Assembly: GCA_026025075.1 (NCBI GenBank)
Contig: JAPEUI010000087.1
Span: forward strand, 1 to 64,000
DNA from: Vezdaea acicularis
Taxonomy: Eukaryota
Reading direction: 5' to 3'
DNA length: 64,000 bases
Below, piece after piece: positions 1 through 64,000 of this stretch (positions are counted from its first letter, which is position 1; each line of letters begins with the position of its first letter). A program made the position numbers and the translations under genes. The notes under the pieces are model-generated. The model did no database searches. It saw only the letters and a program-made list of their open reading frames with translations, and was not told the origin of the DNA.

Positions 1-1720
1 GAGCGCTTGAAGCGCAGGCAAGCCGGTAGCTAATAGCTCGCTAACGGCTCATGCCTTTACGAATAGGCGGTCGAAGGGCTACCATCCACCTATTCCTAAA
101 GGCACTCGCTTACGAAAAACCGCATGCTAAGGGTGAATTCAATGATGCCTGCTTGACAAATCCAGCTCTATCTAGCAAGGATCCTTCATATCAAACTCAT
201 ACCTTGAGTGCATCCTCTACTTTAGCCGCATCAGTCTTCTTATCCTCTACACAATTCAAATCTTCCATGTCAGTGCCGGAATCGGCATCGCCGTAGGGAA
301 AAACTAAGCTTAAAGAGAACAGAGATTGTGCCTATCAGACAAGACACAAGTACGTCATCGGCGGCAATAAAGAGGTTAAGAAAAGTAGTGTATTAAGTTG
401 AAGTTTAAGCTTCGAAAGCAGCAAGCTATCTATCCACCCCTGTCCCGCAAGAATCCTTCCTATCACCCGCCATATCAATCTATACCTCCGCCGCATCTTC
501 CACCCCAGCGGCACCAGCAGCCTCTTCCTCATGATTCTCGTCAGTCCCGGAGTCGGCATCCGGACTAGACTCAACTTTCGCCTTACCCTTCTTCTGCCGT
601 TTTGTCGCAGGCGGACTGTCTTCCTCGCCGACATCGAGAATTTTGCCGCGACGCTGGGTGAGCCACTTGCGAGTAGGCGCCCGGCTGATGTGGGTTACGC
701 CCTGGGAGTCGGTGAATTGAGGGACGGCAGTGCACTTGGACCAAAGCGTCAAAGGCAGAATGGCCAGCTTCCGCTCCATCTCCTGCTGGCGATGTGTCTG
801 GAAGAGGGTAAGGCCATGCTGCCGTAGACAATACTATTAGTGGACACACAAGGGCAGCTAGAATGAGCACTTACAGTGTAACGCATGATGTCATGCATAC
901 CAGCGGCAAAGCTTCGCATATCCTGCATGAAGGCGGCCATACGCTCGGCGGCTGGCTGTTTGACGAACCGCTCGTGGTCCGCAAGGGCGTCCTCAAACCT
1001 ATTTACCAGAACGCCTAGCAGTTGCTTGTCCGGGAATTCGTCATGATCCATAGTGTCAATATGCAGCTGGATATCACGAAGGACGGGCCAGAGAGCTTAG
1101 GGGACCTAGTTCTGTCAGCGCTATCCTAGCGGTACAAAAGGGGGATACTCACCGGGTGACAAGTTTTACGTCTGAAGACGCATCGTATGTAGGCCGAAGC
1201 CCAAGAACCGACTGCAGGACCGCAGATCTGCTTAGGATTGTTATAGCACTGCTTCGCGCAACAAATGCAGCAAGGACGGAGAAGACCAGAGGAAGGATGC
1301 ATGGATGCCGGCAGAGAAGAAGGGTCAGGAGCTTACACCCTGGCTGAGCCCCTAAAACGCCCATAGGGGCGACAGCGACAGAAGGTCCGGGAAGAGGGTC
1401 AAGAGGAGGAAGGTCTAGCAGAGGCGCCGTCTCAACATATCCGGTAGGGGTCAACGGCAAGACGGCAGAGGCAAGACAATCTGTACTGCTTCCATTAGGC
1501 TAGGAGTAAAGTCAGAAGGAGCAGCGGGGTCAGGGGACGCTGGGATGATCTCCAAACAACTTCTCCTACGGGGTTAGTAGAATTGGAAGGACCGAGCGAT
1601 GTCCTCCACCTTATCCTCGGCAGTATAAGGTATGGCGATAGTCAACATAGCAACCGGCTTAGCTTTGCCTTTGCCCTTCCTTAGGCTTGGCGCCAGGAGC
1701 AGAGGACGAAGAAACCGCCA
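1..1720 (-). pseudogene. Multi-exon pseudogene with a degenerate Cys-rich (Zn-cluster-like) motif and RIP-like mutation
   Basis: The minus frame ...PCCICCAKQCYNNPKQICGPAVGSWASAYIRCVFRRKTCHP is followed by intron 1105-1152 (GTGAGT..CTGAC..TAG), then VP*ALWPVLRDIQLHIDTMDHDEF..., intron 819-874 (GTAAGT..CTAAT..CAG), then HGLTLFQTHRQQEMERKL... Splicing joins ORFs 749-1051 and 480-779 in frame. Several in-frame TAA/TAG stops and TpA-rich patches are present. Confidence 0.65.
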
Positions 1721-1757
1721 GACCAGAGTGAGATAGCTTCAATTGAGATACTATTAA

Positions 1758-3463
1758 TTATAGATGCGGAGCCTCCCACGCTTCACGCCGTATCCTCATG
1801 AGCGCCGACTGTTTATGTGGGAACGTAACCTCTTTCTCCTTATAGAATCCGGCCTCGAGTAAATAATTAATCAACCTGTCACCAGAAGGAATTAGCACTC
1901 ATACCGTGCTCTCATCGGAAGTATGACTTACTTCTCGTTATCAACCCTGGGCTCCAACAGCACGCTCTGCGTCCGCTGATCCGCCATGAAGCAATAATGC
2001 ACGAGCGAGCTCAACCAAACCCGGACCCGATGCGCCCCTCGAAACTCCGCCTCCCCAACCAAACAATGAAACCCCCGATCCCAATTATCCGCATATTCCA
2101 TGTGGCGCCCCAGGATATCCTCCCTGACCCAGTAGATCTCGAAATACCCAAACGGCTTACCGTCCCAGCAGCCAATGACGGGAAAGCTATGCCGACTCGA
2201 CATGTTCTTGCGCAGGAATTCTTCCTGCTGGGCCTCCGGGCCGCTCTCGCCCCACCAGTGGGCGACGCGCGGGTCGTTCATCCATTTGTGGATGTAGCCA
2301 ACGTCGTTGGGGCCGAAGGAGGCGGCGTTCGTCATGGCGAGAGCAGCCATGCCAGAGACGTTCGGGTCCGAGTAGTGTGGGTTGATGTCGTGTATTGGCT
2401 GGTAATTCGCAACCGGGCCTGTATGCGCTGGAGGCTTCTTCGAAAGCGATGCTACGCGGAAGGAGAGGTATTGGCTCACCGACGGTATGAAGCGCGTGTA
2501 GAAGGTCTCGCCCTGCCGAGGCGGCTTTGCTCGTATCGGATGCCGTATGCCATCTGTCATGGTGTACTGCAGAGGTGGAGGAGGGAAGTATGTTGGAAGA
2601 TGACTTGCGGATGCGAAAGGCCCTGGTGTTGATGGAGCCCATAGCCCTTGCGAAGTTGCCATTGCGTTTACTTCTGCTTGCGTCTCAGGCCGTGGAGATG
2701 CTGTGCCTTGCGCCGGGCCGCTATTTGATGGCGAGCCAGGTCTCGAGGGGTATGGTGAGCTTGCGGGATAGGGTGAATGAACATTGGGAGAGAGGGTGAA
2801 GAGGTAGATGCGCGCGTCGAGCTGCCAGTAGGTCCGCCGACTGACGAACATCTCCCTGTATCCGTCCCCGTCGCGATCATCAGTGCTTTCCCCTACGCAT
2901 GAGTCCTCGCTCGAGATGAGACCCATGCGCTCTAGTTTCTGCAGCAAGTTCCTGCCCTTGAAAATTCCCTCGCGCTTTATGTTTATCCGCCATTCGCCCT
3001 GCGGCCTGCCTGCTGGCGCTGTCTTTGCGGATGCGGGGGTTTTGAGGTGAGGATCGGGCTCTGGCTGATGGAAGTACCATTGTAGTGTTGCCCATAGCAT
3101 CATGCCGATCTGTCGTGTCGGAGAGCTTGCGGGTTTGAATTCATTACTATTAGGGTTCGAAATAGAAGATATGAAGAGGCTGTCGTTCCTCAGCGTTGGC
3201 GTCGTAAACCGATGCGTGTGATGGGTCTTTTTTTCGACGGTCGAGCCCTCTGGGATAGAATCCATTGAATCCGGGCGGCCCGACTTCTTCCATGATGAGC
3301 GATCTTCCTCATCATCTTCGGAGTTCAGTATGATGGTCCATCCGGGGGGAAAGACGGACTGGTGAGTATTGAGGTCATTTGCCTTGAACGATAAACCGCC
3401 GAAGATGGGCGTCACCGTGATGGTTTGGCCGTTAGGAAGGTGAATTAGCGAAGTCGGAGCCAT
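1758..3463 (-). CDS. sidL: N5-hydroxyornithine acyltransferase, SidL/IucB-like (GNAT, AlcB domain)
   Basis: Motifs HKWMNDPRVAHWWGE, GYFEIYWVREDILG, DRGFHCLVGE and LEPRVDN. Intron 1876-1931; the last exon LINYLLEAGFYKEKEVTFPHKQSALMRIRREAWEAPHL ends at TAA 1758. Confidence 0.85.
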
Positions 3464-5586
3464 GGCAGAAAATGCGGGGTGTCAAATCCGCTCTCTGAAT
3501 AAGGTCGAAGCAAACAGAGATAGCTATAAAAGCAAAGATTAACAATATATATTCACACGCAGGCAATTGAGCAATCCACTAGAAGCCGCGTTTTCAATCG
3601 AGACATGGTTTCTTCCCCACGGACCTTCAGAGGTGGAGCAATCATGGAAGGATTGCTGCTCGGCTACGTTATCTAGAGCAGGGGTAGCCGCCCAGCGGGT
3701 TCTCAGCGCCACCACCAACAGAAATCCTTAAATCTGTTGATCGGACCCAAGGATCGCAATCATTGACAGTGGCCACCTCTAGCAGGGGTGCACGAGCCCT
3801 ATACTTGTGGCTTTGTACCAGCGTGACGCGCAAACAGCACAGACACGGAACATCATGCTCTCTCCGAACACCAGAATCGCGTAGCTCTGCGTTATTCTCA
3901 GGAGCTCTCCACTGCTCCACAGCGGACCGTATGTCACGAATCTCGGTCCGCACTCCACTGTATCATCTAGGAACCTCAATAGTGGCTATTTATACTCCAT
4001 ACAAAACTTCTCGTTGGCAACATATCCAACACTTTGGAAAGAAGTTCAAAGAAAATTCTTCGCAATTGGTAGTTATGGTGTCTGCTGAGCCAATCATGAT
4101 GCCCGGTCCAGTTAGAAATCCGCCATAACGGATGCAACGCGAAAAGGAAAGGTCACGTGGGCTCCCCCTTTCCTTAGAAGTCAATTTCTCTGACATCAGA
4201 CACGGCTATCGACGGCGTGATAGACCTTCGATGTGTTTGTTAGAATAGACTTTTCCAACACCGCGCACGAACTTGTGGCATCTGCGAAACTGGTATCCTG
4301 GTTCTCGGCTCAACCTCGCTCTTGGAGTCCTCCTCGTTCATGCATACAAACGGCTGTGTACATAAGATCACCCTAGCTTGTGAATCCAACCTGACTGCAC
4401 ATCAGGTGCCTCCATAGTCTTGAGTAACACTCTCAAACATTGGCATCTGAGAATCCGATCACGCGAACTGCGAATTGCATGGTCTGGACGAGAATCCCAT
4501 CTTTCTGCTGCTGCGGGACCCAGTCCCAATATGTCGATCACGTAGAAATCCATGCACGTGAATTTGAGGAGCGCTTGCGAACAGCTCTTGACAGACAATG
4601 TAGACGCGTCGTCTTTCGTCTATGATTACATACATCCCATCAGACTGTCGATCACGGCCAACCCGAGCTGAGAGAAGTGACAGGTCATCGATGCTTATAT
4701 GCCGGCGTTAATCTCCCTTGCGCGAGGCGCCTGTTTGCCTTGTGCGGTTCGGTGGGCCGTCCTTTGAGGTCAGAATCCGAGGGCAGTCCGCTGTAGCCGC
4801 GGACGAAGGATGTTGCGCGAGCGTTCGGTAATTTGAAGCTACTTCTGCATAGGACTACTGCATGTCTCTAATTGAGATATCATTCCTGGACTTGATCGTC
4901 ACCCGAGGATGATGATGACGACGAAGAAGCCACCTTTTTATCTCTCCTTCGACGCCACATTTGTAACACCGAGTGGAATGGTTCGATATTCGAGAGAGAA
5001 ACATATAAGCAGGCAGATTAACGAAATGTGAGTAATTCGAGGCGTAAGAGCCGCGAGGTGCGATAACCCAGAGCAAACAGCTCCTGCACACACCCGTTTG
5101 ACTGCTTCTGCCCCAGCTCTTGGGTCTCGGGGGGGCCCCGAGTCTGCAAACAATGGCGCCCGGTGCCGCTAGCTTGCTCTCTCTCGACGGGTGTTGAAAT
5201 TGTGCTACCGTTGATTCTTCAGGCCACGTTTCCCCAGGCCTGCTTATCATCCGCAAAGCAAACGAACGGCTCCACGTCTCGCAACATACCCGCGAGCGGG
5301 CCATACTTCTGCTGACAGCTGTTAGAACCTAACAGCTATGCCTGCAGCCGTTTGTAGCACATCGGCCGACCAGACGCTCAAGGCTCCGAACTGCCACCTC
5401 GAGAAAAAAAATCCTTCGTTGAGTGCGTCTGGATGCCGTGTTTGCTATGATGCTACTCAGCGGGTTCCGTCACGCACATAAAGTAGCGGAGCTGACCTCA
5501 GACTTGGCTCTAGATGAATGACCTTCACAGCCAATCGTCAGTCCTTAAAATTTCGAGCTGCTGAATGTTCTCTTCATAACGTCAAG

Positions 5587-6148
5587 ATGGCAATCCCCAT
5601 CTCCTCCAGCAAAGCCGCTTTCATGCAGGCCATCGGTCTGACCGAAAGCCAAGACTGGCTCTACGTGAAAATGATGGTATCATCTCCCCCCTTCGCTCGC
5701 TCACACCCTTTGTACCTTTGATTGAACTCGATTCTGAAAATTGTCTCTCGTCATAGCGGGAGGTAGACGGCCCATACCGCTGGATCTGCGAGAACCCCAG
5801 CAACGCCATCGACCCATCACAGAAGACGCCCTACCGCTGGGCCGACATTCGCCCCGAGGCGAAAGACACCGCCGCCACGACGATCGTCCAACGAGCGAGT
5901 GCCGACACCCGGCCGTGGTTCAGTAAGGGATACTCTGCCGGAGAAGGCCAGCGGAACTGGGTCGCCATGTGGTGTTTGTATACGATGGTTCGGAATAGGG
6001 ATAATCGCCGGGACAATGTAGGCGCTCCAGCAGCGAATAGTGTTTCAGGAGGTGAGTTTGTATCCAGTTTGCGAGGTGAGCTGAATTAATCTGTTTTGGC
6101 ATAGGGGGCGTTTTCTATGACCAGATCCGCGATCAGTGGCGAGGATAA
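5587..6148 (+). CDS. Small hypothetical protein (~140 aa, 3 exons)
   Basis: ATG 5587. Introns 5677-5756 and 6052-6104 with canonical GT/AG give one open frame: MAIPISSSKAAFMQAIGL...NWVAMWCLYTMVRNRD...GVFYDQIRDQWRG*. Confidence 0.65.
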
Positions 6149-6426
6149 TGTGAACATCCAATGGTGCTAAGGTCGGGTTTGAAGCGCTTATGACGATGTA
6201 ATACTGCCTTTCTTCCACTTCTGCATGGAAAAGTTCGATTGATTTGTTTCACTGTGGTATACATGTCTGCCCTCCAAGGTGATGATAGACTGCAGCCTGA
6301 ATAGATGCAGCGATGCAAATACCGTGTGAACGGTCCTCAAGATGCTTATAAGGCAATGAAAAAGCTAAACGGCATATCATGTCGGAATAAAGCATATTGA
6401 ATTTCGTCCTTCAGCACTACTCTCAT

Positions 6427-8044
6427 TCAATCGTCGTCGTCTTCTTCGTCGTCCTTCCCTTTCTTGCCCTTATCCTTTCCGTTACCCCGCTTCTTTCGCT
6501 CCTCTTGAAGCGCATTTTTGACTGTGTTGTTGTGCTCGTCTGCTTTCTCATCCCATTCGACATCGTACTCACGGGCAACGGCCTTGATCTCCTTCCGTAG
6601 GGCGTTACCTTCTTCGATGAGGGAGTCCCATTTATGAAGGTCGAATCCACGACGCTCATAGAGCTTGCTCTGTCGGCGGCTGATGGTGAGGTTAAGCGCA
6701 GACCGGTATGAGACCTCACGATTGTGCCAGAGGAACCAGCAGTACGATGCTATAAGAGTACTCAGGCCAACAAGGTACTGCGAAGAGAATCAGCAACGAC
6801 GATAAAGGACGATTTGCGAAGGATTTACCGTTACGGGCTCCATCGTGTCCCACCCGTAGTCGGACTCGAAGGTCAACCGATAGACCGTGTACCACCAGGT
6901 AATTAGTACTCCGAATCCACCGAAGGCAACCCTTTGCGCTCCCTTATGAGCCGCTTGATCACACTCCTTCTTGATGGAGGCCATGTCTGATATCTCTCTC
7001 GCGGTCTTTCGCAGTCTCATCCGCAGGTAGTACGTCCTGTCATTGAAGGAAGGCACCCCGACAAGGATATTTTCAGGCGTGCCCTCAATCTCAACCTCGA
7101 ATTCCTTGCCCCTGGCTGCGTCGCGAATGAAATCTCCAATTTCGGTGGAGGACGACCATCTGACGAAATGCTTCTCATGGTTGTCCGAACCCGATTGCTC
7201 CCTTCCAGCACCACTGTAGCTTTCTACTCCTCCCTCTCCCGGCCCTCCGCGTAGCTCTTTCCTGGAATGGTTTATTTTCCCCGTCTTCTCAACCTTCCCA
7301 TCAAAATTGGTCTCCTCCATATTGCCCTCGTCCTCGTCCTCCGTTTTCGGAACGAGCGAATCTTGCCCTAAATCTTCTGCCCGAAAGTGTACCGCTGGCA
7401 TCTTGTCTTCGCCCTTATTATTCTTGATTGTAGGAAGCTCGGATTGTATTAAGCGTTCGAGATAAGAAAGCGGCTGTTGCGGGTGCACAAGGAGAGCAAG
7501 AGGTTCTATGTCTTTCCTGTCTGAATTCTTGTCAAGCGTCGTTAGGGGTAAGATGAGCTTCAGAAGCCGTGATGGTGTTGTCAGAAGTTTTCCTAAGCCT
7601 CAATTTAGCAATTGACTCCCTTGCCCGAGATATGGTCAAAACCCTACCTTTCGTCATTGCACCAGCTGATCGAGGTCGCTTGACCGGCGGTAGGTCTGAG
7701 CCTTCGCGATGCCACGGCGTACGAGCCTGCTTCTCCTTCTCTTGCCCAATTGCATCGTCAATTTGCGCCTCATGGTGGTCCTGATCCTTTTGATTGAGGT
7801 CCTTTGCCCGCTGCGCGTGAGTGCTCTCGGCCGCAAGCACCCTACTACTGGCTGTGAAGCGTCGGCAATGCCATTCAAATCCTAACGGCTTCCTGAAAGA
7901 GGCCAGATGATATCGCAAAGGTCGAGCGGCATCACTGGAGAAGCATCCAGAATGGTATATCCACTTCATTGGCGGTGAGGCCTTTCGAACGATACCAACC
8001 TGTCGGATGGCTCGAGCCATGCACTGCTCGACTGCACCTTCCAT
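6427..8044 (-). CDS. MCU: Mitochondrial calcium uniporter pore subunit
   Basis: The pore motif GWDTMEPVTY lies between two TM helices; the fungal N-terminal motifs GKLLTTPSRLLKL and LLVHPQQPLSYLERLIQSE are present. Introns 7593-7647 and 6778-6828. The start codon is uncertain (8044 or 8020). Confidence 0.92.
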
Positions 8045-8506
8045 TACTGCTGCCCTGGGGTGGTCAATCCAGAGGTCTGTGGTCCAGCATAGTGCCGATA
8101 ATCCTTTCAGTACAAAGAAGTTGTCTGAGCTCCATGGCTCCGTTTTGAAATTCGTAAGTTTTCAAGTAACAAAACTTGGAAGCCAGTTATAGCTTCGCGT
8201 CCGTCGCGAAACCCCTGCAACGTCATCGCCGAGCTTGCAGCGCTGAGGCCTGGACGGATCTAATGATTGATTTCTACTTTGGACCTTTCGGAAAATGAAG
8301 AGCTCTTAAAATTTCTCACGTTTCATTTCAAGGTATCGGAATCATGTATATGGCCCCTATGGTAGAGTACATTACTATCACGTGGTTTGAAATGGCGACC
8401 AATGACTTTGACATCAACTGCATTCAAATTAATGATAACTAACAGGAGACAAGTTCAGCACGCTTGACCGTCCCTAATGCTTAAAGATAGTTCAACCACC
8501 GTGCTA

Positions 8507-8587
8507 AAGAGGAGGGCTATCCACCACGCTCAAAGAAGAGGAGAGCTATCCGCCACGCTCGAAGAACAAGACATCAATCCGCCACGC
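8507..8587. repeat. Degenerate tandem repeat, ~29 bp x 3
   Basis: aagaggagggctatccaccacgctc / aagaggagagctatccgccacgctc / aagacatcaatccgccacgc. Confidence 0.55.
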
Positions 8588-8927
8588 AGAAATTATCGGG
8601 CTTTAAAAAGCCAGGAAAATGAGTCATCGCTGCCCACCTCGCTTAAGAACATCGATACGCTTCTCTATGTTGGTTTTTGTAAATGCTGAAATGAATGCGA
8701 AGCCGCTATTGACTTGTGTTGCAGTGACTGCCGCCGTGGAGGAACGAGCTGAAGTAAGGAGAAGAAACTGAAAAACAACACCCTTGAGCCCTCCCCGTGC
8801 ATAGGAAGGGCGGTCTTTCAAACCGCCGTCCTGAATTGAATAATCGAAAATGTAAACGCTGTCGTAAAATGGAGTCGTTATGATCGGTCATGCAGTCGTG
8901 TCATTTAGGTTGGAATCGAGCCGTTGA

Positions 8928-9720
8928 TTAGTTCGCATATCCATAGCCATATCTCAGCGCCCTTTGGGTCCTCATGCCGCGGGACCTTGGCGGCGCTCTT
9001 TCCCTCTCGCTGTCGATGCTCCTTGGGCTGCTGCTGCCACTGCTCCCACCACTACCCTCGCTATAGCTGGAGTGTCGACCAGTCCCAATGGCGACAGGGA
9101 GCCCCTGCGGAACGGCAACCTTATGGCCTGCGGGATACATGCCGTCACTGACGCTGAAGTTGCGGCAGATCATGTAGGCGCGCATGGCGGCATTCTCTCG
9201 TGCAAGCGGCTCATTGTCGTATTCCGTCTCGGTCTGGTATTCGCGGTGGTTGACGCGGACAACGCAGCTGTACCCAGCCGTCGAGCGGTAGGATTCATAC
9301 AATGGATCTGGCCAGTGACGACGTTGGCAAAGACCTGGATTGGGCATTAGCGTGAGGTGTTTTTATGTCTGGTGTGACGCTGTGAAGAAAGATTCCCACA
9401 CATTAAGAATATTCGGAAAGGGCTGATGCAGGAACGCTGACGTGTTCGAGAAAAAAAAATCCCAAGGGAGTGGATAGAGTGGAAGGGGGGCGATGCGAGT
9501 GGATGAATACTCGTGGCGTAAACAAAACATGCGTAGATCATCCCTCAGGGGTTTTGAGACTAGTGATGACAACTTTGGCATGTTCACACGTCCATGACAA
9601 CACCTCTTTCTTAGGATGTATTGTAGTAAAGAATATAGATAGTAGATGACAGGAAATCTCTCGCCAGTCCCTAGTAGCTAATTGAAGATGCTCACCCGAT
9701 AGATATTGCATATAAAACAT
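8928..9720 (-). CDS. Small protein with a dsRNA-binding-motif-like domain
   Basis: A 25-nt exon 1 (MFYMQYLS-G, 9696-9720) is followed by intron 9335-9695 (GTGAGC..CTAAT..CAG) and exon 2 LCQRRHWPDPLY...YSCVVRVNHREY...LARENAAMRAY, which has a dsRBD-like alpha-beta-beta-beta-alpha pattern and a Ser/Gly-rich tail. Confidence 0.75.
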
Positions 9721-9915
9721 TGTGAGATTAGACACGAGCTAGACGCTGACGTATATTCGTTGAATAGTGAAGCTCGTATGTAGGGCTCCAGAGAGGGACA
9801 CAGGAGCGAAACCTTCCAAACTGGGCAGTCTAGAAGTTTGTGATGGTGTGCTGGACGTCCAGGGAGAAGTGGAGGCGACAATTAACGCAAGGTCCAGATG
9901 GGTACCAGAATGACC

Positions 9916-11183
9916 TCAGTCAACGTCGTCAAGATCAGAGTCTGGCAGGTATCCGCGGCGAATGGCGTCTATTGTGAACAGTGCCTGGTCGGGAAAAAGT
10001 GATGAGGTGTCAATGAGAGGAGGCAATATCAAGGAGGGGTGAGTGGTGGAAAGGGTCAAAGGTGCAGGAGTCTCACGACCATCGGGAGCGGGCCAAGTGT
10101 AATTTATTGCAGCCGACATAGAGCTGGGTCAGAGCGTATGCCAGATCGTCTGCCAATGGCCTCTGTTGATCTTGCCGGAGATTGGTTGCGCAGGCCGCAT
10201 GGAGCGCGGACGCGGTTGCGCAGGCCGCATGGAGCGCGGACGCGGTTGCGGCTCTATGACTCTGATCCATACTGATGCGTTGGCAAGCTCCCTCGCCAGT
10301 GACGAGAGCGCGAGCATGTAAGTCTCTCGATGGAGCCATAGAGGGTGGAATCAGTGTGACGATCCATAGAGGAGGGAACGCACTCCGGCTCCAGCGCTCC
10401 AGAGAAATGCCCGCTCCAGACCGCGCTAGGCCTGCACTGGAGTGGCAAACTGATATGGGTATGGGAATTTAGGCCCGATGTCGTGCGTGAAAGGGTTTTA
10501 GATGAAGGTAAGTATGGCATGTACCGAATTTGCTTTAAAAAAAGCGCGAGTACAACTACTCAACTCCTCCATTTGCCCCACTCCTCCGGCCACGCCCCGC
10601 TGCCCTCTGCTCGGGCCCCTGGTGACCATCATCTCCGGCGGCCGCTAATGCACGACTTCTTTTCCTTGCGCCGAGGAGGATGGATGTCAAAAGATCCAGG
10701 GTCTTGGTCCTGCCGCGGTTCATCCACGAACGGCCCTCTCAGCGTTGCGAGATATTGCCCGACCTCCACTCTCGCGGGGAACGACGACAGAGATAGACCA
10801 GTGCCCCCCAGTAATGATGACGGGACTTCCCCATCATCGTCCGGAGCAGTCACAGCGACGGCATGTGCCCCGCCCAGGAAGACATCGGCGACAAGGCGAT
10901 GAGTGGAGGGGGGGTTGACACGAAGCCAGCAGACCAGAGCACGCCCGAGCCAAGTCTCCTGCCAGGCTAACAGATCGGTATATTGCCGGAATGAAGGGGG
11001 AGGCAGCGCAGGCCAGTCGTCCGGAGATCTGATCGCGAGACTGGCGCAGAAGAAGGCCGCAGAGCTTGACCGGCGATGGGGTCGCGAAGAGGGAAGTTCG
11101 TTATTCGGTGCTTCCCTTAGCCGTGGGAGAGGGCAAGCATGCTCGGATGCAGAGTGAGTTGTCAAAACCGCTTGACGTCTCAT
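9916..11183 (-). pseudogene. Probable decayed gene of unknown family
   Basis: ORFs 10129-10317 and 9916-10119 are in the same frame, separated by a single TGA. A protein-like ORF (10629-11183) lies upstream on the same strand. No family recognised. Confidence 0.3.
10184..10250. repeat. Perfect 30-bp tandem duplication (2.2 copies)
   Basis: ggttgcgcaggccgcatggagcgcggacgc occurs twice, followed by ggttgcg. Confidence 0.95.
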
Positions 11184-12164
11184 CCGGCCACTTCACATGC
11201 GCCGTCGCCCACCGCGCCCCCCATCACGGACCAACGGGCGGCGGGTAAAAAGATGCGAGTGATGCTGCGTCGCACTCGCTGCTCTATGCAAGCTACACCC
11301 GTTAGCCGGTCACGGGAAACGCCAAGGTCCCGCCAGAGGAGGTCAAACGTTCGATCGAGCAAAGGACACGATATGAAACATAAGAAGGCGACGACGCCAT
11401 TCCTTTGTAGGCGCAATTGCCTTACTCGTTGCAGTGTATTGGGACGATCGATAGTACGCAGTCCGTGATCTGGGTCGATCAGCAGCGTGCACACGACCAC
11501 CGTGCGGAGAAGGCCCTGGTCCGGCGCCGTCTGGAGAGTACTTCACGGCATGAATATCGAAAGCCACGTTCAGTCGACTACCCCAAGGGGCCGACCGATA
11601 AGTCCCAAGCGATCTTCAGTCATATCTTAACATGGAGAGCGCCAAGTCGAGAGATCTGATTCATCATGCCTCATTTCTCTCTTTCGCCAGGGCGACTCCC
11701 ACGCTTCAGGAGATAGGCTCAATTCGCCGATGTCTGCACGCTGCAGGCCGCCAGCAGCTAGGTCCAAGGCCGGCTCGATCGTGAACCTTGCTGACCGTGT
11801 CGATGAGCGTCGTTCTTGACGGTGAAGCGCTGCACGACTCGAATTCTTGATTCTCAAGCGAGATGGAGCGGCATGCCACGGTTCTGCGCCAGATCGGAGC
11901 CGTGCTCGTCGGAGAATTGGGATTGACCTCATGAGTGAGGTTGGAAGCAGAGCCTTTGCTCGGTCCTCGAACCTTCCACGCTAGTCTGGAACAGAGCCAA
12001 CCACCGTAGAGGCACCATCGATGCAACTCGATTTTGCCTACAGAATGCACTCCCCTATGTGGGAATCAGATGCTAACGTTCTATCTGGTATCAATTTGCC
12101 ATGAAACAACGCATGTATTTATACATCTCGCCTCGCCATCATGGTAATGTCACATCACGGGCGG

Positions 12165-14278
12165 TCAAAATCCAGCCTTGCGGGAGTACCAAACGCCCGC
12201 ACTCTCCGGCTTACCCCACGGAAGGACAAACACAGGGTGTACCATTGCAACCCGATCTCGCTCGTGAAAGATTTGTTTTGTCTGTTGACCTTGTCCTCCA
12301 GCCTTCATTTCACCTTTGAACCCAGCCCAGCAGAACGCCGCGGGAAGCGGGAGGGCGAGAGGTGCTTTTTCCATCGCTTCAGATGACTCGTTTTTCGGGC
12401 CTAAGTCAGACGCTGGATCGGTGACACCATCCCACCAAAGAACGTAGTTGGTATCCGAAAAATAATACGTGTGTTGTATTGAACTCAGTCCGGCCAAGAC
12501 ATAGCCAGAATGATATGCGTCGGGATGCCTTGAATCGGTCAGCAGGCGTCGTCCGAATTAGTTGGATGAACTCACTTGCTTGGTTTGTCCCTCAGACCCC
12601 CTGTAGGCTCTTGACAGCAGGATAGCAAATAGCGTAGTACGGCTTCACGATTATGCAAGCTCCCGGTGAGCGTGCCCAACCCTGCAAATGACATTTTTTG
12701 GACCCCGTTAAGCGCTGCCTCTATCAACGGCCAACATCCGCCGACCCACCAGGAGTAACATCCATCAACCAATTTGTTCGTTCGACCGGAGAAACCTCCT
12801 TCGGGACCGTACTGCCTTGCAGATAACCAATTGATAAGGAGTGGCAGATTGAGATACCTATTTCCGAATCGAGCATTCGTTATCTCTGCTTGCCTGGTGC
12901 TGGACCGTGAGGAAGTCATGGAGGCTTACCTTGGCAAGATCTCATGTGGGCTTCCCATCAAGCAGAGCGTTGCAAGTGCACAGAACGCATAGCCACCATG
13001 TGCTTCAGTCCCTGGCGAGCTGGATATTCCGCCTTCATATGATTGACCTGATGGTGAATGAATAGTCAGCAGGCTATCATATATTCAGAAACACGAGGTA
13101 CGACACACATCTTGAAAGATATTCTGGTAGCCCCGTAAGGAAAGTGTCATCGTCATTTTTCCTTGCGGGCGAATCAGGAGGCAATTCGAGTGGAAGTCCT
13201 AAAAGTGTGATTATAACCATCGCGCAATAAGCGCCCCTGAAGCAATTAGCAACTTTAAGTAGGGGATGCATATGATTTCAGCGTACCTGACGTCTTCTTC
13301 GCCATCCACGGAAAGGGCAAACCCTCCATCAGGCTGCTTCAGCCAACCAAGCCAGGTCCACCTATACACATAATCAGATGATATCCGCATGAGCTTCATC
13401 TATTGTCCTCACATGGATTTTCTGTTTACTAAGCTTAGAGCTTCGTCGCCTCCAACCATTACCAAAGCCAAAATGGCTGCGTAGCTTGCTGCGCAATGGG
13501 AAAGGTGACCGCTGCCAGCACCAAAGCCTCCACTCGAATTTTGCATTGGCGTCAAGGTTGATATGACACTAACGGAAGACTCGTTATTAGCTTTAGCGTA
13601 TAGGGGTACATGAACCATATATCAGATAAATCAATTATATAAAGTCGTCCGAAAAAGGGTAGATTGAGTGATGACCTACCGCTCTGTATATGGTGAAATA
13701 TCCTCTCCTAAGATGCTCAAACCCAACAAACACCAATAGAGAAACCAAGGGCGACTGGCGTCCGCAGATACAGCTCCAGGCGGAAGCCTGCCCAGCCATT
13801 TGTGCAAGAATGCAATATGCTCCGCTCTCAGAAGGCTCGGCACACCATCTTCGAACGGGACTCCTTTCCTGCCCTCCTCGGTTAATCCAGTCATCCACGG
13901 AAGCACCTCTAAAACAGTTTTGTCTTGCTCCTCCGACGTGTTAGTCTGCAGAAAGTCACGGATTTTTGGAAATTCCGTCAAATAGAAGGGAAGAGCAGCA
14001 GCTTGATATGCTGTCGCCACGTGATGGGGGTTGAAGGCACCCATGTCTTCAACGTCTTCCACGTCATCGACGTCTTCGAGGTTCTCGAAGTCTGCTTGTT
14101 CGTGACCTGGTATCGGGTCTAGATAGGGCTGAGACCCAACCGACAATATTGCATCAAATCGCGAGGATGGACTTTGAACAGGATGACTTCGTAGCCGGCC
14201 AGGAGAGTCAGATCGGCTCCTATGGGACATCGCAACGACCGCGTGCCGAGGATGACGCTTTTTGATGACGAAGGGCAT
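12165..14278 (-). CDS. RAM1: Protein farnesyltransferase beta subunit
   Basis: Motifs DASRPWFLYW, GGFGAGSGHLSHCAASYAA, GEEDVRGAY, EAHGGYAFC, GRTNKLVDGCYSWW and GGLRDKPSKHPDAYHS across several exons. Confidence 0.95.
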
Positions 14279-16549
14279 GAAAGAGATACCTTTGATTGTC
14301 TCTGATCACAATCGTCGGTTGATTCACAAGGCTGCTAATATTGTTCCTCTCATTTCTTTGTTCTGAGTGTAGCCAAGGCTCGTTGCATTCACGCACTCAT
14401 CGCTACCGGCCTACGCGGTCATAATGGAGAACTAGCCCTGGGTCGATTCGGAGTCCATCCTGTAGTCGTAACCAGCACTGACGATAAAACGACCAGTGGC
14501 ACTTCTGCGATCTCCAAGTTCCATGATCGCTAAACGCAACGTTTTGATCTCTCGCGCTACCTTAGGTCGTTCAACAACCTCTTTCAGTCCAAAGTAGTAA
14601 CAAGCCTCAAGGCCATAGCTTTGTTTGTATAAGATCGATTTCGATCGAGTTCTATAGTGAAATTTATTTTCATAGCTGTCGCTAATTTGCTTATTTCTCA
14701 CGTATTCAGTCACTTTCGTGGGATTCGTCCTGTTCATCAGAACGTCGCGAAGCGAGCTCGCAAGTCACTGATACCGAGAACGTGCTCGGGTCTTTATTCC
14801 TCAAAGCGTCTAGGGCTCTTTATCTGTGTAACACCGAACTTGCAGCATCAAAAGCTACCAGTTCGTGTTCCGAACAGCTTCATGCGAGACAGTGGTCACT
14901 CTCTCTTCCCACCTTACTTTGAGATTTAAATTGGTCTAAAGAGCGCATTTGTTAGGGGGGTTCAATGTCTCGCGACTGGGGTTTCCAAACATGGGTAAGC
15001 GGCACGGATACGTCCCTCAGAGAAAGGCATGATATTGGCGATCCCCCGATCTGGATAATTGAGATTGTGAGTCCACGCTGATCTGGCACCTAGGGAACTC
15101 CTGAGAAGCCGCAATCGAGGCCGGGAATATAGCCAAGAGTCCCCAGCACCATACTCAGCAATAAAATTCTTCCTGCCATCATGGAGCAGGTCCTGGGCCA
15201 CTTGAGTGTTTCGAGATGGTCCCTTGCTTTCGCCCGAGGACTTATCGCTCCGTCCATGCCGTGACCAGGGTCCGTCTGGCATGGCAGCTGTGGCTCAACA
15301 CCACACGAGAAAGGATTGGCATCGACGTCGCGCACCTCTCGGTAGTCCCTCCTCGCCGTCCCTTCGCTTCCTCCACGCCGTCCGCTTTGCATTGGCCTCC
15401 TGAGCGCCTCCGTCTCACTCGCTCAAGCTGGCACGCCCATCTCTTCCTCGATACGGCCAGGCCCCAGTGACTTGCCGCGGACCGATACGCGATCAAGGCC
15501 GTGGATGCAACGCGCAGGGGCCGAACCGCGCCCGCCACGCTCTCGATTCACAACGTGGGGCATGCCCTAAGCCGCACTGGTGTTTTCGCGGAGCGTCCTC
15601 AACGGCGCTCTGCGACGCTCGGGTGAGGGCCAAGGGCGTCAGGGCGCAAGGGCTCAGGAGGCGTCCGTACGTGTCGAGGGCGATGGAAGGATTGAGCGCC
15701 GGGCTTCACGCGGAGTGGGTCTCCAGGGCCGTCGCGGCGAATTCCTCCATGCGTTGCTCTCGTCATGCAGGCAGAGAAGTCGACGATTGCATGGCGCCGG
15801 TGCTGAGGTGCATTCGGCCCAATGGACAGGGCAGGGCTGATTGGCCGCTCGCCCTGCGCGCACCTTGCCCCCGCCCCAGCTCGGGCCTAGCGGCTCTCGT
15901 ATCGATTAGGAGCGAGGTTGGACTGGCCGAGGGGGAAGGGTTCGGCCCTCGTCCGTGACCTGTTAGGCGAAGGCCGTGGCCGGCGGACGACGACTGGACG
16001 ACGTCGCTAGGCGAGGACAAGGGTGGGCTAGGGCGGCGGGTGATCGATCTCTGTCTGGCTGCTCCATCCGAGGCGACACGCCGTTGGCCCGCTCGGGCTG
16101 GCTCGGGCTGGCTCCGCCGGTGGCTGCTGCGCTCTGACGGGCTCTTGGCCTCTTGCGGGCGCACGTCGGAGCGGTGTAGTTGGCCGGACTGGAGCCCGCA
16201 GCGGATCCCGTCGTTGCGCATTCGCCGGCTCGTCGTTCGTCCCTCGTCGCCGCTTGTCGTCGCTTCGTCGCTGGTCGCTCGTCGTGGATCGCCCGTCGTC
16301 GCCCGCCTCTCCCTGCCCCCTCCTTCACACGCTTCACGCTTCACCCTCCGCCCGCACGCCCTCACGCCTTTCTCCCCACACCACTACCCCCCTCTCCTCC
16401 AAAAGCAGCCCACACCGACTCTTTTTCCCCCCGTCACCACTGGCGCCAGAAATGGGCCCGCCGTAGACACCGCTCTTTTGCCCTTTCGAACCTCCTTCGT
16501 GATCCAGCCGTACGTAACAACATCACCGTCACTGTCTCAATCATAAACA

Positions 16550-18945
16550 ATGGCCGACTTCAACTTCGTCGGTGATGGTCTCATCGACGTCGCCTTCGAC
16601 CCACGCCAGCATCAGCACCAGCATCAGCATCAGCACCAGCACCAGCCGCTGTCGTATCCATCACGAGCCTCGTGGCCATTGCCTCTCGACCAGCAGTCCG
16701 ACATGGCTTACTCCTCAGGCAACCTTCGACGGACGACGAGCCCCTTGGACTCCACCACCCAGCCGTATCAGACCACGGACACCTCGCCGTCATTGCTGAC
16801 CGACTGGCCTATGCAACATCAAAACTCTCAACTATCCTACTCCCAAGACGCTTCGTCCTTGGGCTCTCAGATCAGCGGCACCTTCGCATCATTCCAAGCC
16901 TCTCCCGTCGACGTCAACTTCATGGCTTCGACCCAACCGCCCATGGATACCAACCTGAACTCGTTCATCTCTCTCCAAGGACAGTCGGACGCTCTGCAGT
17001 GGGGCTGGCAGGATTTCAACCACGATCTGATGGCCTTCGCGAATCATGATGGCCTGCCGTACAGTGGCGGTCTTGGCCAACGAAGTCTGGCGGACAGCTC
17101 ACCCACCGACACCTATCTCGAGGTACGATCGCTCACGAGCTCGAGCAGCGACAACGGATGGGCGAGCGTCGATTATCGACAACAACCGTTCGAGGGTTTC
17201 CAGGAGGCTCCCAACGGTGCCGTCTTCAACCCGGGCCAGACATTGCACATCCGAACCGACTCCGACTCCTCTGGTTCGCACTCCGACTGCACGGCCCACA
17301 CGAGAAATTCCTTCGGCAGTTACGAAGAGATCCCGCATCCGCTGGCGTCACCCGAGTCGGATATTCATCTCGAACTGAACCACAATCACAACTACTATGC
17401 GAGCGTCAGCCCCTCGGCCGTTGTCGAGCCTGTTCTCATAAATACATCAAAGTCACCACAACGGTCACCGGCCGACAGTGCCGGCTCTCCCCCGGGTCGA
17501 CGTCAATCGCGGAAGAGTCCGACCGCGAAATCGACCAAGCCAGTAATCCGGAAACCTCCCCACACGACGCGGAAGGATACCGAGAAGCGGATTGGACGAA
17601 GACGTGGGCCTCTCTTACCGGAGCAAAGGAAGCAGGCCAGCGAGATCAGGAAGTTGAGGGCATGCTTACGCTGCAAGTTCTTGAAGAAGACGGTAAATCC
17701 TTTCTCGCACCGCTCTCAGAAAGGATGTCGCTAACGATCAATCTAGTGCGACAAAGGAGAGCCTTGTGCTGGTTGTCAGCCATCCCATGCGCGTCTGTGG
17801 CAAGTTCCTTGCACACGAATCGACATCAAGGACATTGGCTACTTCATGAAAGACTGGAAGTCGGATTTCGAACGTCACGTGAGCTTAGGATTCTCTGTGG
17901 GCAACATCAAGGGATTCTCCCCAGTCGAGCGTAATCTCTACATAACGCACGGCTACGGCTACGTGTTACCGGTAACCGCCCGTGAAGTGTTCGTTCGTGA
18001 TGAGAAATGCTTCAACATGGACTGGGTAGAATCGGATCATGACACGCCGCTTGACTTTGAGGTCCCTACAGCAAGATTATCAGCAGGTTTGGAAGGCATC
18101 TCCAGCTCCCTCTTATCAGAATATCTTGACCGACACATCGATGGCCGCTTTGAACAATTTGTGGACGAGTACTTTGAAGGTACGCCCTTCTTAACGGAGA
18201 TTCTGAAGACGGCTTTCCGCTATTACCAGCGAGAAAAGCTTCCCGTCCTTCGAAAAGCGCTGAAACTGGTCTTGGCCTACAACATGACGATGCATCTCAC
18301 GATGGTCGAGGGTCTTACCGAGAGCGAAAGACTAGACGGCAAGATTGTCGACGAAGACTCGAAATTTCACGGAAAGACTGTTGCCCCAGTCATGATCAAT
18401 TTCCAAGTCAAGTGCGCGCTGGCAGACATGTGGCGTGAACTGCAGAAGGATATACTGGAGGAGTTGTCATCGCTGTACTCAAGCGTCTACAGCGGAGAGA
18501 AATTGAAGAACTGGCCGACAATCTTCATGCTCGCTGCAATCCTCCTCGCCGTATGGGAGGAGATGCAATTCGACTGCCACTACCGCTCGGCAGACGAAGT
18601 TGCCATTCAAAAATTCTGCAACGATATGGAGACGACCCCCGTTGGCGTCATTGTCGGACTCTTCTCCGCAATCTCACAGAAGCTTCCTGCTTTCAACGAG
18701 TGGGACACCAGCAAGCACCACCACCTTCTGAACTCGAATCCAGCCGTTTGTGACGCTTTGACCGAGGTCAGGGAGCACGTCACGAGATATGGTAGGCCTA
18801 CTCGACACGATTGAACCTTAGACCACTGCTAACTCCCATCACAGAGAAGTACCTCAAATCTCGAAGCGACCCTAAATTTGATCGTAAAGACTTCGACTGT
18901 CTCACGAATAAATTCCTATCTAAACTTGTCATTCGCGCCAACTAG
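16550..18945 (+). CDS. Zn(II)2Cys6 transcription factor with an internal cluster
   Basis: RACLRCKFLKKT|CDKGEPCAGCQPSHARLWQVPC is assembled across intron 17693-17746, with a basic NLS-like stretch just before it. Second intron 18792-18844; stop TAG 18943-18945. Confidence 0.9.
16607..16645 (+). repeat. Coding hexanucleotide microsatellite, (Gln-His)n
   Basis: cagcat/cagcac repeats encode QHQHQHQHQHQHQ. Confidence 0.9.
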
Positions 18946-19809
18946 AGCCCTTTCCGCCACCGAAAGCGGGCGCGACAATTATGATATTTCTGATTCCACG
19001 AACCACGATTGTACATGTATATGATCTTACGGGCATACGCCTACACGACCCCTTTCGTTTTATGTCTTTCGCTCCCTTTCCCCCCCCCGGGATGATACCA
19101 CGTTGCTTTTCTCGGTCGTCTGTATTTATCAAGCGCATTGGGTTTTGGCAGCATCACGGTCAGTTAGACGACTTGTTTTGAGCGCTGACGACGATTACGA
19201 CATGCATTCGGTGTGACTTTATGAGCCCGGGTGGCGCCGGGCAACATGTTTGAAGTTGAGGTGGCTTTTATCCTCCGGACTGGGTGTCCGTGAGACGTAG
19301 CTTAGTATTCGACAGAGTATATGAAGTGCCTGTCATTGCGGCAGGGCCTTTCGATTCATGTCTTAAATACTGACGCCCCTCTGTGAAAATCGATAGATGT
19401 GTAAATGAATGAGCCCAGCTCCCAATGTCAATGCCTTCACTAAAAGCGCAATAACTCAGATTGTTCATGGTCTGCTCTGTCTGTTACTATGGAGTAGACG
19501 GGTGTGGGAGATAATGCCAAACACTAGCCCCGATACCGACTGAAGTCATAATTCCCCTTTCAAATGAGCTGGAATCGTTATCATGACAATGGCCTCCGCG
19601 CCATGAATGTCATAGTAAAGTGATACTAAAGGACGACTGACGCGGTAAGTGTCTGCGTGTGATTGCTAGCCACCAAATGCGAAATGCTTGGCGAGGAGCC
19701 AATTCTGGTACGACGCTCCTGTCGTCATCAGACGATAAGATTTCAAATCGCGCCGAAAGCAGAGATTCAGACCCCAGACCTTGAGTTATCCCAGAGCCAA
19801 GAGCAAATC

Positions 19810-19819
19810 GGAAGATTCT
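19810..19819 (+). promoter_or_regulatory. Possible partial heat-shock element upstream of polyubiquitin
   Basis: gGAAgaTTCt (nGAAnnTTCn) lies ~420 bp before the ATG. It has only two units and could be chance. Confidence 0.25.
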
Positions 19820-20229
19820 TCGCTCAATTTGCAGAGGCTGGTGCTCGTGCAGCCTTTTTTTGCCCGGAATTATCGGCTTCTCGCAGCTGGGCTGGGGCGT
19901 GAGTTCTGCCTCCACCATTGCGACTTCTCCAGCCTTCTCGGACCTTCGCCGTTATCGGCTAGGGCCAGGCCACACAGCCATTCACGGAAGCGACACCCCA
20001 TTACTCACCAGCTCCAGGCAGAACACAGCACCTCACGTGGGGTCCTCACACGGCTGCGCCTCTGCCCACTACAAAAGGCCCGACGCCTTCGTAACCGCCT
20101 TCACTTCACTTCTTCCAACAACCACTCTCCACCTCGCCAGTTTCCTTCATCCAAAGACTCGCTGTCGCTCACCTCTCTCGATAACTTCATCCATTCCATT
20201 AAGAAACAACTAATCATTACAACGCAGCC

Positions 20230-21215
<986 letters not shown>

Positions 21216-21602
21216 GTGATCGTCTGTTGCATTTCATGTTTCTAGCGAGGGGGGTAGCATTGCTTGCTGCATCCTAGGATTGGGCTGGAGTTAGTGTAGC
21301 GACCTTTATCCACATATGCATCGCTACAGATCATGTAGATGCCGCATAACCCAATCATTTAAAGTCCTGGGTGACATTTATTCCCATGACTTACATCATG
21401 ATGTGATCTCTTCACCAGTGATTGATACGTTTTGAAAATTCTCACCCAACCGCTCCACGTGTGATTGAATTCCAGAACCTTCACTCGAGCTGCCTAATTC
21501 GACGTTAGAAGACTAAGCCTTTTCGCCACTTTACCATTTAGAGCTGCTTCATCTCCCATCACTTTGATCGTAACGCTTTTATCTTGCGATGCTGTTCCTC
21601 TA

Positions 21603-23856
21603 ATGCCTTCGTTCTTCTTTCACCTTGCCTTTGAGCTTTACAAGCAGCCCGAGAAAGATAAATCGCACTTGCAATCCGCTACGCCAGGCGTTTTCGTGCC
21701 ATCAATAGGAACAGACATCTTTCGAACAGCCTTGCCATCCCATCGTTACCCAGTCTATCCGGACGATACGATAAGCAAGCGGACACACCGAAGAAATAGA
21801 ACCATTACCATCGGGCACACAGACCAAGATATCTACGGCCCACTAGTAGCTGATAAGAGAGTCTCAAAACGAAGAGCTAGCAAGGGAGGGTTCGACGATA
21901 GCCCTTCCGAACGATTTGATGTCCCCTTCACGCGAGATCTGTTCGAGAAGTCCGAGTTGAAGTCAATACCTCATAACACGAGCGCCGCACGAGACTGGCG
22001 GTTCGAACGAGTAGCTATCGAAAGCATCAACATGGCTGCAGTACTTACATCTTCAGACGATAAGCCGACCGGGGGGTCTATAAGCAACTCGTATGGGGCA
22101 GGGCTCGCCACCAAGGGCAAATTTGTCCCATCGGATCCAAAGTACACTGAGCTCGGATGGGGCATAGTTCATCTCTACCGGGATGCAGAAGAGACGCCTG
22201 GCCTCTACGATGACAGTGGTGATAGCTCTAGTGGAGCTTCGGACATGGGGGCACCGGCCGTAAAGCTGCCAACAGCAACCAACAAAGAGTGGAAAGAGGA
22301 GGATTGCTCCACACTCTGCATTCTTGCAGTGCCGTCATACCTCACGTCCTCGGACTTTCTTGGGTTTGTCGGCGAGAAGACCAGGGAGGATGTTAGTCAT
22401 TTCCGGATGATCAGGACTGGGAGAATCAACAGGTACATGGTGCTGATGAAGTTTCGTAGCGCAAAGAGGGCGAGGGAATGGAGAAAGGAATGGAATGGAA
22501 AGGCATTCAATAGTACAGAGGTATGCCTTCACCCAAAACGCACGATATACAGGATGCTAATCTTTACCAGCCAGAGAATTGTCACGTCGTCTTTGTCAAG
22601 TCCGTTCAATTTCAGACACCAAACTCGGATCAAGATCAGTCAAGCTTTCCGGATATCACGCACGATCCATTTGTTGCACGGCCGGAAGACACAACGGCTA
22701 TGAAGGGATCTGGTGGGGTTGCTTCCTTGTCTGTTGCACCCACATCCTTCTCCACAAAGCCTCTCGCGCCACCAACTCCTTCTCTGGTAGAGCTACCAAC
22801 GTGTCCCGTGTGTTTGGAAAGAATGGACGAGACCACAGGCCTTCTGACCATACTATGTCAGCACGTTTTCCATTGCGCATGCTTGCAGAAATGGCGTGGT
22901 AGTGGGTGCCCCGTCTGTCGGTTCACGCAAGCGGACGGCGTTGGGAAGTATAGCGGCCCCGACATGGACAAGCTATCTGACAGCATCTGCAGCATCTGCG
23001 CTGCAGATCAAAACCTTTGGATGTGGTGAGTGCAGGTGTTGGATACTCGTGCAGAATTTAAGGCTAACGCAATCACAGCTTGATATGTGGCAACGTGGGC
23101 TGCGGTCGATACGACGAGGCCCATGCATTTTCACATTATCAGGAGACCAAGCACTGTTACGCTATGGACATTGCCACACAGCGCGTGTGGGATTATGCGG
23201 GAGACGGATATGTTCATCGCCTGATTCAGAGTGGGACTGACAGCAAGCTTGTCGAGCTGCCGTCAGGTCTACACGTTAGACCACACGACGACGTAGTTCC
23301 GCGAGAGAAGCTGGACAACATCGGGATGGAATATACTCATCTCTTGACGTCGCAGCTCGACTCCCAGCGAATGTATTTTGAAGAGAAAGTCGCACAAGCT
23401 GCAGATAAATCGTCCCAAGCGTCCGAATCGGCCGATAGGGCGAGCCAAGCAGCCACGCAAGCCATGCAGGCCCTCGAAGTGCTCCAGCTTTCCCACAACG
23501 TCCTTGTGCATGAGACCCTGCCTTCGCTTGAGCGCGATAAGGAACGAGCGGAGAGGCGCGCGGACAAGTTCTCGGAGATGGCACGTAAGATGGAGAGGGA
23601 GTGGAGGGAGGAGAAGGCGATGAACGGCAATCTGATGGAGAAGGTCACGAAGCTGGAAGAGGAGGTCGTCGCACTCAAAGCGGAGCGCGACGATCTGGCG
23701 GAGCAGAATCGAGATCTTAGCTTCTTCATCACCGGTGGCGAGCGGCTCCGGGAAGCAGGGGTGGGGGAGGATATCGTGGAGGGGACGGTCAGCGTTCCTG
23801 ACCCGCCGGCGGATAGCAAGGGCAAGAAGAAGGGGAAGGGGAAGGCGAAGAAGTGA
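21603..23856 (+). CDS. ETP1: BRAP2/ETP1-family RING and ZnF-UBP E3 ubiquitin ligase
   Basis: BRAP2 domain (LCILAVPSYLTSSDFLGFVG), RING ELPTCPVCLERMD...CQHVFHCACL...CPVCR, ZnF-UBP CLICGNVGCGRYDEAHAFSHY and a C-terminal coiled coil. Introns 22521-22570 and 23026-23078. Confidence 0.95.
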
Positions 23857-24773
23857 AGGGGGGTGGGTTCTGGGACGCAACTGCATTACGGACTTTTGGC
23901 GTTGGACGATACCCCAAGGCCTCGGTATGGGAATGGATCTGGCTATGGATCTGGCTATGAGGGCGTTGGAATGTTCTTGTATCTGACGTGCAGATGTTGG
24001 AAGTCTGATCCTTCTGAGCGAGACGGTCGTCATTCCGGTCATCTTTACGAAGTACGCCCTCATCGTGCACCATGCTTCTGCAATACAATCCAACTTCGCC
24101 CAACATCACCAGGAGGCTGCAAGAGACGTCGGGCACACCATGTCTCTCGATCTGCTCGAAGCGACGTTGCGGTTCACGAGGTTCATGCCCGCGGGGTCGA
24201 GGCGCACCGGGATAAGCGCGAGCACGTTGCGTGATTGGCCATGGGCAATGACACTATCCATGCTCGCGACCCACACGGGCGCTTAAAATGGCAGCGGGAC
24301 CTGCGACGGCGGCCGCAGCTGGAAGCGAGAGGAATTGGGAACATTGACGGCCCGCGACGCTGCGAATCACGACCCACGACTTGTCGCCCTCTGCATCCGC
24401 GAGATCCATGCCTTGCCCCTTCGAGGCACCGCCGCTCATTGATTCGTGCTCGATTCGCAACCGCACACACTTGCAGATACCAATTGACGAACATGGCACA
24501 CCGCCGTCACACCGCGCCCGATGCTGGCACTGGCCGCCGCTGTGCAGATGGCGCACCCCTCATAAGCCCAGAAGCCGACCACCTCTTCGATTCCCATATC
24601 ACCTCGTGCCGTCTTGACCGGAGCTAATCCGTTCTGTACACCACCTGCCCAAGGACCGGTCCGTTCATAAGCCTCTGATGCCGCTGATACTTTCATCCAC
24701 CTCTCCATCACTATCGATGTGATCGAAGGGCATCATCTACGGGGGACGTGTACAGCCCAGCGCAACAATCGCC

Positions 24774-26459
24774 ATGTCCATGACAACGACGAGAGCCTAC
24801 CCTCTCGCCATCTTGGCGACGGCCGTCTGGCTCCTCACCACCGTCTCCGCTCAGGCCAACTCCAGCGATCCCCTCAACATCGATTGGGATCCAGCGCCGG
24901 GCCCTGCGGACGGTCCACCGTTCTCCGCGCACGCCTCGCGGAACCACGCTCTGATTCCGTATCAGATCCTCGGCATCGGTGGCGCCTGGCTCTTCTGCAC
25001 GCTCACCCTCGCCCTCTTCCTCTTCACATTCGGCCAGCGTCTGCGGCACAACGCGCAGAGGGGCACGACAGCGCTCGACGTCGAGATGGTGAAGCCGATC
25101 GGGTCCGCGAAGAGCAACGCCGCCTCTCCAGAGTCGAAAGCGAGCATAACGTGGCCGTCGCCGGTCTCGGCGCCAAACTTCTCCTACCCGTCGCCGACAA
25201 AGCCGGGCTTCGGTGTGAATGGGAGCGTCGACTTGACTGTGGCGGAGATGGATGCCCTGCGCCGACAACAGGACATGGAGCGCATGTATGCGGCGGTCTA
25301 TGAGGAGGAAGAGAAGAACAGCTCGACCAACTCTGTCAGCGCTTCCCCACCACCAGGAGCACCCCGTCTCAACATCCCCACTCGCCCAACCGGCCCCATG
25401 CCCTCACCCCTCCCGATGCTTGTCAACGCAAACAGGGGCTTCAAGGCACCGCCGCTCTCCCACTCCCGCAAATCCTCCGCCTCTTCACTCGCCTCAAAGC
25501 GCAAGGGCAGCATCCGCGGCCTCACCATCTCTTCTCCCCTCCACACGCCCACCCACTCAATCTACAGCCACATCTCAGACGACGAGCCCCTCTCCCCGCG
25601 CTACGAACCACACCCACCACCTCTGCCTCCTGTCGACCAAGCCCAGCCCACACGACAAGCGCAGCAGTCGCAGCTGCAGCAGTCGCAGCCGCAGCCGCAG
25701 CAGCAGCAGCAGCAGCAACAACAACAACAACCACAGCTACAGCCACAGCAGCCAGCCCCTGCCTACACCTACACGACGACCTACCCACCTCCTTCGGGCG
25801 CGCGCTCTCCAACTTACACCCACGGTCTCCCCTCCGGCGGGCTTTCCCCAACCTACAACCATGGCCTCCCCTCCGGCGGGCTTTCCCCAACCTACAACCA
25901 TGGCCTCCCCTCCGGCGGACGTTCCCCAACCTACAACCACGGTCTCCCCTCCGGCGGACGCTCCCCGACCTACAACTACGGGCTCCCCTCCGGCGGACGC
26001 TCCCCAACCTACAACTACGGGCTCCCCTCCGGCGGGCGCTCCCCAACCTACACGCACGGCCTCCCCTCCGCAGGCCTCTCCCCGTCCTACCTCCCGCCCT
26101 CCCCCCGCCCCGTCCGCGACGGCATCTCCATCGACCAACAACTCCACCAAGGAGGCCTCGGCAGCGGCCCCTCTCTCGGCTCCCTCCCCCTCCGCTCCCC
26201 CACCGGCCTCTCCCAAACAAGCCACTCCACCAAAGTCACCGTGCTCGAGCGCAACCATCGCGCTGGCCTGCTCAGCCCCAATACCCCCCGTACCGGCGCC
26301 CTCCCTCCCACACCGTGGACCGGCTATGTCCCCGAAACCCCCATCACGCCCATCACCCCGCGCCTCGTCACGCGCCGAGAGCGCAAGCAGCGCGAACGGG
26401 AGGGTGGCAGAGAGGTTGTGAGAGAGACCGTCAAGGAGGAAGATGAGGTCTGGAATTAG
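24774..26459 (+). CDS. Hypothetical single-pass membrane protein with a Pro/Ser-rich tail, polyQ and 13-aa repeats
   Basis: 561-aa ORF with a signal-peptide-like N-terminus, TM segment ILGIGGAWLFCTLTLALFLFTFG and a low-complexity tail. Confidence 0.85.
   Translation: MSMTTTRAYPLAILATAVWLLTTVSAQANSSDPLNIDWDPAPGPADGPPFSAHASRNHALIPYQILGIGGAWLFCTLTLALFLFTFGQRLRHNAQRGTTALDVEMVKPIGSAKSNAASPESKASITWPSPVSAPNFSYPSPTKPGFGVNGSVDLTVAEMDALRRQQDMERMYAAVYEEEEKNSSTNSVSASPPPGAPRLNIPTRPTGPMPSPLPMLVNANRGFKAPPLSHSRKSSASSLASKRKGSIRGLTISSPLHTPTHSIYSHISDDEPLSPRYEPHPPPLPPVDQAQPTRQAQQSQLQQSQPQPQQQQQQQQQQQPQLQPQQPAPAYTYTTTYPPPSGARSPTYTHGLPSGGLSPTYNHGLPSGGLSPTYNHGLPSGGRSPTYNHGLPSGGRSPTYNYGLPSGGRSPTYNYGLPSGGRSPTYTHGLPSAGLSPSYLPPSPRPVRDGISIDQQLHQGGLGSGPSLGSLPLRSPTGLSQTSHSTKVTVLERNHRAGLLSPNTPRTGALPPTPWTGYVPETPITPITPRLVTRRERKQREREGGREVVRETVKEEDEVWN
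25663..25752 (+). repeat. CAG/CAA polyglutamine tract
   Basis: cagcagcagcagcagcaacaacaacaacaa within a Q/P-rich stretch. Confidence 0.9.
25803..26090 (+). repeat. Coding minisatellite, 39 bp x 7 plus a partial copy
   Basis: The unit encodes (R/L)SPTY(N/T)(H/Y)GLPS(G/A)G. Confidence 0.95.
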
Positions 26460-27300
26460 CTCCGGTCTCTTCTCTTTTTCTTTTTTGGAAGTTTTTTGTA
26501 TATACCACACCATCCTCGCGGAGCTGCTAGGCTTGGTTTTATTCTCGCCGCTGAAGGTTCGGCTCGGCGTGCTGGTTCCCGCCTTGAGCGCTGGTCAGCG
26601 GACTGCGGGGTTTGGGGTTTCTGTCTGGACCACCCCTGGGGTGAAGGGGTGGGGGCGTGCTTTTAGCTTGAGAGTATATATCTATAGTAAATGACCATGC
26701 ATTCTTCGCTTCATAATGGGAATACGCCTCTGGCTTGGCTGCGCGTTTTGTTTTCTACTCCCTCCCCTTCTTCTAGTGATCTTGGATGAGGGCAGGTTGG
26801 GGTTGGGAAGGCTTCGGAGGTTCAAACCATACGTACTCATTCTAGTAATAACGGCACTGTTGTTCACGGGGGAGTAAATCCGTACGTGGGATACCCAACT
26901 TTCCCGCCCGCAATAGCTGGTAGAATACTTCTCACAACGCCCCTTATCGAGGGGCAGGTAGTTATGCGTGGCTTGAATGGATTGGAGTGGTATGGTATGG
27001 TTTTGTCGTGGATCCACTGCTACGTCCATGTATACACCAAGTGACAGGAGGGAAGTTCCGTAGAGCATGGGTAGACATCCAAATAAACATCATGAGGCCG
27101 ACTAGATTGCATTCACAGCTCCTCAGCAAAAAAGCTCTACGCTGCGAAAGGTCCCACGACGCTTATGCATATGCTATATGCTATTGAGCTACCCTATCAA
27201 CCCAGAGAAAGAGAGAGAGAAAATTGCTGCTCAGCCCATCCATACCAACCATCAATTCGCTGCAAGCACGGGTATCAAAGCCAAGCCCATTTACCCCTTC

Positions 27301-30300
27301 CTACAAACCCTTGTCCTGCTCCGCCAACTCGTCATGCTTCGCTTCGTGTGCCGGCTGCTCGTCTTCCTCTTCGTCGCTTCCTTCTAACGTCGTCCGCACC
27401 CTTGCTTCAGTCGTTCCACTTAGCCTCCGCCGAGCCCGGGCTCCGTCTTCATCTTCAGGACTGTTGGAATCGCCGGTGGCGTCCTCGGGGTCGTCATCTA
27501 GGTCTCCGGAGAAGCTGTGACGTCCGCGTCGGGGGCCTCGGCTCATAAAGAGATCTTCATTATCGGAGAGGTCTTCATCTTCCCAATCATCTTCCTCCTC
27601 GTGATCTTGTCCGGGGACCGTTGCTGCACCCGTAATCGCATGTCCACTTCGCGATTCAGCGTTGATCGCCAAACCGTCCGTCTCAAGAGACGAGGCTTCG
27701 GGAGGGGACGAGGAGATGACATTTCCTTCGGCCTCTTGGGCTGCAGCGTCAGCAGCTTGGCGTTGGTGAAGAGCCAGGCGGGCGGCAAGTTGGCGGCGGG
27801 CGCGAGATGGGGGGATATTGAGTGGCGGAGGTGGAGGAGGGGCTGAGGGAGGTGATAATGATGGTTGTTGGGATTGGGAGTCGGCGGGGAACTATGCGAG
27901 ATGGCCGTCAGCATGGGGTTTAGTCTCAGGCAAAAAGTACAAAGCCTAGTAGAGAGAGAGAGCGAGTGTAAGAGAAAGAATCGGGCAAAGCAAGTGGAAC
28001 TAACAAGGAGAGTCCGGTGACGGAAGATAGGAGACGTGCATTAAGCGAAAATGAGGACTGAATATCTGACGATATTCAACTAGGACGCCTAAAGTAGAAG
28101 CAGAAAGGCAAGTAAACTGTGCATGTATCTGCGTACAGCGAGCGCATCTGCACCCATACAGATAGATGTTTGATGTTCGAACTGCGTCCGCACCTGTGCC
28201 GACCTATTTCTCCTACTCTTTCGGGGGTTTCAATATATACTTGCATCTTGTGGCGTCGGCATCTAGGACATCATCACGACGTCCTCGTCTTCAAAGAAAT
28301 GACTACCTACATTGTCTTGGCTAATGCCGGCTGATCGTTCCTCTTCGTCAGCTTCTTCCATCTCTTCATCATCCTCGTCGCTCGAGCTACCAAAGCCACT
28401 CAACAAAGAGCCGCCGCTGAGGCTGAATGTGCCGCCAGATGTTGCACTACCGTTTGCGAGATCGATGCTGTCCAGCGAGCCGACCGTGCCGCCTGTCAAT
28501 CCAGCGTTCACTAGAGCTTGAGACTGTCCACCAAAGCCTTGCGCGGCGTTGACAGCATTGATCACAGCCTGGCGGTTACCCACAGACAAGTCTGGTCGCA
28601 CGCCTCCAAGAATGGCGTTGTCTCGTTCCCGGGTTTCTGCCAAAGTATGCTCGACATAATCGACCCAGTCTGATTCCATCACTCTACCCAACACAGAACG
28701 TGAGAGGAGCTCAGGCGGATGGCGTTCCGTAAACTTCACCACCTCCTCGGCAATGAGCGTCAGGTGCCCCATATAGCCCAGCCGCATGTTGTTCTCCTCC
28801 TGCGCCTTGTCACTTCGTCGCTGCCCCTCTACGATACGCTCCGTGATATGGCCCGTCTCGAACAGATCAACGGCAAGGGTTCTGTTGTAGCCACGTTCCA
28901 TAGGCCCATTGAATACTTGCTGTACGACATCGTAAACCACATTATGCAGAAAATTGTTCCAGGGAAACCGAAAGAAAAAATCCTACAAGTACCATAGAGT
29001 TAGGATAGTAACGCTGCATGTCTCAATCAGTACTCACCAGAATGGTTGGCACTACCCTATGCTCCACGAACATCATCTTCAAGTAATCTCCCACGACCGG
29101 AGATCCGTCCACGTCAGTCTCGAAGTGGGGTTCGAAATTATTGTCATTACCGCTCGATATGACTGATCGAATGCTATCACCCTCCTCGCCTTGTGTGGTA
29201 TCAATCGTGTCCTGGCTGTCGCCCCCTGTAGGATTCTCACCCTCTTGTGTACTGGTAGGCTGTTCTGCTGACGAGCGTTTGGAAAAAAGTGGGGCAGGTC
29301 GGTCCTCATCGTGAGGTGATAAGATAGCTGGATTAGGAGGCTCCGTAGCGTCCAGAACGGACTGGCCTTCTTGCTCGCTGGCCAGGGTCTGAGCGGCATT
29401 GCTTGTGGTTTCCCCTTCAAGTTCCAGTTGAAGTTTGCTACCTTTTGCTGTCGCTCCAGGAGTTAGGGATAATGGCTGGGGGTCTGAAATCCTTTTCGTC
29501 GACTTGTCGGATGCTCGTGCATCAACTAGTGGTGATGATAGCGGCTCATCAACAAGGTCGTCTTCGTCATGGAGGGTGGAATGGGGTTCTGCCTCCTTCA
29601 TGTCAATTTCTGTATCTAGTTTCTCATCAAAGTCGTCTTTCACGTCGTCGTTCAAAACCCCAGAAGCAGCAACGTCCTCAAAACCATCCTCCTCTCCACC
29701 ATTCTGAACTTCAAGCTTTCGAATCTCATCCGGTGAAGAACCCAAAAGAGATGGTGCTTCGCCATTCTGATAGCTCGAACTGTCCTCTGTGTTGTCGGTA
29801 TTCGACCGTTCCCTCGTGGCTGGAAGGTTTCCTTCTGCTTTCAAGCGCTCCCGTATTGCGTCACGCTCTTTGACGTATCTGGCACTGCCTCGCTCGTTGA
29901 GAAGACCCATATTGCTGCAGTGAAGTAACTCAGCCATCAGTTCGCAGGTCTTGAAACGGTCAAAACCAAGCGGCTCGATATTTTCACCGAATGCTGCCTT
30001 CAATTCTCTCCTTTTTACGACCTTTGTTCCGTCACCATTAACGACTGTATAATTCGGGCTTAAAATGAGTTCCATAAAGTCCGGGACATGCTGTGCAAAA
30101 ATTCGAAGAAGAGTTCCTAGATAGATAGGGTCCCGACTTGAAGGAGGTTCGTTTGCGCCCGCTCCAACCTCAGGATCATAATCAGAGTTGTTCTTGCGAA
30201 TGACCTCAATGATGATACCGACACCCACGGTCAGAGGGTTACCGCCCCGAAGCATATCTGTGATTAGATCCGTAATGCATTTCTCCGAAACTAGCTGTCG

Positions 30301-31201
30301 CGTGAGGTCGTTCGGACCGATACATGACTGCTCATTCTGCGAGGCATTCGCTGAAATTGTGATGATCGCCTTCAGAAAATCTCCAGCAGAAGTCTGCGTG
30401 GGCGCTTGACGTTCTGGCGAGAGATATGATAACAAGATCGGTATCAAATTTTGTGAGTGTAACCACTGGAGCGTTAGAATTATTAGTGCCTCGTTCTGTA
30501 AGCGGCAAATAGCTCTACTAATACAATGAACCTACATCAACGATACCTTGACCACCTTCAGCCTTTTCCAGACTTATTATCTTCAAGAGCAGATCCATGA
30601 CCATGGGACAATCTACATGCTTCAACATCACCGGAATGACCCAATCAAGCGTTTTGAAGAAGTCGAGCATCTCTTCCGTCTTTTTGTCTAGGAGCATTTC
30701 GTTTACTTTAGTGAAATACCCAGCTTGCAAGGGATCGAGAGAAGGCTCCTGTCGTAGATACTCCCAGAATTGGCGTAGATGCTGACGATTTTCGAGAAGA
30801 GCCTCCAGAATCGACCAAACGTCGGACGAGAGGATCTCGCACGCGACGTATGCATATTTCAACCTTGCCTTGTCTTCCTTCTCAATCTCTTCTTCACTGA
30901 GCTGGCTGGTCCTTCCTTTCCCTTTGCTTCCACCTGACTCGCCGGGCTGGGTAGGTAGATCATCGTCATATATGCCGCCGCCTTCATCATCAGCTTTATG
31001 TGGATTAGGAGCAATGACATATTCCAAGAGCCGTTTCAGCACATTCTCGTCTCTTAGGTACTCAATGAGCTTTGAATTGTGTTGTTTGAGCTCCTGGATG
31101 AGGTCTGCCTCGTCTAGTAGTTCCTCGAGAGTGACGTCTGGCTTGTCTAGGATTGTATCGAGCGTGGATATGCTTGCGTATCCGCCGAAGCGCCAGAACA
31201 T
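27301..31201 (-). CDS. SAP190: SIT4 phosphatase-associated protein (SAPS family)
   Basis: N-terminus MFWRFGGYASISTLDTILDK, plus LGFDRFKTCELMAELLHCSN and RLGYMGHLTLIAEEVVKF. Introns 30466-30535, 28983-29037 and 27892-28310; the last exon contains PPPLNIPPSRARRQLAARLA. Confidence 0.93.
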
Positions 31202-31510
31202 GATTGAAAATACAGGCGCAGACTATGACGCTGAGGTCAAGTCTGCGATGAGCTTCCAGTGAGAATGTCTAATGCGATCGGAAGCTGAAGTGAACATTGG
31301 TCATGCGAGTTGTGAGGTTGCTGAGCAGCGTGGAAGCTCGGATTACGCTAAACGAAAAAGAGGCTTAGGCCTAGCAGGCCACGCTACAGAAATGAGCCGG
31401 CGGGACGCACATGCTCTGACGTCCAGTCTCAGATAGTGATGCGGCTTGCCACACCCTTTTCACCTCTTTTATAAAGTAGATCAACCTGCCCATATAGCGA
31501 GTATTCGGCA

Positions 31511-32207
31511 ATGAACCGCCTATTCGGCGCCAAGAAGACGGGACCCAAGCCCACTTTAAGTGGTGCTATTCAAAATGTATTACACTATGCATATGTACTG
31601 TATATTGCAACGCTCCTACTCACAATGCTAGGTCGACACTCATATCGAGACCCTCGACGTCAAGCTTGCGAAGCTGAACGCTGAACTCTCCGCCTATCAA
31701 GCTAAGGTCAAGAACATGCGCGATGGTCCTGGCAAGAATGCTATAAAGCAAAAGGCCCTGAAAGTTCTCCAACAACGGAAAAAATATGAAGCGCAGCGCG
31801 ACCAGTACCAGCAACAGTCGTGGAACATGGAGCAGGCGGGTATGATGCAAGACAACTTGAAGAATGTCATGACAACGGTGGATGCGATGAAGACTACCAA
31901 CAAGGCTCTAAAGAAGCAATATGGTCAGGTCAACATTGATAAGATCGAGAAGCTGCAAGACGAGATGGCGGACCTAATGGACGTGGGCAATGATATACAG
32001 GAGAGCATTAGTCGAAGTTACGATGTGCCTGAGGATGTTGATGAAGCAGAGCTAGATGCGGAACTGGAGGCTCTGGGCGAGGAAGCGGAGTTTGAAAGTT
32101 TAGCAGAGACAGGAAACGCTGATTATCTCACTGACGATATTGCGGCACCGCCACAGTTTATAGACGAGCCACCAGAGGCTGGGAAGGTGAAGGAGGTAGC
32201 ACGGTAA
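31511..32207 (+). CDS. VPS60: ESCRT-III Snf7-family protein Vps60/CHMP5
   Basis: MNRLFGAKK..., KQKALKVLQQRKKYE and SRSYDVPEDVDEAELDAELEAL; intron 31577-31631. Confidence 0.95.
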
Positions 32208-32512
32208 CATGGGTGCCACGGATTGGCCAAGGGTATCGCATCCGCGTCTTTCTTGTCTCGACTCTCTAGTGTAATACGAAAGCTACCTGTGATGTCTGGA
32301 GTTTGGGTAGGCTGTGCTCCTTGCATGGATCTCGTGGTACGGCACTCATACTTCATTTTTGTAGAAATCTAAAGGAATTCTAGCTGATTTCAATATCACC
32401 CGTTTTGCATGAGGCTTCAGATGGAGGTACCACGGGTGGGAGGCGGGAACGACTTTGGACTTTGCTACTGATCATGCCAAAGGTACTGGGTCTAATTTGA
32501 TCTCAGATATCC

Positions 32513-33626
32513 CTAGATCTTTATCGCACTCTCCAACGCCTTCCGCTTCTTCTCTTGCCTCGCATTTGCCTTTGCCCCCATGATACCACCACCCCAGTGA
32601 CGTTTGCTCTCCTCGTACTTTTCAGCGTAGCCTTCTTTGATTGCGGATATGAGCTTCGAAAGTTCCGATTTATCTTCAGAACGCACCTCGGCGAAAGCCA
32701 GAACCGCGGCGGTCTGTAAAAATAAAAGTTAGTGATTTGACTTATAAGATTATTAGGCAACGAGAGCAGATGAGATTACACACCTTTTTGTGGACAACTG
32801 TACCAAGTCTGGCCTTGCCTTTGATGATAGCGTAGGGAACACCCATCTTTCGGCAAAGAGCTGGGATGAAGATGACAAGCTCAATGGGATCAACATCATT
32901 GGGGATGAGGACCAGCTGTGCCTTCTTGTTTTCAATCATACCGACGACGTGGTTAAGGCCGTACTTCACGACGTAAGGCTTTTTGCTGACATCTTCCTTC
33001 TTCTTTCCCTCTGCAACAGCAGTTGCCTCCTTGTGTAGTCGCTCCTTCTTCTCAGTCTTTGTCTCTGGCCGATACTTGTTGAGAAGCTTGAAAGCTTGAG
33101 CGGCGGTGTTTCGGTCAAGGACGTTTTGGAACTGGGCGATTGCGGGTGGAACTTTGAGGCGGAGGTTGAGGATTTTCTTTTGTCGCTGAAGTCGAACATA
33201 CTCGGGCCATTTTACCATACGAGACAAATTCCGACGAGGTTGGATATCTTGGCCAATGCCAAAGTTTCGAGGTCGCTTCTCGATAAGAGGGTTCTACATA
33301 GCAGTGAACTTTCGTGAGCGAGCTCTATCGTCTCTGATGCCGAAATGGAATATTTATCTTACCTTTGCAGTCTTCTTGGAGGCACCAGCCTTCCCCGCAG
33401 GGAAAGGCGCTGGCGCAGTCTTCTTTCCCGACTTTGGAGGCTATCATTGAGAAAAGAAGAGATCATCAGCTAATGTACTCTTCTTTAAGCTCTAAAGGGC
33501 GACACCGCATGGATACTACATTTCTGCAGCACCGTGGGCGGTCCCAAGCCAAAATCATCGCCGACCTCTACAACATTCGGAAAATGTGTAGAGGAAGGCG
33601 GAAATCTGATAATAGTTGCTTACCAT
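32513..33626 (-). CDS. RPL8: 60S ribosomal protein eL8 (L8/L7a)
   Basis: [37 protein letters not shown] and HWGGGIMG. The first coding exon is ATG only; introns 33441-33623, 33294-33362 and 32714-32783. Confidence 0.97.
33559..33600 (-). other. Stem-loop within RPL8 intron 1
   Basis: Inverted repeats cctctaca(33565-72)/tgtagagg(33587-94), inner catt/aatg and outer cgcc/ggcg. Confidence 0.6.
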
Positions 33627-33928
33627 TGTCGTAACTCGAGATTATCAACGGTACTGGTTGGCGATTTTGGTGGTTGTCAATTCTCGAATATTGGTCGGCG
33701 AAACTTTCGGAGTTGACTTGTTAGCCGAAGATTTAGCGTCTGAGGTTTTAGGTCGGCAACCCTACCAGCCGCCAAAATCTAGGACTACATACAGCCTATG
33801 GGTGACATTGATATTACTGATACGTCTCTAGTATATAATCTCATATAACATCGTTAGTCATAGAGTGAGTTTCCAAGGTTGCACTGTAGCAGCAAACTAT
33901 GAGCATCAGAGCGGCCATCAGAGTTGAT

Positions 33929-35252
33929 TTAGCTGCCAGAAAGGACAGCACCCTCTAATTGTCTTCTTAGGGCGGAGCTGTCATCATCCCGAACAACCTC
34001 AATTCCCACCTTAGGCCTATTCCTGTTTAAGCCTTCTAGTAATGTACACGCTTTGCAAACCTCCTGCGAGGTCAAGTAGCCACACCTAACGCACTTGCCC
34101 ATCATTTGTGTCTCAGGCCTCTTCGGCCCAGCTGCCTGTTTCACTGAGCTCTTGTATGAGGCACCATGCCTGTTGTGCTGCCGGACCTTGATTTGCTTTA
34201 TCGTGACCTCAGTCTCCCTGCTCTCAGCCTTTTCATCCTTGCGTAAGTCCTGTTCCATCGCCGCCATTTCCCCTCCTCCTGATCTTCCGTTGGCACTACC
34301 ACATCCACCAATACTCTCTCTATCATCGTCAGCTCCAACGCAGCTGCTAGCAGTCTCATCTGATGGCGTCATCTTTGCCATATCCTCCCCGCTCCTTACA
34401 ATGTCTAGAATAGCACTCGGCCTGACTCTCTCTAAACTCTTGATCAAAGCCCTTGCGCTTCCTCGGAAAGCTTCTGGAGAATAGATACACTCCGTACTGA
34501 AGTAATCTAGCTTCTTGTGATGCGCATATAGTACGATCTCCTTCTCATATGCATACTTTAATGGCTTTGATCTCTTAATCGGAGACGCCGCCGACTCCGT
34601 CACAATGCTTGTTGCCCTCCCCAGTCTTGGCAGGTCGCCTCGCAGTACTGTTCCCGAAGAGAGTCAGCAACGATGTTGAGAACCCGGAAGAAGACATTTT
34701 GAAAGACTTACAGTTCATCAACACCGTCTCAGCCACATCATCTGCATTATGTCCAGTAACCACGTGCTTAACTCTTAGTATTCCAGCGCCCCTATCTAGC
34801 GCTTGCCTCCTCCAAACTCCACAATAAGTACAATTCCCCTTCTTACCGACCTGAGCCACTACCTGATCCATAGTCCAGCCATAAAGTGTTTCGTAACCCA
34901 GGACCTTCCACTCTAGCTCTAGGCCCCTTCCAAGCGCCTCCACTGCTCTAAGGCTATCATCTCTGTAGCCCTTGATACCCTCATCGATACTGAGCAGTAC
35001 AAGCTCAAGGCCGTAGTCGTAGCGTTTGTTGAGGGTGTGCAACACACTTGCAAGGACGGTGGAGTCTTTCCCGCCTGAGGCGCCGATAGCTACGCGTTCC
35101 CCGCGTTGGAAGATGGAGTGGGCTATGATTGTCTCGTGAATTTCAGTCTCGAAGGCGAGCTGGAAGCAGGGGCTACAAAGTCGAGCGCGGGTTTTAGGAC
35201 GGAGGACGAGCGCACGGGTGGTTTTGCAGTGTGAGCAGAGAACTGCAGGCAT
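33929..35252 (-). CDS. NCS6: Cytoplasmic tRNA 2-thiolation protein 1
   Basis: PP-loop [37 protein letters not shown] and C-terminal [16 protein letters not shown]; intron 34648-34711. Confidence 0.96.
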
Positions 35253-36066
35253 TTTGCGTGGGGTTGGACGGGATGAGGGATTGTCCTCGATGACTCGGCG
35301 GTTCGCATACAGTCCCACATTTTTCTGCCGCCTTACGTTCCGTCACCGCCTTTGTTGAAAATCCCGGTCGCAGTTGCCATCGCCAGAAGTCACGAACAAT
35401 GTATAATTAATGCCTTTGACAACTGTGAGGCTTTGGTGTACATCACTGAACAGTTACGGACGGCATAGCATGCACTGCTACAGCAAATCATCGCACTTAG
35501 ACAAATGCAGGCCCATGGCTGTTTGGTATTTTCGTGGGTTCATATATTCATGCATGAGCTTCTAAGTACTCTCTTCATATAGCTGAAGCAAGTCCGCAAA
35601 GAGATGTCCTAGACACCTGGTACTCTTTCCGCAAGATGCTGCATACGCTGAGTGTTAACCAACATAGATCTGATCCACGATAGGGTACAGAATCCTGAAC
35701 ACCCAGTTCTTCAAATTACCAGAGAGCCGATACCCATTCCTACAAGGGGAACACCAAAAAACATCTAATTTCAGCTATTTCTCCGTCGTAACGCCATCAT
35801 GCTGCTCCTGAAGAAAGCAGGCCTTCAATGCTCGTGAACCGCAAAACTTATTTAAGAAAAGGGAGTCGCATTCCGAGCAAGACATGGAAGAGGCGCCCTT
35901 GAGAAAATTCGGGGGATGCTCGGGTTGGGCATTAATAGAGGGCGGGTCTTTATGCCCACAGAGAGAGAATACTGATGAGAGAGATCGGCGATGGCAAATT
36001 GAATTGAATAACGTAAGGGGCTCGCAATCCGTGTTGAGCGCCGATGATGGATGCTGTCCTCCAGTC

Positions 36067-39000
36067 CTAGGTCTCGCTGGGTTGACATCCATGACAGTAA
36101 AGCTGGATCTCGCCTAATTGTCCATGCTGAATATGATGTCGCTGCTGCACTTGCCAGTCACTGAACGCAATATGGATATCCTCATCTGAATGTATTGCCA
36201 CATAGTCACCATCTTCGTCGCGATAGCGAAGCTTTATCGTTCCACGTCCAATAGATAAGTTCGTGAACCGAGATAATTTTGCGTCGATGCGGTCCACTAG
36301 GCTTTGATAGCCAATACTCAAAGGAGCTACGAGAGTGACATAGTTGTTGTCAAAGGACACTTTGACCTTCAACGAATGTATAATAGGCGAATCATGTATC
36401 GCCGGAATGGAGGTAGCAGCGACCGGAGGAGAGATTGTCCGAGATTCTTGAGTTGTAATAGAGGAAGGAGTGGTTGTCTGCGACCTTTGCAGCATATTCT
36501 GATAGTCTTGTTGCTGATTCAGTCGCTCACGCTGAATACTGGGAGATTGAGTGGCGGAGCGCATCGGTAACTGCGAGTGATTAATGGGAGAGTTATTCTG
36601 GCTCCTGTTTACGGGACCTCTCATGTGGGCCATATGTGCGGGGAATGGGGGTACTGGCACGTCGGGAACTGCAGGTTGGCCCATTTGACCGTTGGGCAGC
36701 GGTCGCCGTCCATTTGGATTATTATGTATGTCCGGACTACTAGCAGATCGCAAGCGATTTTGTGCCAGTGCAATTTGCTGCGAGTTTTGTTGGGCCATTG
36801 CAGGCAGGGAAGGGCGTTGGACCGAGCGGCCGCCGATAGCAAAGCCGTTCATGGGCGATTGCCCATCGCGAGAGGGAGTCCGACCTATTGCCGGAGCAGT
36901 GAAACGATTGTGATCTTCTGGCCACCCATTATTTGGTGTTGGCTGGCGGGGGAATGGATACATCCCTGATGAGTTGCTTGTTCGGGTTGATATGGGCGAA
37001 TCGGCTCCAGGTGAGAAATAAGAATTTCCGCCATTCTCGAGATTGGGTGAGGTAGTGCCAGGCGCTACCTGGGTGTGCACGCTCAGAGGAGGCTGTGTAA
37101 AACCCATCGGGTATCTCGGCGTCGTTGATCTTCCAAAACCCTGTGGCGGGCCACTCTCTCCAGTCGCAGATCTTGACCGTAAACTAGTGCTTGAAGCATT
37201 CCGGCTCATGGCAAATTCAGAGTTATTGGTTCCAATCAGAGTGCCAGTCTCTGTGTCATCATCATCATTGTCTTCCTTATACGGGTTGTGCATAGGTTGG
37301 CCGCCTTGATTTACCCATGCAAATTCCGTGTCAGAAGTCTTTCCAGGCTTGAAAGATCCGCCTGCTATCTTCCCATTACCGACATTGGCAAGTCGCTGGT
37401 GATCGACAAGCTTAAACCACTTTTTCATCACCTCTTCATTTTGAAACCTGATAACAAAGTTCTCCACTCCTGGATCCCCTTTCCAGAAGATTTGAATTGT
37501 GTATGAACCTGTGAGAGTCAGCTTGTTTGACATCGTTTCCTAAGAAATACATATCCGTACCAGGTTTTGCGAGTTGAACCGTGTCGGTAACATTCTGCAT
37601 GAATATTCTTCCCTTCAGTTGTAGCCTCGGCTTTCCCTTTTTATCGGCTGTGGGCTTGTTGTTGCCCATAAGCTTTTTAGGCTTATTTGGATTTATGTCC
37701 TTACAGCATAGGAGAATGCGTTCAAAGAGGTATATTTTATACTGGTAGCACCGTGGCGATTTGATCGCCATCTCGTCAGTATACTTTCTCTCAAACGCAG
37801 TCTTGCTTCTCAAAGATTTGCGGCCTTCTTTCCCTAGGAATGTTTCGTTCAGGTCCCTCGTATTGCGGTCTATTGCCTCCAGGAATGTTGTACCCGTGCT
37901 CAAGGGCCCATTCCAGCTCAAATGGAAGTCCAGTGGTGACTTTGTCAACTTATTTGAACGCCGTAACACCTGAAATGTGGCTCTAAACGATGAAAGAATG
38001 GTGCGAAATTGCACAGAACGGAATTTCAAGTCTAATCTGAAATTAAACATCTGGAGAAGCCCTTTACGTTTCTTCCTCTTAGCCAGAGGTGAGGAATTTG
38101 AAGGAGACGCAAACTCTTTTACGAGCTTGCCGCTGCGAGAAATAGAAGGAGAAGGAGAGTAAATGTTCTTCAAAGGGCTAGACTTTGAAGGTGTAGAGTT
38201 GGAGGAGCCGGAAAGTCCCAAACGGCGGATTAGACCTCCCCTAGGCCTGCCGTTAGAGGGTGGGCTGGCTAAATGCGTTGTCTTTCGGTTCAGTCCATTG
38301 TTGAAGAAATCGGTCGACCGGTTTTCGGTCGGAGACGGTTCCGACTCCTTTAAGAAGGATGCCATGGAGACTTTTGAATTTGAACGCTTGAGTTGGCCCG
38401 TGATTTCTGCGTATTTGTCCTCTACGCAGTCCTGGTCCAAAGGGTCCGGCAACGGTCGACGTTTCATCAAGGAGATGGCACGAATCCTATCCCTTGGACC
38501 AAGATCAGAGAGAATGATACTAACCTCTCTCTCGACGTCATTTTTCCCATCACTTTTTACGACAGTGAATGTGCCGAAGAGGAGCAATTCTCCAAAATGA
38601 TCGACATTATGGCCCTTCCAATCGTCGACTTGACTCCGCAGCTCTTCGACCGCATTCATGCGGAGGACCTTGTCGATGGTCTCGTTTGTCCGGTCTAAGA
38701 CGGAGGTTGCAACATGCCATCCGGCGTTTAGCTCCTCTTTCTCCAGCTCGCTTGCGTCTGATTTGTCACGCAAGTCCTTCATCAAATGTTAGCTAGGCTC
38801 TATCAAGGTCATTGGGTAGAAGTTATAAGAATACCTTGAGAAGCATGGGATACTTTGTCAGTCGCACGAAAGGCTTCATGAGAAACGTCTGCAACGTTGC
38901 CCGGTCCTGCGTCACATTTGAGCCTAGCGTGCTCAATTTATCGAACTCTCTCTGTGCTGTATCATTACACTTCGTTTGGTTGGCGACATATGGTTGATAT

Positions 39001-40103
39001 ACTTGGAAATCGTTCTGCATATCCACAAAGAGTTTTCCCCAGTGTTGTTGGTCGCTCGGGAGCGTATTCATGGTCTCTATCCGGATAAGAAACCACCTCT
39101 GGAAATCTAGTAGAGCATCTAAGTTTAGGAAGATATCATGGATGGTATCGCCAGCAATAACTCCACGCTCGTGAACGAGCTTCTTGAACTCTTGCAACGT
39201 TTCTAAATCCTGTACATACTTCCTTTCTGTTGTGACAAGTTCGTTGATGACATGGTCTCGGTGCGTTTTTGCTCGTCCAGTCTCGCCAGTAATCGTGTCT
39301 GCATCACTCTCATCTTCCACCATGGGAGGGAGGAGTAAGTTCTTCTCCTGCAGAATATCTAGAACTTTATTTACAACAGCAGTAACCTATGTATGAGCTC
39401 TGTTAAATTCGGAACCAAGATGTTCAATAAGCTTATAATGGAGACAAACCTTGACGAAGCCAGTTGTATCATCGCCATACAAATCGCGAATCTGAAAGCA
39501 TTGCTCAGCCATGTTGAGATCTATCAAACAAGCTTGTACGAATTTGAACGCCGCTGCTTTGGCTTTCTTTGCCTCCGGCATATTTGATGTATCCAAGTGG
39601 AGAGGTTTGTGAGGCACAAGTGCGTTATAGATGGTCATCAATGGGAACCCTTTTCTAAAGCAGTTCCAAATTGATGTGACTGGGTCAATCATTCCGTCCG
39701 CCCGCCGATTTTCCTCCTCCATTTCTCGCATATGGACCTCGAATCCTGGGACTTGTTGCAGCCGACGCTTCAATGATAAACATATTTGGTAGAGTGATTT
39801 TGAAGCGTCAGCAACTTGGTTTATAATATTGTTGGATGCTGTGATGTTGCCGCCATTAGAGTTTGACGCCGCCATGGTATTCAAAGCTGGCTGAGGAGTT
39901 GAAGCTCCCGCTCGTGGTATTCCGTTCATCCTGGGTGCTTGAGATGATGTGGAGTTCTGAGAAGTGTGACTCTGGGTTTGGTATAACGGGCTTTGCTGAT
40001 GCAGGGCACGAGTTGGAAAAGTATTTGAGGAAGTTGTATATGAGCGCGACGGCATTCCAGGAGAAATCTCCATGGAAGTCATATGGATGTGCTCCACAAG
40101 CAT
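36067..40103 (-). CDS. CDC24: Rho guanine nucleotide exchange factor Cdc24/Scd1 (CH-DH-PH-PB1)
   Basis: CH domain (SLYQICLSL, DLYGDDTTGFVK), DH (ELVTTERKYVQDLE, KPFVRLTKYPMLL), PH (YKIYLFERILLCCK, LQLKGRIFMQNVT) and PB1 (KLRYRDEDGDYV). Introns 39387-39449, 38777-38834, 37742-38524 and 37509-37560. The start codon is uncertain. Confidence 0.95.
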
Positions 40104-42009
40104 CGGGGGAAGAAGCCCTCCACCCTGTGTTGTGAACTTTCAAAGCTTGCGACAGATGCAACCCTTGGTAGTAGTGCTCGGTGATTTGGTACTTTGTCAA
40201 GAATCGCGACCGCGTCCAGATTTATCGACCTGGCCAAGCTGCCAAGGTGGTGAGATGGTAGACTTCGTGACAGAGAAGCAGAAAGAGGGGTTGAGAGTGG
40301 TCGGAAACGGTGAAAGTTCGATTGTCGAGGTCGGTTTTGGCAGGGCGGTTACCACGCGGAAAGTTGAAACATGGAAAGACCTCCTGGTCAGACGACTGCC
40401 CTATCGAGAGCTGGTTCTGCTACCCCAAAAAAGCGAACACGGAACTTGTGGGGAGTCGCCAATCAGGTCACAATCGATACTTGTGGCAGCGACCGGTGAG
40501 GCTGCTGATGGGGTGAAGCCAGATGGTCAACGAGGGCAAGACTTGGACAGAATGGAGAGCAAACGAAGAGCCCCCTGATCCCTATTCCGATCGTCGAATG
40601 GAGTTTGATGGACGAGGTGGTGGGTTGAAGGGTCGAAAATCGAAGGTTTAAGGTCGACGACGGGAGCAGAGATTGGTGGGGGTGGGAGCAGAGGCTGGCG
40701 AATGGCAAGCGCTGGTTGGCTTAGCCCGCTCGGAAAAATTCGAGAGCGGGCGAGTCAGAGGGAGCCAGCGGCCGCTTTCTCGAGCGTGGTGTTCTATCTC
40801 CTCAGCACTTTTTCTTGTTTGTCACAACCGTCCTCCTGCGATCCTGATGCGCTTGTATGTCGGCCAGAGGGTGGAAGACGGCACGCCAAGCCTGGGTGGA
40901 GAATTCGGAGAGGATGAGGAATGCATACCCTCCTCTTTGCTTTCTGCTCGAAGAAGGATCTCTTCGTGCAGTAGGAGCAAATGGGTACGAAGTATGAAGT
41001 CTTCGAGAGGATAACGGAGGATGCGGTACTTCAGCTCGCATTTCAGCCTTACGGCGAATACATTTCACGTTTCATCTGATACCTCCACCAGCAGGCTGGG
41101 CATGCGTGCAAGATTCTGCTTCAGAATTCATTATAAGCAATAGTGTAGGGTGGCATGGCCACTTCTTGAGTATACACCTCGTTGAAGACCATGAGCCACC
41201 GACGCATAACGTGGTGGACGGTCTAGAGTCACCGGCGTCACACCATATTAAACGCCTGATTATGCTAAAGCTACTCCTTGCAATTATCCCGGATTATTGG
41301 GGTATTTTCCAGAGCCAGACCAGTAACCTCGAGTGTGACCAAAGGTCTTCGTGCTTAATTGGAGTGGGGAATTGAGAAACAAAGTAACGAAAGCGACGCC
41401 TAGCATGAAGAATCCCCATCAAATAGCGTTCTAGCTTTGAAACTGGAAATAAGTCACACGCACTTTCGAGGAGCGTATCAATAACCCCATGAAGCGCAGT
41501 GTCAGCCCTTCGCCATACTCGCCCGATCTGATGAGTATCTTCGTCCTTTGCAGAAGACTTTTCAGGCGGTTACAGCAGGTTCCGTCGTCTACGTAACTAT
41601 TTGAAGCGCCACCATTGGTCCAGGTTGTCCAGAACCTTCGCCTTGTACACTTCAAGTACTCGTCGATGTATATCGCAATCTACTAACGCTTCGAGTCTTT
41701 CTGGTGTCGCTATCTCCTCCCGAAGAGGGCACGTTTTTGGTTGAGTGACCTTACTTCGTTGACAGCCACCGCGTAGATGCCACGATCACGTGCTCTGGTC
41801 CGATCGGGCCAGGTCGGTCCTCCGAAGCGAAGAAGAAACCGATGGATATTTCTACACTCGTCACCGCATCTGCTCTTAACCCTCTTACGGGGGCCGACGG
41901 CCTCAAGTCTGATTGTTCCACACGGCGATATACGCAAGTGTATGGACTTAGTCGCGATCTATACTGATAGTCCTTCTTTGCACCCCGGCCACGGGCCGCT
42001 TCTGTCACT

Positions 42010-44734
42010 ATGGCTTTCCATAATCCCGCCAACCTTCAGGTAAGGCTCGCCACGCGTTGCATTTGCCTCATACACTATCTTTCCACTGATGATAACCCGT
42101 CGATAGAGTATAGCAAATGCTTCGAAGGAGATCTGGCCTTCAATATCTGGTGTGTTTTCATCCCCATGGGCAACCGTACGGCATCAGGCATCTAGCAGAG
42201 GCCTATCGCGGAACGCCGTAGCTGCCAACACCCCGAAGAAGTCGGTAGCCGAAGAAAGTTCAGACAAAGCTAAGGTGATATAGCTCAGTGTGGGGATCAA
42301 GAAGTCATGCTGACATGTCTAGAACATCACTGGGTTTCCGCTGCCTGATATCTTGGATTCTCTTCCAATGTCCACTTTCCGCTTTAGACCAGCGACTAGG
42401 GCTATCCAAGAAATTCGGGAAGCAAATGAACTTCATGGCACAATAAGCTCTATCTCAAGCTGTAAGCTGCAAATCATAAATTCCCTGTGCTCTGTTCTGA
42501 CATCTCTTTAGTATCACCCAGGACGCTGCGGCTCGCCAATCCTATGTCACCGAAGTTGTATACTATGCCAAGCTCAGCCCGGAGCTATTCGACCCTTCTA
42601 CGCCCAATGACTTCCAGGTTCATGACAAACCGGAATGGTACCCTCATGGAGAAAGTGCCCCGCCGGTCATTATTTGGGTCAAACTCTAGTCGTAACCTAC
42701 TGGCGCATATGGAACAGACTGCAAATAACAACCCACAAAGTGCTACTGCACAGAACGGCTTTTATCAGGCCCTCTTACGCGCAAATATGCCAGAAATTGT
42801 TGTCGAAAGATATCAAACTGGTCGCTTCGCAACGAATGCTGCATGTGAAGCGACTTACCTACGCGCGTTGGAAAAGCTTGGCCAGAGTGAGAAGACAGGG
42901 GCCATCTTGGGACAGTCTGCTGTACAGGGTCAAGACGGAACTCTCGGCGCGGATCAGCTGCGGGCTATCGGTCAGGCCGTTGCCGCTCAATCACGCGGTA
43001 GTAACATCGGTCTTACCCGAAGTGGAAGCGCTGCGAATGGCACTGGCGCTAAAGAGAGCCCATTGTATGTCGTTGTCGACGAAACGATTGGAGGGACCGT
43101 TTTCAAATGGGTCAAATTCCTCTTATACTTTGGGCTTGTAGGGTATCTCTCGCTGGTCTTCATCACTCTAACTATCGAAGCCACTGGTGTTTTCAGAAGG
43201 GTTGGAGCAACCCAAAACAATGAAGCAAAACCCGAGCATCAGACGACTCGTTTTGACGATGTTCATGGCTGCGATGAAGCTAAAGAAGAGCTACAAGAGT
43301 TGGTTGAATTCTTGAAGAATCCAGAAAGGTTTTCGACCCTTGGTGGGAAGCTCCCGAAAGGGGTACTCCTTGTTGGCCCTCCAGGGACTGGAAAGACGCT
43401 GCTAGCGCGCGCTGTTGCTGGAGAAGCAGGAGTTCCCTTCTTTTTCATGTCCGGTAGCGAGTTCGACGAGGTTTACGTCGGTGTTGGCGCTAAGAGAGTC
43501 AGGGATCTTTTCAATTCCGCTCGAACGAAGGCCCCTGCTATTATATTCATCGACGAACTGGATGCTATTGGGGGCAAAAGGAATGAGCGAGACGCTGCAT
43601 ATGCCAAACAAACGCTCAATCAACTGCTTACCGAGTTAGATGGTTTCTCACAAGATACTGGAGTTATCATCATCGCAGCAACGAATTTCCCTCAACTACT
43701 TGACAAAGCCTTGACTCGGCCGGGACGATTTGATCGTAATGTTGTTGTGCCACTTCCCGATGTTCGCGGCCGTGTCGCCATTCTGAACCACCACATGAAG
43801 AATGTCCAGACAGGACCCGACGTTGACTCAACTGCCCTTGCGCGGCAGACTATCGGATTCTCTGGGGCAGACTTAGAAAATGTTGTCAATCAAGCCGCGG
43901 TGCGGGCCAGCAGGAACAAGTCGCCGAAAGTCTCCATGGTAGATTTTGAGTGGGCCAAAGACAAGATCATGATGGGAGCGGAGAGGAGAAGTGCTGTTAT
44001 TCAACAGAAAGACAAAATCATGACTGCCTATCATGAAGGGGGGCATGCTCTCGTAGCCATGTACACCGAAGCCGCCAATCCCCTTTACAAAGCAACAATC
44101 ATGCCGAGAGGTATGGCTCTCGGAATGACGTCTTTTATGCCCGAAATGGACAAAGTCTCTCAAGCTAAGAAAGAACTTCTCGCAACGATCGATGTTGCCA
44201 TGGGCGGTAAGGTTGCTGAGGAGCTAGTTTACGGGCATGAGAATGTGACTAGCGGAGCTTCCTCAGTAAGTCTAGACCCTTCATTTTTGTTGCTATCTAC
44301 TAATCTGGTGATAGGATCTTCAAAATGCTACTCGTGTCGCATATGCCATGGTCACACAATACGGCATGTCAGACGAACTAGGAAGTGTTGACTTGGACTA
44401 CAACTATGCTCGCTTATCGCCTGACACCAAACGATCCATCGAGAACGAGGTTCGACGTCTGATAGAAGACGGTCACTCCCGAGCGATGCACATTCTAGTT
44501 AGCAGACGAAAAGAACTTGATCTTCTCGCCAACGCATTGGTCGAATACGAGACCCTTGACAAGGGCGAGATAGAGAAGGTTGTACGGGGTGAGAAGCTAC
44601 CGGACAAAATTAAAAGCCTGCCTGGCATAGCGATCAAGCTACCGGAGGTTTTGTTACCCCCTAGATTTGAGGAAGAATCACCGAAGAATGTGGGGTCGGG
44701 GTCGAGTAGGAAACCTGGAGAGAGTGTAGCATGA
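42010..44734 (+). CDS. YME1: Mitochondrial i-AAA protease
   Basis: Walker A GPPGTGKT, Walker [19 protein letters not shown] and zinc motif HEGGH. Short 5' exons begin at ATG 42010; intron 44266-44313. Confidence 0.95.
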
Positions 44735-44935
44735 TGTGGCATTACTGCAAGGAAGACCCAATCTCGATAAGGTCTGGCGTTATACAATACGGTTGCATAC
44801 CACTAAATTTCCTTTGTTGTGCAATTGCATGCGTGGTTAGCATGTGGGTCTGCTATGTCTAAAATTCTGTATTCGCTTCATGCAGCAGACTTGAATATTA
44901 CCCGTTCATTAGCTAAATTCATCACCGACCTGTGT

Positions 44936-46081
44936 CTAAAAACTATCCCCGGGGTTCCAGGGCCTCCCCATTTCTGCTGCCCTATTTTTGGGATCATTCC
45001 CACGACGGAATGCTTCGTCGCGCTTTTCGAGTAGTTCTCTACGCACCTCACTGAGCTCTTCTCTCAAGCCGCTTTCTTCTCCCCCTATTTCTCGGTAGAA
45101 TTTCAGCTGGGCCTCCAATTCGTCTTGACGCTCACGCAAGTCAAACCAAGCAGCCATATTCGCTGCGGATCCAAAGCAAACGCCATATCCGTCACAGTAG
45201 CACTCGTTCATAGGGGGACATAAGGTGCTATTTCCCGTGAAAACATACTGCCATGTATACTCCCATATTCTTCCAGAGAGCGAGTCACTAAGATTTGTGG
45301 TTAGAAGCCAGTCTTGATAGCGGGTCCAGCTCTCAAGAGAGATTGATCGAATGCGATCTCTAGATGCTGCAAATTGAGCGCAGCATGGCTGGGCGAGGAT
45401 TTTAGGCATAGGATCTCCCGGATGGAGCTCGTCCCATACGTTCGCAAACACCGCTTCTTCCTTTTTGTTGATGTCTTCGGAAGTGGTGTCTAGGTGCAAC
45501 CATTCCGGGCACCCAGGGTGTAAATGGCAGCGAAGATTAAAGTAGCCTTCTCGTGCGACCTTCTGATTGCTCAATCGATGTATCATGTGCCCAGTGTTTC
45601 CATCAAGGAGATCGTTGTTGTGCCATGAGCTCTGGTGGGAATGGATAAATATGACAGTATCGGGTAGATTGTCATAGTTTTCAATGATGTACGTCAGGTA
45701 AACCATGGATTCATGTCCTTTGTTGGTTGGTGGTTGGAGAGCAGCAGATGGGTCATCGACTGTGTATACAGCCTTCGCAATGTTCGGCAGTTCCCTTTCT
45801 AGCCAGCTCACATCCTCTGATTTGAGCCGTGCAACAACTACACATTGCGTGTACTTGGATTTGACTGATATCTTGGGATCCGAGCTGACTGTAGCCTCTG
45901 TCGCTGAAGGTTGTTTCGGTCTAATCGATGGCGTACCCGACGATCCAAGAGGCACCTTCGAGACACCTAGATCCAATTTTCTGGACCCTTTCTTGTTGAT
46001 CCAGAGAGATTGATGTGTATAAATGTAGATGACGATAGTTATGCAGATGATATATAAGAGGTTCCGATGAATAGTGGGCAT
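44936..46081 (-). CDS. DUF3431-family type II membrane protein
   Basis: N-terminal TM; NKGHESMVYLTYIIENYDNLPD, FIHSH...WHND, PCCAQFAASRDRI and SGRIWEYTWQ. Confidence 0.88.
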   Translation of the reverse strand: MPTIHRNLLYIICITIVIYIYTHQSLWINKKGSRKLDLGVSKVPLGSSGTPSIRPKQPSATEATVSSDPKISVKSKYTQCVVVARLKSEDVSWLERELPNIAKAVYTVDDPSAALQPPTNKGHESMVYLTYIIENYDNLPDTVIFIHSHQSSWHNNDLLDGNTGHMIHRLSNQKVAREGYFNLRCHLHPGCPEWLHLDTTSEDINKKEEAVFANVWDELHPGDPMPKILAQPCCAQFAASRDRIRSISLESWTRYQDWLLTTNLSDSLSGRIWEYTWQYVFTGNSTLCPPMNECYCDGYGVCFGSAANMAAWFDLRERQDELEAQLKFYREIGGEESGLREELSEVRRELLEKRDEAFRRGNDPKNRAAEMGRPWNPGDSF

Positions 46082-47407
46082 CGTGTTGATTCATTTGCTA
46101 TGGTAACGAGAGCCTCATCCGACATGCTTCACTCCGACGGGCCTATGCAATTGCGCCCCTAGCCAACAAGGTCAGCTTACGTTCCGAGGATCAGACCTGG
46201 GCATCAAGCAGACCATTAAAGAACTGGCTTCGTTCATAGGCAGGCCCTCTAACAGCCGTGGTCCTATAATAACTGACTTATTTCAACAAACGTGGAGGTA
46301 GTATGTCAAAGACTTAATCTCCCATTTAGTGATAGAGGACAACTTGTATATTATAGAAGTTTTCCGCGGAAGGTTTTATATGTTCTTGAGACACAATACC
46401 CAAAAATTGGAGGAAAAGCCCATCTATGATAGGCAAGCAGCAAGCAAGCAGGAGTTTGCTTCCGGGACAAGCTGCAGTCGAGAGATAGCGCAAAATTTGC
46501 TGAAGTGCGACGAGAAGTTATGACTAGAAGGTGAATAGGCAGAATGGAGAAAAGAACAGAGCTCGGCGTGAATATCGTCGATCCGGGCTGTGTCTGACAA
46601 ACCCCCCAAAGCTTACATATGAAACGAGACTTTTGTGGACGGGCACAGAACAAGCAGGGAATGCATGAGCAACATTTGCACCCCGGTAAGACAGGATCAG
46701 TCTATTGCTGAGCAGACAGCAACGTTCATTGCAATAATCCTTGACGGATCCGCACATCTCATAGGTTGTACACGCGGTGGAAGGCCTACGCGAATCGCGT
46801 GCCAGAGATAATCCGCGCCAAGTCGGGATGATCTTCCACCCGCCCACGCCGCCTACATATGAGCCGCAGGATATCTCTAGCTTCAACGACACAAAGTCAG
46901 TTCAGGGCAGATTTCAGGATCTCTGACACATATTCGAGATCGTAGTTAGCCGCCTGATGTGGTTGCAGCATTGAGGATAGGGGCTACCGCATACTACTAT
47001 GTGTATTGTGAAGGTGCGCTTCCGTCGTTTGGCGCCTCGTATCCTTCCTGCAATTCGATCTTGAGTCATAACATGGTTGATGGATGCCATACCGTCCCAA
47101 CTCAGGTGTACATCCCGTGGTGTGGCCTTTGCAACCGCGAAACTTTTTGTTCTACTAATTTAGAGAGGCAACCGGGCGACGTCTTACTTCTATTGAGGGG
47201 TTCACTGCTTTTCGCGTATACCTGTGAAGTCCGAACGCACGAATAGATGCTGGCAACGAGACATAATACACAAAAGCTGTCACGGAACTTATCATACCGC
47301 ATAGAGCTGGTTTTGGTGGTGCCACCCAGCGGTTGGCCTCTGCCATACGGCACCCTTGTCATGAGATTGTTATGGAGTCTAGACTAGAAAATCACGTAAC
47401 ATGATGA

Positions 47408-48237
47408 TTACTTTTTTTTCATGTCTCCCATCCAAGATCTCATGAGCTTCGCGCTCTCGTGTGCAGAACGGAACACTAGATGAAGACGATAATCAGCTAG
47501 AGCACGAATGTGCAGAGGGCATTGGGAGGAGAGATCAGCCTACATTGCCTCTCGGTCTCATCTAGCCCTCTAAGGAAGTCCGCCCCTTCCCCTAGAGCTC
47601 CTCTTGGGTTGTGTGCATGGTCCGCTATCTCGGCTGCGCGGATCTTAAATGTCTGAAAACATCAGTGTCAGTGGGGTTTGCGGTTATGGAGGTGCCAATG
47701 GGATCTGCATACTTCAATCAGCACGTCCGCAATTTCCTCCTCTTCAAATAGTTCCAACATTCGCGCACCCAGGCTGTAGAAATGTGAAGCCTGGCTTCTG
47801 AGATCAACAGTCCGTGGGTCAGCTTTGAGAGCGTTTAGGACCCTTTGCGATAGTGCATTTGGAAGATCTAAACGAACTAGTGACGGGGTCCCTAGCTGGT
47901 ACCTTCGAACGTATTGTTAATCATAAGGTAGAACCTTGAAGTGTGAAGGGACTAATGGATACCCTATGGCAAGCATTACACCAAGCCATAATGGTACGTC
48001 GACTCTGGTGCCCTGCTTTAACTACGATATATGTTAGTGTTTGCGGCGGTAAATCAGTAAATCTTGGGTTCTTACATCTCCTCCAGCATTCCCATCCAGA
48101 TACCCTAAGTCAGGTACATCTAACTCAAATGTACAGGGAACTTTCTGTTCGATGTTAACAATCGCCCTCCATGGAATATTTCCTGTATGAACCTGAGCAT
48201 CCGTCAAGATAGAATCAATGTCATAATACGAGCCCAT
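47408..48237 (-). CDS. PSF3: GINS complex subunit Psf3
   Basis: Spliced frame MGSYYDIDSILTDAQ|KVPCTFELDVPDLGYL...|LKQGTRVDVPLWL...NALKADPRTVDLR...DFLRGLDETERQLF; six short exons. Confidence 0.93.
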
Positions 48238-48544
48238 GCTCGTATTGCACTGCAAGCATAGCAACTTGTGCTGTTTTGAGGACTGATGCTTATTTGAAAG
48301 TAATTAAACCAGACTATCGTTCCACAATTACACCTTATAAACATGGAGGGATTTGGTAAACTTTCCCATGCTGGGGTAATGCAAGCGAGGTGAATGGGGA
48401 GGTTTTCTAGAGCAGGAATGACGTTTTTAACGCTTACAGCTGTTTCGCTTCTCAATAGATAGAAACCTCGAAACGAGCTCAAGATTATTTCTGGGACCGA
48501 CTGCGGGATAGATATTCAGCTCCATCGTAACCTCAATCTTCATT

Positions 48545-49416
48545 ATGTCAATTATTCTTTCCCGCCCATCCACCGCTCGAGTGGCCCTTCGAGCTGGTTC
48601 AGTTGGTGGCTACCGGACAAGCGGCATCACCGGTATAAGCTTCACTCGAGGCAAAGCCACTTTACCTGACCTGAATTGTGCGTTGTAAATCTCAGTATAA
48701 CTTACGGGCCCGTGACAGTCTTAGCTTAATATTTAACTCTATAGATGACTATGGTGCGCTTGAACCGGCCATTTCCGGTAAGATTATGGAACTACACCAT
48801 AAAATGCACCACAATACCTACGTCAATTCTTTCAACGACGCCACGGAGAAGATGGCGGCAGCCGAGTCCAAATCCGATGTTGCTTCTCAAATAGCTTTGC
48901 AACCTCTAATTAATTTCCATGGCGGCGGGCACCTCAACCACAGCCTATTCTGGGAGAATCTTGCACCCAAGAGCTCTGGCGGCGGTGAACCACCCTCTGG
49001 AGCGCTCGCGAGCGCAATCGAAGAGTCATACGGTGGCTTAGATAGCTTTAAGACAAAGTTTAACACGGCGCTAGCAGGAATTCAAGGCAGCGGATGGGCT
49101 TGGTTGGTGAAGGATAATGAAACGGGCCATGTTAGCATTAGAACATATGCCGTAAGTTGAGATGTCTCTTATCCATGATATATGCACAAGCTCACCTCAA
49201 TGTTCTCTCAGAACCAAGATCCGGTGGTCGGTAAATTCACACCACTCTTGGGCATTGATGCGTGGGAACATGCATACTAGTGAGTAACGAACGCTGGGTA
49301 GCTTGATTACGAATGCTGACATGACTAGCCTACAATATCAAAACCGTAAGGCGGAATATTTCAAAGCAATCTGGGAGGTCGTTAACTGGAAGGCGGCGGA
49401 GAAACGGTTTGCGTAA
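48545..49416 (+). CDS. SOD2: Mitochondrial Mn superoxide dismutase
   Basis: Arg/Ser-rich presequence; YGALEPAISGKIMELHH, FHGGGHLNHSLFWE, QGSGWAWL and GIDAWEHAYYLQY; three introns. Confidence 0.97.
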
Positions 49417-49588
49417 TCAGATTTGTGGTAACTATTGTCTGTATATTACCAATGTGGCAGTCACTAAAACAACCTGCTCGGCGAGTCCATAATATCTTCG
49501 GGCTTCAGCTAAATGAAGTCTTTCCATCGGTATCCAAAACCTACCAATTATCGCGAAATCACCTTGCAATAGGATGAACGGTTTCTCG

Positions 49589-50681
49589 CTACGGCCACCC
49601 ATCTTGACCTCTGCCCACCTCCGGCCAACCACGTGGAATAGTGGCATAAGGCGCAAGAGTATATCTCCCTTCGCAGCCGGCCTCATCGCATAAAAGGTCA
49701 CATAACCCAAAGGTCTTGCAGTAGCATACTTGTGCATTAGGACAATGAACTGGAGGTTTACCAAAGATCACTTGTCGTATCGTCAGCCTTAAGAGCGGGA
49801 TGGAGAACAGGTTATTGACATACTATGCCAGCCGTATTCTAGGATACGACCACTAATGGCGTCACTTAATGTTGTGTCTAGAATCCATTGTCGATATCTT
49901 TCGTAGTCTGCTTGGGGTCTTTCACGAATCTTCTCCCTTGTGACAGCAAATTGGGCACAACAGCTCACGCCTATTACATCAGGAACAGTGGCATTTGGGA
50001 AGAGTTCCAAAAATGCCTTTTCGTACTCGTTTTCAGTCTGTACTCTGCTATCCCCTTCCCTCTTCTTTTCGCCGCTTTTGACTGGTTTGATCTCTTCGGG
50101 ACATCCGAGAACCCAAGCACACCGTAGATTCGCATACCCTTCCGCACGAACATGGGGAAGCTGCAAATTTTGCAGTACGGGAAGCCCATCGTAGATCGGG
50201 TCGTCATTATGCCATTGGTAGCGAAGACTATGCATGAAAACCATATAATCAGGAAGATCGTCATAATTATCCAAAATGTAGCTATTAAATGTAAGTTTTC
50301 AGCGGTCGACGACTCTCCTTAAGGGTCTGAAAGTGCGTACCTCAAGTAAACCATAGATTCCCGTCCCTTGTTTTTCGGCACCGTTAAACTGGCGTTGGGA
50401 TCGTCAACAACGTAGACGTTGGCTTTCCAATCTGGAAGATATTCAGCCAGCCATGATGTTGCATCAGAGCTTAAGCTTGCAACAACTAGTTCCTTATATC
50501 GCATTTTCTCTTGTGGCCGTGAAACCGATTTCGCAGGGGTCCCGAACCCTTTGTCGAAGTTCTCAAGAGCATGGTTTTGTTGGTCGCCAGAGTCCAGCTG
50601 GCGCACAGCGTACAGCACCCATAAGGCGCAAAGCACGAAAAGAACAGTCCTCGGTCGGACGTGGCGTCGAAGATCAGTCAT
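49589..50681 (-). CDS. DUF3431-family protein (second paralog)
   Basis: N-terminal TM; PKNKGRESMVYL, FMHSLRYQWHNDD, CCAQFAVTREKI and SGRILEYGWH; two introns. Confidence 0.88.
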
Positions 50682-51341
50682 GCAGTCTGTTGACAGCAAC
50701 TTCAGGTCGAGCTTTCTGACTCCAGCATCACGACGACAAGCTTTTGTGAGGCTACTGCAGCATTAACGAATTGGAGATTAGCCACAACGTGCATGCATCG
50801 ACCTACGCCACGGCCGTTTCATTTTCTAGCCTATTTATTCCACGTAAACGTGACTTGCGCCTGGAGCGCAATCAATTTTGGCCACGAATCGTGCTCAGGC
50901 TTTCGTTGCTGTGTTGATTGCCTCTCATTTCTCAACAACTTTAGACCTTCCTAGTTGCTGGAGTATGAAGACTTCATTGAGCTGGGGATTAGCATCGTGA
51001 GGGGTGTACTCGGCGGCTAATTTCCTCTTGCAGGGTCGAAACGCAGCTGCCGTAGTCCCTGGGGTTAGGAACAGGGGGCCTTATGTAGCCGTCCTTCGCG
51101 CTTAAATGTTGGTCCTCTGCGCCAGACCCCTTCATGAGAGTGGCGGCCATCGCGTTTCAGGATGCTTCACTTCGCGCCGTGCTGTTTAATGGGAGACCTC
51201 CCGCTGGATAATGCATAACAATCCTCCAGCGACAGCTTATGGCTATGTCGGCATGATATCTTCCACGGCAGCTTTTACTTCCTTATTGTTCTCATCTCCC
51301 CTAACTTGTGTATTGTCGCTGGATTGTGCCCAAAAGTTTGA

Positions 51342-52981
51342 ATGGACCGGCTCAGCAATATACTGATTGTCTCAGCAATCATCTTTACTAAAAGTTCACA
51401 ATCGGCGTGTACTCAACCTATCAGTATTCCTATTCATAATGTGACACTTTCGAATCAACAACCAGTGCGGGGGCTACAACTTGCTCTTGGCACACCCCCC
51501 CAAGACTTTTCAATGCTTGTGACGGGGTATGCTGCTTTTCCTCCGCTGTTGCAAGGGCTGCTTTTGGACTGACACTGCTCAGTGATTTCAACAACACGTT
51601 ACTCTATGATGGCGATGGATCCTGTGACAATGCTACTACGGCATATTGTGAGTCGGACCGTGGTGGAATTTTCGACCCGTCAAAATCCTCAACGTGGGCA
51701 CTTGTGGGCTCTCAAGGTCCTGGTGAAGCCATCGAGCGAAATGCCTCGAGTAACTTAAATGGCACCGACACTCTTCACTTGAACTCAACGACGGCTTTCT
51801 CGAAATTTCCGTTGGGGATCTACAGAAACTATGGCCCGATCTGGCAAAGAAATTATCTGGGAATGGGAAGGAATTCGACGTTTCTCAAATTTTTGCAGTC
51901 CCAACGCCTTGTTGAGTCCCAGATTTGGTCACTCTTTTGGGGTTGGTCAGGTTTGACCCCTAGTACGCAAGTCGATGGAAGCTTGATACTTGGCGGTTAT
52001 GACAAGAGCAAACTTAGCGGCGGCAACTACACTAAGCCTTTCCAGTATAGTAGCCTTTGCCCGACTTCATGGATGATCACCTTTTCAGATATCCAGACCA
52101 AGTCCGCTGATGGCACCATAACTAGCATAATGGGAAGCAGCAGGTCAAGATTGACCGCCTGTATCAAACCAGACGTCACCCTGATCACGTTACCTGGCGA
52201 TATTTTTCAGAGCTTCCTCACCAATGCAGGTGGGACAAACCTAGGTGATGCACGTGGCATGATACAATGGGGCCAATTATATGATGCTAATGATGTGTAA
52301 GTTATTTACTTCGAGTGAGTCAAGTCATTATGCTAAAACCTTCTCAAAAGATATGACGGAGATCTTGTGTTTACACTGGATAATGGAGTTACCATCACCG
52401 TCCCAAATCATCAGCTTGTTGGACCGGAGTATTTCATAGCTGATAACGGGGGAATCGCTATTAATTCCACGGCCAGAGAGATCTATGTGTACAATATTGA
52501 TGATACTCCAGGAAAGGCAATGCCTCTGCTAGGCCTTCCTTTCCTTGCTGCATCATATCTGATGGTCGACAATGACGTTGGACAGTTCACTCTCTGGCAA
52601 AGCAATGCGACAAACGTTCACGAGGATGTGGTCTCTCTAGGCTCTCAATGTCAAAACAACATGCCCACTCAGCCCTTAGTCTCGGGCACGGGGATTACGG
52701 ACGCCCACGAAAAACATAGACAACATACCGCGATAGTTGTAGCGACGATTATCGGATGCATTGCGCTCATCTGCAGTGTCCTTGGGATTTATTTGTGCCT
52801 GAGGAGGACACGAAGGAGAAAAGAAGCTACTCTAGACCCAGTCTCCCAGTACAAGGAGGGTATGGCTGAGATGTCAGGTATCTCAGCTCATGGAGAACTT
52901 CAGGGTTCCCTTATACCTGCTCAAGAACTTCCTATTCCTATACAAATCCAAGAACTTCCCGACCATAACTCGTTTAAATAG
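51342..52981 (+). CDS. Pepsin-like (A1) fold membrane protein lacking catalytic motifs
   Basis: Signal peptide; LGTPPQDF, GIFDPSKSSTW, GSLILGGYDKSK and LLGLPFLAASYLMVD; C-terminal TM followed by RRTRRRK. Introns 51527-51582 and 52297-52350. Confidence 0.8.
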
Positions 52982-53462
52982 TTTCATTAAAGAGGTTGAT
53001 ATACTTGGGAGTTGCATGATTCATAGTCAGGCGCTGCGATAAGTGTCACATAATGTAGGTTCACCTCGTAGTGAAGCACATGTCGGTGGTCTCTATAGGT
53101 CTGATGACTAGGCAGTCCTTAGGGGAGAATGTTTAAGTTCGAAAGCGAGTAGATTGAAGTCTAATTTTCACTCTACGGAGCTGCAATTCTTACAGGAAGC
53201 AGATGACGAGAAGGAGAAGGGCGGAAGGTAAATGGCTTGCTGAATTTAAGTACCATGCTTGGCTTTGTACATAAAACTATCCGAGAACCCTAGCTTTTTG
53301 AAAAGTGATACGATTCAGCTGTTGAGAAAGATGCCACGCTTTGGCACAATCACGCATCTAAAAGGAAGAGCATATCATACATCGTGAGATTGTATAACAG
53401 ACCATACTTAATGCTGCAACGGAACGAGCAAAGGTGAAGATAGCTCTAACAAACATAACTCG

Positions 53463-56400
53463 CTATTCGGTAGCCTTATATTTCGCATTGAAGGCACTGA
53501 CGGCCACCCCTATCTTTTTATAAAGAAATTGTCGAGAACCCTCCTCCTGTACCGGGATAAACGGCCCATTTGTACCACCTCTAAGGGTAAGGCTAAGCCC
53601 TGTCCGTTCCTTCGAGATGGTTTGTATATCCTTTAGAGGGACATCCCATTCACTTACCAATTTTTTCGATTTGATAAGCATGATGCGATTGTATGTGAGC
53701 ATGACAACCACATCTTCTCGCGGTAGCTCTAAGTGGGCGAGGTATTCCTCGTTGAAATATTTCCCGTTATCAAGCTGCTTTAGCCAGAATTGGCCAAGAG
53801 CTTCACGTTGAGAATATGGCCGGACCACACCGTCACTGTCTATAAATCGAGTAAGTCGAACCCGATCGAGACCCTCAGCGTCAAATACAGTGGTTGTATT
53901 TCGAATTCCCTCGGTGACATCTGATGTGTATTAGTCTCAAGTCGACCATAGAATCGAAGTGTACTCACTCGAAGCAAGATCAAGCACCCCAATGGCTGGC
54001 TTCGTGGCGAGTCCTACAACACCCTTGCCGATACCCTTCATAAATCCAGTAATACCTTCGCGCTCAGCACCTTCAAGTGGCTTCCGTGCAAGACCACCTA
54101 CTCCGCTCGCAAAACTGGACACCAGCGAATTCGCGCCAGCGGTCACCCCATAGAGAGCGTGCTTCGGCCGATTTCGCGATCTCGTCATCCTTCGTCGATC
54201 CTGGAATTGCTTATCCATTGTTGCAGCAGCTAAACCCTTCGAAAGACTACCAGTCACTTTTGACATGCTGTCAGTCACACCGAAGACGGACTTCTTGACA
54301 AAACTTGTAGCTCCCTTCGCAATTCCGATACCTAGCTCTTGTGGCCGATCGCTCATAACAAGACCCTGATATGGCTCATAGAAGATATCTGCAACCCCTG
54401 AGCTGATATTTGTGAAGAGACCGACGGGGTTACCGAGAAAGTCAGCGGAGCCAAGGATCTTATGAACTTGATAAAGGAACTCTTGTGAGTAGTGGTTTTG
54501 GATATTTTGTGACAAGATGGGTATTGAAACGCGCGCATTCTCTAGCATGAGGGAGTTAAGACGGACTGGAGCATCGTTTATATTGCCAATGGCCATGGTT
54601 AGGACATTCAGGAAGAACATCAGCGGGTTTCGAGATGTAGTCTTATCCTCAATGTTGACTCGTTCTGTCCTCATGAATGACAGATCGAGTTGCATCGGTT
54701 GAATGTTGAGCAGCTCGAAATAGACATCTTGACCTGATTGACTTTGCTTTGGCTCGGGGATGTCTAGACTGTCATCGCAAAGCTTGCTATCATCCTCTTC
54801 TGTCCATGACGCCCCAGGAACTCTGGAGAAATCCAACAATGCGAAAACGAAATCTTCGTCGATCTCCATCGTCATCTGTTGGAGAAGGAGTGTTGCATAC
54901 TTAATATAGAGCACACCATAAGAATCATCTTTGACCCGAGTGACCATTGCATGGAAGGAAGGATGCACTTCTGTTTCTTTGCTGCTCTTTGGTACTACAC
55001 TTGGATACAAAATAAGTGGGAAGATGCCTCCGTAGAGTTGGTTGTCAATTTGTATCCATTTCACCGTGAGATTAAGAGTCTGGTATAAAGAAGACTCATT
55101 ATACCTGAACTCAACGTCGCGTAAGGTGATGTATGCAAGTTCCTTGAGTTTGGAGTTGATGAGGGAAAGGCCGAGACCGGCTAAACGGAGCTGCGCTTTG
55201 AAGGTGACGTCTGTATCTATGTCCTTCACCTCGAAACCTGTCGCTAAACTAGTTTGAGATGCTGTGTTTGACTTTTGCTTATATAGACTCAAAGATTGCT
55301 TGTAGTTGGAGAGTACAAGGGTTTGAGTAGGCCCATCCGCGACAACGTTGAGTTCAATAATCTTCTGTTGGCTTGAGCCAGACGCACCAGGGATCTTGAA
55401 AGGTAGAAGGTTGCCGATTTCCGCAAGCTTGACGTGTCTTTCTTTACCGTTTCCATTTATGATGAGTTCTTTTAGCTTTGCGGCCGGGTAGTCCCATGCA
55501 TAGGGCATGATGCTCCGTGCGGGTAGCCGATATCGGATCGGTCTCCATTCAGACGCTGTATCAGCTTCATCTTCATCGATATTGGGATTTGCTTGATAAA
55601 ACATGAACTCTGTGTCGCTCTCGTTTCGCATCGAGAAAGGCCAGTTCTTTGTCTCGATGGTGAGATGGATGAAGATTGTCGCTTGTTCGATCAGTATCTC
55701 CGCCCGGATAAGTTTCTGTCTCTGTCCGGCCTTTGCTATTTTTACATGAACGCTGCCTAAGTCTGATATGTTAAAGGGAGATGTCCATTGGTTATTGAGG
55801 CCAGGAAAGCACAAGCACAGTTGTTTCATAACACCAGGACGAAGGAAATGAAGCGGGAAGAGCTCCCCTTGTTTTAGGGTCATTACGTTGGAGGAGCCAG
55901 GTTCTCGAACATTCATGTCCTCAGCGATCTTATTCTTGATGATATACCTTGGCGCCAAGGTGACCACTTTGGTCAATTTATACTAGAATATGTTAGTTAT
56001 CTACACTGGAAGCACACTATTCAGCGTACCTTGCCCTCGCCTTCCTCGATTGATATGCCGACGTGGATCTCCTTCTGTTTGGTCGACGAAGGAAGCACCA
56101 CCTCAATAGCGCTTCCAATCGCATCAAAGCTCTGTGGCCTACTCCAACTTGAATCGCCTATCTTAAGTATTGCGCGGTTTTGTCGATCATCGCCAGGATA
56201 TGAAAACATATACGGTAGAGCTTTACGGACATCGCTCTCTCCGGGTCCAGCCTTCATGCTTTGTCCAGCTGCAGTCCGAGCTTGCTGTAATAGTGACTTA
56301 CTCTTGACCTTGATGTCTAATCCTGTTTTGTTGAGAATTACGTAGGGTGTATATACTGCAACACGAAAAGCTCCGCCACTGTCAGGAATGTTACTACAAA

Positions 56401-59400
56401 GAAGTTAGCTTCGCTTTGAAAGAGGATATTGGCTGACTGACAAATAGTGCAGCTTCAAGTTTAAAGGTAATCCTTCATTATCCTTGACAACTATGGTATC
56501 TTCACGTTCGAAATCGTCCTGATTATTGGAATTGATGATAGCGAATTCACTCTTGTTGAACACAGTGTCTTGCATGTCGATGCTTATTAATAATAAGTGC
56601 GAGAGCTCCACCACATGTACTGGACTTAAGCCTCCTTTTCGTAGGAAATTCGTCCAATCCTTCTTCGTATTCTTATCATATATGCGATATTTGAAATCAT
56701 AAGGGAGCAGATTAATAAGTTCAAGCGGTGCTGACAACCGTATGCGCATATAAGGGTAGACACTACTTTTCATAAGCATCCTCCTGAACGGGAGAAATAG
56801 ATTTGATCATACCTTGTCAACGGGTTTTTCTTGTCGAAATTTGCGTTCATCTGAAAATAGAAAGGAGGTGTTTTATCACCACTATCACTCTTACAGGTCA
56901 TTGTTTTCGTGGGCCTCTTTAACAAGTCCTCCCAAAATATTCGCTCGGAAGACCAAGTATACCCAAATCCTTGGTCTGGGCGAACAAGAATCGAATGTTC
57001 GAACGCAGAGCCAACGGGAGCTGGGCGTGACTGCCCCGGCTGGATCTTCTCGATTTTCAAGAGATCCCCTACGTCATGGTTGAAGATGCCAATCTCGACC
57101 GGAATCTGAGTATTATTCTCAATTAATAGCGGTGACCGGAATGTAATATATTTGACGTTATCTTCCGCAAGCTCTACTTCGACAAGCAATCGGTGTAAAG
57201 TCTTATCTTTACGGGGACGGAGGCTGTAGATACTCTCACCTTCTTTATTGACGGGAATCCTCGTGACATCATTGAAGCCGCTACCCTCGAGCTTAAGACC
57301 AATCACTCCACTACCTCCTTCAGGAGCCAGATTTTCTCGCATCTTCTCCCAGTCTTCGAAGCGCCATGGGGCTTCTTCGCCATCAGAAAGCTTGGCAGAT
57401 GTGGGCTTTTCGTCACTTGAGTTGTCATCCCAAACATTGATATCAAAGCCGGTATAGTTTCTGATCCTAAAAGGTGTATCAATGCCACGAGGTTTGGAGA
57501 GCACATCGTCTTCATCCTGCGAGAGAAACTGGGCAGACTTGCTTGCTAGAGCAAGTGTTGCCGAAGTGATTGTGAGTTCTAACATCTTCTGAGAATAAAA
57601 CTCAATAGATAGGCAGTCTGGGCTTTGCACTTTAGAAAGCTGGAGTCCGAATTGCCATGGCTCGATCAGGGGCTCCCAAGCAGATTTGGAAAAGTTATAG
57701 ATGTTGATGAACATGTCAAGGTTCGTCTTCCCATTCATTTGGCCAGACCAGTCCCGAACGTCGATGTTGAATTTTTTGACACTGAAATCGAGTAACGGTA
57801 GTTCGTGCAGATCACCGATAAGTACTACTCTGAAGCCCTCCAGCTGAACACTCATCTCTTCACTTCTGTTTAAAGGGGACTCAGTTCGCATGGGATTGGT
57901 TTTCATGTCGGAAACCCTTCTCGTACGAGCGCTTTTGAGTGATTTCCTCTGCGCTGTAGATAGACCCTGCCCGCTATTTGATCTCCGTCTCAGGTCAGAG
58001 GAAGCGCTCTTGATTTCTTTAACCCTCTTTGGTTCTCTGTCACTAGTCTTTTCATCACTCCCAGAGAGCTCAGAGGCTTTGTTTACAATCTGAACGGCCA
58101 GTAGTATATCTCGGAGAGAGAGCCGTAGAATCAGTGGGTCGATATCTATGTGTATATTTGTAGCCGAAGATTGGCGAACTTCTGACCCACTTTCCATAGA
58201 TAGCTGAACACCGAAATCGTCCAGAATCCGCAGCCTGCTGGTCTCAAACTGGTCCATTCGGCAAAGAAACATTCCTACACGGGAGACTTGCAAAGTCAAA
58301 GCATGCTGCTGGGATATCGATACTTGACTTGTGCCAAGCACTATCGCCTCGGAGCTAGCACTTTGAGGGTTTGCAATGAGGATGATCTGAGCGTCGTCGA
58401 TGTTGACACGGAATGCGACATTGGTGGTAGTTTCCTCGACGGAAGAAGATTCATGGTCCGACTGAATGATCTGACTTTTATTGCTGGCCTGAACTTTGCG
58501 TCCTGGCCGAGGGCTTTCTATACTATCAGAATCTTCAAGATCTGTGCTGCTCTCGTTGGATATTTCTTTCACGCTTATTGATTCTTCTGACGAGAATGCC
58601 GTGGTAGCGAATTTTTGTACCGCGAACAAATAATCTAGAGCGAATATGACCCGCGGACTGTCTATTGTTAGTATAGCAATGATATTCCTTTCAGTACCTC
58701 CAGAAATTGTAACGCTGGCTTCAAATTGATGAACTTTCTGATTGGCCGAAGACATGATCTCCGGAAATTTGTTTTTCTCACGTGTTCGACTATCCCTTAT
58801 AGTGAAAGAGTCTATAACTAACTCAGACTCGATGGAGCTATCAGCGGCCATCCTGAGCTTAACCTTGGTCTCGTTCAAGGAAAATTTGGAGAGACTCGCG
58901 ACATGAGGATCTCCAACGGGCTCAGCTTCCTTTGCCAGGATTAGCTCAAGACCGATGGTGTCCACAGAGAATACGAAGCCGAGCTTCGTTCGATCGCCGG
59001 GCTTGTTCTTCAGCTCAGGGGCCAGATCAGTTGCAACTAGCTCTCCTTCTTCTGAGCTCTGCTTCTTTAAACCCTGGGCTGACGCAACTGTAGTGCGCGA
59101 CAAATCCGCCTGCGCTTTTTCATTGCTTTCATCCGAGGCTATGGCGAAGGCAGCCGGCACGGTTTGAGAGAGCTCTAGCAGAAACTTCACCTGGGTTTGG
59201 GTAATTTTGAGATTGAAGTCTGTCATAGAGCCTTCTATCTCCAGATCTGGGGCCTTAGCTGTTTCATCCTGCTCCATGTACGTAATCTTGAAGCCAATGT
59301 CTACTTTATCGATCATTTCAAGCTCCTCGGACATTCCATCATCATAATGGAAATCCGAAGTCAGGTGGACGTTCCGAATGCCTGCCTCCAACTTATTGGC

Positions 59401-62400
59401 TAAGGGCGACCCTCGACCCTCGTCAACGCTAACAAACTTGTTGCTTGCATATATTTCTCCAAGATAGGCTGTAATGAGGTCGCTTTTGGCATTCAGTCCG
59501 CTCGAAATCTTTGGAAATATGAGGATTGGGGTTTTGATGAGAATATCAAAATGCATCATGTTTGCATTTTCCTGTATCTGGCTGGCTTGATTCGCGGCGG
59601 CTTGTCTAGCAGCGTTAAATATAGCTTGCATCTTCCCGAATTTCACCAAGAAATCGATAATCTTTCGGAAGGGCTCTTCAACAAAGTTGACTTTGATAGA
59701 GCCAGACTTGAGGAAGATAGACGAACTGTAGCCTGGATAATTCTCGCCCTGGTCTGGGTCGAAAGTCTCATACCGAAAATCTGCAAGCTCGTCCCCTTCA
59801 ATAGTGACGAGCTGGCGCAATGGCGAGGTCTCGGACGCTCCAGTATTGATATCATCCAGCAGAGAGAGGTCCCCTAACCGCGCTGCAACCTGCATGGTTT
59901 TGCCCATAATATATATGCTAATATTAGCAGTGTTCAGGCTCAAGGTCGCTAGACGAAGCCCATCATTATTCAAGATGAATACGACACTTTTGAGGTCGAC
60001 TTTAACCCTTATTTTGCCATCATTAGCTGGATCCGCAGGCTTGTCATCCGATGTTTCAAGCAGTCTAGAAGAGTTGTCGACTTCAAGGGAATTTGACGAA
60101 TCTAAGGATGGATTAGGGTTCGAAAATGTTATCAGAAAGAAGTCTAGGATCGTAAGAAGTGACTTCCTAGTGATTACTAAATTGATTGTCGAAACCGACA
60201 TATCAATATTTGTATCGACTCCCTCATAGACGCTGGTGTATTCAGGTGACATTTTGTTAACTTTCATGAACTTTACATGAAATAGATCGCGACCATTATT
60301 GCTTTCAAACCCTTCAGAAGATACTAGCTTTTTGAACTCAGGTGTCGCACCTCCATCGATGAAATCCTCAATGCTGAGCGATTTGAGGAGCACTTCGGCA
60401 GCCATGTCAAAGGGGCGGAGACACAGGTCAAATTGGAAATGTTCGGCGGTTAACTCCACAAGTAGATGGTCTGGTTCTTTAGCTTCCGGGTCCGCACGGT
60501 ATAGCGAACCTTGTAACTTGTCAACAGTAAACTTAAGTTCGAAATCTCTTTGGTTGAGTTTCATCTTCTCCTCAGCCGTACTATCAGGAGCTTCGACGAA
60601 CTTCTCATCTTGCTCATCGTCTGTATCTGCTTCCATCACTAGATCATGAGGCAATTCATCAAACTGGAATGACTTGGAGCGAGGTCTCTTGACATTATCG
60701 ATATCCCCATCTCGGCCTTTTTTCTGCAATTCACCCTCTTCAATTTGTTTCGGCTTGCGTGGCTCATCATCACCCTCAAACTTCGGCACCGCTACGTCAA
60801 TAACTTTCATAAGATTCTTATATTTCAAGTCTGACACTGACGCATGCAGTACGGGTAGATGCCCAGAGACCCTAAATTTCGTCAAGTTTGGTGCCTTCGG
60901 AAGAATAGATATTTCAACAATGAAGTCTATATTGACGCGGTCTATGATATGCAACTTTCTCGTATCAGCCTCATTATTTAGCTGAGACTTGGTATCTTTA
61001 ATCGATGGACCGATGAGAACCTGAGTAGCCTCAAGCTTCAACAAAAACTTGTCGTACATAAGACCTTCGAGTTTCTTATAATCCGCATCGCTGTACTGCG
61101 TCTTTTGCTTTGCTCGTATATCTTTGATGGTGGATTTCTCAACCAACTCGCTATTCATCCCTACATGACCAGCGTCAAGTATCAGACAGGTAGAGTCCTT
61201 GACGAGCACACTCTGTGGGATTATGATGAGAGGAGCCTGTAAATCAAGCTTAACGTCGACTGTCTTGTGTTCTTCAAGTGCAAACTCGAGACCAGCTCTT
61301 GTTTGTTGCCTAAATCCCTCAACTTTAGCACCCGCAGTCTCCATCAAAGCTCCAATCGATTCCATGTGGCGCTCTGGAGGCTTGAAGAAGTTCACAATAC
61401 CAACGACAAATTGCGGATTGTAGATAACCTCCATGCTCTTCATCTTCATCACAACCACAGAGTCAGCATGGTCATCTAGTGGGCCTTGTTCAAACTGGAG
61501 CTGAAAAAACGACTCAGTATGGGCGTCAGAACGAGAACTCTCGCCTTCCCCATCCACGTCGTCTTCTAACTCCGTTATGCGTTCCTCTATAGGTTTTGCT
61601 GTCACCCCCTTTACCTGTACGATCTGAGGAAAGAGGGTCCCTTTAGTCGAACCGTCATACACCCGAAGACCACCAAGCCTAAGATCAGCAAAGAATGAGT
61701 CAGGGCGTTGGAGAATGTTTGCATTGAACTTGTCGAACAGTAAGCTAAGAAGTTCGGTACCCTCCCCATGAGGATCACGCTTTAGAGTAAAGCTTCCAGT
61801 CTGTAGGCTGGCTTCGAGTTGAAGTTTGATCGTCTCTCGAGGAAGATCGACACTTTCAGTAATGGCCGCTTTTTCATCCCATTCAATTGCGTCGTAGAGT
61901 TCCTTCTTTTGCTGCTCAGTAATGGATGTATTCTCCTCTTCTTTCTCTTGCTGCTGTCCAGTTCCCCACATCCATGCGACCCACCCTTGACTCTTTTTGG
62001 CTTCTTGACTTTTATCAAGGCTTGCGTTCTCTTTTCGAAGCTGATTTCGAGCCAGTGAACGCCAAAACCGCAAATCCTGATATGAAAGTTTCCATTCAAG
62101 TTTCTCGAACTCTTCCTTTTCGGTACCAGTAAGGGTTGTGTCCTGCTTAAACTTTTTGAACAGTTCTATGTACCTCTGTCTATCGTCTCTTCGTTCTTTG
62201 AAGAAGTCCCAAGACCAACGCCGGTTGCGATCGTGGATTTGGCTTAATACCGCGTCTCCCGCAAACTTCAACCATGCGCGGGGGGCCTCTTTTGGGGTGA
62301 CTCCGATAGGCTGGTATTTCTTGTACTCTTGGTGTCGTAGGAAGTAATGGAATAGATCAACCATCATAAGAGCATCACGATATTGATCTTCGTCTACAAT

Positions 62401-63297
62401 GAAACCTATTTCATCAAAAAGAAGGCTTGCACTGAGTTTTGGTCTGTCCACCTTTCCAGTCTTGTCCAATTTAATTCTTGCTCGCCCACTGACAGGCTTG
62501 AGTATGAATTGATGGGTCGTGGCTTTCAGATTTTCCCCTCTGACGATCATGTCGCGTAAGGCCTTGAGTATATCCTCACGATTTGTACCTTTCGCCTCTC
62601 CCAGTATATCTTCACCCTTCTGACTCCCCAGGAGGTCGGTATCAGTATTCCAGTATATAGCCAAAGCACCAAGAGTAGCTACTTTGTGTGTCAAAGCGAC
62701 CGATGTCTGAATGAAAGTTGGTTTCCAGCTTTCGTCTGTGCTTATAGCACTGAACTCCTCGAGCGTAAATCCGACCGCGAAAGGATGACCAGGAGCTGAT
62801 ATTGCGTCCTCATAGCGTACGTGAATATTCTTTACCGATATTTGAAGATTATCCACTATCTTGGTGATGAGGCTTTCAGTGAAGCTTTGACTTTTCTGCT
62901 GTTCTTCTTGGCTGAGGCCATCCCCTGTTCTCTCTTTTAGCATCTCTGCGTTCTCTAGCTTTCCCATCTTGACTGCTTGCCGCCTGCGCTTTTCTTCTTC
63001 CTCGTCATAGTTGTCATCTTCCTTGGGTGCGGCAAGAAGGAAGACATCTTCAACATAAACTTTGACAGGCTTGCCCTTCAAGTTGGACCAAGGAATGGAT
63101 AAAGTGAGGAGACCGATGTGCCCTTTGATGACGTTTATTGGAAGCTTCGTCTGGTCCAGCGCTTCACGCCGAAGTTCGAGATCTCGAAATTTAACATCGC
63201 CAGAGAATATGCCAACATTCAGCTGCTTTGGGTCAAAGTTGCGAATGTAGGTGCCCAGGAATCGATTAAGCAGTGTGGAAACAAGGCCTTCTAGCAT
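53463..63297 (-). CDS. VPS13: Vacuolar protein sorting 13, bridge-like lipid transfer protein
   Basis: Chorein N-terminus MLEGLVSTLLNRFLGTYIRNFDPKQLNVGI, SAWEPLIEPW, ILGSADFLGNPVGLF and a PH-like C-terminus; over 3,000 aa with four short introns in the 3' part. Confidence 0.97.
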
Positions 63298-64000
63298 CGT
63301 GAGATAGATCAGCTGTAACCCAAGCGGGGGCAAGGATGGTTTTGCTAGGCTTCACTACTTGACATAAGAAGGCGCTTTTAGTGGAAAGAAATTAGAAAGA
63401 AGACCCTAGAGTTTGATAATCATTGGACGTCGTTGATTCTGCTGCTCGCTCATGCATGACTTGAAGATCCAGTCCGTGTCTATTAGACTGAATACGTCGT
63501 ATTCTAGGACTGGCTTAGAAGGCTGTGAATGAGGGGCACACGACTAGGGCCATGTACCTTGAGTTTAGGGGAGGTCTCTTGGAATACATGCGTGGCCACC
63601 GGAGAGTGCTTTCTTCATTCAGTCTATGTGAATGACGCTCCAACCAACAATTTCCTAGCGATGACGTCTCGCATAGCTATACCTTGCAGGGGAACATTTC
63701 CAGCAACGCTGAAAGTACAATTGCCAGCATTTCATGAAACAGAACAAGACCGTACAGTGCTATAGATCCAGATTAGGAAATTCCTCCTTGTATCGCTAAA
63801 ATACTGATCGATAAAGTATGGTTTCCAAGCTGCGAGACTGCATATTAATGCTTGTGCACGATATCTCTTTCGGGTTGAGCTCGCCGCTTCCCACCATTGG
63901 AGCTCTTGATTCGCTTATGCCGCCGCTAATTGATCCAGCTCCTCTGACTACAGTACCGACTTATATTTCCACGGCACCTCTTCTGCTCTGGAGATACTAG

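Follow-up and report, generated by a model that had tools for sequence, protein, structure and literature searches.

A probable long, stop-free, in-frame intron in the PH domain of Cdc24 of Vezdaea acicularis: a candidate exitron-like segment at an ancient intron site

Exitrons, or exonic introns, were described in Arabidopsis and human by Marquez et al. (2015; PMC4484396), where they are defined by RNA reads of both the spliced and the retained form. In fungi, introns typically contain stop codons or shift the reading frame, and stop-free introns whose length is a multiple of three (3n) are under-represented according to a study of Yarrowia, which also deals with nonsense-mediated decay of the retained form (PMC2911113). 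No case of an exitron in a fungal Cdc24 was found in the literature. Cdc24 activates Cdc42 and thereby sets the site of growth of the fungal cell. The window analyzed here, a stretch of 64,000 nucleotides of the V. acicularis genome, carries a Cdc24 gene with a 783-nt segment at 37742..38524 which resembles the exitrons of PMC4484396 in having canonical splice signals, full coding potential, no stop codon and a 3n length, and in affecting a protein domain together with a disordered, modification-rich region. It differs from them in that the segment is known from the sequence and its spliced forms from relatives, and in that some exitrons are described as deriving from ancestral coding exons (PMC4484396), whereas the Cdc24 site appears to be an ancestral intron position which is short in most relatives. 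With the ordinary retained introns of fungi (PMC2911113), the segment shares its spliceosomal GT-AG type, a conserved position and short sister introns. Unlike ordinary fungal introns, however, a stop-free 3n state of 312-909 nt is held at the Cdc24 site across several classes. We regard it as probable, on balance, that an ancient phase-0 intron position in the PH domain of Cdc24 is occupied here by a true spliceosomal intron, one that behaves like an exitron. In the V. acicularis lineage it would have become long and been kept translatable, being 3n and stop-free, and the same applies to many Lecanoromycetes, to Geoglossomycetes and to some Leotiomycetes.

The coding region of Cdc24 was placed at 36067..40082 on the reverse strand, from start to stop and with four introns, by Pfam and by exon blocks set with tblastn of the homologous proteins P0007 and P0025 (all features of this gene given below are on the reverse strand). 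The start at 40082 was inferred from the N-termini of the homologues and the stop is the end of the open reading frame 36067..37539. Pfam found the calponin-type N-terminal domain of CDC24 (PF06395, E = 4e-28), the DH (RhoGEF) domain (PF00621, E = 7.8e-29), a PH_10 domain after it (PF15411, E = 4e-20 and 2.1e-7 on the two sides of intron 4) and a C-terminal PB1 domain (PF00564, E = 5.4e-8), which is the complete CH, DH, PH and PB1 architecture of the Cdc24/Scd1 family of Cdc42 exchange factors. In its flanks the segment is bordered by sequence that shares 55-70% identity with Cdc24 of other Pezizomycotina. These findings indicate that the host gene is Cdc24. The PH_10 domain was broken exactly by the 783-nt segment: exon 3 (38525..38776) encodes the end of DH, the linker and PH strand beta1 and ends in ...NDVERE, and exon 4 (37561..37741) encodes strands beta2 and beta3 (YKIYLFERILLCCK...) and a basic loop, the strands being assigned from the model of P0072 described below. 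In canonical Cdc24 proteins of about 960-1060 aa there are 24-27 residues between FG.LL and Y..YLF, compared to 285 that the V. acicularis gene can encode. The other three introns are 63 nt (intron 1, 39387..39449), 58 nt (intron 2, 38777..38834) and 52 nt (intron 4, 37509..37560), in line with the 52-63 nt of the initial sequence-only reading. That reading also placed in-frame stops at or near their boundaries, which was found for intron 1 (a TAG at its end) and intron 2 (a TAA as its fourth codon) but not for intron 4, which has no in-frame stop of its own and shifts the frame so that a stop comes at 37436.

The segment is in phase 0 and comprises 261 codons, with exactly 3 x 261 nt. It shows the features of a U2-type intron, each of which is also read through in the Cdc24 frame: a GTTAGT 5' splice site (38519..38524, Val-Ser), a branch-site-like ACTGAC (37775..37780, Thr-Asp) whose branch A is 34 nt upstream of the final base of the intron, and a CAG 3' splice site (37742..37744, Gln). 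The three sense frames contained 0 (Cdc24 frame), 18 and 13 stops, respectively, and none of 20000 dinucleotide-preserving shuffles of the segment was stop-free in frame (mean of 9.4 stops). Because the length is 3n, splicing would yield an internally deleted protein (EIx3 class). After excision, ...NDVERE runs directly into YKIYLFERILLCCK, as it does without interruption in short homologues (P0007 and P0025, for example), and the resulting ERE-YKIYLF junction is identical to theirs. When translated, the segment contains 9 SP sites and 1 TP site, 49 K+R compared to 23 D+E, and a KRKKRK polybasic cluster at 38063..38080 (insert residues 149-154). The earlier proposals of splice signals bounding 783 stop-free nucleotides, of contiguous PH sequence on removal and of a Ser/Pro-rich basic insert with many SP sites and KRKKRK were all borne out by these results.

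The site was then compared across 58 distinct orthologous DNA sequences, comprising V. acicularis and metagenome loci. In 52 of these, an intron with GT...[CT]AG borders precisely separated the ER[EDQ]/KE codon from the Y codon. Most introns at this ERE-Y site were 49-150 nt long; those of Lecanoromycetes, Geoglossomycetes and some Leotiomycetes measured 312-909 nt and were 3n and stop-free. There were 22 distinct long introns, of which 16 were 3n and stop-free (8 of 13 lineages as we grouped them), compared to 1 of 29 short ones, counts that are biased towards open frames since loci were kept by tblastn rank with a query that included the insert, and protein databases, which list open frames only, add a second bias in the same direction. 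The long 3n stop-free intron that the initial reading proposed to look for at the same position of orthologous cdc24 loci is thus present. Stops or frameshifts in orthologous introns, which that reading had named as part of a possible refutation, also occurred, and the frame was broken in 6 distinct long introns from 5 lineages: L020/21 (400 nt), L026 (451 nt), L025 (784 nt, 6 stops), L051 (774 nt, 9 stops) and L061 (245 nt). In all of these introns splicing is obligatory if Cdc24 is made. Most relatives have an intron here, which is short in 29 distinct sequences. These data point to an intron origin, and suggest that the ERE-Y position in the PH domain is an old, ancestral phase-0 intron position and not an intronized exon.

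Transcript-like sequences of relatives showed the spliced form. In the Parmeliaceae, P0089 (993 aa) is a single open frame on a transcript-like contig of 5.9 kb. It is 98-99% identical to P0022 of Letharia lupina (1281 aa) on either side of the 300-aa V...Q segment of P0022, and precisely this segment is missing from it. P0104 (997 aa) also lacks the insert, and its flanks match the genomic ORF P0123 at 104 of 104 residues. These findings indicate that the homologous segment is precisely removed in transcript-like contigs of two Parmeliaceae relatives, and it is present in genomic frames from the same species. No transcript-like contig that keeps the insert with the neighboring introns removed was found in the protein collections searched, and when the Parmeliaceae insert was searched for in proteins of 30-703 and 704-2242 aa, no unannotated ORF joining exon 2 to the insert was found; contig collections lose rare forms, so a missing retained contig is not evidence of absence. 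All of the insert-bearing proteins that reached upstream of exon 3 were annotators' gene models, and many public gene models treat the homologous segment as part of the coding sequence. A Leotiomycete contig, L068, which is transcript-like, full-length and free of the insert, was considered as a spliced partner and rejected, since its identity to the Leotiomycete loci with an insert is only approximately 70% and it is not pairable with any of them. For V. acicularis, one lichen metatranscriptome run matched (0.06 share of sampled words) and gave one contig of 246 nt (38538-38779, approximately 97% alike) which covers exon 3 only and ends 14 nt before the donor.

The reading frame of the segment was maintained over considerable divergence. 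The whole insert of approximately 300 aa was open in all 44 Parmeliaceae ORFs (P0122-P0165). When 41% of sites were substituted at random, the level of difference between loci L001 and L013, 1 of 5000 simulated copies was stop-free. At all 11 loci examined, the Cdc24 frame was the sole open one and the other five contained stops. These findings indicate that the frame has been held open well beyond neutral expectation. The amino acid sequence itself gave a divided answer to the dN/dS estimate proposed with the original observation. The close relatives L012, L015 and L018 had 4, 3 and 15 differences at the three codon positions, respectively (binomial P = 0.0009), a third-position excess that favors constraint. 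In contrast, the insert of L001 compared to L013 had a dN of 0.52 and a dS of 0.90, with 101, 83 and 100 differences by codon position, respectively, compared to a dN of 0.05 and a dS of 1.0 in the exons. The close relatives of group A had 3, 4 and 3 differences. The sole indel within the insert among close relatives was 9 nt long, and indels outside the insert were 1-2 nt. Taken over its whole length, the amino acid constraint on the insert appears weak, and the sequence drifts like a disordered region.

Short motifs were nevertheless related or preserved between classes. The N-terminal motif VSIILSDLGP (38495..38524) is related to V-x-x-IFDxLDP of Lecanoromycetes. The WNGPLSTGTTFL motif (37880..37915; F/W-N-G-P...T-x-F-L) recurs in different classes with its codons changed synonymously, and the C-terminal motif FERKYTDEMAIKSPRCYQ (37742..37795), which includes the branch site, has a conserved Pro and variable third bases. 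FNGP..T.FL and [LM]-G-[IL]-x-x-P were preserved with synonymous variation. Clusters of at least 4 K/R in 6 residues were found in V. acicularis and 7 other Lecanoromycete-type inserts examined, and in 0 of 4 Geoglossum- or Leotiomycete-type inserts. The insert alone gave no HMMER match at E <= 0.001 among 1.84 billion representatives and matched no Pfam family, indicating that it contains no known domain or recognizable mobile element. Seven Parmeliaceae clusters (P0166-P0172) start or stop inside the insert, and together with the five long-intron lineages that have lost the frame they indicate that the long form is dispensable in some lineages.

The weak amino acid constraint bears on the alternative that the intron is constitutive, that the long form has no function and that the open frame is a fail-safe for a long intron that is poorly spliced, which we consider unlikely but deserving of weight. 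In a genome of introns of approximately 50-60 nt, and in a gene whose other introns are just 52-63 nt, an unspliced but still working Cdc24 would be less harmful than a truncated CH-DH protein or a degraded message. This alternative accommodates the near-neutral amino acid sequence of the insert at medium divergence, the finding that the transcript-like forms seen in relatives were spliced only, and the several lineages in which the frame was lost or the intron shortened while the gene was retained. It does not account for the protein-level preservation of the insert motifs across classes through synonymous changes, nor for the third-position excess in one group of close relatives. Moreover, stop-free 3n introns are described as normally counter-selected (PMC2911113; PMC4484396), and a frame held for so long would be unusual.

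The splice signals themselves were conserved at the nucleotide level rather than as residues. In the 11 open-frame DNA sequences, the second codon of the insert was AGT, GGT, TGT, CGT or CGA, so that G was found at +5 in all 11 while the residue encoded across +5 could be S, G, C or R. In a set of 91 proteins with the insert, its first residue was V in 90 and the second was S, C, R or G in 90, as expected for GTN-NGT, these being exactly the four residues of NGT codons, and the last residue was Q (CAG) in 89; all open-frame DNA sequences at the site end in CAG. Of the 10 open-frame sequences aligned, 8 had NCT-RAC 34 nt from the 3' end as in V. acicularis (L011 and L015 did not), and so did the broken-frame intron L025, and A[DN] (GCT-RAC) was found at -13/-12 in 68 of the 91 proteins. 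Since the +5 G and NCT-RAC are kept despite varying residues, selection at the protein level is no explanation for them, and these data indicate that the splice signals of the segment are conserved as nucleotide sequence.

This conservation argues against an ordinary coding insertion in a PH loop that is never spliced and in which GT, CTGAC and CAG are intron relics or chance occurrences. Such an insertion would fit the open frame, the general tolerance of loop insertions of this kind, the coding annotation of the homologous segment in public models and the confinement of the V. acicularis RNA contig to exon 3. It is nonetheless improbable, as the +5 G and NCT-RAC were kept while residues varied, two Parmeliaceae transcript-like contigs lack precisely the segment, and relatives whose frame is broken at this site have to splice it out. 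That the frame is kept for a purpose other than Cdc24 is very improbable, since an antisense or nested gene, hinted at by a 145-aa antisense ORF at 38163-38600, is ruled out by antisense stops in 11 of 11 loci examined (14, 3 and 15 in the antisense frames of V. acicularis), a structured intron RNA finds a whole-intron fold slightly more stable than shuffles (z = -1.69; 20 shuffles) but no Rfam match in 37600-38700 at E up to 1 and no Pfam family, and in every case it is the frame running on from Cdc24 that is open.

In long yeast introns, the region of the 5' splice site pairs with that of the branch point. Likewise, the start of the V. acicularis intron can pair with its branch-site region: a possible duplex between its first 24 nt (38501..38524, over the 5' splice site) and 37770..37803 (over the branch site) had a predicted energy of -20.2 kcal/mol, a value reached by none of 129 internal windows and by 3 of 300 shuffles. 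Unlike the yeast pairings, which lie beside the signals, this duplex covers the signals themselves, and it is not kept in all relatives. A conserved duplex was rejected as a candidate: it was strong in V. acicularis and also occurred in L001, L011 and L028, but L013, L016, L048, L077 and L050 lacked it.

If the segment is an exitron-like intron, splicing would give a canonical Cdc24 of about 1019 aa whose PH domain is ordinary, and retention would give an in-frame protein of about 1280 aa with a disordered, basic, Ser/Pro-rich loop of 261 aa between beta1 and beta2. In the AlphaFold model of the relative P0072, the PH fold is confidently predicted, and the insert (residues 346-537), with pLDDT values under 50, connects its strands beta1 (325-335) and beta2 (537-543). 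The split PH domain of the sequence-only reading was thus overstated, as the model of the relative shows a low-confidence loop in an otherwise intact fold. The beta1-beta2 loop of the PH domain presumably faces the membrane, and the polybasic, SP-rich loop could alter membrane binding, phospho-regulation or localization.

The view that the segment is both intron and coding sequence is supported by the conserved signals, the frame held open beyond neutral expectation and the two Parmeliaceae contigs without the segment; no processed, retained mRNA was found in the collections searched. Both the short and the long Cdc24 can probably be made from one message in V. acicularis, and the long form may be translated and be either tolerated or useful. 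A further proposal, which we offer tentatively as possible, is that dual-coded sequence of 0.3-0.9 kb, selected at once as intron and as open frame, has been long held in the master polarity regulator Cdc24 of at least three Pezizomycotina classes, where regulated splicing would choose between a canonical Cdc24 and one with a phospho-regulatable, polybasic, membrane-facing loop, with the -20 kcal/mol duplex as a possible switch responding to temperature or hydration in the lichen thallus.

The locus offers dozens of natural variants at one site, among them open frames, broken frames and short introns. It also affects annotation, as public Cdc24 gene models differ by about 200-340 residues according to whether or not the segment was spliced out in annotation, for example in Letharia (a model of 1281 aa compared to a transcript-like form of 993 aa) and in Lasallia (a model of 1035 aa compared to an insert-carrying genomic frame). 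If true, the long-held open frame would be a clear fungal counter-example to selection against stop-free 3n introns, and a conserved mechanism that yields two Cdc24 proteins would give filamentous and lichen-forming fungi an undescribed additional level of control over polarity.

The Cdc24 gene was located on the minus strand of the window at about 40082 to 36067, with the Pfam CDC24 calponin-type domain, RhoGEF, PH_10 and PB1, and tblastn with two short homologues resolved it into five exon blocks. Its four GT-AG introns, all on the minus strand, were found at 39449-39387 (63 nt), 38834-38777 (58 nt), 38524-37742 (783 nt) and 37560-37509 (52 nt, shifting the frame in the window), respectively. 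The third, hereafter the segment, began with GTTAGT and ended with CAG, and the branch A of an ACTGAC motif was 34 nt upstream of its last base. The Cdc24 frame contained 0 stops in 261 codons; the remaining sense frames contained 18 and 13 and the antisense frames 14, 3 and 15. None of 20000 dinucleotide-preserving shuffles of the segment was stop-free (mean, 9.4 stops). The Pfam PH_10 match was broken exactly at the segment, and removal of the segment gave ...NDVERE|YKIYLFERILLCCK, the uninterrupted sequence of the short homologues. These findings show that the 783-nt stop-free segment is real and far from chance. They bear out what the sequence-only reading had described: an in-frame segment with donor, branch site and acceptor, whose removal restores contiguous PH sequence, in a gene whose other three introns are 52-63 nt.

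A 145-aa antisense open frame within the segment (38163-38600, plus strand) was taken as chance because relatives do not keep that frame open. The 5' end of the intron (24 nt, 38501-38524, including the 5' splice site) can pair with the branch-site region (37770-37803, minus strand) at -20.2 kcal/mol, an energy reached by none of 129 internal windows and by three of 300 shuffles. The same helix was part of the whole-intron minimum-energy fold. Among relatives' loci, the same duplex was weaker in L001, L011 and L028 and absent from L013, L016 and the Leotiomycete loci.

Metagenome contigs scanned with an alignment of relatives gave 80 loci, the best 80 of 240 in a ranking that favours open frames, as its tblastn query included the insert. 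Both flanking anchors were found in 76 of the 80, which together with the window represented 58 distinct sequences. An intron was present at the ERE|Y junction of exons 3 and 4 in 52 of these, with GT right after an ER[EDQ] or KE codon and [CT]AG right before a Y codon; the site is an old intron position. Three of the six intronless sequences (L042, L067, L068) look like transcripts, since each consists of a single full-length open frame carried by a ~4-kb contig. L057, L059 and L069, Capnodiales-like and Pleosporales-like by their flanks, were genomic-looking and also had no intron at the site, showing that some lineages have lost it outright.

Short introns at the site (29 distinct, 49-150 nt) were 3n and stop-free in one case (L029, 81 nt). 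The long 3n stop-free intron looked for in orthologues was found in 16 of 22 distinct introns of at least 245 nt, the window's not counted, but not in the other six. Open frames were carried by L001/2/3/5/6 (753 or 762 nt), L013 (726 nt), L011/12/15/18 (909 nt), L016/19 (897 nt), L028 (600 nt) and L048, L077 and L050 (327, 333 and 312 nt, respectively). Broken frames were carried by L020/21 (400 nt), L026 (451 nt), L025 (3210-3994; 784 nt, 3n+1, 6-7 stops in every frame), L051 (774 nt, 9 stops) and L061 (245 nt). By our grouping of near-identical sequences, there were eight open-frame and five broken-frame lineages. The latter must splice for Cdc24 to be made, which shows that the segment functions as an intron.

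The L025 intron kept recognisable coding-type ends, EREVRLMFDEINP... and ...KLANEQGILTPIVYQ, which suggests that an open-frame insert decayed recently, or else that the assembly is in error. The 774-nt intron with nine stops was found at the same site in the Onygenales-type loci L051/53/54/56. Public gene models of related species (P0097, P0114, P0119) had odd partial inserts of 46-127 aa, not Q-ended, probably from mispredicted splice sites.

In 91 stored insert-bearing proteins, the first insert residue was V in 90, the second was S, C, R or G in 90 (52, 15, 14 and 9, respectively), the last was Q in 89, and A[DN] occupied -13/-12 in 68; the exceptions were P0015, P0097 and P0114. The four second residues are precisely those encoded by NGT codons. 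In DNA, the second codon was AGT, GGT, TGT, CGT or CGA, and +5 was G in all 11 sequences although the residue differed. A branch pair, NCT-GAC or NCT-AAC, was present in nine of the 11: eight of 10 open-frame sequences, and L025 with its broken frame. In every case the pair lay 34 nt from the 3' end and the first of its two codons ended in T. Such a pattern is predicted by selection for a GTNNGT donor, CTRAC branch site and CAG acceptor, not by protein-level selection, and the splice signals are conserved as nucleotides rather than residues.

When exon 3, the segment and exon 4 were used together as a protein query, 348 relatives were found, 120 of which were listed. Among the latter, FG.LL to Y..YLF spacing was 24-27 residues in most relatives and 130-370 residues in gene models of Lecanoromycetes (Psora, Letharia, Dirinaria, Thelocarpon, Pycnora, Sarea and many Teloschistaceae), Geoglossomycetes and some Leotiomycetes, taxon names being those of the sources. 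P0089 is an open frame of 993 aa from a 5.9-kb contig; it begins 15 codons 5' of the annotated Met and contains all four domains. Compared with Letharia lupina P0022 (1281 aa), it lacked precisely the 300-aa V...Q segment, with 98-99% identity on either side. Likewise, P0104 (997 aa, 5.9-kb contig) was without the insert of the genomic ORF P0123, with 104 of 104 flank residues alike. Genomic frames of Parmeliaceae-type Cdc24 run into stops in introns 2 and 4, so single full-length frames such as P0089 and P0104 would derive from processed RNA, and from these relatives we infer that the segment is spliced in vivo. Among the relatives' insert-bearing ORFs examined, no unannotated frame joined exon 2 to the insert, so nothing pointed to a processed mRNA that retains it. 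Gene model P0027 of Lasallia pustulata was short; the genomic ORF P0003 carried the insert, with 281 of 282 residues identical to P0027 past the site.

Comparison of the Letharia insert with shorter proteins gave 53 further clusters. In 44 (P0122-P0165), genomic frames began at the exon 3 start, spanned all ~300 aa of the insert as well as exon 4, and extended into intron 4; seven (P0166-P0172) started or stopped within the insert and may be broken, and P0174 was a weak match. P0173, a Parmeliaceae variant, was internally shortened in frame: compared to P0149, about the first 50 and last 25 insert residues were kept and the middle ~200 were gone. Constraint seems to fall on the two ends of the insert, where the splice signals and motifs are. 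ORF callers read through intron 4 in frame in P0003, P0016, P0018-P0023, P0026 and P0031, adding 21-26 residues; public collections therefore contain long 'proteins' of 905-1066 aa that are genomic read-through products.

The insert alone had no HMMER match among 1.84 billion representatives. Differences by codon position were 101/83/100 between the L001 and L013 inserts (dN 0.52, dS 0.90; flanking exons, 0.05 and 1.0, respectively), and the comparison of L048 with L077 gave a similar picture. Among close relatives, they showed a third-position excess in L012/L015/L018 (4, 3 and 15; P = 0.0009), while L001-L006 differed at 3, 4 and 3 sites. When 10% or 41% of L001 insert sites were randomly substituted, 219 and 1 of 5000 simulated copies, respectively, were left stop-free; real lineages at or past this divergence were still open, in the Cdc24 frame only. 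Among close relatives, the sole indel within the insert was 9 nt, compared to indels of 1 or 2 nt outside it. Inserts from different classes shared three short motifs: IFDxLDP close to the start, [LM]-G-[IL]-x-x-P...Q at the end and, some 45-70 residues upstream of the latter, F/W-N-G-P...T-x-F-L. Third positions of their Asn, Gly and Pro codons varied. The frame is kept open while residues mostly drift, the insert behaving as does a translated, fast-evolving disordered region and not a neutral intron.

Conserved splice signals, the open frame and the precise absence in P0089 and P0104 support the core of the sequence-only reading, that the Cdc24 segment is intron and coding sequence at once; the splice switch that it also proposed is putative. 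The segment resembles the exitrons of PMC4484396 in having coding potential, canonical splice signals and a length of 3n. There, exitrons are defined by RNA evidence for both forms and at least some originate from ancestral coding exons, whereas the Cdc24 segment is likened to them from sequence features and its site is an ancestral intron. Long persistence of a stop-free 3n intron is unusual, because such introns are reported to be under-represented in Yarrowia and other eukaryotes (PMC2911113). No description of a fungal Cdc24 exitron or retained-intron isoform was found in the literature searched, which covered subscription journals thinly.

As the sequence-only reading had noted, the window insert is Ser/Pro-rich and basic (15% Ser, 7% Pro, net +26), with 10 [ST]P sites and KRKKRK. 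The other Lecanoromycete-type inserts examined (n=7) were all net positive (+7 to +20), each with a polybasic cluster; the Geoglossum- and Leotiomycete-type inserts examined were not basic. The DH-PH module was confident in the AlphaFold model obtained for P0072, a 1083-aa gene model from Teloschistaceae (43-row alignment). Strand beta1 lay at 325-335, the insert at 346-537 (pLDDT below 50, two weak helices), beta2 and beta3 at 537-552, and the PH helix at the C-terminus at 625-648. A split PH domain had been proposed for the retained form; the insert does fall inside the domain, but the model places it as a loop between beta1 and beta2 that would leave the fold undisrupted. The beta1-beta2 loop of PH domains is generally membrane-facing and often touches phosphoinositides. 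A basic loop with phosphorylatable sites that would lie on the membrane face suggests that retention may alter the membrane affinity or localisation of Cdc24.
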